Below are positions 1 to 64,000 of a stretch of DNA of 64,000 nt, one piece after another. The notes under the pieces were generated by a model. That model saw only the letters and a list, made by a program, of their open reading frames with translations. It was not told the DNA's origin and did not search any database. Within the stretch, counting starts at the first letter, position 1; each line of letters starts with the position of its first letter. The position numbers were made by a program, and so were the translations under genes. Source of the DNA: Podarcis erhardii. Its lineage: Eukaryota. The stretch lies in the NCBI GenBank assembly GCA_964252035.1, contig OZ176203.1. One strand, 5' to 3'.

Positions 1-90
1 CATCAACAAACAAAACGTGTGTACAGATTGTGCTTCCCCAAAGATTGTGCTTCTTCTTTCAACATGGATATAGGATACTACTACACTTGT

Positions 91-253
91 TGTCATGGTC
101 CGGGTTACAGACAGTCGGAGTCCCAGCTCGGTACATCGGGACCGGGATACAGATCAGGAAGCAGGAATCAGCAGTCCAGGGGTCAGGAAGCCAAGAGTCC
201 ATGAATCAGGAAACCAGGAATCAGGAAGCCAAGAGTCTGAGGGTCAGGAAACC
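91..253 (+). mobile_element. Possible truncated LTR-like fragment with short internal repeats
   Basis: Starts tgtcatgg (TG.. terminus), is GC/CpG-richer than its flanks and has recurring caggaa(g/a)ccaagagtc units. No matching 3' end or TSD found. Confidence 0.35.
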
Positions 254-2004
254 ATGAAGTGTGTACTTTCAAAGGAGCATGTTGAATGAGCATGTAATGC
301 AGGGTACTCTCAGATATTGCTGGACTACAGCTCTCATAATCCTGAATGACTGACTGTGCTGGCTGAGGTGTAACAACATTCAGATGACACCAGATTGGCT
401 ACTCTAGACCTAATGCTTTAGGAGGGCTTGGAATCAAATTTATGGAAGCTGTCATGAGAAATTGGCCAGGATATGCTAAGCAGAAAATTATTTTTACCCA
501 GCTCATCTCCACCCAAAAGTATATGAAGAAATAAAATCACCTACAAAAACCTTTTACTTCCAAGCAATATGTATAAGATCAAATTCCTCAAGATTCCCTG
601 GTACTTCTCTTTCTCATCTATTTCTTCTTCCAAAGCTATTCATGCCAAAAGCTTCAGAATCACTGATAGACCTATTCTAAGTTAATTAAAAGGAGGCAAG
701 GTTCATGTACCTTTACTGCGGTGTGGAAGAGGGAATCTCAGTGGGCGTAGCTTTTCTCAACCCTACCTGTCAAGTGACAAGAGTTACCATGATCTGTTCC
801 AAAGAACTATTGAAAGAGTCAAGAATACATTCTTACTTTGTATCTTGGCATCATATCTATTGCTAACTTTTGTACATTAAAGTTAGAAATCTAAAGAGAT
901 GCTTACAACCAAAGTTTTTTATTCACTTCTCCAAGCACGTGAAATGTTCAATTAAAACATCATTCTGTCTAAAGAAAAGATAATTGTGATCTAGATAATG
1001 AAATTCAAAAAGGACCATTTGTATCTGTTGTATCCAGCAAAGTATAGCAAAACAAATCTGCGTTTAACAAATGAAGGAATTAATGGAAATGGAATATGAA
1101 TACATTGGTTTCCCTATACGCTTTATTTCCCTGGAGTTGAATTTGCATTCAGAATATATTAGAAATTTCACTACAAAGATTGTAACATGGAGGACGAATT
1201 GCTAATTTAACATAAATGAATCACACAGTGAGGTTGTCTTCAAAGATTTTACTGGGATGAAAAAGCTACCACCTTAAATGCTTGACAATATCCCTAATAT
1301 ACAGTGAAAAGCCCTACTGTATGGGAATCAGGTATCTGACACAATGTTACCGAAGAGGGAAGAATATAATATACTTCCATGCATGCTCACACGAGATAAA
1401 ATCAATGAGAAGACGAAAAATACTGTTCAATGCTAATCATGTTCTTGGCTCAGTATCGAGAGAGATAAACAACCTGAGCTTCATCATTTTGGTCACAAGG
1501 GACTATAAATGTATGGTATTGTTGTCATAATATCTCACGTCCTAATTCACTTGTTGTTGATTAAATCATAAATAAAATATAAAGTTATCAAAAATCTATA
1601 TTACTTTCAGCCACAAGAAAAAAAATCACATCACAGGAATTCTAAATCACAAAATAGAGTATTTATTTCCATTAGTTTTGCTAAGCATTCAAAGACAGGC
1701 CTGCCCTCTTGCCTAATTTTTTTCCTGTTAACTATCCAAAGGTGTGCATTTGATTGATCCATGACCACCTGGAAAATGCAGCCATTTTTCTCTGCAGGCC
1801 ACATTTCCAAACAACATGTTTAAACCCGGGCAATGTTAGAAAGCAGTTACAGGCATGGATAGCTACTGGTGAATAAATACTGTAGATGGGAAAGCAGACT
1901 AGAGAAGATTGAGGAATTTTATCTTTTTGAACTTTGAAAATAATTTTTAGAACAGATTTATAGACCGCTCCCCATGGAGGATGAACCAACTCCCATGAGA
2001 TGTG

Positions 2005-2120
2005 GTAGAGGTTGGGGGCCATCTGCCATACATGATTTAGTTAAGATTCTTGCATTGAAGTGAGTTGAACTAGATGACGCTTGTAATCCCTTCCAACTTT
2101 ACAATCCTATGATTCTTTGA
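2005..2120 (+). mobile_element. CR1 LINE 3' end fragment
   Basis: Ends ...gaactagatgacgcttgtaatcccttccaactttacaatcctatgattct, resembling the CR1 3' terminus with its ATTCTRTG-type repeat. Confidence 0.55.
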
Positions 2121-2864
2121 AATCTATATGCATAAAGTAATCATAGATGATACATTGTTCTGATTAGGAGATTTCTGATGACTGGCATTTTTAGGAAGTT
2201 ACAGAGCTTTCTTTTATAACTGCTAATCTTCACTTACCATATAGGATGTTCAAACTTATCTGAACAATTAGTTCATATGTGCAACATTTTCCTTGAGGTG
2301 TTCAGGTGGCTATTAATGGCTTTCTTTTTAACCAATAAATATCATTTTTCTTCCGTGTTTAAGAATTTGGAACACTATAGCATAACTTCTTCTCCAGTAT
2401 ATTACTTAGTCCACTCATTTGCCATGCTCTAATAGAAGTAGTAGTGGTGACTTGTAAGGTGAATTATCTAAAAGATATAGAATGCAAAAGTAGATTATTC
2501 CGAACTAGTATTGTCCTTGCACTTGATAACAGTCAAGTTAATTGCTTAAGAGAGCTGGGATGTCTTCTAGCCAAAAAGTAACACTGGAAAGTAATTGGCA
2601 CATTAGGCTGGGCTGCTGGAGGCAAAGGGTTTTAATGGATTCAAGGGGGGAAAGTCTCAAGGAAAGAAAGGAACAAATGAACAGTTGGTACAAATCATAG
2701 GAAAAGACTATTCAGCAAGATGGAATTACATCAAGCAGAATGTGTGAAATAAATTAAAGGTCATAAAAAGACCTTTTGAAGCAAATAGTGGGGAGGGGAA
2801 AGAGTGTAGAATATGCTTTTAGATGACTGCATAAGAAAGTGAAAGCTGAATTATTATTGGGCTA

Positions 2865-2961
2865 CATCATCATCATCATCATTTATTAAATTTGTATACT
2901 GACCTTCATCAGTAGATCTCAGAGTGGTTCATAGCATAAAAATGCAAGATAAAAACACAAA

Positions 2962-2994
<33 letters not shown>

Positions 2995-3085
2995 GAAGAA
3001 ACCAAACCAATGACCTCTCCCTCCCCACAAACACATTTTAAAGGGTATAGGATGTCAGTCAGCCAAAGGCCTGGTTGAAGATGAA
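2865..3085 (-). mobile_element. Degenerate L2-type LINE 3' tail with (CAT)n and (CA)n
   Basis: tttattaaatttgtatac...ctcagagtggttc...cagccaaaggcctgg. A related copy lies at ~53505-53700. Confidence 0.45.
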
Positions 3086-3431
3086 GCTTGGTGACCATGG
3101 CTGAAGCTTGAAGAGCACTGAGGCACTGAGGACAGAACCAATCACTCCAAGAATCATGGATCTGTCACCAAAACAGCAGCCCCATCACTAGTTCACCTCT
3201 CTACTGTGATGTTCAATGGTGTGTTTTTCTGGCCCTGCGTTTATGAAAGCCTCCCATTCCTAATACTTCTGAATATTCTACATATGTGTCCAGACTTCAT
3301 TTCACTATCACCAATTAGGACCTAACTAATTCACTGTGCATGTGATCAAGCAGTGCTAAAATGGAATGTATGGGGAGGAAACAGACCAATACTTTTCATG
3401 CATTGTGCACAGACGCTTCCATACATACATC

Positions 3432-3666
3432 TAGGGTTACCACGTGTCCGGAATATCCTGGACATATCCATAATACTGCTGTCTCTAGCAGTGTCTGGGC
3501 AAAAATCCGTAAAAATGCTTTTCAGGGGGAATCCGGATGTATGGCAGCCCATGGCAGCAGTGCCATTTTTGCTGATTTAGAAATAGAAAGAAAAGGAAGC
3601 AAAGAAAAGAAAAAGCTCAACAACTTTTCTGTCCAGATTTTCACTCTTTGAAATATGGCAACCCTA
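3432..3666. mobile_element. hAT-like MITE
   Basis: Terminal inverted repeats tagggttacca ... tggcaacccta. An 8-bp TSD is not preserved. Confidence 0.5.
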
Positions 3667-3730
3667 ATATACCCCAATGCTTGTAGGTCCTAGTCACTAA
3701 ATATACAGTCTCCATTTTCACCTGATGCAG

Positions 3731-3760
3731 GTCATGAATTTAAAGTCTGCGTATATTGAG
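3731..3760 (+). other. Candidate 30-nt microexon (VMNLKSAYIE)
   Basis: ctccattttcacctgatgcag|GTCATGAATTTAAAGTCTGCGTATATTGAG|gtatgt. Frame-preserving and open in phase 0. Host gene not recognised. Confidence 0.25.
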
Positions 3761-4852
3761 GTATGTGCTGGACACCGTACACACATTCCAATCAAAATAT
3801 CACACTCTTCAACTGTTCCAAAAATGCCACGGCCATCACAAAAACTGTGGAGGAATCATGGATAATTACTTTGTTGCAGAGAGTCCCGATCTAAGCTTCT
3901 CTTAAAGGGGCAATAGGCTTGCAGCTAGCTTGCTGTTCTAGTGTAGCTGCAGTTTTGCCCATGGCCCCTTTAGGAGTAGCTTGGCTCCCTGTCTTCACCA
4001 TGTGGGAAAAGTGCAGCTGACAGAGAGTTCAAATAGCCTCTGTATCGTAGCCACGTCATGTCAAGCAGCCCTCCACTTTTCCAGGGACGCAGTCTGTGAA
4101 TTGTAGAACAGTCACAGCCTATTTTAGGAGAGTGTTTAATTGAGTGGAAATATAAACCAGAGAAGATCATGAAGCTACATCCACACAGGGGAAGAACGGG
4201 AACAATAATAATTAACCTCCTTTTATGTAGAGCCTTTGAATGTAGGACACAGGAGGACAAAAGTTTCCAATGAGCAGCCTGATCCACAACCCAGTTATTT
4301 CAAAGAACTTGGATTTAATCCAAATTGGTTCCAGTAACTTGCATGGGAATTAGCTTAATTCCAAGTTCTTCAGCTTACCTGGATATTGGGTTATGCTGCA
4401 TGTGAGCAGGAATAATTTCTCTTCAGCTATGTTTGGACTACAGCCACTGTGCTAGAATTTAGATGTATAATTTCAAAGGCCAAATTGTCACTTGAGTGCC
4501 TCATTTCAACGGAAAGATAATGTGAGGCAGGAGACTAACAATAAGGGCTGCAAAATGTAATTGAGACTAGAGGCAAAACTTAATTACCTAGCTTGGAATT
4601 GGACCAAGGCATCAGTGATTAATACTCCACTCATACAGGAACCACTATAGAGATCTACAATCGCCACACCACACCAACAGAATCCATAGCAAAAGTGTTG
4701 GGATATTAGTTTAACACTTCCTCATGGAGGCATTAAAGTAATGAGCGCTAAACAACTGCAACCATTTCTTGGAACATGTCAGCCTTCCATATGAGTTTCC
4801 TAGCAAACTGTTTTGGTGAAAATTAATGGTGATGCAATGATTGCCATCAAGA

Positions 4853-4970
4853 AGGGTCATTGTTCAGTGGTAGAACAATGCATAACAACTTTGCATGCAT
4901 AAGGTCCCAGGTTCAATTCCTGGTATCTCCAGCTAGGGATGGTAGAGACCCTTGTTTGAAACCCTGGATT
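4853..4970 (+). mobile_element. tRNA(Ala-like)-derived SINE, degenerate
   Basis: A-box-like cagtggtagaac and B-box-like ggttcaattcc in ttgcatgcataaggtcccaggttcaattcctggtatctccag. Confidence 0.55.
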
Positions 4971-5625
4971 CTCCCTTACTTGTGAGTATAACTCCTGAAC
5001 AGATCTTTGTTAATGCATATTTTAGGTCACATTAGAGTGCACCAATACATTGAGTAAGCGCAAGCTGCTGTCTACCCTGTGCTTGCTGCAGTTCATGGAA
5101 AACCTGTGGCAAATTATTGCTAGATGAAAAAGTGAGAATGAGATATACATTCTCTATTGTCTTTGACATTATAAAACAATTTCAAGGAAGCATTTAGGAC
5201 AGAAAGCTACATCACTTATCATAGCGAAGGAAAAGAATAATAAACAATCATCTCAAGAAGGAATTGTAAGAATAATGAGACAACTGGATAACACAATCCA
5301 CTGCCCCGACATCAGATAAATGCAGATGTGGCGTGCCATATGTTACAGAGCCATCTCACTATGAAATGACTGATTACCTGCATGATTCATCCACAATCAA
5401 TCCCCAATCTGATGGTAGGATGGGGAGCATAAAACCAAACAGACTCCTAAGGAGCAAACAATTCAACCACTATTGAAGAAAAATAAATGACTTTGTAGCA
5501 GAATGTTGCTCTGGCTGATTTATATTTGTCTTTTAGATATAAAAACGGCATAAAAAATGTTCCTATTGAAAAGTTACATCCCTCCCATGTTACTTCTATA
5601 GCACTATTCCTTGGGTCACTAAATA

Positions 5626-5833
5626 CAGTGGTACCTCGGGTTAAGTACTTAATTCGTTCCGGAGGTCCGTTCTTAACCTGAAACTGTTCTTAACCTGAAG
5701 CACCACTTTAGGTAATGGGGCCTCCCACTGCTGCCACACTGCCTTCTTAACCTGAAGCACTATTTCTGGGTTAGCGGAGTCTGTAACCTGAAACGTATGT
5801 AACCTGAAGCATATGTAACCCGAGGTATCACTG
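5626..5833. mobile_element. Tc1/mariner (Tigger-like) MITE
   Basis: TIR cagtggtacctcggg ... cccgaggtatcactg with TA on both sides. Same family as 27211-27385 and 59077-59286, in opposite orientation. Confidence 0.85.
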
Positions 5834-6062
5834 TAAAGTGCCAGGGCACAGTTACACAATCATCTGGGTGCCTAGTGGTTGAGGGCTACCCTCCACATGT
5901 TGACTTCCAGCTTGAGCTGGGGGGGGGGAGGAGGAGAAGAGAACTTCAATTTACTTCACATTTAAAGGCAAACCTACCTGATTCATAGTTCCCTTTTAAT
6001 TCATGCTTTTCTGGATTTTGCAGGGTAGTTCTCTTACCAAGTAAAGTGTACAGAAATACAAA

Positions 6063-6445
6063 GGGACACAGGTGGCGCTGTGGTCTAACTGACTGAACCT
6101 CTTGGGCTTGCTGATTGGAAGTTCAGCAGTTTGAATCTGCACGATGGGGTGAGCTCCTGTTCCTCTGTCCCATCTTCTGCCAACCTAGCTGTTAGAAAGC
6201 ACACCAGTGCAAGTAGATAAATAGGTACCACTGTGGTGGGGAGGTAAACAGCATTTCTGTGCGCTCTGTCTTCTGTCATGGTGTTCCATTGCACCAAAAG
6301 CAGTTTAGTCATGCTGGCCACATGACCCAGAAAGCTGTCTGTGGACAAATGCCGGCTCCCTCAGCCAGAAGCAAAATGAGCACCCCACCCCATAGTTGCC
6401 TTTGACTGGATTTAACCATCCAGGTGTCCTTTACCTTTTACCTTA
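6063..6445 (+). mobile_element. Sauria SINE
   Basis: Head gggacacaggtggcgctgtgg, core gtgcaagtagataaataggtacc, (accttt)n tail. Confidence 0.85.
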
Positions 6446-6459
6446 AAGGAATACATGTA

Positions 6460-6710
6460 CAGTTGTACCTTGGATCCCAAACGCCTTGGTACTCAGACGT
6501 TTTGGCTCCGAAATGCTGCAAACCCAGAAATGAATGTTCTGGTTTGCTAACGTTCTTTGGAACCTGAACGTCCGACAGGGATTCTGCAGCTTCCGATTGA
6601 GTGCAGGAAGCTCCTGCAGCCAATCAGAAGCTGTGCTTTAGTTTTCAAACGTTTTCAGAAGTCAAACGGACTTCAGGAACGGATTCTGTTCGAGAACCGA
6701 GGTACGACTG
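6460..6710. mobile_element. Tc1/mariner MITE (second family)
   Basis: TIR cagttgtaccttgg ... ccgaggtacgactg, flanked by TA. Confidence 0.75.
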
Positions 6711-9700
6711 TACTTGGAGGAAATGTGCATGAAAAGTACACGCAAAAATGCATCACATGATGGGAAATTGCTTTGCAAAATGTTTAAATGATGCAATATT
6801 CCATACAGAAATTGATATATATGGGGGGGGCGGCGGATTGCACTCGAATACTGACTTTCGTGGTGACTGGTGTTTTTTAAAAAAAATCTGCAAACTGATT
6901 TTGAAATGTGAAGAACTGAACTTAAGAGCTAAAAAAAAAAAATGAAACAGAAACTGAAAATGACAGATTCACCCATCCCTGCCTACATGCTGTGATGAAC
7001 CCATAATTGGCACCTACTACTATGTACAGCTTCCGGAATGTAAGTTAGACCTACAACAAAATGTTGCAATGTGGAGTGGACCAGCTCAGTATTCCAACCA
7101 GTGAGGCATATTCCATTCCATTCCCTGATTTTTATTTCCACCAATTCCTAATAAATGCTGAGTATTCTGTGCCCAGCGAGTATGCTCAATACTCTTAGGA
7201 CTGTTGGGGGACATGGGGGGGGGGGTTGTGCTTTGTTTCTTGAGGTTTCTGTAAACATGCAGATACAGCCTTTATTGTACATGAGTGATACTATTTTGTT
7301 TTCATAAGAATCCACACTCGCTCCAAACAAATCTTGAACATACTGAGCAGCACACAGAACCAACCTGCCATAGTTTGGCACCTGCATTCAGCTTTTGCAC
7401 CTGCTTCTCTCATGACTAGAGGCTGTGAAAACTTGTCATTTCCAACAAATACTGTAATAGTGTGTAGTAAAATGCCATTAAATATACTGATACGTCTGGC
7501 ACTATTTCAGCAAAATGTGAATCCCCCAAAGCAGACGAAAACTGAGGAATTTAAAACCAGGATTGACCTTTGTAGGCCTCCTCATATAGCCATTTCCCAC
7601 TTCGCTGATATCTTGCTACAGAATTAACTAGAAATGTGGAAAGGAAGCAATAATCTACTCCAAAAGTGGGGTAGGGAAGATACATGCCGCACACAGCTTT
7701 GTACAATACACCACATGTGGGATTGGGCCACCTGTACTGATCCTGCAATTTTCCAATTGGATCAGAAGGGATCAATGTAGGGCTCATCACATTTGCTGCA
7801 TAGGTATTGAAGCCTGGTTGGGTTGCATCCGAGGCCAGGCAAAAGCCTGTGCAGATAAAGTTGGAATTATTCGTCTCATTTTTCACTGCTAGCATTGCTT
7901 AAAAGAGGGAGTTAAAGATTTATTCCTAGACAGTGCTGTAACTCAGTGATTATTAGTCATAGATAGAAAGGGGGGGTGTAGTCCTTTGCGTTATAGTCTT
8001 TCCTTACTTTTAATCGCAATTCTTTTTCAGATTACTAGACCATAGTTTACACATAGGTTTAAAATCGTATTATACACATCAGCTTTGCTTCTGACTGCAA
8101 GGCTGCTTTCCTTTCTTTCAGCGCAAGCAATTGCTGCCTCAAAGTGAGTGGCTTTTGTGAAGAATGACATGCACTTGACAGATTTTTCTCATCCATTTTT
8201 ATCAAGAGCTCCAAGAAGACCTTTTATCCTTCCATAGTCCCTCGAAATGCCTTCAAGCTCAGCTCAAATTCCAGCTCATTGATGTGCATGCCATTCTATG
8301 CTTGAGACACACATTTTTTTTTTATTGGGGGAGTCAACAGAAACCACTGAAGCAAATAGACTTGTTTCTGCCCTCTCCATTAGGCCTTATCCAGGAAATA
8401 TATCAAAGCATGCCCCACTTGCATACATAGCAGATTGAGGGTAGTTTTTTCTGCAGGCCATGGGAACATAGCCTTTTCAAGTGAGGCGTGTGTGCCAAAT
8501 TTGCCAATTTTAAAATAATTATAGGTAGCTTGGGTGGGAAAGCACATTGTCTTGTGCTAAATTTCACAGCAGGAGGACCTGTTTCCAAAGCAGGGATAAG
8601 GGAAGCTGTGACCCTCCAAATATTGTTGGCCTTTCTTCTTCCCTGACCATTCACCATGCTGACGGGAATTGGAGTCTGGGCTTGCTTTTGCACCTCTTCC
8701 CTTCCAATTCCTTTTCCTTTTGTGTCATGTCTTTTAGATTTCACACCTAAGGGCAGGAGCCATCTTCTTACTGATTGTGGGGAATGTTTTCAGCTATAGA
8801 GCAGGGTAAAAGTCTATAAACAAACAGAGATTAATCCAAATTTAACATGCCATTGCATTACCCCAGTTATACCTGCAGTTTCCTAGATCTCATCAATCTG
8901 AACAAAGGAGGGATTGTGATTCCATACCACAGGACTGTACATTGTGCCATATATTAGCTGTTGCCTGAACCAACTTTATGCAGAATTTGTACAGTAGCGT
9001 GCTACCAGTCAACAAAGCCCCATGCCTTGTATTTTTCACCTGTAGCTCTCATTACAGCTGATCGCATGTTTATATACTGAAAGACTGGGCTCTGTCATCA
9101 TTTTGAAAAGTTATGATTTCTTTACCTATAAAAGAAATTGCTTATTCATAACCAGGAATAGAATTGTTTCACTCCAAAAGCAATTTTAGTCCGCATTGCA
9201 TTGAACTGTAATTAAAGATTTATGATACTATTAAAGGGTAATGTTGTAGTTAATCCTTAATAATGAAACACCTCATAAAGGTTTGGTGTTACATACAAAG
9301 CTGACTGCAATTGACAAGTTCTGCAAAAAATATTTATTGTATATTCTCAGTGTCAGCAAAGATTGTACTGTTACTGTTCCCTCTTGAATAATATTCAATG
9401 GAACTGTGGATTTAATTGAGCAACCTTGAGATATAATATATATTATGCATGATGAAGATACATTTCTATAAAGATGTCTAAAGGGCAGATTCATTTATTG
9501 CCAAAGTGAATAATAGCACTGCATCCAGACATAACATCCCTATAAGAACTCCATCAGTAAAGGTGGAAAATTGTAGTCTATTATTCCTTTGCATTGGCTA
9601 CCTCACTCTGTAGCCAATTTGGCAGCAATACTGACAATGTTTCTGGAGGACAGCTTCTGGCACACCAAGTCAGAAAGGGCAAAAATTGTACTGCAACAAT

Positions 9701-12700
9701 GGCATCCTAGCTAGAAATGTCGGAGAATTCAGATGAAAACAGGAACCGGAACAGAAATTCCTGATGTTCATTTCTTTGTCCCATGCCCAGAATGGAAAAC
9801 AATCCGCTAGCCAAAGGGTACATAATTGGTTATAGGTTCCCCCCACCCCCATTTGTATTGAATAAAATGGTGTGGAATAAAATAAGGACAATGTAACTTA
9901 TGTGATTTGTGTAGTTAATTATTTAAGTTCCATTATTTTGCTGCTGCAGACAGTGAGATGCATAACATAGTCTTTGGTAGAAGAAGAAGTGCAGTAGAAT
10001 GGAAACAGTGCTGTGTGGGCCAAATACAGTGCAGAATGGGAAATGATGCCTCCTTACATCCAAAATCTTATATGGGGAGTAGGGTCTGGCTTTTGGCCTG
10101 CCACTGTGCTGGTCCTGATGCCATGGTCCCTGGGACATATAATTTCCAGTGTGCCTGAAAGAAGAGGCACCTGGGCGAAATTGCATTTCTCAGGGTCCCT
10201 GCTAATTCTGGTGCTGCTGTACTGGAGTTTCAGCAAACACCAGGTAGGAAGCCTGGGAATAATCCAAGGAGATCCTCACATCACTGCTAAATTTTGTCTT
10301 GGAATAAATCAGATTATTTTACTTTTGAAGATAGCTTTTTGACCCCAACTCTAAGTCAAGAGGCTGGTGGCAGTGGTGATAATGGGGTTTCTATCAAGTA
10401 TGTTAAAGATGAAAGTAGCCGGATATTTGTAGTGTCTGGATCAAATAAGTTCTTCTTATTACATTCATAAATATGTCTGTGAATTGTATCTGAAATCTGA
10501 TAAAGGAATATATCTTGCTTCTGTCATCTGGGCTGATTCAGAGGGCACACTTAATGGTATGAATAAAAAAATATGGAAAAATGAGTCTCCGTTACTTAAT
10601 TGTTCATACAATGGGGCAAGATATGGCTGCTGACGAATGTAATTTAATTTAAACAAGTCTAAGAATTCAAAGGCTCTTTCAACTTGCAGGCATTATTTGT
10701 CATCCCATCAGAGGCCAAAATGGTGTCTTAACAGCTCTTCTAAAGAATTCATTGAATAGTGGAATACGTTGCTGACAATGCACAATGTGATTTTGGAAAG
10801 TGCTAAAATGTTACTTTGAAGCAGAAAGAGAGTGAAAGATAGTGTGTGAGGAAGAGCATATCTAGATCAGAGCCAATTCAAACAAAAACAACAACAAAAA
10901 ACAAGGCAAAATGTAGTACAACAGCCTTTAGGTCTCCCTACCACCCCAGAAACAGTTACAGAGGGCTGCTCATTTGGAAACTTACATATCTAGGAGAATG
11001 TGTTGACAATCTTAGCTTTTGAAAGCCTTGGGAATTTGCAACCCGTTGCCATATTGCAAACTATTCTTTTACAGGCATTTTAAAGCACTAGTAGCTCACA
11101 CATAGACCATGAAAAGCAAGGGTGGGAAAGTCATTTCACCTCGGGCTGCATTCATTTATAGGCAACCTTCTGCCAGCAGTTGGGATGGAGGCAGAGGCAA
11201 AAAAGGGGCAGAGGAATAAATGCAAATTTTTACCTTTGTACATGGGCTCACACATCTCTCCCTTTCCTCCATCTAGGGAAGCAAGAGGCATTATCAGTGT
11301 TCAGGACACATTCCAGCCAGGCAAACACAGTGACAGATGGTTGCTGTTGTTTTTCACATATTTTTCAATGGGAGGTATTTGACTGTGGAAGGAATCTTCC
11401 AGTGGGATTTTTCATTAAGTACAAATAACATCTTCTGAGAAGCTACATACATTAGGACCTTAACATGAGGAAGAGTTAAACCTTCTCCTATCAGCTGCAA
11501 TTTCATTCATTGCCAATCTTCTCCACCTACCCTGCTTGTGGTTGCTGCACAAAATATGCAAAGAGGCATTTAATGTCATGTGCAGTTTGACCACCACTCT
11601 GCTGTGGTGGTGTGACGCATATCACCAGCCTAATACTAAAGGCAATGGCATTGTACTAGCACAACTTTTTTTATACCCGGTGTTCGAAACTCCCATTGTT
11701 CTAGGCACATTTTGTGACAGGAAATTTCATTAGCACAAGCAGTTTCTGAGCTCTGGGTGCAGTAGTGCACCTGAGATTTCAGATTAAAACTGCAGAGTGG
11801 AAGAAAAGGAGGACCCTTTTCTGCTTCCCCACTTCCAGCTACTCTCTGAAGACTGGAGAAGAGACCCTCTGAAGAATTTTAGGGGGTGGGCAGGGGAAGG
11901 ACTGGATCATGTGAGAAATGAACTTAATATTTTAGCTGCAGTTCATTCATTTTCAGCTTTGTATACTTGTTATGTAAAAATGTGTGCCTCAACATTCCAT
12001 TGTTGCACCCATAACCTAGGTTTAAGGTGCCATTTAGCTCCTAGCTTTCATATCTCAGTTTCTAACACTGGTTACACCTTACCCTCAACATTGTGTGAAT
12101 TTATAGCAGTTTATATAATCAGACCCTACAAGGACTTCCCTTTTAATGTCCTTCCCTTGTGCCTGAACTCTCACCTCATTTTCCTGGTATTTCTCCCCAT
12201 AAACTCCACCCACAGCTTGATAATAACATGATAAGGGGACATCATTGGCAGAAGTAAGAGGTGAACCTATGGTTTTGACTCTGAGTACCAAGATATCTAA
12301 TAGAAATGTCTAAGAGGAAGTGTTTCTTGTTAGAATTCTGTTTACAATTGGACGGGGCAGAATCCCAGAAGCTTTTCTCTAGGGAATGGTTTCAACAAAG
12401 GATTGTTTATTATGTTTAGCCTACTTTTCACTGTTGATATATTTTGCCAATTAAAGGCGGTTTTAGAAAGTTCTTTTTCAAGCTTGTGAGCAGTGTGCCG
12501 CTACACCTCATGGAAATAAATAGGATGCACTTGAGTAAAATGCACTGTGGTGTAAGAAAAAGCTCAGCAATAAACAAGCACCTCTTATTTTAAGTCATCA
12601 GTTTGCCCCCACGGTTATTTCACCCCATGATATCAATAAGCTGTATGCATTCATTGACAAAACAAAGACCCTACGGTGCATGGGGCAATCTGATTGCCCA

Positions 12701-13299
12701 TAGTCTTAAGATGCAGAATAAAAATGAATGCAAATGAGGATGTGCTGATTTTCACAGTGGGTCAGAGACAACACCTATGCACTGTAATCAGCAATCAGAG
12801 GACAACCACTAGTGTTGCTACATCACTGCAGAAGCAACAGTCAAGTTGACTGGCATTCCAACACCTTAACCGCTGCTTGAAACATGGTGTTCATATGTGG
12901 CGCACTTTTATTTCCATCCGTGGTTTAGAGCTTGCATGCCAAAGGTTGCTTGCTCTTTTTTGTGAAAGAAAAAAAATCACTTCAAGCCATCAGGATGGAA
13001 TGCCAGTTAGGCTAAGTAAGCATAACTATTCAAAGTAAAAAAAACAAAAACAAAACCCCAACTAATTAAAAATATTCATAAGCAGCAATTAAAAGTCCAA
13101 TGTCCACCTAAACACCCTAAATACAATTAAAATTCAAGCCAAGACTCCTGAAGAGAGCAAAAGGAAACAGTCATGTGGCTCCCATCTGATAAGCTTCTGC
13201 AGCCTAGTGATTTACAGCATAATCTTAACCATGTCTATTCAAACTTAAATCCCATTGAATTCAACGAGCCCTTCCAAAAGGGTGTGAAAGAATGTGGTG

Positions 13300-14340
13300 C
13301 TAACAACCAATAACAAAATAAAGGTCTACCAGGCTTGTGTGATGAGCACGCTTTATGATAGTGAGTCTTGGGTAACTTACACCTGCCAGGAGCAACTTAC
13401 ACCTGCCTCAACACCTTCTCCATGTGCTGCATCAGGAAGATCTTGGGCATCACATGGCAGGACAGAGTCTCAAACAAAGATGTGCTCTCCCAAGCCCACA
13501 TTCGCACTCCTGTTTCAGTGACGTCTACACTAGCTCGGTCATGCCCACACAATGGTACGATCCCCAAGAACATGACTGAAGCTGGCTTCAGTCTCCATGC
13601 CCATTGGCAAACCGGCTCTGCATTACAAAGACGTCTGCCAACGTGATATGTACGCTGGCAACATTAACTGTGTCATATGTGAATCCCCTGCAGACAACTG
13701 CAGTGCCTGGAGATAATCAGGCCATGCATTCACAACAGTGATCAGAGGAGCAATGACTGCTGGGAAGAACATAGAAAGAAGAAACACCATATGCATTATA
13801 TATGCATTACAGTGGTGCCCCGCAAGACGAACGCCTCGCAAGACGGAAAACCCGCTAGACGAAAGGGTTTTCCGTTTTGGAGGCGCTTCGCAAAACGAAT
13901 TTCCCTATGGGCTTGCTTCGCAAGACGAAAATGTCTTGCAAGTTCCTGCGGGGGTTTTTCCCCTCTTTTCCCCCTTTTCCTAAGCCCTAAGCCGCTTATC
14001 AGCTGATCCGCTGATAAGCCGCTTATCAGATGATCCCCTAAAAGCCACTAAACCGCTAATAACGCTAATCCGCTAAGCTGTCAATGGGCTTGCTTTGCAA
14101 GGCGAAAAAACCGCTATACGAAGAGCCTCACGGAACGGATTAATTTCGTCTTGCGAGGCACCACTGTATATATGCATTAGCATAATCAGATGCCTTCATC
14201 TGCCCCAGCTGCAACAAAACATGTCTCTCTTACATGGTCTCTTCAGCCACAGCAGGTGCTGTAACTCTCCAATGGTTTGATTTCATCCCCAATGGCACAC
14301 TTCCATTGTCTCCCGAGACACACAGATGCCACCCAAATTC
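13300..14340 (+). mobile_element. Degenerate RTE-clade LINE 3' region interrupted by a MITE
   Basis: Frameshifted peptides KIKVYQACVMSTLYDSESW and LNTFSMCCIRKILGITWQDRVSNKDVL. A C-terminal zinc-knuckle remnant FICPSCNKTCLS resumes after the MITE at ~14190. Confidence 0.75.
13810..14166. mobile_element. Tc1/mariner MITE nested in RTE
   Basis: 22-bp TIR cagtggtgccccgcaagacgaa / ttcgtcttgcgaggcaccactg with 1 mismatch, flanked by TA. Confidence 0.85.
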
Positions 14341-14564
14341 AGGATTAGAACTGCAGCTTTAGATCTGTTTGCCGCTGAGTAGACTGAGGTTAGCTTCCAG
14401 TATTACACCAATGCTGAGTATTTAAGCAGTTTTTGCCCCTTGAAAACCTTATGTTTACACCCAAAAAGCGAAAGCTGCCAAATTTTAAACCAGTTCTTAT
14501 GTCCTTTTTAAGATTTGTAATTCAGTGAGGGGAAAACGTCTAAAAGGCGGCTGCTGTTCTCATG

Positions 14565-14730
14565 AGTTCCCTGGGGAAAGTGTTTGGTTGCTAATCACTC
14601 TGGAAACTGTAGCTATGTGAGGGGAATAGGAGTCTCCTAACAACTTTCGGCTCTCCTATAACAAAATATAACTCTCAGAATTCTTTGGGGCAGGCCATGT
14701 CTGTTTAAAGTGATACCATACTGCTTTACA
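14565..14730. mobile_element. Dispersed non-autonomous repeat (related copies ~21535-21640, 31700-31815, 43500-43660, 52450-52610)
   Basis: Shared motifs (a/g)aattctgggaactgtagtt and ggagtctcctaacaact recur in both orientations. Confidence 0.5.
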
Positions 14731-14803
14731 TGCATGGCATGACTGTGGCCCTAGACAGTAGAACATTTGCTGCCTTATCAGCCTAGAAATGGGATTACTT
14801 TTT

Positions 14804-17800
14804 TATATATATATAAATATTTATTAAAGTTTTTTGAATACAAATGCATAGATAATAAACAACATTACTTATATCATAACATAATTTCGTCACTTCTTTG
14901 GACTCCCTCACGTCTCCCGCTCCCACTTACATCGTTAAAAAAAAAAATTCCAAGCAAATTACCATCTTGTTTACAATCTTATATCCGCTCATTTAAGTAA
15001 AATCTAGCAGTTCTCCAAAAGATTTATATTTTCCTTAGTCTCACTTATCGTCAAATTCAGATCTAATTCAGTGGTGGACAATTATTTGTGATCTAGCATC
15101 CTTCTTAACATTCAGCCAAATTACAATATTTTTGTAAATAAATCTTAAATTTTTTCCAATCTTCTTCAACCCTCTCTTCTCCCAGGTCTCGGATTCTGCC
15201 AGTCATCTCGGCCAGTTGCATATAGTCCATCAGCTGCATCTGCCACTCTACCAGTGTGGGTAGATCTTGAGTTTTCCAACTCTTAGCGATGAGTATCCTT
15301 GCTGCCGTTGTTGCATACATAAAAAATGTTCGGTCCTTCTTTAACACCTTCTGGCCGACAATACCCAGAAGGAAGGCCTCTGGTTTCTTAGTGAAGGTAT
15401 ACTTAAATACCTTTTTCAACTCATTATATATCATTTCCCAGAAGGCCTTCACTTTAGGGCAGGTCCACCAGAGGTGAAAGAATGTTCCTTCATATTCTTT
15501 ACATTTCCAACATTTATTATCAGACAAATGGTATATTTTGGCAAGTTTAACTGGGGTCATGTACCATCTATATATCATTTTCATTACATTTTCCTTCAGA
15601 GCATTACATGCAGTGAAGTTCAACCCAGTGGTCCACAACCTTTCCCAGTCCTCAAACATAATGTTATGCCCAATGTCCTGAGCCCACTTTATCATAACCG
15701 ATTTAACCATTTCGTCTTGTGTATTCCATTTTAACAGCAGGTTATACATTCTTGATAATACCTTAGTCTTTGGTTCTAACAATTCTGTTTCCAACTTCGA
15801 TTTCTCCACCTGGAACCCTAACTTTTTATCATTTTTGAAGACTTCTTTAATCTGAGCGTAATGTAACCAGTCTCGCACTTTATCCTTCATTTTCTCCAAA
15901 CTCTGCAATTTCCAATTGTCTCCATCTTTTTCTAATATTTCCCAATATTTTGGCCATTTGGCCTCCATATTGGGTCTTTTTCGGGCCTTAGCTTCCAGAG
16001 GTGAAAGCCACCTCGGAGTTTTGTTTTCCAATAAGTCTTTGTATTTTGTCCAGACATTAAATACTGCTTTCCTGACAATATGGTTCTTAAAGGCCTTATT
16101 GATCTTAACCTTATCATACCATAAGTATGCATGCCAACCAAAAGCATTGTTGAAACCTTCCAGGTCCAGTACATCAGTGTCTTTGAGAAGTAGCCAGTCT
16201 TTTAGCCAGCAGAAAACTGCGGCTTCATAGTACAGCTTTAAGTCTGGCAGGGCAAAGCCCCCTCTTTCTTTCGCATCAGTTAGTATCATAAACTTAATTC
16301 TGGGCTTTTTGCCCTGCCAGACAAATTTAGATATATCTCTCTGCCACTTCCGGAAGCACTCCGTCTTGTCCACAATCTGCAGTGTTTGAAACAAAAACAA
16401 CACCTTTGGCAATACATTCATCTTAATAGCAGCAATTCGGCCTAACAAAGAAAGCTTCAATTTTGTCCAACTATCCAAGTCTCTCTTAATTTCAGACCAA
16501 CATTTTTCATAGTTATCCTTAAATAGACTCAGATTTTTCGCTGTTATATTTACCCCTAGGTACTTTACTTTTTTAACCACAGTTAGTTCTGTTTCTCTCT
16601 GAAACCGTTCTGACTCTGTATCTGTCAGATTTTTTCCCAACACCTTAGTTTTCTGTTTATTTAGTTTAAATCCCGCCACCCGACCAAAATCTTGAATCAA
16701 TTGTAATACTCTTTTTGTACTAGATTCTGGCTCCTGCAGGGTCAGAACTAGGTCATCTGCAAAAGCTTTAAGTTTGTATTGTTTCGCTCCGACCTGAATC
16801 CCTTCCACCAACCGGTCCCCTCTAATCATATTCAAGAGCACCTCCAGAACCGATATAAATAGCAAAGGGGAAATTGGGCAGCCTTGTCGTGTTCCTTTCT
16901 CAATTTTAAACTCTTCTGTAACCACATTGTTAACTATCAATTTAGCCTTTTGTTCTGAATATATTGCATCAATCCCATTCTCAAAACCCCGACCCACTCC
17001 CATTTCTTTTAAATTTCCCTTCATAAATTTCCAAGAGATATTATCAAAGGCCTTCTCCGCATCTATGAAGATTAGCACTGCTTTTGTATTTATGTCTGTT
17101 TGCAAAAGTTCCAAGATGTCAATAATGTTCCTTGTATTAGCAAACATGTGTCTACCTGGGAGAAAGCCTGCCTGGTCTTTGTGAATTACTTCATTTAGAA
17201 CTTTTTTAAGTCTACTTGCCAGAACATCTGCAAATATTTTGTAATCCACATTTAAAAGGGAGATGGGACGGTAGTTCTTGAGTTGTGTCTTTTCAGACTC
17301 CGATTTAGATATCAATGTGATAAATGCTTCCTTCCACGATTCCGGAGCCCTCTTCCCCTCCATAATTTCATTGCTGACCTCCATCAGTGGTTGTATCAAG
17401 TAGTCTTTTAATATCTTATAATACTTGGAGGTTAGCCCATCTGGCCCTGGAGATTTGCCCAGTTGCATGTTCTGAATGGCTTTTTCAATCTCTTGGCGTG
17501 TTATTTTGCTGTTCAGGAGTAATCTATTTTCTTGTGACAATTTTTTAAGTCCATTTTTCTCCAAAAATTGTTTAATCTCAACCTCGTCCTGCGGCCCTTG
17601 AGTATATAATTTTTTGAAATATTTCTGAAAACACTTTCTGATCTCCGTGGGGTTCTGAATGTTTCTTCCTTCAATTTCCAGATTTGTAACTGTATTTAAT
17701 TTTTGTCTCTTCTTCAACTGCCAAGCTAGCAGTTTCCCACATTTATTTGCCGATTCAAAAGTTTTTTGTTTCATTAATTTAATCTTCCACTCTATTTCCT

Positions 17801-18421
17801 GATTTATCAGTTTGGAATATTGTGCTTGATGGAGTTTGATTTCTCTCAAGATCGGCTGTGACTTCGGATTTAATCTTAACTTCTTCTCTAATTCTTTTAT
17901 TTTCTCCAAAATCTTATCTTTTCTGTCGTTTTGTATCCTTTTCTTTACAGCATTCTGTTGTATCAAGAACCCCCTCATCACAGCTTTACTTGCATCCCAA
18001 ATAGTTCTTTTTTCCACCGTAGTGTTCATATTTATCTCAAAGTAGTCCTTCAAAGCTTTCTGGGCCTTCTTAATAATCTCCTGATCTCTAAACAAGTTGT
18101 CATTCATCTTCCATCTAAAGGAGCCGGTTGGTAATAGTATCATGTCCATTTTCAGTGCGTTATGGTCGGAGCAGGTCTTTGGGCAGATTTCCACCTTTCT
18201 GACCTTGGGTGCCAGACCTCTAGTTATCCATATTTGGTCGATTCTTGTCCAAGTCAGCTGGGCTTCAGAGAAAAATGTTCCTTCTTTTCCCAAGGGGTTC
18301 TTCGTTCTCCAGATGTCAATCCAGTCCATATTGTCTGTCAGTTCAAAAAAGGTCTTTGGTAGTCTGCCGTCTTTTGTGACATTTTGGCTTTGTGACTTAT
18401 CCATGTTAGTTGATACGACCC
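14804..18421 (-). mobile_element. 5'-truncated young L1-clade LINE
   Basis: Perfect 17-bp TSD aaatgggattacttttt at 14787-14803 and 18422-18438. TT/AAAA target site on the minus strand. The 3' UTR has AATAAA and a (TA)n/A tail. Confidence 0.97.
15105..18404 (-). CDS. L1 ORF2 (APE endonuclease C-terminal half, reverse transcriptase, C-terminal CCHC zinc knuckle); N-terminus removed by 5' truncation
   Basis: 1099 aa with no stops. Motifs: TRIDQIW and CSDHNAL (EN); KSPGPDG, YRPISLLNVDYKI, GTRQGCPISP and AFADDL (RT); CWKCKEYEGTFFHLWWTC. The Met at 18404 is internal: the frame continues VVSTN up to the truncation point. Confidence 0.95.
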   Translation of the reverse strand: MDKSQSQNVTKDGRLPKTFFELTDNMDWIDIWRTKNPLGKEGTFFSEAQLTWTRIDQIWITRGLAPKVRKVEICPKTCSDHNALKMDMILLPTGSFRWKMNDNLFRDQEIIKKAQKALKDYFEINMNTTVEKRTIWDASKAVMRGFLIQQNAVKKRIQNDRKDKILEKIKELEKKLRLNPKSQPILREIKLHQAQYSKLINQEIEWKIKLMKQKTFESANKCGKLLAWQLKKRQKLNTVTNLEIEGRNIQNPTEIRKCFQKYFKKLYTQGPQDEVEIKQFLEKNGLKKLSQENRLLLNSKITRQEIEKAIQNMQLGKSPGPDGLTSKYYKILKDYLIQPLMEVSNEIMEGKRAPESWKEAFITLISKSESEKTQLKNYRPISLLNVDYKIFADVLASRLKKVLNEVIHKDQAGFLPGRHMFANTRNIIDILELLQTDINTKAVLIFIDAEKAFDNISWKFMKGNLKEMGVGRGFENGIDAIYSEQKAKLIVNNVVTEEFKIEKGTRQGCPISPLLFISVLEVLLNMIRGDRLVEGIQVGAKQYKLKAFADDLVLTLQEPESSTKRVLQLIQDFGRVAGFKLNKQKTKVLGKNLTDTESERFQRETELTVVKKVKYLGVNITAKNLSLFKDNYEKCWSEIKRDLDSWTKLKLSLLGRIAAIKMNVLPKVLFLFQTLQIVDKTECFRKWQRDISKFVWQGKKPRIKFMILTDAKERGGFALPDLKLYYEAAVFCWLKDWLLLKDTDVLDLEGFNNAFGWHAYLWYDKVKINKAFKNHIVRKAVFNVWTKYKDLLENKTPRWLSPLEAKARKRPNMEAKWPKYWEILEKDGDNWKLQSLEKMKDKVRDWLHYAQIKEVFKNDKKLGFQVEKSKLETELLEPKTKVLSRMYNLLLKWNTQDEMVKSVMIKWAQDIGHNIMFEDWERLWTTGLNFTACNALKENVMKMIYRWYMTPVKLAKIYHLSDNKCWKCKEYEGTFFHLWWTCPKVKAFWEMIYNELKKVFKYTFTKKPEAFLLGIVGQKVLKKDRTFFMYATTAARILIAKSWKTQDLPTLVEWQMQLMDYMQLAEMTGRIRDLGEERVEEDWKKFKIYLQKYCNLAEC

Positions 18422-18975
18422 AAATGGGATTACTTTTTAACTGGTTTGTGGACTGTGCACATCTTGACCCACTGTAAGATGTCAGCGTTTCACTTTTGAC
18501 ATGTCAGGAATGTACAAAGCCAGGAAGTGCAAGGCACTTGCACTTCTTGTTCCCTCTGCTTTGCTGTGATGTTGAGAGTCATACCAAGAAAGCAGAGTGG
18601 AAAAAGAGAGCTCCCTCATTTCCAAGTCTAGGCAATATTCTGTAATAGAAACATTAAATGTCAGGCCTTTTTTTTTTCTTCGCCTCTAGGCTTTTCGCCT
18701 TCCTGGAGAAGTGGCATAGATAAATAAAATCTCTGTCCTTTGGGAATAATGCAGCTACAGTGACATCTATGGCTAGGTAACTAGGCTTCATCTTTCTCTT
18801 AAATATACTCGTAGTGGGAAGCAAACTGTGGCCTCCTGGAGAGCTCCTGTGCCTGTGGGAGAGAGCCAGAAGGGCAAGGAAACAAAATTAATCTCTTGGT
18901 GTTTCGCTCTAATCTTCTCTCCAGAGAGCAACAATTTAAAGGCTGTGGAGAAAATCAGGGTGTAGCTGTTCATAA

Positions 18976-18978
<3 letters not shown>

Positions 18979-19019
<41 letters not shown>
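18979..19019. repeat. (TA)n microsatellite
   Basis: About 20 perfect units. Confidence 0.95.
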
Positions 19020-19020
<1 letters not shown>

Positions 19021-20029
19021 CAGGGCAAAAAGAACCCCCATTCCGTGCTCCTTTGGAACATGTCAACACAGCTTCTTCTTCTTTTAAAATATTGCTTACT
19101 TCCAGGCTCTTTGGGCTTTGATAAATTGTGTGGACATTTAGGTGCAGCGGCTGCTGAAGGAGAAATCTACCAGTCTGGTATGCAACTGATGTCAATGTTT
19201 CTCGTGTTCTCCTGATTGCAGATATGTGGGAGAGCTGTTAGTATGTGTTGAGTCAGATCACCTTTCTCATTGAGCATAGAACCAGTGGAAAGAGGGGTTT
19301 ATATTCTCCCCACCCTGCGATAGAAGGGGGATCTCCATAAGCAGAGCCACAATTGCACTTGTAGGCACCTGGTTCACCACTCTGGGAACAGAAAGCTGGA
19401 TTATGTAAGCCTTTGGTTGGATGCAGTAGGGCTCCTCTCATATTCCCATATCCTTATATGCCAGTGTGACATAATGTCTTCTCATAAAACCTAACCATTG
19501 GCCATGCTGTCTGTGGCTGATGGAGTTGTAATAGAATTGAGAAGTACCAGGTTTAGGAAGCCCTCTGAGGGTGTCCTCCATGTTAATTGGATGCCCTTCT
19601 CCTCCTTATTATGTCTGCCAGAGATCATCATCATCATCATCATCATTAAATTTCTACGTCGCCCTTCATCTGAGGATCAGAGGACAGTTTAAAATATAAA
19701 AACATAAAAATCAATTGTATGAATGAGAAGAACAGCAATGTCTTCTGATGAAAGCCAGACTTCCCATAGCATCATAGAAGCCAACTCCAAGGGACTGTGG
19801 AGGCTTCAGCTCCCACAATAAAATAAATGAGGGGACTGGGCCCCTGAAAAATTGATGGGCATTGCCATTCAAATGGTGTGGGTGAATTGCATCATGTGAT
19901 CGGTTATGTGGGGCGGGGCTTACCTGGGCCCCCACAATATTTTATTCAAGTTGGCACCCCTGCATGGCATCAGTCACAATGCCCTGGAACAATGCAACCA
20001 GTTACAACAGTGGCCATAAGGTAGAGCAT

Positions 20030-20172
20030 AAGGACATTGGAAGCTGGCTCATACTGAGACAGAGTGTTGGTCCATCTTGCTCAGTATGTCAACACACTTG
20101 TTCACACTGGGATTGAATAGGCACCTTCTGCATGCAAGGCTGATGCTCCACCACTGAGCTACAGCCCTTCCC
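20030..20172 (-). mobile_element. tRNA(Ala-like)-derived SINE with CR1-like tail, internally deleted
   Basis: Minus strand reads gggctgtagctcagtggtggagcatcagccttgcatgcagaagg...ctgagcaagatggacc...cagtatgagccagcttcc. Confidence 0.6.
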
Positions 20173-20444
20173 CTAATGGTGTCAGGCCCATCACAGCTGC
20201 CCAAGGATGCTACCTCTGCATGCCAACTGCATGCCAATATGGGGATATCACATAATTAGTCCGATCCGACCTCTGCATTCTAGGATGCTTAGCCTACTAG
20301 CTAATTCTGATTCTCAGTTCCAGTTCCACTGTCAGGTTACGTATTATGAATATCAGTATCATGTCATTTTAGCATGTATCTCTTGTATGGGTTTTGTAAG
20401 CCTTCCTTAACCTGTGTATCTTTTTTTTCTTATCTTCTCTTTCT

Positions 20445-20447
<3 letters not shown>

Positions 20448-20497
<50 letters not shown>
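20448..20497. repeat. (CT)n microsatellite
   Basis: Perfect dinucleotide run. Confidence 0.95.
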
Positions 20498-20500
<3 letters not shown>

Positions 20501-20961
20501 CAGATACATTTAATACAACAGATTGCCTATAGGAGCGGTGGCGTTTCAAAATCTAAACCCTGGTTCACTTGCTTCTTCACCCAGATTCATGGGGGTTTTG
20601 TTTAGTCAGCAAGATAAGCACAGAGGGGCTGTCACTATCTGGAGCCAGCCTTGCTGTAAATGTCTGTAGTCAGTGATGGAAAGGCAGAGGGTGTGATTTG
20701 CTTTTACTCCTTTCAGAAAGCAGTCTCTGTAATGTACATACTGCTTCCAAGAAACCATAATAGAAGCATGCTTGGAGGAGGAATAGAATCTCTTTTGTTG
20801 GGAGCACTGTGTTTCAAAGAGATTTACTTAAGGGTTGCTAAAGGCTTCTGTCCTGATCAAAGTGCACAAGTCTATAGTCAGGCTGACAAAACTCAGAGAG
20901 GCCATACTATAGCTTAGGCATGGGGAATCTCAGGCCCAAGGGAGAAATCTGTCTCTCCAGG

Positions 20962-21114
20962 CAGTGGCATAGTGTGGGGGGTGCAGGGGGGGCTGGCCAC
21001 ACCGAGCGCAACATCTGGGGGCGCGCGCTCGCACTCGCAGCTCTCTGCCCCTACCTGGCTCACTCACTCTCACTTGCCTTGCCCCGGGTGCTGACAACCC
21101 ATGCTACGCCACTG
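20962..21114. mobile_element. hAT MITE with perfect 8-bp TSD
   Basis: TIR cagtggcatag ... ctacgccactg. TSD tctccagg at 20954-20961 and 21115-21122. Confidence 0.88.
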
Positions 21115-23149
21115 TCTCCAGGTCTTTCTAGTTGGGTACTGAGGCTCTTCCACCCACTTTTGCCTCTAGTCCTGCTCATCCCAGGCATGTGGGTTGCCCA
21201 GAAGTGAATGTGGCCCTTATGCAGAAAAGGGTTCTCTACCCTGTGCTATAGCTCCTTCAGCTAGTATAGAACAAAAAAGCCAAGCCAATGGGATAGAAGG
21301 ATGGATAGACGGACTTAGTCAGTACTCAAGGAGAAACTCTCTGCAGAATGCACTTACCTACTGAGTTATTAAGGGATAAGGTGGTCTCTTCAGTAATCTG
21401 GTCCTAAGCTGTAAAGGGCCTTAAATGTTGGTACCAAAACCTTGAACCTGGCCCAATAGCAGATTGGCACTCCATGCGACTCTCACAAGCAAGGTATTGG
21501 AGGTTACAGCAACACTGTACATGTAAAGCACATGGCCTTCCCCCAGAGAATCCTGGGAACTGTAGTTTGCACCTCACAAACTACACATAACAGATTCCAT
21601 AACCATAAGCAGCTGCCTCAGTCCACCTCATGGGTGAACCGGCCCTGCTAAGGACACATAGCGAAAGCAGGGTATAAATGTCTTAAACAGAAATAAAAAC
21701 AACTTGTGGCTTTAAGTTGGCTGTCACAGAATTCACGTGATCTTCAACAGGGACTTGAGCAGTGCAATTCTGCCCTTGGCACATTAGAAATCTTACTGTG
21801 TTCAATGAGACTTGCTCTCCAATGAAGCTACAATCCTACCCGCATTTGCTATTGCACTCAGTGGGACTGACTTCATCCCACTGCGCTGTAAGCATGTTTT
21901 GGACTGTAGCCTAAGGCAGTGCTGTCTTTTTTTGTTTTTGACAAAATCTTTATCAGGGAAGTTGTGCCCTGAAACGCCCTCGCTGCCAGCTGCATCCTTA
22001 CAAGTCCCAATCATTTCCAGGTGACCGGAAAAAGGTGAAATGAAACCTCAAGGAAGCTTAGAGTGTGCATGGCAGGAGAGCCTTGCTGAGCCTGACAGAC
22101 TGGAATGTAACGGGTTGGAACCTGGCCACAGTGGAGTCATTCGTATGCAACAAGAAGAAGATGCAGAAGTAGCCTGAAGCCTTTGCTATAATTCCATATT
22201 ACTGCCAGCCCCTGTTTAGCAATGGTCCTTCCAGCTAACAGAAGCCCATCTAAAATATCTGCATCTGCTTACTTCAAGACCATTAGTACAAGAGTTCCCA
22301 CATATATAAATATTAAATAAAGGATATTTCTCGACAGGATTAATAGCTATAATATACATGCACCCTCCACTGACAACGCTTTCCATCTCTTTAGTCCTTT
22401 GGCTCCTGTACTGCAGGGGGCCTGGCAGATACAAAGTAGTGAGGTGAGGTGCTAAATATGATTTAGTATGACTTAAAATGCAGGGAGATAATGTTCCCTC
22501 TCCTTTTGTAGGTGTGGGATTGTGTATTCAAAAGAAGGCCCATGAGAGAGATTCAGCATCTCGTGTCATGTCTGGCAACAGTAAAGGGCCCCCTTTTAGA
22601 TAGAGAGAAGAAATTGCTCCAGCTGTAAATGCAAGGTGTGCATTAGCTAAACATTTTGAGATGTGCATAGAATAGATATTCTGAGTTCCCTCTGAAGAGG
22701 GATCAATTGTTAAACCACTCTAGAAATTGTAGGCCTGTCAGAGGAGTAAGGGTGGTTCACCCATTTTACAGCTGGAACACTGATATTGAACATTGCCGCT
22801 TGTTCAAAACCAGTCAGGTCCAATGCTGAGAAATCGTTTGAGGTCAACAGAAATTTATTAACTATCAGTGCAGTATTAAAACTCTGATAGTATGGTTATT
22901 TAGAAGGATGATTTGCAACATATAACGGTTTAATTTATCTATGTCCTTTATGTCCATTATGTCTTGCAAAAAAACAAAAAAAAACCATTGCATTAGATAC
23001 ATTAAATAAATATATTTAAATAATTAAATACCTTAATGTGGTCTCACTCTCAGCCCTGAAAACAACTCATGATTGTTTTAAATACATTAAATAAATACAT
23101 TTAATAATAAAGTGTGTATTAGATGCAGTAAACAGATTGGGCAGGGAAT

Positions 23150-23152
<3 letters not shown>

Positions 23153-23182
<30 letters not shown>

Positions 23183-23207
23183 AAGAAGAAGAAGAAGAAG
23201 AAGAAGA
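23153..23207. repeat. (GAA)n microsatellite
   Basis: About 18 units. Confidence 0.95.
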
Positions 23208-23902
23208 CAGCCAACACCACCAGTACAAATAACAAATCAAAAAAATGCTAAGCATAACAGAAAGGATTTTAAGGTCAGCTTGAAGGTTCAGTAAAGAGGC
23301 CATAAGAACTTCTCTTTGGAGAAAATTCTGGAGATGTAGGAACACCACTGAAATTATCCCATTCTTGGTATCTGCCAAATGTATCAGCTGATATTTAGTA
23401 TACTTTCTAGTTCCTTCAGTATCACAGATGAGCTAGAAGATGGAGAGAGAATGCCTTTTCCTTGCCATTGGCTGATTGCCTTCCAGTTGTGCTCACTCTC
23501 AGCCCTGAAGACAGCTCATGATTGTGTTTTGATGTTTCTGCCGACCTATTACTGTATTGACTTCATGGCAGCCAAAACATACATTTGTGATCTCATTTTC
23601 CCCCTTGCACTCCTTCCACTCAATCAAACATGCACACATGCTTCCACAAAACAGAAGAATGCTTTTAAGCCTTGGTAGTGCTCTTGGGAACTGTGTCACA
23701 GGAAAGTCCTTATCCTTTTAAGGGTAACTGCACTCCCACCCGCCTCCTTTTCAAATGTAACATAACACCTAAATACATATAGGCTTGGAAACTAATTTTT
23801 GCTCTTTTCAACAGCTGCTTTAGAGCATGAAATATTTAGTAGGCACCATGTATTTGGCAATGCAGAAGGCTGGATTTTTAATTTGGATTGGATTGCTGGC
23901 AA

Positions 23903-23904
<2 letters not shown>

Positions 23905-23966
<62 letters not shown>
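23905..23966. repeat. (TA)n microsatellite
   Basis: About 31 units. Confidence 0.95.
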
Positions 23967-23970
<4 letters not shown>

Positions 23971-24733
23971 CAACTGTCACTCTGAATTAGCATCCAGTGA
24001 CATTTCTTGCTGCAGTCACGGAAGAGCCAAATATGTCCATCCAAGGTTTTTCCTCCAGAGGAGCATAGCCAAAATTAGATGTATGTGTGTCTAAGTTTGC
24101 CTGAGTTTCATATACAGTCCTCTAATCTCACTTCTGATTGCATTCTGAGTGCAGTTTGGGGGGGAAATGAATGTGGAATCCCAAAAATAATGTTGCAATT
24201 CCTTTTTATTTAAAAAAAAAATAATATTTATCACTTTTAAACCTTAAAATAAAGAAGAAAAAGAAAGGAAAAAAAGAAGAAGCAAAATAAAGGAAAAAAA
24301 TACGATACAATATATAAACAGTACACAACGCAACATTAACACATTAGATTAAACAAAACAAAGCAAAAACAATTTAAAAACATACATCATACCATTTCAA
24401 TGCCTTATCTTTCATTCCCTTGTTTCATCGACCTCCTCTCATCTCCCTTTTTGTATTCTACTTCTATTAATTGTTTCAGCAATTCCTTTCCATCTTTCTA
24501 TATTTTCTGTCATATAATTATCTTAATTTATTTGAACCTTATTTTCCATTAATACTATAATATTTATGCTTAACTCCTTATAACATTTCTACTAAAGCCT
24601 TATAATTTCATTCCAACATTTTTCTGACACTCATTAATTTTACAGTATTTCTATAAATAAACTTTAAACTTTTTCCAATCTTCTTCCACCGTCTCTTCTC
24701 CCTGGTCTTGGATTCTGCCAGTCATTTCCGTCA

Positions 24734-25168
24734 TGTCAGGGAACTGACATCAGAGTCAGAGGTGGAGGCAAGGCTCCCAAGCGATGCTGGAGAGGGGGCC
24801 AGCAAGGAGAGAGGGAGCTCATCGGCTGGGGAAGGGAATCAGCGCAACACCAGTAGAGAAGGGGGGCAGATGGGGGATTCGGAGAGGGGTCTCCAAGACT
24901 CTTCGCCCGAAAACAGTGGGGAGAGCACAGGCACTCCTCTGCCCACTCCCTCCCTGCGCAGAAGACTTCCGCGCAGGGAGAGTAGGAGGAGACTGGGTGT
25001 CAAACAACTTCTTTGCTGGAAGAGTTTCAAAAAACGCCCACTGACGGATTCTGCTAGCGACTGAACAGCCACGGAGTGAAGGGCTGTCAGCCAGGACAGG
25101 TTAAACCAGGCAACCTGGCCCAGGAGTGGCGGTAACTTATGCACGAGCAACCCCTTATAACCATTACA
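24734..25168 (+). mobile_element. Solo-LTR-like element (TG..CA, 435 bp) inserted in the ORF2 stub of the half-L1
   Basis: tgtcaggg...ccattaca with 5-bp TSD cgtca at 24729-24733 and 25169-25173. Removing it restores the frame MNYMELT-EMTGRIQD. Strand is assigned only from the ORF and a ttataa motif. Confidence 0.85.
24735..25064 (+). CDS. Open frame within the LTR-like element: Ser/Glu/Gly-rich segment then an Arg-rich motif (no in-element ATG at its start)
   Basis: VRELTSESEV...TPLPTPSLRRRLPRRESRRRLGVKQLLCWKSFKKRPLTDSASD*. Open from base 2 of the element for 109 codons plus stop. Confidence 0.4.
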   Translation, partial: VRELTSESEVEARLPSDAGEGASKERGSSSAGEGNQRNTSREGGQMGDSERGLQDSSPENSGESTGTPLPTPSLRRRLPRRESRRRLGVKQLLCWKSFKKRPLTDSASD

Positions 25169-25188
25169 CGTCAATTCCATATAGTTCA

Positions 25189-25914
25189 TCAACCTGGTGA
25201 TCTTCTGTCCGAGGCTCTTAACTCTTTTCCAAGTCCCTTCTGCAGGTCTTCTTCATATTTATACATGCACTTTACTTTGTCTTCTGCTGATCTTGTTCTT
25301 AATTTCCTTCCTTTGATGCTGAAGAGTAGATCTCAGGGAAGCTCCGACCTAGCAATGTTTTTATTCCTTCTTGACAGGTTAGCCAAATCTCCGTAATTAA
25401 AACTAAAATCCAAAAGATATTTCAGGACGTGTTTCAAAATCCCTCCAAATCTGAAAGTCCCCACAACTCCAATCTCCTCCTGACCCAGGTCCAGGTCCCA
25501 AAGGTCAGTAAATCCCTGCATGAGGTGATCTATCCAACTTTCCTTCTCCAGTCCAAGCAGGGCTCCAATCCTCAAAATCTGACCTTCTCTGAATTCAATC
25601 ATAGAAGGCAACAACTTATAGTCATCAAATTGCCTCTGTAAGGCTGGGGCTCTCTCCCTCTCCACCCGTATTACTTTAGGTTCAACAACAACAACTTTCT
25701 CCCTCGCCTTCTCCACAGCCTGCCACGCCAAAGTAGATTCCTGCATCGATTCCTGAACGGCTTCTGTATAGATGTTCACTCTTTGTCCCAAATTAGTCAC
25801 TTTTTGTCCCAAGTTATCAATTTTAATAGTCATCAAATCCGTCTTCTTGTGGAGCTGTTCCAATGAATCACTTATCTTACATAATGCAATCACTAAGGCT
25901 TCTTCTGTCGACAT
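25189..25914 (-). pseudogene. L1 ORF1-like gene (coiled coil, reduced RRM, CTD) with one premature TGA at 25333-25335
   Basis: ATG at 25914. Heptad pattern LEQLHKKTDLMTIKIDNLGQKVTNLGQRV, then LRIGALLG. In-frame continuation past the TGA (DLLFSIKGRKLRTRSAEDK...YEEDL) resembles an ORF1 CTD. Final stop at 25189-25191. Confidence 0.7.
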
Positions 25915-26399
25915 TCTTAACCTATCCAAGGTCAATCCCTGGTTCTCACGGTTTTTTATCTTGCAGCTGGAGATTCAACCAGCTCAACTCTTGTAACAGT
26001 TTCAAAGGCTCCCTCTAGAGGGAAACAATTTCTATTTGCATCAATCCTTTTAAGCACAGTTCAAGCAATAAAATTAGTTTCAATTTTCAGTTACTTTTAC
26101 TCCTTTTTAAACGCAGAAGGAGATAATGGAAACAATGTATTTCTCTTATTTAACTAGCTGTCAAGATACGTTTTATTCACAGTCAATGAACTTTCCCAAA
26201 ACGTCAGTCTTACTAGCAGCCCATTTCCAGGTTCAGAGCGGTGGTAATTTAACTTTCTTCACTCTCTCCTGCAGGCTTACGTGATCCCAAATTTCCCCCC
26301 CTCTTCTCCTGCTTCCAAGGGGGGTTTAATGATTTTAGCCGATGGAAGTTTAATCCTTTACAGAGGACTTTCCAAGACTTTAGCTTGCAAGCTCTTTGC

Positions 26400-26829
26400 T
26401 TCAATCTATTTACAAAAGGGGGAGGCAGACTTCCGGTTTGAAACCTCCCCGTTTCGATGCCAAATTAAGACGTTTAAAAATCCAGTTTTCCGTTCTACTC
26501 ACGGGTAGTTATTTAGCATCAAATTGTCCACAGGAAAAAGTCAGCGCTCTCCGGCAACAGCAGTGCAGCTTCACTCCGTGAAAGAAGCAGTCAATTTGAA
26601 GCACCGCGCTGCTCACCCCACGTCGCTCCGGATCCCCGAAACCGGGTCTCCCCACGAGTAGGGGAGACGCAAAAGGTGCCAGCCGAATCCCATGTTCACA
26701 GGCTTCTCCCGCCTATGATTTTTAGTGGGTCTCCGCCTTCGCCGTGGCGGCCAGACCCTGATTTCCATGGAGCAAATTCCTCCCGATCAGAGGAATTCTG
26801 CCATTGTCGGAGGCGCCAACCCGGAAGTC
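26400..26829 (-). promoter_or_regulatory. CpG-rich L1 5' UTR / putative internal Pol II promoter
   Basis: Dense unmutated CpGs, ETS-type CCGGAAGT at 26821-26828 and two 8-bp hairpins. Confidence 0.65.
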
Positions 26830-26869
26830 AATAGTGTTGCAATTCTTGAACAATTTCATTTTTTACAGT

Positions 26870-27000
26870 AGTAGAGCACAAGCTTTGCACGCAGGTCTGA
26901 AGTCTGTACTCCGGGCATCCTCCCATTCAAATGATCTCCAGTAGCTGGTGACAGGTGTCTGAGATCCTGAAGAGCCACTGCTAGTCAGAATCCACAACCA
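26870..27000 (+). mobile_element. Degenerate tRNA-derived SINE remnant
   Basis: gtagagcacaagctttgcacgcagg...ctgagatcctgaagagccactgctagtcag resembles the copies at 4853 and 20030. Confidence 0.4.
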
Positions 27001-27210
27001 AAACCCTGGTCTGGCCCTAAGGACAATAACGTGCCAAAATTTGGCGCTCCCCGCATCTCACCTTCCATTCTACTTCACAGTTGTGGTGTCCCCAAGGCAC
27101 TATGTCCAGTGCAATCAAACCGGTCACACTCCCCTAAATCTGCCTCTGCACTGGTTTGTTTTATATGGGTTTCTTTGTGCAAAAATACAGTCTAAAGGTG
27201 ATCAGAAGTA

Positions 27211-27385
27211 CAGTGTGGTACCTCAAGTTGAGAACTTTGCCCCAGGATGAGAATGGAAATCGTGTACCGGCGGCGCAGTGGCAGCAAGAGGCCTCATTAG
27301 CGAAAGCACACCTCTAGTTAAGAACAGTTTCAGGTTAAGAACAGACCTCCGGAACGAATTAAGTTTGTAACTAGAGGTACCACTG
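27211..27385. mobile_element. Tc1/mariner MITE
   Basis: cagtgtggtacctc ... gaggtaccactg, flanked by TA. Same family as 5626 and 59077. Confidence 0.8.
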
Positions 27386-27709
27386 TAAGTAGCTACAGAC
27401 ATCTAAGTGGTGTTGTTAAATATTTCCTTTCATTAGGTATATTGTTGATTAACCATCCATAATGGTTGGTTGTTGTTTTCTTTCAGTGTTTGAAAGAATG
27501 TGTTTGAAAGAATCGCTCAGCGTGTTTGAACAAAACAGCCATCAGAATTTTTAGGTGACACTCCTCTCTGGCTAAGCTTTAAGGAAAGGAGCATGTGAAA
27601 TATGTGTTGGTGTGTGAAAGACAAGAGCTCTGAGTAGGAAGAAACTTCGTGGTGCATGTATCTGATATGGAGTAGGTCATGCCTATGTGAGTGTGTAATT
27701 ATACATAGA

Positions 27710-27850
27710 ATCATAGAACTCTAGAGTTGGAAGGGACTGTGAGGGTCATCTAGTCCAACCTCCTGCAATGCAGGAATCTTCTGCCCAACATGGAGCTTGA
27801 ACCCACAACCCTGAGATTACAAATCGTGTACTCTACTGACTGAGCTATAT
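27710..27850 (-). mobile_element. tRNA(Lys-like)-derived SINE with CR1 3' tail
   Basis: Minus strand: tagctcagtcagtagagtac...ggttgtgggttcaagc head plus ttggactagatgaccctc...ttccaactctagagttctatga tail. Confidence 0.75.
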
Positions 27851-28588
27851 ACTATACCTTTGTCTCTAGTGCTCTCTCCTTGAACAAAGGACACCAAGCA
27901 CAACCAGTGCAGGAACTTCTCACTGCTTAGGGAAGTAGAGCTTTTTCAAAAGTATAATTCTACCAAACATACTTTATCCTTGTGTCCCATAAAATGTCTT
28001 CCTTTCCTCCTTTAAGGACTCCATTTTGTTAGAACAGAAGGCTGGTTTTACAGTAGAGTCCTGTGATGATTTATGTGTTTTAAATGTTATGTCCCATGTG
28101 AGGCAGGATGTAGCATTCCAGTCAAATATATAATAGAATAAAAGCAGTTTTTCATAGCAGCAGAAAAAGCACATCACTTGCACTGTGGAAGAGGGGCAGC
28201 TGCCTCCATGCTCTCCTCTGCATTTTAATGTTACCCTTATTGCTTTATTGGTTTTATTGTGTCAGTTCAGGAGTAAATTTCTCTAGATTAGGAATGGTCT
28301 AGATTTAAAGGCAAACTTAACAAATTTGCACTTTCGAAACAATATGAGAACTGAAACACAGCTATCTTTCAAACTTTGTACTTATCTGAATTTTTCAGTG
28401 CAGTTCCCAAGCCAAGTCAAAACTGCATTTAAAAATGTGTTAATTAGGAGAAATCTGCACTAAAATGCTGAGGAATTTCATAATGATTTTTAATAAGAAT
28501 AAGAATAATGACCACAAATTGATGCAGAAATGTGAACTGAATTTAATATTAGAAAAATGAGAAACTGGGTGAATCCAAAATTGACATC

Positions 28589-28726
28589 TTTCATAGAATT
28601 GTAGAGTTAGAAAAAGCCACGAGGGTCCTTTAGTCCAACCCCCTACATTGCAAGACTCTTTTGTCCAATGTGAGGCTCGAACCTCCTGCCCTGAGATTAA
28701 GAGGCACATGCTTCACTGACTGTACT
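28589..28726 (-). mobile_element. tRNA(Lys-like)/CR1-tail SINE
   Basis: Same family as 27710 and 41337. B-box ggttcgagcc. Confidence 0.7.
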
Positions 28727-28733
28727 AAAATTT

Positions 28734-29375
28734 GCCCATCATTACTCTGGCAAATAGAAGGGGAAGAAATGGAGGCAGTGAGAGATTTTACTTTCTTGGG
28801 CTCCATGATCACTGCAGATGGTGACAGCAGCCACGAAATTAAAAGATGTCTGCTTCTTGGGAGAAAAGCAATGACAAACCTAGACAGCATCTTAAAAAGC
28901 AGAGACATCACCTTGCCAACAAAGGTCTGTATAGTAAAAGCTATGGTTTTCCCAGTAGTGACGTATGGCAGTGAGAGCTGGACCATAATGAAGGCTGATC
29001 GCCAAAGAATTGATGCTTTTGAATTATGGTGCTGGAGGAGACTCTTGAGAGTCCAATGGACTGCAAGAAGATCAAACCTATCCATTCTTAAGGAAATCAG
29101 CCCTGAGTGCTCACTGGAAGGACAGATCGTGAAGCTGAGGCTCCAATAATATTTTGGCCACCTCATGAAAAGAGATGACTCCCTGGAAAAGACCCTGATG
29201 CTGGGAAAGATGGAGGGCACAAGGAGAAGGGGACAACAGAGGATGAGATGGTTGGATAGGTTCTCGAAGCTACCAGCATGAGTTTGACCGAACTGCGGGA
29301 GGCAGTGGAAGACAGGAGTGCCTGGCGTGCTCTGGTCCAAAGTCGGACACGACTAAACAACTAAACAACAACAAC
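28734..29375 (+). mobile_element. BovB (RTE clade) LINE, 3' fragment
   Basis: WQIEGEEMEAVRDFTFLGSMITADGDSSHEIKRCLLLGRKAMTNLDSILKSRDITLPTKV...FELWCWRRLLRV, ending agtcggacacgactaaac(aac)n. Confidence 0.93.
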
Positions 29376-30168
29376 TCTGGATATTGAAATGTGGGGTATA
29401 AGTTTTTTTAATCATTAATACATAAATCAGCCATTCCTGTGAATTACCTTAAAGCAGCCATCATATGCGCATTTTGGAGAAAGCACAACTCTGTGGGAAC
29501 AAGATCAGGCTGCATGACTGCCACCAACGTTCCTTCGGAAACTCAGAAGCATTTTCAAGCAAATCAGGAGCATTTCACGGAAAACAAATCAGATGCCATG
29601 GTCTGATCATCAGTGATCATGGTTCGTTACGAGATACGGGGAGTCACGTCTCCGTGCATAATACTTCTAATAAGCATTTACTCAACATTTCCTAATGGGC
29701 CTTTATTAATACAGATGCATCTGACTGTATACTTTCATATGTCAGACATAGCTAGGGGCACACAGTGCAGTTAAGGATTGTTAAACAAATTCATGCTGTC
29801 ATTTAATGCCTCATGCAAGGGTAGGAGAGATCGCTGTGCTGAAGGAGAAGGTGTAACTGAAATGTGAAACATTTTGCACAAAACTAAATGGCAGGATTTT
29901 ACAATGTAATGCTTTTGTCTGATTCCTATGAGCCACTGGTTATGTTTTTAAGCAGGTATACCTCCTGAACCCTCAGCTCACTTTAACCTCTTTGCCATCT
30001 TTTCATCTTCTGTGGATGAAACATCTAGAATAGTAAGCATTAGATAATATAATTACTAAGGGTATTCAACCTTAGCTTTACTCAAAATACACTGGTTGTA
30101 ATTAATGGGTTAAATTAGTCACGTTAAATAATTTCAGTGGGTCTACTGTGAGTAAAAAGACTACTTAC

Positions 30169-30377
30169 CTTTGTGGGGACAGCAGCAATTGTGGCACAGT
30201 GCAACTCAGGGAGCTGGGGAAAAGGGGGGCACCGCCGCCCGCGTGGCCGGCTGACATAATGTGTGGCCTTGGCTGGCTGCGGAATCTAACAGAATGCCCT
30301 GCTCAAAATTGTATTCAAACTGGCCAATCATGGCCTTTGGAAGGCAGAGCCAAAGCCAGCTTAAATGCCGGCTGCAC
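30169..30377 (-). other. Candidate exon or promoter-first exon of an unidentified minus-strand transcript
   Basis: Donor AAG|gtaagt at 30168. Upstream GC box gggcgg (~30235-30240) and CCAAT (~30324). Alternative acceptor ctgactgtgcttcctactcag| at 30378. Small CpG patch. Confidence 0.35.
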
Positions 30378-31970
30378 CTGAGTAGGAAGCACAGTCAGCA
30401 GTTGGTAGGTTGTGTAGTTCGGCTTCTGTTTATGTGGCTAATATTACAAAACACACAAAACAAACCTCTTGAGTTTACTAATCAACTGGTAGCTGGAAAG
30501 AAAGATCACAGGACAGTGATGGAATGCATGGTGCAATTATCTTCACATTTCTAAGACCGTCTTGGCTGTGAGTCCTGGAAGAGCTTCTCCCTGTCCTGCA
30601 GGCCTTTTTTACTTGGCCTGAGAGGGCAGGACCCTGATTCAAAGCTGAGGCTGCTGGGCAGACACTAGGGCTGGGGTGTTGGTAGGGATGGGGGCATGTA
30701 TCTTTGTATTAGATATTGTGATTTATGTGGAGATTATTGAGGTAGGCTGTGTACTCTTTAATGTTTTATTTATTGTTTGTGATTACATCTGTTATGTTGT
30801 AGTCACATATTTTTTCATGCTGTAAGCCACTTTGAACATGGTTTGAACTGTGGAAAGGCAGCATGCAAATAAAATGATGTATGCATGTATTATGTCTCAT
30901 TCTGAAAACAGATTTTGCCAACATTGCATTTTACATCCTGCCACTGCAAAAGAAATTGGATTTGTTGACATCTATCGTATTTATTCTTATAAAATAAGAT
31001 GCCTATTCATTTTGCCTATCTTAGCATTTCATTTCAAATAGGACTTTATCCATCAAACGTGAGAGCTCTGCAGGTTCTGCTTCCCATCCAGAGGCCTCGG
31101 GGAAGATTTCATCTTGCCTCACAGCTCACTAGCTTGTAACATTCTCCTAAGCTCTGATTTGCTGAAACCATAAAAACTCTCATTGACTAAAATAGCAAGT
31201 TTATATAGACTAGCTATCATGGGAGAGCTGAAGAGACTCTTTCATAGAATATAAATCAAATGTGACTATAAAGGTGTCTTTATGGCCTTTATGAATGGAT
31301 ATTCATGTTAATGTGATTTCACCTGTGACAGATAAGGTAATGCTGGTCCATCTTCCGGCAAATGTGTTGAATTAAGGGAGTTACTAGATCATAATGCTGT
31401 AGCCTAGTCAGCAGCAAAGAAAAGCTGCTTACTAGAGTTCCCATCAAATAATACACCACAGCCTCCATTCTTTGGGACTGTTTCAGGGTAGCCCACATAG
31501 TGCTCTCCAGATTTGGTAGTACTCCATCTCCCATCAATCCCAGCCAACATGGTCAACTATCTGGAATGATGGAAGTTGTAGTCCAGCAGGAATGATGGAA
31601 ATTGTAGTCCAACATTGGCTACCTCTGCTATAGCTGGTTTGCTATAGCTGGTTTGCCCCATTGCTATCCCTCCAAAGAGAGAAACTCATAGAACATAGTG
31701 ACACCATGAATTCAAAGCACTGTGGTACTGTACTAAACGGTCATGATTCCCCGAAAGAATTCTGGAAGGTGAAGTTTGTTAAAGGTGCTGAGAGTTGTTA
31801 GGAGACTGTGTTACAACTATGAAATAGATGCCTCCTGCATTTAATTGCTATAGAATATTGGGGGGAATATATACATATATTTAAAAATGATTCCATGCAT
31901 TGTGGAAGTTGGTAAGAGGCTATCAATTCCAGTTCTGCAGCAGAGTGCCATCTGTCTATAGAGGTAAAAG

Positions 31971-32416
31971 TGTTAGAATTCCTGCTCCATGATTGTAGTC
32001 ATGGGATTGTTGTCCATCACATGACGGTATATGTTTTGACTCCACAGAGTGGGAAGTGACGGAGACAGGATGTTTGTGTTACTGTGTTCCGTGAAGTGGG
32101 ACTATTGTCCTTTGTTCTTTTTCTCTTTGCTGCCTGATGCTAGAGAGAGAGGGAGCCATGTTTCAGTGCTCTGTGTGTGTTTATATGTAAATAAAGTAGA
32201 TTAGCCAAAATGCTGAGTTGCTGAGGTCTGTTATGCAACTGCGAAGACTTTGCGGATCCCTGAGTGTGCCAATGTCTGATGGCATCAGTCGCTGTGATGT
32301 TCGGGCTGCAGAAAGCTTCTGAAGCTCCTGAACGATCGACCAGGAGGGAGAGAACATGCCAGTCGGGCATGTGTCTCTGCCAGGGTCCTACTCGAGTGTA
32401 GGACGAGCTCCTGACA
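31971..32416 (+). mobile_element. Solo LTR (446 bp)
   Basis: tgttag...ctgaca termini, 5-bp TSD aaaag at 31966-31970 and 32417-32421, AATAAA at ~32189. Confidence 0.88.
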
Positions 32417-32984
32417 AAAAGGAGTGCCTTGTCAATTTCACCACACTGGTCTCTAAACCTTTGCAGACAGCTTTCAGAGTTTAAGCAAGATGTTGCACAT
32501 TCTGCTATTCCTATTCATGCAAGAATGTGCACATCCAGCCACACATGTCATTCCTTATAGCAGCATGAGACATAGTTTCATCAGTCCCTGAAGCAGGGCA
32601 GCTGAAATATACTTTATTAAATAAACAATTAATATGATGCAAGCATTAAGGCAGTCACAAGACATCAAGGCTGCTGCAGAATCACAGTAGTGGATGACAC
32701 GGCTGTCATTCTTACAGCAAAGACTGAGCAGGGCAGTACAGATATAAATAGCCCTAAGAGACATCAGGATATGTGGACAGACAGGGAGTAGCAACAGCCC
32801 CCAGACAAATGTTGACTGACAGGAAAAGAAGAGGAAACAGAATGTCAAAATCTATGGGGAAACAGATCAGGGTGAAAACTGATAAGATGCATACGTGTCA
32901 GAAGGAGCCATGCAGGAAGGACACACACCTTTGGATCACAAACTGCAATGAAGGTGAACATGCACTGTGCATCTGAGAAGAGGC

Positions 32985-33130
32985 ACTTGGATGTCTTTCA
33001 AAGAGGATTAGACAAATTCATGGAGGATAAGACTGAACGTGGCTTTCCTTCCACTGTTGGAGACAATATGCTTCTGAATACAGGTCACTGTGAATCACAA
33101 GTGAGAAGAGTGCTGTTGCAAGGGTCTGGT
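32985..33130 (+). mobile_element. Old CR1 LINE 3' fragment
   Basis: ttggatgtctttcaaagaggattagacaaattcatggaggataag is typical of the CR1 ORF2 end. Confidence 0.5.
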
Positions 33131-33999
33131 TGACACTATGATGATGGGATGCCAGTAGGCACCTTGGGGACTTGCACCAAGGTGAACATCTTTTGGTCTG
33201 GAGCTCTGGCATGAGGACTCACACAGGAGTGCCAGACCAAAACACAGGACTTTCCGGGAGGCAAACGGAAGCCAGGATTGAAGCCTCTGCATGCTCATCA
33301 AATGTGGTGGTAGGGAACTTTTAGAGTCGGGGCAGTGCAGCATAAAGAGATAGAGTGGCTGGAGGGAAAGGGAGCATTCTCAGTGCATGCATGCATCAAA
33401 GGATCTGAGCAGATGCACATCTATGCATTTCATATCAAGGCTGTTGAAAAGCTTCCAATTTTATATTGGATCAAAAGAAACAGACTAAACCTGAGATTTC
33501 CAAATGCCATCTTACTGCTGGGGACTGCATTTGCACTCCTGCTACAAGGAGCATGAACTAAACTGTCTAATAAAATTATAGTAATTTAATGCAGCATACA
33601 GTAATGTTAATAAAGTGCACATCAGCCAATTATGGCGATTAACTTAAATTCCAGAAAAGTTGTATCATTAAAGAGAGAGCATAATACCTTATGTAATTGG
33701 TTCTCACTCTCTTATAAAAATTATCTTTTAAAACACACAGACTTACATTAAAATGAAAGGCTCAGTTAAATGGATGCGAAAAGCAAAGAACAGCTTTCAC
33801 TTTCAAGTACGTTCCTTGAAGAACTAATTTCCTAAAAATAACCACACAAAAATCGTGCTATTAGCTAAAATTAATGAATATGTACAATGTGATTTTGGTT
33901 TTCTCCCCACCCTCCCAATTCCTTTGGCTCTTTTTTCTTTTACTCTTACAGTGCTAGTTTACATCACATTATCTTAAGAAAAAATTTTTAAAAAAGAAA

Positions 34000-34080
34000 T
34001 CCTTCCAGTAGCACCTTAGAGACCAACTAAGTTTGTTATTGTTATGAGCTTTCGTGTTCATGCTCACTTCTTCAGATATT
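34000..34080 (-). mobile_element. Penelope-like element terminal fragment containing a hammerhead-like core
   Basis: Minus strand: tatCTGAAGAagtgagcatgaacacGAAAgctcata...ttagttggtctctaaggtgctactgg. Family assigned from motif recognition. Confidence 0.6.
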
Positions 34081-35481
34081 CTTCAGATATTTTGTTTTGA
34101 CTACGGCAGACCAACACGACTACCTACCTGTATCTTAAGAGAGGCATTTTTAAAAGCCATATGTCGGTGTGATAAATATTTGGTTGGCATCTGTCTGTCT
34201 CAGGAGACAATGGAGGAGTGCACCTTTGTAGGTGAAGTCAAGCTTTTGAAAGGTTACAGCGCCTGCTGTGGCTGTAGAGACCGATATGGGAGAGACATGT
34301 CTTGTTGCAGCTGGAGCAGATGAAGGCATCTGGTTGTGCAGCAGAACACCAAATGATGAGTCAGTACTTAGTCCAGAACCCCACTAGAAGTGGTCTCTTC
34401 TGTGGCATCAGAAAAAGCTTAGCTACTGACTATCAGGACAGGAACTGCCAGTGCCCCCTAGACAGACTAACCCTTTAACAGGTTTTTTTAAAGTCTGCTG
34501 GAGCCACATAATAGTGAATTAGCTTTCATTTCTAAGAATAGCATATCAAAAGCCTCCTGGACAGCCCTGTAGCTAGCCTTCCTCCTTAGGTGGGTGACCA
34601 CATTTCTAGGTGGAGTTTTTGGGTGGCGGTAGGTGCATAGCACCAACCAATTCACCGCCACCATCATTTAGTGGTGGAGATGACTTGAGAGCCAGGCCAG
34701 GGGAAGGGAAAGGCAGTGATCTTTCCCCTCACTCCTCCACACAGTGAGTAGGTTTACTTATATTATGGGCTGCTGTGTGTACAGGTCAAGTTAACTGAAA
34801 AATTAGTATGAACACCAGGAATTAAATGACTGGCATATTTTTCATTTCATAAAAAGGGTGTTAAGGGTACAGTGAACAAGGGGATACTAAAAGTTGTAAA
34901 ACAAACAAAACAGTTACACTATAACAGAAGTTCAAAACTAGTGTAGAGCTTGTTTAATCAAACACTGACTTTTAATTCTGTGTTACAACAGCACCACTAC
35001 AAAAAACAAAATCAGGTTTAGAAATACATTAACCTGCAATGTGTGCTAACCTGTAATAGATCCATTGTCCTGATATGACACATCAAAACTCCATCTTTTA
35101 AAATAAATGAGAGAGCAGCACTAAAAGCATATATTTCCATATGGAAATAAATCTATGCATTTGGAGAATGCATTACTCTTCTGTTTTTCTTTAAAATAAA
35201 TCCACTTTTTGTGGTCTGAGAAAAGACTGAAGAATTAAACAGATAAGACAGGATGATAATGTTTGGATGACGGTGACATGTGGATGCCTCATAAAAAGTG
35301 AGTGAATGAAGCATGGCAATACCATACTTAATGCCTCATGAGGAAGCATCCTGAGAAGCAAAATAAAAGTTTGTGTACACAACAGAGGTGAGCTAGTATG
35401 GGTATGCCAAGGCTCTCTGGCTCATTTATGGTACCCTATAAGTAAGTTCTTGTATTATCCATACCCTACCTGTGGTATAAT

Positions 35482-35800
35482 GGGACACAGGTGGCGCTGT
35501 GGGTTAAACCACAGAGCCTAGGTCTTGCCAATCAGAAGGTCGGCGGTTTGAATCCCTGCGATGGAGTGAGCTCCTGTTGCTCGGTCCCTGCTCCTGCCAA
35601 CCTAGCAGTTCGAAAGCACACAGTGCAAGTAGATAAATAGGTACCGCTCTGGCGGGAAGGTAAACGGCATTTCCGTGCACTTCTCTGGTTCGCCAGAAGC
35701 TGTATGCCGGCTCCCGCGGCCAATAAAGCGAGATGAGCGCCACAACCCCAGAGTCGGTCACGACTGGACCTAATGGTCAGGGGTCCCTTTACCTTTTTAC
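35482..35800 (+). mobile_element. Sauria SINE with TSD
   Basis: Canonical head and core, accttt tail. TSD tacctgtggtat at 35467-35478 and 35798-35809. Confidence 0.9.
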
Positions 35801-37403
35801 CTGTGGTATTTTTTTTTTATGTTGCACTTCATACAAATATACTGATTGAAACCCCAAGGAAATGCACAGAAGTAAATGCACAAATAAATTGCCCAGAATT
35901 AGCAGCTGGTATGCTCAATGCTCATTAGAAAATAGTTTCTAATAACAATAATAAAGACGTCAGGTTCAAGCCAAGGAAATATTTATTGTTGATTGCAGAG
36001 TTGTACAAATTAAATCTTCTGTTGACACATTCACACAATATAATCACATGTTTACCTTAGTCTAAGCCTGCAAGACTATGGTTATTTCCTTATCTGTTTG
36101 GTTAAATGCTTCTGTGTTGGAAAAGGACCTATTAACACAGCAGGGAGAAACGTCTGACAGTATCCTCTACAAAACATCCCAGCCTTCTGTGCTTCATCAG
36201 GTGGGGGATGTGTGCAGCCTAATCTCTCATCCACACAACTATTTGAGGTATAGGATGAGGTATTGTGATGACAGACATTCTCCTCTAGTTTAGCCTCAAT
36301 CCCTCATTCTATTCTTTTTCAATGTTACAGTCACTCAGCATTCGTGATAATTGTGAAACCTGTTATTCTATGAGCCACCAGCATGCCACATTGTACATAT
36401 AGTATACTGTACTCCTCACACAGCATTAAAGTGGCCCTTTAAACACAAAAGAAACAATGTTTCTTACTATGATTTCAATCTGTGTTATGACTAGGTGTAA
36501 ATCATCATATAAATGCATGTATCTTCAGTATTTTATCGGGATTATGACTGTTTGAGCAGTGGATTAGGCAACTGCTGCCAGGCATTTGGGGCTGAACAGA
36601 TCAGTTTATTTCCATTCAATCACAGTTTTGTACATGTTCAATTCTAAATTCAGTCTTTCTGGTTTTCTATATTTTTTCTTTAAGACACATAAAATCATTA
36701 CTGCTAAATTGTACATTTTTATCGCTTTTTATCCACATTTTTAATCCCCCCCCCCCATTATAGATGTGTTAGAATAATCAAAGGAAAATTTAGCACATGG
36801 CATGATAAAAGTCTATAATTTTATCAGGACAAGTTATTTGTTGTTTACTCTTGTAACAATTGTTTTCTCAAAATTTGTCTTCTGTACCATGAAAATAAAT
36901 GAAACAGTATTTTATGTATATAACTATGTTGTATATTTTTACCCCTGAAGTACACATTTTATATGTTTTTCTTTGCCTTTATCCCTAAAACACGCATTTC
37001 TTTCTGTGATATACACATTTCCCTAACTAATTTTGTAGAAGAATTGCAGCATGAAATTTCTACAGTCATTTGTTGGCTGCAAAATAGGTTGGTTCACTTT
37101 GAAATGTGGACTGGATCAAATTCTCTTCCATTTCTAACACAGTGTGTTGTATACAATGCCTCCCCAGCTGGGTTCTACTGATGCAACAGGACATCCATTG
37201 TCTCTTTTTGCCCTGTTTCCCTCCCCAAAAAGGTCCAGAGCATTCCCCAGCCCCCAGAGCTGATTTTCAGAGCCCAAAGGGGGGTGATGGAGACTGGAGA
37301 AGAGGATGCCCCACTGCCTATATGGAAGTCCCTTGTTCCAGTGAATCTGCAGCATTGGATATGGCCTGGATATAACCATCCCCTCAAAAGCCTTCATCAA
37401 CAG

Positions 37404-37404
<1 letters not shown>

Positions 37405-37455
<51 letters not shown>
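37405..37455. repeat. (ATT)n microsatellite
   Basis: About 17 units. Confidence 0.95.
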
Positions 37456-40400
37456 TCAATTTACATCCTGCCCAGGGAGGCACTTCTAGGCCAGAGATTT
37501 TCATTTGAAAAAGGAACAAGGTGTAATTTTTGTCCCTGGTAAAGTATTTCCCATATTTGCAAGGCTGGGTTACTCTAATCTTACTGTTCTTCTGGGATGG
37601 AAGGGGTTTCAATGAGGTGGAGGTGAACTTATTCCACACTCTGCTGGGCCTTGCTAGGGTGGGGGCTCTGTAGCTGTGCAGCTCCTGACTGCACCAACCT
37701 ATAGCATGGGCAGGTAGAAGACAACCATCTTCAGCAGTATCCCAACTGGATTCACTGGACCTTAATGTGGTCCAGCTGTTAGCAAACAGTCCAACCTGGG
37801 AGGTCCTGCCAAGCTGGCCTGGAGCTGGTGCAGTGATACCTGGGGGCTTTTCTGCTCCTTCTTCTTCCCTGGCTGGTATGAGTGGCTGAGCTCCAGATGC
37901 AGCAGCTACTTCACAGCCCCATTAAGCCTCGCTGCTGCCTGCCAGGAACCTGGTGGCTCCTATATATTTAATTTTAAACACTGTGTATTTGACTGCTCAC
38001 GTACAGGGATGTATTTCACAGAATACTTTCCTGTATTAAAAAGAACTGAGATAAATGCTCTTTCTGACAAACTCTGCAGATGAGTAGGTGGCACATTAGA
38101 TAAGTGCAATTGAAAAACAACTCCTGAGTTGCACATCGCTGTATCTGTTGCTGAACGAACAGATTCACCTTTTCTCTTTAAAAAAGAAAAAGGAAAACCA
38201 AATTGAGGAATGCAATGCGGTGAAAAATAGTCATTATGATTCTCAGAATTGTGATGCCTTATTAACGATTTTTTGGTTACAGCTCAACGACCCCAAAATA
38301 ATTAGCACTATGTATCACTTAGGAAGATCACTAATCTATGGTGTCTGATGTGGGGGGGGGGAGAGATATCTATATATTTCTAGAAAGATCCTCATGACGA
38401 ATCACAAAGCTTTGAACTTTTCTTCATTTTAAATATCACACAGTTTTCCATTCTGCCTGCCAGATATGCGTGAAGTGCAAGCTCAATACTGGACATTTCT
38501 CTGCTAAGATTTCACAGCTGATTTGATCTTCTACCAAAGTGACAGCATATACTGAGAATGGGATCCCTCCCAGCCTTCAGAGAACAGGGAATGCAAACAC
38601 ACATAGGGGTTTGGAAATGCCCATACTGCTCCCTCTTTCAACATTCCCCTGTGCACCAGACACCACACACTCCATCCCTTGCCTTTGAGCACTGAGTTAA
38701 AAGGTCTGAGGGGGGATTCTTGTCAGTACGCCTTTGAGCCAATGCCAACGACTGGGCTCAATAACTGGTACTGCCCCAACTGGGCTAGGTGACTGGAGCA
38801 CTTCCAGAGACCTTCCACTCCTGGAAAGCAGGTCTAAGTGCACTGGACCCACAACTGTCCATTGTGAACACCAAACTCAGCAGAGTATGAACAACACAGA
38901 AGCTTGCTGTGAAGCATAACTCTTCTTTTATTTCTGATAGCTACTGCAAACTAAAACTAAAGAGCTACTGGCTTGCATGAGTGTTACAGCTCTCACTCAG
39001 CCATCTAATTTCTACATAGACAACACACAGACTCCACACAGAGACAGGCAGGAGCGGAAGAAGCGAAGAGCAGTTTCCGCCCCCTCCTTTCTGAACACAT
39101 CGTATCAGGAGATTCTTGCAATGGGAGGGGGTGAAAATATCAACATTTCTAAGCATCTTTGCATGGATATGTGCAGGTAATCTTCATGCATCTACGCATG
39201 CAAAGAAGCTTCTAGGCACTAAAGCCATGCCAGATCTTCTTGGTCGATGTGGGAAAGTCAGAGATGAAGAATGAAGGAGCAAGTGCAGGGATGTTGGGCA
39301 CAGACCTAGCTTACACGCTTTGTGCCTTCTACTCATGTTTACATCCATCCATTTCTGACTACACAGAGTGGTGGTTGGTATCCATTGGGGCTGGTAGGGC
39401 AAAAGGCAGGGAGACCAACAACAGGTGGAGCAGACCCAACAATAGGCAGAAGTAATTAGAGTTTACTTCCCCATCCTCTTCCCTATTGAGCTCTATGAGA
39501 GGGAATGGTGAGACGAAGGAGGAAGAAGTTAGCAGGCAATGGTACAAGGGAAGAGTAGGGTAGTCCCCCATCTGCCCAAATGGACCAGCCTCCACTGGCT
39601 GCAGTGTATACTTCATCTAGAACTAGGACTTAGCATGGAAATATACAAGCACATGAGAAACAGTGTCCAGACAATTCAAAGCTCCACTAAATCTGCCTTG
39701 ACCTGGAGCAAATTACATGGTAATAGCGTATGGTGTTCTGCGCTATATGTTCAAAACAAGTCAGATCTCCCCAACCATTATAAACAAAACTTATTATGTC
39801 TGTTTGCGGCTTTTATGTCTATGAGAAACTAGGAAATGTTATATTGTAGCCTGAAGAGAAACACAATAAGATGGAAAATGGAAAAAGTTCACTCTCCCAC
39901 CCCATCCCGGATAATCTTGCAGATGAAAATCTAATATAGGAAAGCTTGTCTAGCTCTCACAAAACCGAGGGGATAGAGCCACAAGGAGAAAATTCAAAAG
40001 AATTATCGGAACATGAAATAATGCAACAGAGTAGCTTTAACATATGCAGTAACCAGGCAGTCCAGAGCAGGGACTGTGACGGATTCTCACTGTGCATTCC
40101 TGGGAATATATTCACGTGGAAGAATAGTTTGTATCTTGCTAATGTCTTGTTGTAGAAAATGAAGACAATCAGAGTTAGGCTACAATCCAATGCATATTTA
40201 CCCAATAGTAAGTGCCAAACAACTTACTTCCTGGCAGACATGCCTAACATGATGCTGTGAGTGATTTTAAATTCTTTTGGATTTGTCTCTAGACTGAGCC
40301 AAGAAGCATACAGTAAGTTATTGCCTTGCCTAACAGCACTTCTGAAATAATTTCATAGCCATAGTGGTGGGACACTTAATTGGCTCTTCCATACTTGTTT

Positions 40401-41219
40401 GTATTTAATAATAAATAACAATTATGCCATTTTAAATTTATCTTGTAACAACTTGAACATGGAATTAGTTGTTTACAGAATAAATCAATGCACTTCAGCC
40501 AACTTTGAGACATCTGAAGTAACCTTTTGACATTTAGGATATACGCACAGCAGAGTTATAGAGTCACATCTATATAAAGATATGAAATTTACTCATTGCA
40601 TGAAAGGCAGTTGACATCAGACATCCGTTTTCAAAAGGATCCCAACAGGAAGCCACAACTGCAGCCTAGAGAGATGCCTGAGTTGCTAATCTCTCCATTC
40701 CACAAAGGGTGCCAGATCTTTTGCAAAGTCATCATGCTTTCCCCAAAGCCAAGCCACATGCCCTTCAGCTCCACTAATGTACCAGATTCCCTGGATTTGC
40801 AATGCTTCCTATGGGAGGGATTCCAAAAATGACTCTGTGTGTAGCCTGCTGGCTGTCAACTGATGGCTTACTATGCCCTGGTGAGTTGAAGAAGGCAATC
40901 TAAAGGGCCCATAACACTCTGCAGGGTGGCGGGGAAAAGTTGTTGCTGGTAATAAAAGGTAAGACACAAGGCTCACAGTTTTGTAATGTCTGAAAATATT
41001 CACTTTCTATGTCTCTCCCTAGCTCAACAAAGTAATACACTTCATAAATCCATGCTATCATTTTGCAGGTTGCCTGTACTCAACTTCTTCAAACTTTTAG
41101 TACTGATTTCAAATTAAGGTTGTTATCTTTCATTTTTACATGGACGTAAGTCTTGTTGAAATCAGTGGGAACTTACTTCCTATAATCCTTGCTTAGGGTT
41201 GGGTTTGCAAGCAACTTAA

Positions 41220-41335
41220 GAACATAAGAAAAGTGTGCTGGATCAGGTCAATGGCCCATCTAGTCCATTATGCTGTTCTCACAGTGGCCAGCTAGATGCC
41301 TCTGAGAAACCTATTAGCAAGACCTGAGCACATAA
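41220..41335 (-). mobile_element. Old CR1 3' UTR fragment, interrupted by a SINE
   Basis: aagaacataaga...ctggatcagg...ggcccatctagtcca pattern. It resumes after 41470. Confidence 0.55.
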
Positions 41336-41336
41336 A

Positions 41337-41470
41337 ATCATAGAATTGTAGAGTTGGAAGGGACCACGAGAGTCATCTAGTCCAACCCCCTGCAATGCAG
41401 GAATATTTTACCCAACGTGGTGCTCAAACCCAGGACCTTGAAACAAAGAGTCTTGTGCTCTAATAAATGA
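41337..41470 (-). mobile_element. tRNA(Lys-like)/CR1-tail SINE
   Basis: atcatagaattgtagagttggaagggaccacgagagtcatctagtccaaccccctgcaatgcagg..., with short direct repeat tgagcaca on both sides. Confidence 0.75.
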
Positions 41471-42738
41471 GCACAATAGCATTCTACCCACCTAGTGGTT
41501 TCTAGCAACTTGAAAGCAGATTACCTAGTTCTGCTTTTTCCACTCATACTGCTCATGGCAAGGGAGTAAATCCTGCACATGCAGCATTTGACAATTTTCC
41601 TACTCTGCTGCTGCTAACCTAGGGGCAATTCCTACTTGCTCTTAGCAAAGTGACAAATTACAAAGTTGATTTAAGCAATCTAATTGAAACTGTTCTGCTA
41701 ATTAGTAATTGTTTGGGGGCACATGGGTGACAACTGGCTACAGGCTGTGTAGCCAAAGTCTACCTGTATTGTCATTCCTTCAGTGTATTTCTAAAACAAC
41801 TCTCATATTCAAGTACATCATGAATGCTGAGACTGGGATTATTCCATAATGGGCTTTCCACTTAAGCAATCCAGTTTTGCCTTTGTATGAGACACAGTGG
41901 CTGAATTTCAAAACTTGCCAATTGTTTAAGCGAACATTATCCTGCCACCTGCATTATTCATTGTATGTTACCCTGCTGCTGTGAATTCTGAGTTAACACG
42001 GCAAAGTTATCTTCCCCAGAAGGAGAGTTCTCCACTACAGCCAATTTGCAGCTATATTATATCAAATGTTAATGTTTAACTTGCTCCCATTATTTCATTA
42101 ACAGCCCCCATCGATAAATTATTTAAATTCCTTGTGGTCAGTAACAGGGTTTTTTGGAGCTGTTACAATTCCTTTGCATGAGGGGGATGTATTTTTGCAT
42201 TTTTAAGGGGAGGAGAGAGAGAGAAAAGAGAGAGAAAGAGACCAATGTGTCAAAATAAAATAAATAATGGAAGCCCAGATTTACCACATTCCCCATCCAT
42301 TTGCCTGTCTTGAATCTCCCATGTACTAATGTGCAGTCGGAGAAGGCCACTCCACTTCCTTGTGGAGAGGTGTTGCGGGCAGGTCACGTAAAGTGGGGCA
42401 TCTAAAATTTCAGTGAATCCTGATACTAAAAAGGGCCCATATGTTGAACATTTTCTGAGTCCCTTCTACCAGTGGGGCATGAGGGGTAGGGTGGAGCACT
42501 GACGCCATCAATCATCACTGAGCTCATTGCTGTGACACCCTGACTGATGAATGCAACATAGTCACCACAGGGAAGGGGGTTGCTATTGCTTCACCCGACC
42601 CCTGCACTGCTGCTCTTCTCTTTCTATAGCATGCATCCACTAGCATAAAAATAATGAGAGGAAACTGATGTGAATAGTCCTGTACACAGCTAGAATAAAT
42701 GTTCTGTAAACCACTGAAGATGTTTTATTTGCAGTTAA

Positions 42739-43291
42739 NNNNNNNNNNNNNNNNNNNNNNNNNNNNNNNNNNNNNNNNNNNNNNNNNNNNNNNNNNNNNN
42801 NNNNNNNNNNNNNNNNNNNNNNNNNNNNNNNNNNNNNNNNNNNNNNNNNNNNNNNNNNNNNNNNNNNNNNNNNNNNNNNNNNNNNNNNNNNNNNNNNNNN
42901 NNNNNNNNNNNNNNNNNNNNNNNNNNNNNNNNNNNNNNNNNNNNNNNNNNNNNNNNNNNNNNNNNNNNNNNNNNNNNNNNNNNNNNNNNNNNNNNNNNNN
43001 NNNNNNNNNNNNNNNNNNNNNNNNNNNNNNNNNNNNNNNNNNNNNNNNNNNNNNNNNNNNNNNNNNNNNNNNNNNNNNNNNNNNNNNNNNNNNNNNNNNN
43101 NNNNNNNNNNNNNNNNNNNNNNNNNNNNNNNNNNNNNNNNNNNNNNNNNNNNNNNNNNNNNNNNNNNNNNNNNNNNNNNNNNNNNNNNNNNNNNNNNNNN
43201 NNNNNNNNNNNNNNNNNNNNNNNNNNNNNNNNNNNNNNNNNNNNNNNNNNNNNNNNNNNNNNNNNNNNNNNNNNNNNNNNNNNNNNNNNNN
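42739..43291. other. Assembly gap (553 N)
   Basis: Run of N. Confidence 1.
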
Positions 43292-46189
43292 TTTCCATCA
43301 CCTTTGCAAGTAATCTGCTGGCCCCAAGGTTTTAGAAGTGGGTGGCAGTGACAGAAGAGGCAGCAGAGAGGGACACACTGTCAGTACTCAAATCTTTTCC
43401 AAGCTGCCCTTTTCCCCACACTGGGCTCCTATAAGAGGATGGGTGGGATAGACATTAAAGACAGAAATATAGCCTGACAATTTGGGGGTGAAAAATGCCT
43501 TGGAATGCCCAAGTTCCCTGGGAAGAGAGATTGATCGCAAAACTACCCTGACAATTGTAGCTCTGGGAGAGGACTAGGGGTCTCAGACCCTTCACAAAGT
43601 CCCCAGAATTCTCTGAGAGAAGCCATGACTGCATAAAGTGGTATCATGGTACAGCTGGGGCCCTAGAGTGAACCCCATGGAGCATAGTGGGGTATACACT
43701 TCTGACCTTACTATGCGGTTGCAATCCTAACACAATTACTAGGGGGTAAGCCCCACTTCTGAATAGGATTGGTATGCACATAGGATACCCATGATGTACA
43801 AGTGGATCATGTATGAAAAGCAGTAGTGGTTGGTGAGGTGGTGCTGACCTTGCCACTACCTTGCATTTCCCTGTCCCAGTAAAGCAACAATGGTGATGGG
43901 AGGCCATGTAAACAATGCCACCCTATCAGCCACTACTGCTAGGATGAACTGAACATTTAATATAATGTAATTCCATTGCCCACTGCTGGAATCCTGCAAA
44001 GTGAAAGGGTACTGTCTGCTTGAAAATATAAGTGTAAAAGAGTTGTTGCTGTTTTAGGGAAATAACACACACACACGCACACACACACACACACACACAA
44101 GCATCATCTTCTTTGAGTTTTGAACTTGATGTAAATGGCTTGAAGCCAATTTTCTTAGCAGCACTGAATTCTGATGTCAATAAATGACTCTGTTTCAAGC
44201 AGTTATTTTCTGGTAATTAGCAATTTAAGGTCAGGCAGCCCTGCCAAAAATGGGCAATTTCTTTAATGGGCATGGGGAAATGGTTGACCCCCAATGCACC
44301 TTTAAATCAAAGGAATATTTTTTTGGCATCATGGGAAGATTCCTTTTTGATATCAGTGCTGGGAAGCTCCACTGAGCTGGCTTGCCCCATTTTAAGCTTA
44401 AGGAGAGGATTTGAGCTGGTTGCAAATCTAGTGCTTTGAACTCTGCAAGCTCAAAATGACTGCGTAACAAATAAAAATGCTGGGAGCTCTTGAAGCTTAT
44501 TGTTCTAAAAATAACAGCAAGATCAGGATTGTTAAAGAAATTGGATCATTAGAGCTTTCTTTGACTTTCTTGTCACCTTCAGGTAGATCCAAACATCTAC
44601 AAATTTGTATGAAATATGATATTGCTATTGGGATTTACCCAGCAGCAGAGTGCAGCACAGGACAATGTGCCAAGTGATTAATTTCATCTGTGATTCTAAA
44701 TCCCCCAGCAAGATGTCAATTACAGATATAGTGAATATTATTTAGTATTTAAGCATAAGCAGATATTGTGCCCTTCCAAGTTTTTTGGGGTTTTTTATGT
44801 TGGGTCACTCAACCCAGCACTCCACAAATCTGGACCTTTTGACTTAGCAGGATAATTCCTAACAATTAATTCCAGAACCAGAACATACAGACATTGCTTC
44901 AGCCTTCAGTTCCTTAAGTTCATTTGCATCTTCCCCTCCTCTGGCTTACTAAGGAGCATGGACACACTGATAAAATGCTGCCCCCCCAAAAAACAATTTT
45001 GATGTGAGCCATGTGGTGAGGCCTTGGGAACCTAATGATACCAGCAGGCCAGCAGTTCCCCACTGCTGCTATGTTGTTATTGTTGTTGTTGTTGTTGTTG
45101 TTGTTGTCACCATCACCATCACATTATATTTCTTATCCACTCTTCCCCATAAGTTGCAGAAGACGTGCATCTGGAAATTTCATTTAATATTTTTTCAGAG
45201 AATGCTGAAGATGTACCTCTTTACTCTGGCCTTTGACACATGAGATGTATATTTTAAGGCTCCGCCCTATTTTTCTGATTGAATTCTTCGTAAAAATAAA
45301 AATTCAAAAAATAATGTGTTTTACAATATAAGCAACCCTGGAACCTTAGGGTGGTGATAAACCATAATAATACAGTGTCCAAAAGTCTTCCCAAATACCC
45401 GAGAAATAGCTACACTGAACTTGCACTGTAGGTAATTTAAAAGGTGGAGACATTTGAAAACATCCCTACTTAATAATATAGCAATGTGCAAGTTTGCACA
45501 CTAAAGGGGAGGTTATAGGACTATGAGCAAATCTAAATTTCCAGAAAGCAATTGAATCCTTCCCACAAAATACTGGTAGTCCAAATGTGACCTTCCTGTA
45601 GAATGAACATAGCTACATGATGATTCCTTTTCAAGTTTTGGAAGGGGCCTTAATTTTTTTTATTACTCTACCACCACCCTCTCTTTATCATTCTAAGCTT
45701 TCTTTATTTTTTGGCTTTGGGGTGTGTGTTTCTTTAAAAATACATCCTGGGTTTCGTAAGTATTCCCTATGAGTACTTACAACCCAAAGGTTGCTTGAGT
45801 TCTGGGAAGGCATGGTCATCAAAACCAAAGTGGTTGCAAGTTCAGTGTGGGGTTATTTGCCCATTGCCAATATTGACATAAAATCAGTGATCCAAATAAA
45901 CTCTGTGTACCCGAGACTGTGGAGAATCACAGCGGACAGATCCTCCTTTATTTCCATTTGTTTTGCTGCAGGAGTTCCAGCAGCTGTGAAGGCAACTTCT
46001 CTTTAATCTGAAAAATGGCTTCCCAGTTTGGCTGCGGTAGCTGCTGCCAATAAATTTTTGAAGAAAGCTCCAGTTACTCCCAGGCTGTTGTCTCTTTTGG
46101 ATTGTAGCCAGTGTTTAGAAATAGTACTCTCAGGGAGCTCTTGGCCTTTCTTCTTCATTATTAAATTTTAATCCTGTCCTTCATCAAAT

Positions 46190-46340
46190 GAGCTCAGATA
46201 TTAGCTTCTTCTAGTTTATCCTCACAGCTACCCTGAAGGAGATTAGCAGACCCAAAGTCACCCAGTGAACTTCATATCTGGCTGATTTGAACCTGGAACA
46301 GCCTGGTCCTCATCCGAAACTATCCACTACACCACACTGA
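46190..46340 (-). mobile_element. Degenerate Squam3/MIR-like SINE
   Basis: cccaaagtcacccagtgaacttc...atttgaacc...ccactacaccacactg is the reverse of the tRNA head and core seen at 50297. Confidence 0.5.
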
Positions 46341-46728
46341 CACTCTAACAGTGCAATCCAATGCATGTCTACTCAGAAGTAAATTGAGTGACTGCAATTC
46401 TAATCCCACCTACCTGGAAGGAAACCACACTGAATACAGTAGACATAATTGGGATTAGGCTGTTATTCCTATTGGATTGCATCGACCTAAATTATATGCA
46501 GAGTATACCTTATATGAGTGTACTATATGACTGAGTTGGATACTATGGGATTGCAACCTTAATCACATGAGGGTTTGTGTTACTTTGTCACATTTTATGC
46601 TTCTCAGTGGAGTAATCCCCTACCCATTAGTTAATACAGCAAAGTAGTAACATTGTTTCATTAACACATCTGCCTTGTTCGTTTTTTTGTTTTCCAGCTG
46701 GAGTTTTTCTCTTTTTATTGCTTTAAAC

Positions 46729-46984
46729 CAGGGGTCAGCAACCTTTTTCAGCCATGGGCCGGTCCGTGGGCCAGTCCACCGTCCCTCAGACCATGTGGTG
46801 GGTTGGACTATATTTTGAAGGGGAAAAAATGAACCAATTCCTATGCCCCACAAATAATCCAGAGATGTGTTTTAATTAAAAGCACACATTCTACTCAGGT
46901 AAAAACACACTGACTGTGCACGGGCAGGATTGAGAAGGTGATTGGGCCGCATCCAGCCCACGGGCCTTAGGTTGCCTACTCCTG
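46729..46984. mobile_element. hAT MITE
   Basis: TIR caggggtcagcaacc ... ggttgcctactcctg. 8-bp TSD ctttaaac/ctttaatc with 1 mismatch. Confidence 0.8.
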
Positions 46985-49900
46985 CTTTAATCAGCCCCCT
47001 CTTTCCTGTTTCATTTATAAAGTGAGTTTTCAGTCTTGCATGCATAAATACTGTTGACAGGAACAGTGTGAATGTTCTCCCTTTGATAAAAGGACATCAA
47101 AGTGGCTTTCAGGGACATGGGTTTCTGTCACATTGATGTTATGGGAGAGCTGGCTTCTTGAGGCATATGGGTTTTTTTTTTACACATAATGAGACTTAAT
47201 AGGCTAAACGAGCCATCCCTGTACTTCTCCATTAGTTTACAATGCAGTTTGTTTCATTCACACACTAGTGGGAGGCAGAGGGGTTTAAGGAGGCAGTAGG
47301 TTTTCCAAAACCCCAGCTCTGCAGCTCTTTCATCATATCATTACAATGGTATTGGGTGAAGCATTGGCCACAAGGGGAAAATACTGATAAAAGATTCATT
47401 CTGTCTCATTCCCTTTTTTGCACTGTTTTATTGAGTCATCATCCTTTGAGCTGCTCACTATTTATGATATGCACAAAATGCATAATTAATTGTCCAATTC
47501 AACACCACTAGCACTGTGGCCTCTGACAGCTTTCTATTTATTTAAATTGTGGGTTCTCCCCTTCCTTCCTTCCTTCTTTCCTTTCTTTGGATTTATGCTG
47601 TTGCTTAAGAAATTAATTTGGTCAAATCCCCCCAGAGGTTGAGGAAGGCAAACCATTCTTTCATTTCATTGAAGCCATTGTTATTGGATTTGAAAATTTC
47701 CTTTTAAACAAAGAATTCATTTACATACATTAGCAGTTAGCAAGTTGTAAAATGCAGAGCTTATAACAATGCACCAGGAAACATTTTTGATATTGGAAGC
47801 CCACACATTTCTTTAATCAGCTTCCTTTCATATACTGGAAACTTTTACCTGATCACCAATTCTTAAGTCCAAAATTGTGATGCTTTTATTAGTGTACTGA
47901 CCACAGGATTCACTTTGGACCTCGCTTTGGCAAGGAACAAGATTTCATCCAAAACTCTTTGGACGTTGTGCATTTTGGCTCAGGTTAAATCCAAATTCCA
48001 ATTTGAAAAAATGGGTGTCTCCGCCACTCACTATCGGGAAGTGGGGAAATAAAAAAAACAGACATAATGGTATTTTCTATTTGGACAGAACTGAATGAAA
48101 TTGCAGGCCTGCTGGACCCTCCTAAGTGGATGATGTCGACCAACCTATAGACACTTAGGAAAATGTTGTTTTAGACACTTAAAAATCCAGAAAAGGAACA
48201 AACTGTAACATTTCCCTTTTATTAGAACTGAATGAAATTTGCAGACATGGTACTTTGTTTGAAGGGATGAGTTCTACCAAATTTTGGGGGGTGGGGGGGA
48301 TGAAGTAGTTTTCCTGCAAGGATGACCATTGCAGTTTGGGCTAGCTAGACAAGGATTCACCTAATCTTCCCTGTTGTGTTGAGCCTGCTGACTCTCATCA
48401 CCCAACCCCAAAGTTCTTCTTTCGCTTGGGTTTCCATATGACCTGGAACAGAAAAACAATTTTCTCTATTACCTAAACCAGGCTTTCCCAACCTGGTGCC
48501 TAACAAATGTTTAGAACTACAATTCCCATCACTGCTAACTGTTGGCCATGCTGGAAGGAGACATATCCAATGCCTACGTCAAACCGCCTGACATCTGTAA
48601 TCAATAAAAATGGTGGTCTTATTTCATTCTAATACTGTTGTCGTGTCTCTTTTGTTGTATGCGCTCTCACTCCACCCACTGGCTTCACTGCACCTGGGCC
48701 ATTCCTGCTGCACCACAAGCAGCTGTAGCAGGGCTCCCCTCCCTAGCTTTGGCACAGCAGAAGGAGATATTTCTGCCTCCTGTTGCCATGCCAACTACCA
48801 GGGACACACCTGCATGGCCCTCTGGCCAATTGCTGGAGTGCAAGGGCATCATCATCATCATAATTTTATTATTTATACCCTGCACACCTGGCATGGGCAT
48901 GGGGAGTGGATAGGCCTATCCCATCCCACCCTGAATTGAAATGAGCCAGATTTTGTTCTTGGGGACAGCCATACCTGCTACTTTCCCAGAATATTCTTCC
49001 TCTCCACCTACCCCACAATTCACAATAGGAGAATCTCCAGAACAGCACACGGTGGGAGGAGAGGGAGAGCATTCTGTCGGGCAAGCAGAAATGCTTGCAC
49101 TGATGGAGCAGTCTCCTTCATACTATGTTGAATTCCACCCTTAGGTCAGAGTGGGCTGCTCAAGTAAACAAATAAATATAATTCCTGTTCTTACATAGCA
49201 AAAGTAGGCCTGATTTAGATTCCACCGGTTCCTCAGTTTTCCAGCTCAGGGTTTAAGGGCATTGCTATATATTGATGAGTACCCTAAAATACAATTGATA
49301 TGTATATGATCGCCTTTTCAGAAAGGACTAAAATGGAACACGGAAGATTGGATTTAGAAAAACCATTCCCATTATATTTGCAAACGGCAAGAATAAATTT
49401 GTCAGCATCTAATTGCTTCATTGTGTATGCTGGAGTTCTTCTGACTTTGTATAGCATAATACATCCCTGTTGCAATAAATAGAAATCATTTGCTTAAGCT
49501 CCTTGCCTCTGAATATTTTATTATTTGTCTCACTGTCTATGTTGGTTTTCATGAGATCTTAATCGGATATATCAGCCTCTCTTTGAGTTGCTGCTTTATT
49601 CTTTTTTTATTTATATGGAAGAGTTTTCCTTCTTGGATGTTTTCCTAGCTAAGGGCTATTATTTCTCAATGTTTCATTTTGCCAAACATTTTCTATCCTG
49701 CAAGTTATACCCACAGCTCCAAAAATTATGCTAAACTGTTGCAATCACAACTATAAGTGCTAAACACAGGAAAGATGATAAGCACTAAATATTCTTCACT
49801 TTTAATTTTGGGGTTGAAATTATACTTATCAATGGGATGGAAATTGCTCCCCCCACCTCCCAGTGCTTAGAATATGTAAATCCTTATCGTTTTCTGTTCC

Positions 49901-50296
49901 TCAGCAGTGCCATTTATATCCACTGCTTCCTTCTACCTTTTTGCATTAGTCACATGAGCAAATGAGATGCCACCATAATGCTACTCAGCCAGATTTGTTC
50001 TGCCTATAACTTTTTTGAATACAGCACTTGGGGCAGCATTTATCTATTGAGCTTTGTCAGTGCAAGAACTTCCACTTTGGCTACAGGGCTTCCCTCCTCT
50101 CCCACACGGCACCAAAATTTGCTCAAAGAGGATGGAGAGAACCCCCTAAACTATGCATGTGGAGATAAGTGGGGGGGGGTCATCAATTTGTCATAACACA
50201 GCCTTGAAGTCCACCCTTGGTAGCTATGCTATGAAGGGTTATAATGAGAGCGGATAAGGAGGGATGGGTCAAAAGTGAGAATAATTACTCTTAAAT

Positions 50297-50536
50297 GAGA
50301 GCCAGCATGGTGTAGTGGTTAAGAGCAGTGGACTCATAATCTGGTGAACCGGGTTCACTTCCCCACTCCTCCACATGCAGCTGCTGGGTGACCTTGGGCT
50401 AGTCACACTTCTCTGAAGTCTCTCAGCCTCACTCACCTCACAGAGTGTTTGTTGTGGGGGAGGAAGGGAAAGGAGATTGTTAGCTGCTTAAGGGGAGTGA
50501 AAGGCGGTATATCAAGTCTAAACTCTTCTTCTTCTT
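50297..50536 (+). mobile_element. Squam3-like tRNA-derived SINE
   Basis: A-box tggtgtagtgg, B-box-like gggttcacttc, core gctgggtgaccttgggctagtcac, L2-type tail ending in (ctt)n. Confidence 0.75.
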
Positions 50537-53504
50537 TGAGCAGTCAGATTATTGATCATGGTCCACTGGCCAACCAGGAATGCATACTGAGTTTTAATGG
50601 ACTGCCATTGATGGTGTAAATCTCTTTGTGACTGTAATCAGCTGCATCAGTACCACGTATTTATAAATTTGCCTCATGACTATACAATGATGGCAATGGG
50701 TGTTCAGGTGCATTATCAGCATCTTGCAGCAGTGAGGAATTCTCTGGTGATGAGTGGTCTACTGTATAGTTGGACCACGGTGATCTGCAGACAGTTCCTC
50801 CTTCCTCCAGGAGACATAACCTGTTTATCAAAATGGATCAAGGTTCATTGTCTCTGATGAAGGGTGTGCTTGCTTTTTAAGCAAGATGTGTGGTTTGGTG
50901 GTGGAGCAGTTTTTCTTAATATGTCTTTGGCTTAACTCAGCCTGCCTGCCACTGAAGTGTTTCCTAGCAGCTGCAGAGATCCTTTTGATCCTGTTCTTTG
51001 GTACCACCCAACAATTTTCTTCAGGATTGAAAATGCAACACGTGGGCAGCAGCCCACATTGTGCTGCTGTAGAGCAGGGTGGCCATTACAAAAGTCCTCC
51101 CCTCGGCCCATTGGTCTTTAGGAGACAATTACCTTAATTAATAGTAGGAACTACCCTCATGTGAAGTGGAAGGCAGGAAAATGTGAAAATCTGGGAGTCG
51201 CCCTGTATGACTGTCAAAATGTACCTGGTGTTACTTAATTACGGTACGTTGGTGCCACTGTGCATAGCTCTTGGAAACAGTTTGAGCATATACGCTATAG
51301 CATTTTGTAGCCATTTAGAAACCTAGGATTAAAACAAATGACACTTTCTTTCAGCTTCTCCCTTTAGGCATATTCTAAGATTTCAAAACAATGGGAAAAC
51401 AGAGGGGAAAGCATAGCAGTTGTATACCACCAAGGAAGGATAAAAAATGATATCTTAAGAATATAACCAACCGTTTTCACCCTTATTCCCAGAGGCAGTA
51501 CTACAACCATATATAGCATGCATTAATGCATATAGAGTCAACACAAATCATTCAAAATAGCCTAGACATTTTATCAAGGGGAATACTGGGGAATGCATAA
51601 CATACATAAAAATGTAATAAACTATCATAATGTGTACACAGCATCATCTATAAAGTAAGACAAGATTTTTATACTGTACTGAGTTATTCCTGCACTATGC
51701 AAACTAGCATTTATAATGCCAGACAGCTATTATGGGCTATTAGCCTTAAATAGACCACATAGAGGACCATTCTTCTTTGAAAGCAAGGCACCATCCTTCT
51801 CAACTGACAGGTGGGTAGATATCACTGTGATAGGCAGTCCAATAGTCAAGGACAAATCTTTCCTAGTGTTTCATTGGCAGGATTAGAAGGCAGGTGACTC
51901 TGGCCAAAGCTTTCTGCCTCGGGGTTCAAACTCAAACTAAGGCTGTTAGGATGAAACAAGTAAGAAATGTTTTATACTCCTTATCCCTCAAGGGTTTCTT
52001 CTCCAATCAAAAACCCTTGCCCATTTAGACAGTAGCTGGTATATAGGGTAGAAGAAGAGATATCAACAACTTTTTTAACCTTGAAGAGAGGAATTCTTAC
52101 TCGGGCTTTCTGTTTAAATGGCAACAAAGCAACAGCTGTTAGAATGTTAATGTATTGGTGGGTTGTGTGTTTGTTTGTTTGTTGTGTGCCTGAAATTAAG
52201 GTATGTTTTTCTGCATGGCCTCTCTGGTTGTTGTTGTTTTTTTAAAGAAAAGTAAAAAGGTCTACAAATATCAAAAATAAATAATAGATCCTTGCCTGGA
52301 AGATGTTCAGACATTTGAAAAATGTGCTTTCCATCCCCCTGGAACTCTTGTGATGGCCTGGAAAGCTAGCAGGATGCAGTAAGCAAGATGTGCCTAACAC
52401 ACACACACACGCACACACCACATATGCACTGCACATTTACTACCACAGATCTCAGAATGGTTTCATTCAATCTATCTTCAAAGGGAATTCTGGGAATTGT
52501 AGTTCTGTGAACAGAATGGGGCCTCATAACAAATCTCAGCACCCTTAACAACTTACTTTGGGGTATCCATGAGTGTTTGAAGTGGTATAATACTCCTTTA
52601 TATAGTGAAGTTGGGACCTTAGTCCATAAATTTCAGTAGGTTTACTCTCGGTATGGCTTAGTTGACTATCACCCTGCTTCTTAAAAACACCAGCACACAA
52701 GATAGCTGAAGGCAGCTAAACAGAGAAGAGTAAAAGAGCAGTCAAATTAAAAACCTCAAAAGCTGTAATTCACACATTATATTAGGCTGAAGTATTGGCA
52801 GAATGGGGTTTGCCTGTATAATATGACCCAAATTACTATAAAGGGTAATTCTTCCTTCTTCATTGTTATTTCATATGTCCTGCTGGGAAACACATAATCC
52901 TAGAGCATAAACTGGTGCCTGCAGATTATGCATAAATTAAGTGCAAAGATTCATCTTCTATTATGTCAGCAACAAGAAAATAGGACCCTACTACTTCCCT
53001 TTCAACCATCACACCATAAATAGGAAACTGTTTTCCAGCACTTAGCACTATCTGGCTCATTAATTGAGGCTGTGATTCCAACTGAGTACAGCTTTTATGT
53101 TTGCACTTTGCTGAATTTTGGGATGCGTAAGACTTATTCCCCTCCTGCTTCTATCTTTGCTCACACTGAGCAGCGCTTACAGAACCATATGGAGAAATTC
53201 TGCTCACTTAAAATCTAGTAATTTGCTAGGAACTATTGTTACATGCCAAGTAATTGTTTTTTGCCACCTCAGAAAGTGGTCAATTTGCTTGCAGGTGCAC
53301 TTAAACTCCATAATGCACCCTGATCCTAAACACACAGGGACAGCTCTCTCTCTATTCAGAAGTGAATACCAGAAGAATTCAGTATGACTTACTCCCAGGT
53401 ACTTGGGTATAGAATGGTAGCCTAAGGTGACAATGAGAGTTTTGTAACTTTGTTTAGATGTGTGTGCGGTACTACTACTCTTCTAGTATTAATTCAAATT
53501 AATT

Positions 53505-53700
53505 GAATTTGAATACCACCCTTAATCTCAGGGTGGTTCACAACATAAAAATACAACATAAAAAAACACACACAACAAAAACAAATGAAAATACAAGATG
53601 AAAAAACACATAACAAAACCAAAAACAAACCGATAACCTTCTGCAACACATTTAAAAGGGTATCGGATGTTAATCAGCCAAACTCCTCATTGAAGAGGGA
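53505..53700 (-). mobile_element. Degenerate L2-type 3' tail
   Basis: Similar to 2865-3085 (ctcagggtggttcacaac...aaagggtat.ggatgt.a.tcagccaaa). Confidence 0.45.
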
Positions 53701-55012
53701 CACGCGAATTGCACTCCTAATCCTTGTTTTATCCTAGGCTATCAATTCCTAAATGCACTACTGCTTTCATTGGTTTGCATATTCAATGGATGTCCCAGAA
53801 TTTTAAGTGAGCTCCAATAGAGAGGTCATCTCCTTTCTCACTGATCTACTGCTTTTCTCTCTCTGTCTGGTGGGTGGGCGGGGGGGGGGGGATATATTTT
53901 GAGGGAAGCATTCAAGTAAGGAAGGATTGACAACCTTGTGATAACAGTTGTAATGTAACAGCCTTGGGTAAACTTGGCTTACAATTGTGATTCCAGAAGT
54001 CTGTGGGAGTGACTGCCAAGAAAATATTATCCAAATCAGGTTACAAGTGTCTTGGGGTTAAAGGTTATGAGTCTGCTGACAAAATATTCACATAAAATAC
54101 AACAAAACTTGGATATCATTAGATCACTGTGGCAATCTGCGATCCTTCATGGGAACTATAATATAAAATCTGATTTAATTTGAGTTGGTAGGGCACTTTC
54201 CATTTTCTTTGGAAAGCCAGTAAACACAATGTAAAAATAAAAAATAAAAAGTGCAGAAGCAATGGAAGACTGGCACAGCAGCAAATTAACACGGTGACAA
54301 CAACAAGCAATGTTTTTGACTTTCAAATGTGTACCCAAGGCACCATTTTAAGATTACTCCTTCTGTTTACTTGCATAATGGAACATGCACTTGCATTCAA
54401 AATAAAATCTATTTCGATTACACTAAGCTGAGAACCTTATGCACTTGAGAGTCTAATATGCATGGGTCTGCATAAGAGAATTGTGTTCTGGGAGAGATGC
54501 TGCCCCTTATCTTTCAAGGTAGTCAAGGTAGGAAGAGAGAGACAGCCATCTGAAGCCATTGCAAAAAGCCTTTTGAAAAGCACCTTAATAATTAACATGG
54601 AGCAGCACATAGCTCACTCAGCAGGCTCACATTTATGGAACCTCGCTTTCCCCCCAGCAACAGGAAAGCTTGTGACACACTTAGCTTAGCCCATCGTCCC
54701 TCCTGAATGATTTAGCACATATATAAGCAGTTATTTTCTTGCATTCCATCAGCCTTACGGGACTTGAATATCTCCTCACGGGTATCATTGTATAGCAATT
54801 ATATGACATCTTCTTTCAGAGTCATTCATTGCATCTCTTCCTCTGTCCTTTGAGAAGAGGTGAGAATTCCCTGCTCAGCGTTTCTTCTGGTATGGAAGCA
54901 GAACGGAAGTATGCATACAGCAGGATCTTTTCAGTACTGGCACTTAGTTAGTAGAATACTCAGTCCAGAAAAATATATCATGAGACATTCATGATTGCTT
55001 TCCACCAGCATG

Positions 55013-55014
<2 letters not shown>

Positions 55015-55082
<68 letters not shown>
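55015..55082. repeat. Compound (TG)n(AG)n microsatellite
   Basis: Direct inspection. Confidence 0.95.
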
Positions 55083-55090
<8 letters not shown>

Positions 55091-55260
55091 TATTACTGTC
55101 AATAGAGATGAACTTTCTGCAACTACCATTTCCCAATGGATTGTTTTTAATTATCAAATATTTTAAGTGAATGTCCATTTTGTCGTGAAGATGGAGTAAA
55201 GTGCCATCTGAATGCAGCCAACACTGCATAAGCAGAATTCTGCATAAGCAGAATAGAAGC

Positions 55261-55426
55261 GATACCTATTTATCTACTTGCACTTTGATGTGCTTTCGAA
55301 CTGCTAGGTTGGCAGGAGCTGGGACTGAGCAAGGGGCGCTCACCCCGTCACAGGGATTCGAACCACCGGCCTTTTGATCGGCAAGTCCTACACTCTGTGG
55401 TTTAACCCACAGCACCATCTGCGTCC
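55261..55426 (-). mobile_element. Sauria SINE, 5' half only
   Basis: Reverse complement of the head and core (ggacgcagatggtgctgtggg...gtgcaagtagataaatagg). Truncated at ggtatc. Confidence 0.8.
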
Positions 55427-57982
55427 TGCTGTGGCCCATAGATTGCAGCGAAATGCTGGGCAAGATTATGCCCATTATCTTCTCTGTGTGATGGGCTCAT
55501 GGAAAAAGCTGTTGCATGAGCCCTTGCTGAAAAGGGGAGGGGAAAGCCTATATAAGGCTGCTTCCCCTGCAGCTCACAGCCATTTTGCTTTGAGGCTTCC
55601 TGCCCACTTGCCCTCAGGTTAGAGCCTTCATTTAGCAATTTTGGGTTGCTGGTTGACAAGGCCAGAAATACTAGTGCTTGGTTGGGGTTTTCTTCACCTT
55701 TCTCTCAAATAAATCATGGCTTTCCTTTGTTAGGCAGAAAAACATTGTATGAGGGCAGAAAGTGCCTTGGGCAGGATCAACGTAGTATAGGAAGGCCCCC
55801 ATAAGGGGCCTGAGGGGAGGACTGACCATGGCAAACCCAAGCATGGGTTTGGTACCTGCTTGGTTGGACTCTGCACCCTGGTCCCCCAGCATATACAGTA
55901 CATTACATCAACATGGGGCTTGTGGAATGATGAAATGATCCTGAGATCCAATGCCATGCCAACCCATGACCTGCCTGCTACTGTCAATAAAGATTTGGCC
56001 TGATTTTATCTCATCACCTTTGTACAGTCTGGTTATTTTGCTGTTTTCATGGGTCACATAATGTGCCTGCCTGAGCAACAGGATGTCTTCTCCCTCTCTT
56101 CCTCTTTGCAGCCCCCTTTATGCACCCAATAATCTTCTCCATTTTGCTTATGGAAAATGCATTGCAAAATACATATAAATCCATAATCTGACTCAGAACT
56201 GTGTTCCAATCTGCAAACATGTTCATGACATTGTATTGAGACAGTCTGCTGCAAAAAAATGGACCAAACAAATTATCTCTCCCCCAGATTCAATTCAATA
56301 ATACACATAAATGTAGATAATCTACTCATAATAATAAAATCAGCACAGCTTATCTTAAAAAATCACTGCTGTTCTACTACAAAAGGCTACTAACTGGAAA
56401 CTAGATTCTTCTTATAGAAGCAAGAAAAATATCTTCAGACAACCCAATGCATATGTCAAAACTGCTTTTGGTCTATGCTTTTGTTTCAGAAGACTAATGC
56501 AGCAACTGGGGATGCAAATTTTGAAATTTGGTTGTGCCCCAAAGATATAAACTGATGTAGAGTATCAACACAGAAGGAAACTTGGGAGAAAGTCATTATG
56601 GAAACAACAAAATTTAGATGTGTGGAAAAGGACCAGCATGAAAGAATGATTTTATGAGAATATTACTGCTTTGATATTGGCTAAGTATGCAACAGGCATC
56701 CATTACATGCTGGTTGAATGGTTTTAGAACAAACATCTGGTTCAAACAAATCTTCCACTTTCAGTTTGCTATCAACTCACATCATTAAATAGGGGACAGG
56801 TTTTTCCCTCCTAACTCCAAATGTCCTTAGTAGTTTTTATTTCATTATCTCAGAGCAATTTTTCTTCAAACAGCTTTGGATAGCTAGCTACATGGGCAAA
56901 TTAGATACAAAGAGAACCGTTTGGAAGGTTACAAACAAGTAATAACAGAATTTCCCTGGAAATTTCAGGAACAGGCAAATTAAGTTTTACATCTTCAGAA
57001 CTGTTCTTGCTTCTGTGGAGGAGACTCCCTGGAACAGAGAGAGTCAAAGCATCCTGCCTGTGGCATCTCCTTTCCATTTCTACCTCAGGCAAGAGCAACC
57101 ATTAGGTACAGTGAGGAACCAACCCCAGGCAGCTGATGGGTGTGTGTGTGAAATGAAAGGAAAGCAACCAGTTGGCTGTTTAATATTTGTTGTTTTCACA
57201 TTTTTGAATAAACTGAATAGAAGACTTATAAGGCAGAACTCGAATAATGTTATATTTATTAAAATATAGTAAGTCGGAGGAACTGCAAACCAACATTCAA
57301 AACCCAACATTTAAAACCCAATTTACCAATTTTCAAGAAGTACAGCCAGGTGAGGATATATCTAATTCCAGCAAGGAATCATCCCTCAAACCCTCTGGGC
57401 ATGCATTGCAGCCACAGGCTGTGGTTCCCTAGCAAAGGATGGGGAGGCATTAACTGCCTCCTTGTAGGAGAGCCTTGGGTACACATCCAACACACACACA
57501 TGGGCCCTGCTGTTGTGTATTTAAGTAACATGCTCATGACAGATCTAAAGGTCACCCCAAGTCCTCCCCCCCCCAGCAATAAGCACTGGCAGATCTCTGA
57601 ATGCTACCCTCAACCCAAGAATGCCTCCATTTTCCAACTATTTTCTTGCCCATAATTCAATGTGCCCACGGACTACAAAACCATGCCATTCTCAGAGTGT
57701 TGAACAAATTAGTCACAGCAGTGTAAAGTAATTGAAAAACAGGGTAATTCCAGAACCAATGAAGGAGTTCCCCCCCCAAAAAAAATCCTACTCAGCTCCT
57801 TCAATGGTTGGTTGGCCAAAGCCCACACTGCATACAGGGAGGGAATATGCTTCAAACCTGCAAAGAGGAATAGTTGGGGAAGGACCCAGTTTATAAAGCC
57901 CCCTGTTGGCTGTTCAGCCCCACATGACCATCCTCACCTTTTCCCTTCAGGAGCAACATAATTTCCCGAGTCATCTTTTAAA

Positions 57983-58013
<31 letters not shown>

Positions 58014-58746
58014 TTTATTTATATCCCGCCCTCCCCAGCCGAAGCCGGGCTCAGGGCGGCTAACAACACTAAAACAGTACAGCATTATAAAACAGTATAA
58101 AAATGGATTAAAATGAATTAAAATCAAAATTGATGGCAACCATAAACTAAAGTTTTGTAAAGATTGCCAGAGGAGGGAGTCAGGCTGCGCCCTGACCAAA
58201 GGCCAGGTGGAACAGCTCTGTCTTGCAGGCCCTGCGGAAAGATGTCAAGTCCTGCAGGGCCCTTGTCTCTTGTGAGAGAGCGTTCCACCAGGTTGGAGCC
58301 GCAGCCGAAAAAGCCCTGGCTCTAGTTGAGGCCAGCCTAACCTCTCTGTGGCTTGGGACCTTCAAGATGTTTTTATTTGAAGATCGTAAGTTCCTCTGTG
58401 GGGCATACCAGGAGAGGCGGTCCCGTAGGTACGAGGGCCCTAGGCCGTATAGGGCTTTGAAGGTTAAAACCAGCACCTTAAACCTGATCCTGTACTCCAC
58501 CGGGAGCCAGTGCAGCTGGTATAGCACCGGATGAATGTGATCTCTAAGCGAAGACCCCGTAAGGAGTCTCGCTGCAGCATTTTGCACCCGCTGGAGTTTC
58601 TGGGTCAGTCTCAAGGGCAGCCCCACGTAGAGCGAGTTACAATAATCCAGTCTGGAGGTGACCGTCGCGTGGATCACAGTGGCTAGGTCAGGGCGTGAGA
58701 GGTAAGGAGCCAACTGCTTAGCTTGGCGGAGATGAAAGAATGCGGA
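57983..58746 (-). mobile_element. 5'-truncated young L2-clade LINE with (TAT)n tail
   Basis: Open 3' part of the ORF, a 3' UTR and a microsatellite tail at 57983-58010. Confidence 0.9.
58180..58746 (-). CDS. L2 ORF2 C-terminal fragment (post-RT region), stop-free
   Basis: AFFHLRQ...TSRLDYCNSLYVGLP...LQRVQNAAARLL...HIHPVLYQLHWLPV..RIRFKVLVLTFKAL...RAFSAAAPTWWNAL...KTELF. Codons upstream of ~58746 are flanking DNA. Confidence 0.85.
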   Translation of the reverse strand, partial: SAFFHLRQAKQLAPYLSRPDLATVIHATVTSRLDYCNSLYVGLPLRLTQKLQRVQNAAARLLTGSSLRDHIHPVLYQLHWLPVEYRIRFKVLVLTFKALYGLGPSYLRDRLSWYAPQRNLRSSNKNILKVPSHREVRLASTRARAFSAAAPTWWNALSQETRALQDLTSFRRACKTELFHLAFGQGAA

Positions 58747-59076
58747 GATGGGGTGAGGGCATCCCCACACTATCCCCATCACAAAGAAAGGAGATGCAAA
58801 TCACGTTGCGTCTTGTTCTTTATCACAATGATAGCAGGGGGTTCTGCTGCTGGCTGTCGCTGCAGGGACAGTGACAAAAGCATATTGTTATTATTAAAAA
58901 CAATCTGTTTATTAGTAGGAGTGACAGCAGTAATACTTGTTGGAGCAGTGGTGCTTACTTGACCTCCCAACACCGCCATCACTGCAGGTGAGATGGGGTA
59001 AGATGGATCAGCATGGTGCAAAGCACTAGTGGAAGCAATATGACCGCATTGCTGCTACCAATGTATCTGTACTGTA

Positions 59077-59286
59077 CAGTGGTACCTCGGGTTACAGACT
59101 CCTCTAACCCAGAAATAGTACCTCGGGTTAAGAACTTTGCTTCAGGATGAGAATAGAAATCGTGCAGCGGTGGTGCGGCAGCAGCAGGAGGCCCCATTAG
59201 CTAAAGTGGTACCTCAGGTTGAGAACAGTTTCAGGTTAAGAATGGACCTCTGGAACAAATTAAGTTCTTAACCCAAAGTACCACTG
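59077..59286. mobile_element. Tc1/mariner MITE
   Basis: cagtggtacctcggg ... ccaaagtaccactg, flanked by TA. Confidence 0.85.
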
Positions 59287-60184
59287 TACTGACCTCACCA
59301 CTGCCTCTCCCCTTCTCCCTGCTAGTAAGTCACAGATATGGCAGTGGCAAGATGCCACCCTGCAGCATCCTGCCAACTGCTACTGTGTAGCAACATTGGC
59401 AGTATTTAAAGGTTTCTCTCACCCTTCCTCTCAAAAGATCCCATGGCAGCCAACAACGAAGCTGTAAATCAACACAAAAATAAAATAAATACATTTAAGA
59501 AACACTTAACAACATGGAAAACACCCCAAAACCTCTAAAAGGATTTAGAATAGTATTATTTCTTAAGTAAAGGACAGTATCTCTGGAAGGAATTTGCCAT
59601 TCCTGGGCTACTGAGTGTCAAGTTCAGTGGAGAACATAGGGAGAAAGGGGGAAAATCATTGGCTTTTTGTATTCTGTTCCTCATGGGAAAGGTCTACATG
59701 ATGCTTCTCTGATGGTAGATCAGTAGCCTAGGAGTCAGAACGCCAGAGAAAGAACCTTTTTGTGGCTAGACAGACTGCTACAAATCTGCAGTGACAGCAC
59801 GGTTAAAAACCAAACAAAAAAAACCTCCTTTAAAACAAAAAGCAGACCAGAGTTTCCATCTCTCTTTCTCCCCAGTTCCAGATAACTGCCTAAGACAAAC
59901 TTACGGGCTTGTGTAAAAGATGGGTTGCGCCCCCTCCTCTCAAAGTAGCAAGAGTTTCAAAACTGCCTTTTGAAGTTCAGGCTCTCTGAAAGGAAAGTCT
60001 TTGGGGGGAGTTTAAAGCAAACAAAAAAATGAAGGTTTTCAGAAGCAACAATTATGTTGCTGTTGTTGTTTTTTAAGGATGGAGGGAAACAGGCAGCAGA
60101 CATAAGTAATTTGGCCATTCAAAGAATCTCCTGACATATCTTTCTGCTGTGTTGCTCCATACACTCCACTGCATCTCTCTTCAC

Positions 60185-60323
60185 CGGGGGACAGGTCCTA
60201 TTTCTGGTTCCTGTCCTTCATAAACCACTGCCTTCATTTCTGCCTGCTTGTTAAAAGTTTTGTTATTGTGAGTTGCTAGAGTCATCCTCTCCACACCTCG
60301 ATTCAGCTCCCTCTGCACAGTTT
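60185..60323 (-). other. Candidate exon (xTVQRELNRGVERMTL...EIGPVPR)
   Basis: Acceptor ctcttaacttctag| in phase 1. Open for 47 codons up to TGA or a weak donor CG|gtgaag. Confidence 0.2.
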
Positions 60324-62074
60324 CTAGAAGTTAAGAGTGCATGACTACTCAGTAGTAAGCTCCAGTGTTTGAAGACGCTTATTCCCCAGTAATTATTTTG
60401 AGAACTGCTGCCTAAATCTCAGAGTAAGCGGGTGGGGTGCTTTCCATATCTAGTGTAGGGATAGAAGAGGATTTCGTTCAGTCCACATTTTAAAGCGAAG
60501 TGACCTAATTTGTATTCCCAGACAAATACACAGATCTGAATGTAATTATCCTTCAAATTTCACACTTCTCTCCAAATTTTGTAATACAGTTCTTACCTCA
60601 AAAAAAATGTATTAGAATGCATTTAATGTTCAGGATAGTATATAGAAATGTGCACACTGAGATAAAATACGCATGTAAACACAATTTTTGTACAGATTTT
60701 TAAAGAAAAGAAACACCACATATTTGTGCAGAAATGGGAGGGAAAAGACATTTGAATGAATGCATGAGTAATTGACATGGATCAGAGATAATTTATCTAT
60801 CCATCCCAAATATGGTGCCCATGTGAGTAAATGCACATGAATGCACATGAAAGCCTCCGATGCCATTTCATGCACTATTTTGAACTGTTGATAATCAATT
60901 ATAGAACTGTCACTACCCCCCTGCCCAAGAGTGTCTCTTGCCTGAAGAAGAAATATATTTAGGACTTTTAAAAGAGTGCAGGGCTGCATTTTGTAGGCTA
61001 AATGGATATGCCACACTTCACATGGAATAGAGACTTCAGAATTATGTAATAGGGAGAGGCTTTAGGCAAGTAATCATTTTGGTGAATATAACTTGCTGCA
61101 GCTTCTGAACCAACCTCGAGGGTAGCACCATGCACTGCCCACTAAAATTAGTATATCCATGAGGTCACCAATGGCTGAATGATTATAGCCAGCCACTGTC
61201 AATATAAAGTGATTGAAACAAAAACAGAAAACCTACCATTTTTATGATCAATGTAAAGACTATCTCATGTCACAAACTATGCTTCCTTACAAATGAAACT
61301 CCATGCACCCATATTTGTCCTTGGTTTTAAACCCTTTGCCCCATCCTGTGGACCTGATCAAATTCAGGACCTTTGTTCTAATAAATTCTCAATCCAGTAA
61401 TTTCCCCCCTGCCAGTGAAGTCACCCACTCCATTCATCTCTCTTCCCCCACCCCGGATAATCACACATGTACACATGTTGATGTGAGGATGGAATGGAAA
61501 GGCTAAACCATGCATTCTGCCTTAAACTCTATGGGTGAAACCTGGAACATAGATGTCACAAATAAATATTCAAGTAAGACTGCAGTTTCTTCTTTCAGTT
61601 CCGTTTACTTCAGTAGGGTTAACAGTGTTTAAACTGAAACATTTTAGCTTTTGTATTCTGGATCAGATAGTGCATGCCCAATGGTACTCCCACGGAAGAA
61701 TGTCAAGGGCAATTACTCTAAAATTGCATTCGCAAAAATTAGCAACACCTTTTCAAAATGCAAATGAATTTAATTAAGTTTATTGAACAGAGCAGAAAAT
61801 CTAGTTAATCAGAACTAAAGTGCAGCTCCTTTATCACGTTGCTTGCTGTCACTATGATCGTTGTCTATCAAAATGTCTCTCAGCCTTAATGGAGCATGTG
61901 GCTTTCCAGCTGTAGTTGGCATCCAGGGCTTCTTTTCAGCTGGAACGTGCTGGAACTCAGGTCTGGCATCTCTCAGGTGGGCACTATTGTCATTATAAGA
62001 GAACAAGGGAGGTATTCATTGTGAGTTTTGGCACCTCTTTTTCTGGATATATAGCACTGTTGGCATCCACATAC

Positions 62075-62150
62075 TTTCAAGTAGCAAGAAAGGGACAGTC
62101 ATGTTGGACATAGTCTCATGGTCGGAAGCTCCGGGCCATCTGCTTGTATC
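62075..62150 (-). other. Candidate 76-nt exon
   Basis: Strong acceptor cttctccttccttttttcag| and donor GAAA|gtatgt. Open in phase 0 (DTSRWPGASDHETMSNMTVPFLLLE). Confidence 0.35.
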
Positions 62151-62919
62151 CTGAAAAAAGGAAGGAGAAGCAATATCTGACCCAGTGGAGACAAGACTGT
62201 CTTTCCTGGTTTAAACATGTCCTCTTTAAAGACCTAGCTTCCCTGCAGAGAAGGACTGTCATAGTTCTTTTCTCTCTCTCCCCCTGCCTCTGTTCCTGCC
62301 AAAGAAAGAGGAAGGAGATGTAACCACGGGCTGGGATGTCAGCTTGTGCAATTTTTCATACAAATCCCTATGGAAAACTAAACAAAGAGCATCTGTAGGC
62401 TTGTATATCAGTGTTCCATCATGGAACTGACATTGCAGATGTCAGCTGGATTTGGGTGATGTATATGGTCATTGGCCAAAGAAGGATGGCATTCGAACAC
62501 CCTCCATCAGCGAACAACGTCTGCTGTAGAGTGCTGCTGGATCTAATAACTAGCTGCGTTGCAGCTTTTTGGTGCAACCTTAGATGAATTGCTCAACCCT
62601 GCACCTCAGCTCCATATTTATTAAGGTATACAGCATTTTTGTCCATGCTGGTTCAGTTTGTTTGTTTTTTTATATAAATGATTGGTTTATAATATTACTC
62701 TGTGCTCCATGCATCAGATGCTGTTTTAATGTGGCATCTTAACAAACACTGGTAATACTGAATGGATGAGTTTCTCTAAGCTCTATTTGAAGCAGGCGTA
62801 CCTAAAATGTGACAATTTGGGATTCAGATTAGAGCTGAATTAACCTGCTTTAAGTTTCTGATCATTCTGAGCTCCAGGTCACACTGTGCACTAGGAATAC
62901 AATTGTGATATAGAATTAC

Positions 62920-63209
62920 TTTCTCAACACTGGGTCACTGCAACTTTCCTGAATGCGACAGAAGTAAATCCACACAGCCCCGACTTTGCTGCTCTCTGCA
63001 CTGACTAGGCAAACTGCAGCATTACCGGGTTTGAGAAGGGAACTCCATGATTCTACAACACCACACCAGGCACTACTGCTTAACTCTGTCATTAAAACAT
63101 GTAGGGCCTCAACCTGATCAGCTTTTGCTAACTCCATCATTCCTTCAGTAGATGCTGAAGTGGGCAAATTTGATGCTACTTGCTTCACAAACAACATGAA
63201 AAAATGTAA
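62920..63209 (-). CDS. Candidate 290-nt coding exon of an unidentified gene
   Basis: Stop-free 96 codons (LHFFMLFVKQVASNLP...AWCGVVESWSSLLKPG...DPVLR) bounded by ttttag| and AA|gtaatt. The frame opens and closes almost exactly at these sites. Protein not recognised. Confidence 0.3.
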
Positions 63210-64000
63210 CTAAAATTTTTATACCAAGCATATGGCTTTCTCCCATCCTAGTGCTTTTAGAATGGCTGGGACTATATTTTAAAAGCACTAATTAATTCAG
63301 ATGAGGAAGTAAGAAAATGAAGCTCCCCTTTTGTCACAATCAGGGCACAAGGGGGTTGTTTACGTTAGTGGGATTTGCTGCAATACAGAGAAGACGATTA
63401 TACTCACGAGACCTCATTTAAAAATTCCATGACTTCACTGTATATATTGCATCCATCTAACCTGAGATCCTTTTTGTCCTCTAACAGTTTTATTGCCTTT
63501 GCAATGGTAGCAGTTTCAGTGCATTTTAGGACATTCTATAGATCTGTTACATTATACAACTTATGACCATATTCTTAGTGGCTCATAATTCAAAGCAGTC
63601 ATACAGTATATCGTTATAGGAAAGGAATAGCCACAGGATTAGTTTTCAACCCAGTTTCAAAATTTTGAAAAAGTGCATTCTCAGATGTGAATTCAGTTTT
63701 GTCTTGAACCTAGGACTGGACAGATGAGTCTATATCTGGTCTGTGCCAATTTTACATGTGTCCATTCAGATGTCTGTTGCATCCAATTCCATTTGTTAAT
63801 TAAAACAAGCATCTGTACAAAAGCTTCATATTTAAAGTTGTCTTCTATCACCAAGTACAACTTTTTATACATGCATAAAATAGAAGTATGCATTTCTAAA
63901 CACATTTTATCCTAAAATAAACATTTTTAAGTCAGTTTGTTAATTTTTGGAGCTGTGAACTAAGTTGCAAAATTTGGAGAAGTGTGAAACCTGAAACATA

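What the first reader, a model, noticed from the sequence alone, without database searches (positions are those of the whole stretch)
24202..26829. Complete ORF1-only 'half-L1' retrotransposon in a squamate, sitting beside an autonomous-type L1 that shares its 3' end
Seen in sequence: one unit bounded by a 16-bp TSD contains an L1-type 5' terminus, a CpG-rich UTR, a 241-codon ORF1-like frame with one internal TGA, only the last ~45 codons of ORF2, and a 3' UTR with A-tail. Without the nested LTR it is ~2.2 kb. The ORF2 stub (MNYMELTEMTGRIQDQGEETVEEDWKKFKVYL) matches the end of the L1 ORF2 at 15105 (MDYMQLAEMTGRIRDLGEERVEEDWKKFKIYL). Established: ORF1-only HAL1 elements are described mainly from mammals and rely on L1 ORF2 in trans. 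Inference: the TSD encloses the whole unit, so it probably inserted in this form. That points to a mobile non-autonomous L1 family supplying its own, divergent ORF1, possibly not yet described in lizards.
Basis: partly seen in the sequence, partly recalled or inferred. Interest (0 to 1): 0.75.

Follow-up and report, generated by a model that had tools for sequence, protein, structure and literature searches.

The report
Dead lizard half-L1 copy, shrunken ORF1
This is a complete but broken 2.2-kb copy of a wall-lizard jumping gene that descends from LINE-1, has lost the copying enzyme and keeps only a shortened first gene. Other copies in related lizards share its odd structure, so it is a real family like the mammalian "half-L1" elements and not a one-off deletion.

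Summary
The described unit is real. It lies on the minus strand at 24204-26829, between a 16/18 target-site duplication (0 of 2000 shuffles reach that match). It has a 915-nt 5' UTR with a CpG-rich start and a 241-codon frame with one premature stop. About 141 nt of ORF2 tail follow, split by a 435-bp TG..CA insert with its own 5-bp duplication. A roughly 400-nt 3' UTR and an 8-9-nt A-rich tail end it.

The frame is a true L1 ORF1 derivative. It matches full-length lacertid ORF1 proteins (E down to 1e-20), and a model of one of these finds human LINE-1 ORF1p as its top 11 PDB matches. The frame lacks the basic N-terminus and 40 residues of the RNA-binding domain.

At least three other Podarcis-type proteins (P0029, P0004, P0006) share that deletion and group with it (support 100/98). 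Two of them end at the same ORF1/ORF2-tail junction. The junction is therefore a family trait.

- The neighbouring L1 is a 5'-truncated dead copy.
- It shares only the ORF2 tail, not the 3' UTR.

This scan had already noted the same kind of element at 10 or more other places in this genome. No paper in the searched library describes half-L1 elements in reptiles. DNA copy counts could not be obtained.

The parts
26830..26847 (-). 5' copy of the target-site duplication. On the element's strand it reads AAGAATTGCAACACTATT and is preceded by TTC.
   Evidence: 16/18 match to 24186-24203; 0/2000 shuffles and 0/2000 random real pairs reach it. The target TTC|AAGAA resembles the L1 endonuclease site TT|AAAA.
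25915..26829 (-). 5' UTR of 915 nt. The first ~400 nt are CpG-rich and are the presumed internal promoter.
   Evidence: CpG o/e 0.7-1.5 and GC 0.57-0.60 at 26430-26829, against 0.15-0.24 in the flanks. Promoter function is inferred. No remnant of the L1 ORF1 N-terminal basic region was found here.
25189..25914 (-). Mini-ORF1: 241 codons plus the final stop. There is a premature TGA at 25333-25335 (codon 194). The final TGA at 25189-25191 lies in ORF2-derived DNA.
   Evidence: Translation. phmmer hits to lacertid L1 ORF1 proteins, E 4.6e-30 to 7e-4. tblastn in one frame through the stop. A 40-column gap relative to full ORF1 removes RRM strand 3, helix 2 and strand 4.
25174..25192 (-). ORF2 tail, first part. 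The deletion junction ORF1|ORF2 is at about 25192/25191.
   Evidence: Nucleotide homology to the neighbouring L1's ORF2 end starts at 25191.
24734..25168 (.). Nested 435-bp TG..CA insert, probably a solo LTR. It has a 5-bp duplication CGTCA (24729-24733 and 25169-25173).
   Evidence: Read directly from the sequence. No other copy is in the window. The LTR identity rests on the termini and the duplication only.
24612..24733 (-). ORF2 tail, second part. It has an in-frame TAG at 24651-24653. Homology continues 8 codons to the position of the L1 ORF2 stop and a few nt beyond.
   Evidence: blastn 24640-24728 against 15121-15209 at 87.6%; tblastn of the neighbouring ORF2 residues 1061-1099; alignment.
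24212..24611 (-). 3' UTR, AT-rich, with a pyrimidine-rich stretch near its end. It is not similar to the neighbouring L1's 3' UTR.
   Evidence: Local alignment score 23 against shuffles 22.6 +/- 3.7 (computed on 24283-24626).
24204..24211 (-). Short A-rich tail (AAATAAAA).
   Evidence: Read directly from the sequence.
24186..24203 (-). 3' copy of the target-site duplication.
14787..18438 (-). Neighbouring 5'-truncated L1 (14804-18421) with a perfect 17-bp TSD and an open 1099-codon ORF2 remnant. It belongs to a recently active L1 lineage of the kind that could supply ORF2p in trans. It is not part of the half-L1.
   Evidence: RVT_1 E 3.6e-38; TSD AAATGGGATTACTTTTT at 14787-14803 and 18422-18438; target GTT|AAAAAG.

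Best explanation
The unit is one full-length but dead copy of a multi-copy, non-autonomous LINE-1 derivative of lacertid (wall) lizards, a 'half-L1'.

The family arose from a lacertid L1 by three losses:
- the stretch from the last ~30 codons of ORF1 to ~141 nt before the end of ORF2, which removes the endonuclease and reverse transcriptase;
- 40 codons inside the ORF1 RNA-recognition motif;
- the basic N-terminal ~50 residues of ORF1.

Proposed mechanism:
- Its RNA is presumably made from the CpG-rich 5' UTR.
- It is copied into new sites by ORF2 protein borrowed from complete L1 elements, through target-primed reverse transcription.
- The 16-18-bp target-site duplication, the TTC|AAGAA target and the short A-rich tail are the footprint of such an event.

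After insertion this copy acquired one premature stop in the mini-ORF1 and an LTR-like insertion in the ORF2 tail.

Shown: the anatomy, the L1 ORF1 ancestry, the shared derived structure in other copies, and the TPRT footprint. Inferred: promoter activity, trans-mobilisation by L1 ORF2p, and any function of the mini-ORF1 protein.
For: - Anatomy and TSD.
- No EN or RT: only RVT-free sequence lies between ORF1 and the ORF2 tail.
- ORF1 ancestry: 11 phmmer hits. The full-length 344-362-aa Podarcis-type proteins hit at E 2e-20 to 7e-4, and the named ones are all Podarcis. The AlphaFold model of full-length P0009 has a long helix, then a b-a-b-b-a-b unit, then a C-terminal domain. Its top 11 PDB matches are human LINE-1 ORF1p (2ykq, 2ykp, 2yko, 2ldy, 2w7a), E 2e-6 to 9e-5.
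- P0002 (P. raffonei) joins this ORF1 type to ORF2 sequence like the neighbouring L1's.
- Family status: P0004, P0006 and P0029 share the identical 40-column gap and the missing N-terminus. The three tested (this copy, P0004, P0006) form one side of a branch at 100/98 support, with gaps not counted.
- P0029 and P0006 end ..LRASD.R.PG-stop exactly as here. In this copy that stop codon is ORF2-derived DNA read out of frame.
- Coding constraint in the family: P0029 (48% identical to this copy) and P0006 (41%) are still open. In a substitution-only neutral simulation, 0.03% of sequences stay open at 48% identity and 0 of 3000 at 41%.
- An active L1 partner is plausible: the neighbouring truncated L1 has a perfect TSD and an open ORF2.
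- 31-mers of the 5' UTR-ORF1 part occur in runs of 6 or more coded organisms from 8 studies.
Against: - The shared junction is therefore shown only through protein ends, and copy number and distinct TSDs are not shown here.
- Proteins in databases are pre-selected for open frames, which weakens the constraint argument.
- The mini-ORF1 model is confident only for the coiled coil (pLDDT below 50 after residue ~85), so the protein may not fold into a working RNA binder.
- The tail is only 8-9 nt.
- The 3' UTR does not match the one L1 available for comparison, so the actual L1 partner is unknown.
- Neither the mini-ORF1 nor the full lacertid ORF1 proteins hit Pfam's L1 ORF1 models.
Confidence: 0.85

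Rival explanations
1. A one-off event: a normal full-length L1 inserted here and later lost its ORF2 by an internal deletion, which would leave the TSD untouched.
For: A TSD around the unit cannot exclude a later internal deletion.
Against: The ORF1 also lacks 40 RRM residues and the N-terminal region. Both features, and the ORF end at the junction, recur in P0029, P0004 and P0006 from other genomes or runs. The mini sequences form a supported group.
Confidence: 0.03
2. A family exists, but the ORF is a relic without function. The element would spread like a non-coding SINE-like L1 parasite, using only its 5' promoter and 3' end.
For: - Half of the RRM is gone.
- The model beyond the coiled coil has low confidence.
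- RRM-remnant motifs (LRI, PE.E) are lost in P0004, P0006 and P0029.
- An earlier scan note reports a non-coding L1-derived retroposon in the same genome (unchecked).
Against: Frames of 201 and 212 codons stay open at 41-48% identity to this copy, which is very unlikely under neutral change. The last 12 residues are 9/12 identical in three copies whose overall identity is 31-48%.
Confidence: 0.25
3. A processed retrocopy of a host gene that had captured ORF1 sequence, such as the P. muralis LOC144326050 / LOC114590114 family.
For: P0001 and its 10 relatives share the first 38 residues, including 7 codons upstream of this element's ATG.
Against: Those proteins diverge completely after residue 38. 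This unit continues through ORF1's C-terminal domain into an ORF2 tail and an L1-style 3' end. The direction is more likely the reverse: a half-L1 5' part became a first exon.
Confidence: 0.02

Closest known systems
Mammalian HAL1 ('half-L1') elements (Smit 1999; Bao & Jurka 2010, as cited in PMC5753468 and PMC5322556)
   Same: Derived from L1. Keeps the 5' region and ORF1, lacks the ORF2 enzyme, carries a TSD and an A-rich tail, depends on L1 in trans, and is a multi-copy family.
   Different: It arose independently from a lacertid L1 (tree). Its ORF1 is shrunken: no N-terminal basic region and half of the RRM missing. It keeps ~141 nt of ORF2 tail, and its tail is very short. Mammalian HAL1 is described as encoding ORF1p as such.
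LINE-1 ORF1p (human trimer structures 2ykp, 2ykq, 2yko; RRM 2w7a)
   Same: The full-length lacertid relatives have the same coiled coil + RRM + CTD fold. The mini-ORF1 aligns with them over the coiled coil, RRM strand 1 to strand 2, and the CTD.
   Different: 40 residues covering RRM strand 3, helix 2 and strand 4 are missing. There is no Pfam match, and a fold is not predicted beyond the coiled coil.
Ordinary internally deleted L1 copies, e.g. the P0002 gene model (P. raffonei LOC128406054)
   Same: ORF1 sequence joined directly to ORF2 sequence by a deletion.
   Different: P0002 has a different junction (inside the RRM, to mid-ORF2) and keeps the N-terminal region. It looks like a single accident. 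The present structure recurs in several copies.

Membership tests
HAL1-like (half-L1) non-autonomous L1 derivative | Encodes a protein homologous to L1 ORF1p | tested here: met
   phmmer E 2e-20 to 7e-4 to full-length lacertid ORF1 proteins. A model of one of them matches human L1 ORF1p first. tblastn aligns in a single frame.
HAL1-like (half-L1) non-autonomous L1 derivative | No endonuclease or reverse transcriptase | tested here: met
   Only ~141 nt homologous to the ORF2 end remain. tblastn with the neighbouring ORF2 hits only residues 1061-1099. No RVT or EN Pfam hit.
HAL1-like (half-L1) non-autonomous L1 derivative | L1-type insertion footprint (TSD, A-rich 3' end, TT|AAAA-like target) | tested here: met
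   TSD 16/18, 0/2000 controls reach it. Target TTC|AAGAA. The tail is only 8-9 nt.
HAL1-like (half-L1) non-autonomous L1 derivative | Many copies share the same deletion junction, each with its own TSD | tested here: inconclusive
   At protein level, P0029 and P0006 end at the same junction-defined stop, and P0004, P0006 and P0029 share the RRM gap. DNA copies and TSDs could not be read. Earlier scan notes report 10 or more such units in this genome (unchecked).
HAL1-like (half-L1) non-autonomous L1 derivative | Complete ORF1p domain set, as in mammalian HAL1 | tested here: not met
   The N-terminal ~50 residues and 40 RRM residues are missing.
Mammalian HAL1 lineages (descent) | Descent from a mammalian L1 lineage | tested here: not met
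   The nearest relatives are Podarcis L1 ORF1 proteins. The mini group is sister to P0002 of P. raffonei.
Pfam L1 ORF1 families (Transposase_22 and partners) | Match to the Pfam profile | tested here: not met
   No hit for the mini-ORF1 at E<=1. No hit either for full-length lacertid ORF1 at E<=10. The miss reflects the profile's reach, not a different fold.

The most novel reading that the evidence does not exclude
The shrunken ORF1 protein is a working protein kept by selection in an independently evolved lizard half-L1 lineage. It would keep the trimer-forming coiled coil, the CTD and a conserved ..LRASD.R.PG end, but only half an RRM. It would then either define a minimal ORF1p that still supports trans-mobilisation, or act on L1 itself, for instance by mixing into L1 ORF1p trimers.
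Probability: 0.3. Interest if true: 0.6.

Novelty: new variant of a known kind. Interest (0 to 1): 0.4.

Why it matters
Half-L1 elements are described only from mammals in the literature I could search. A separately evolved lizard counterpart shows that L1 repeatedly spawns parasites that keep ORF1 but not ORF2. Its ORF1 stayed open through deep divergence although half of the RNA-binding domain is gone. That makes it a natural experiment on which parts of ORF1p a trans-mobilised RNA needs. This particular copy is dead and ordinary within its family. The value lies in the family, which this scan has now met repeatedly in this genome.

Tried and rejected
No depth, joint or empty-site data were obtained. 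Those places were sent to no search tool afterwards, and I worked beside them (from 24283).
- The search of earlier findings by sequence was blank.
- A metagenome scan for a 34-nt ORF2-tail pattern gave 0 hits.
- Pfam on the mini-ORF1 gave only coiled-coil noise. Searches of PDB sequences gave no L1 ORF1p.
- Rfam found nothing in 24283-26900.
- blastn within the window found no second copy of the element or of the nested insert.
- A remnant of the L1 ORF1 N-terminus in the 5' UTR was not found.
- The paper of Bao & Jurka 2010 is not held.
- No complex prediction was run, because no binding claim rests on it.

Full report
**What is there**

The unit reads on the minus strand. In the order of that strand it consists of:
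- A target-site duplication copy at 26830-26847.
- A 915-nt 5' UTR (26829-25915).
- An ORF from ATG 25914.
- A junction with ORF2-derived DNA at about 25192/25191.
- About 141 nt of ORF2 tail (25192-25174, continuing at 24733-~24612).
- A roughly 400-nt AT-rich 3' UTR.
- An 8-9-nt A-rich tail (24204-24211).
- The second TSD copy at 24186-24203.

The two TSD copies agree at 16 of 18 positions. None of 2000 shuffles and none of 2000 random real pairs from the window reach that. The first ~400 nt of the 5' UTR have CpG o/e 0.7-1.5, against 0.15-0.24 in the flanks.

The ORF2 tail is split by a 435-bp insert with TG..CA ends and a 5-bp duplication CGTCA (24734-25168). This is most simply a solo LTR, though that rests on its ends alone. 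Without the insert the element is 2186 bp long. On the element's strand the target reads TTC|AAGAA, close to the L1 endonuclease site.

**The ORF**

From the ATG there are 241 codons with a single premature TGA at codon 194 (25333-25335) and no frameshift. Pfam gives nothing but coiled-coil noise.

A full phmmer search of 1.84 billion representatives gave 11 hits. The full-length hits are 344-362-aa proteins. Every hit that carries a name is from Podarcis (P. muralis, P. raffonei, P. lilfordi).

These full-length proteins also miss Pfam's L1 ORF1 models, even at E<=10. An AlphaFold model of one (P0009) shows a long helix, a b-a-b-b-a-b unit and a small C-terminal domain. Its 11 best PDB matches are all human LINE-1 ORF1p.

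P0002 of P. raffonei links this ORF1 type in one gene model to ORF2 sequence like that of the L1 in this window. The frame here is therefore a real L1 ORF1 derivative.

Against the full proteins it lacks two things:
- the basic N-terminal ~50 residues;
- a block of 40 residues that holds strand 3, helix 2 and strand 4 of the RRM.

It keeps the coiled coil, the first half of the RRM and the C-terminal domain. The model of the 200-residue piece is confident only for the coiled coil.

**The junction**

Nucleotide homology to the end of the neighbouring L1's ORF2 begins exactly at 25191 and runs ~141 nt across the nested insert. It passes an in-frame TAG (24651-24653), reaches the position of the L1 stop and continues a few nt beyond. 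The final stop of the mini-ORF1 (25189-25191) is thus ORF2-derived DNA read in another frame.

**One-off or family**

That does not exclude a later internal deletion. I could not read DNA of other copies:

The protein data answer the question instead.
- P0004 and P0006 (Logan contigs) and P0029 (P. lilfordi CAI5765718.1, on a 123-Mb chromosome) all lack the N-terminal region and carry the identical 40-column gap.
- In a tree where gaps are not counted, this copy, P0004 and P0006 form one side of a branch at 100/98 support. P0002's L1 ORF1 is the nearest outsider.
- P0029 and P0006 end ..LRASD.R.PG-stop exactly as here, that is, at the junction-defined stop.
- P0004 ends at the position of this copy's premature stop. 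P0006 and P0029 have a sense codon there.

The mini sequences fall into at least three sub-lineages that are 29-48% identical to each other: this copy; P0029 with P0004 (82% to each other); and P0006 with P0030 (57% to each other). Even so, P0029 and P0006 are still open.

In a substitution-only neutral simulation starting from this ORF, 0.03% of sequences stay open at 48% identity and 0 of 3000 at 41%. This argues that the frame was kept by selection while the lineages diverged. The caveat is that databases hold only open frames.

The last 12 residues are 9/12 identical in three copies whose overall identity is 31-48%.

31-mers of the 5' UTR-ORF1 part occur in runs of six or more coded organisms from eight studies. 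This fits either orthology or a shared family and does not decide between them.

**The neighbour**

The L1 at 14804-18421 has a perfect 17-bp TSD, a GTT|AAAAAG target and an open 1099-codon ORF2 remnant. It starts inside the endonuclease and has no ORF1. It is a young, dead-on-arrival copy and not an autonomous element.

It shares with the half-L1 only the ORF2 tail: 87.6% over 89 nt, 116/146 nt overall, and 26/39 residues. The 3' UTRs show no similarity. It does show that an L1 lineage was active recently and could lend ORF2p.

**How it most likely works**

The RNA would be transcribed from the CpG-rich 5' UTR and reverse-transcribed at a nicked TT|AAAA-like site by ORF2p of a complete L1. 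The TSD, target and tail are the shown footprint; the rest is inferred.

This copy then suffered one nonsense change and the nested insertion. One stop in 241 codons fits a few per cent of neutral change.

Whether the mini-ORF1 protein acts in cis, acts on L1, or is dispensable is open. I give about 0.25 to 'dispensable relic'.

**Known or new**

In the searchable library 18 papers mention half-L1, and none deals with reptiles. HAL1 is described there as mammalian and of repeated independent origin (PMC5753468). Repbase and Dfam could not be checked.

This scan had already noted the same kind of element at ten or more other places in this genome, with follow-ups calling it a wall-lizard half-L1 with mini-ORF1. 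Those are unchecked notes. My evidence was obtained independently and agrees with them.

I file it as a new variant of a known kind. It works like HAL1 but is not a member of the mammalian HAL1 lineages, and it fails the feature 'complete ORF1p'.

Noticed in passing
window 14787-18438 (minus): Young 5'-truncated L1 with a perfect 17-bp TSD, a GTT|AAAAAG target, an open 1099-codon ORF2 remnant and a (TA)n-plus-A tail. This is evidence that an L1 lineage was active recently in this genome.
   Followed up: yes
P0001 and P0019-P0028 (Podarcis muralis LOC144326050, LOC114590114, LOC144326096, all on one 14-Mb contig): A small tandem gene family. Its first 38 residues match the start of the mini-ORF1, including 7 codons that lie upstream of the ATG in this element. 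The rest is an unrelated acidic, serine-rich repeat. It looks like a half-L1 5' part taken over as first exon or promoter.
   Followed up: partly
P0007 (P. muralis XP_028576234.1, 'TRIM39-like'): A gene model with RING and B-box domains followed by the RRM and C-terminal domain of L1 ORF1p. It is either an annotation chimera or a TRIM-ORF1 fusion.
   Followed up: no
P0002 (P. raffonei XP_053229072.1): A gene model that joins the N-terminal half of L1 ORF1 in frame to the middle of L1 ORF2. It is another internally deleted L1, with a junction different from the half-L1 family's.
   Followed up: partly
P0003, P0009, P0012 (full-length lacertid L1 ORF1 proteins): They do not hit Pfam's L1 ORF1 models even at E<=10, although the predicted fold matches human ORF1p first. 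This is a gap in profile coverage that can hide lizard ORF1 genes from annotation.
   Followed up: yes
window 25192-25230 (minus) and the ends of P0006 and P0029: The last ~12 residues of the mini-ORF1 (..LRASD.R.PG) are far better conserved than the rest of the protein. An earlier scan note (s1-241316) reports the same for the last eight residues. It is undecided whether the constraint acts on the protein or on the RNA.
   Followed up: partly
window 24213-24244 and 14804-14830 (minus): The half-L1 and the neighbouring L1 both end in a similar short motif (.ATAAATATT.AT) just before the tail, although their 3' UTRs are otherwise unrelated.
   Followed up: no
window 28630-29340 and 58180-58782: Long ORFs on overlapping strands that look like remnants of other LINE families. 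There is no Pfam hit at E<=0.01.
   Followed up: partly
window ~42720-43300: A run of N (assembly gap or masked stretch).
   Followed up: no
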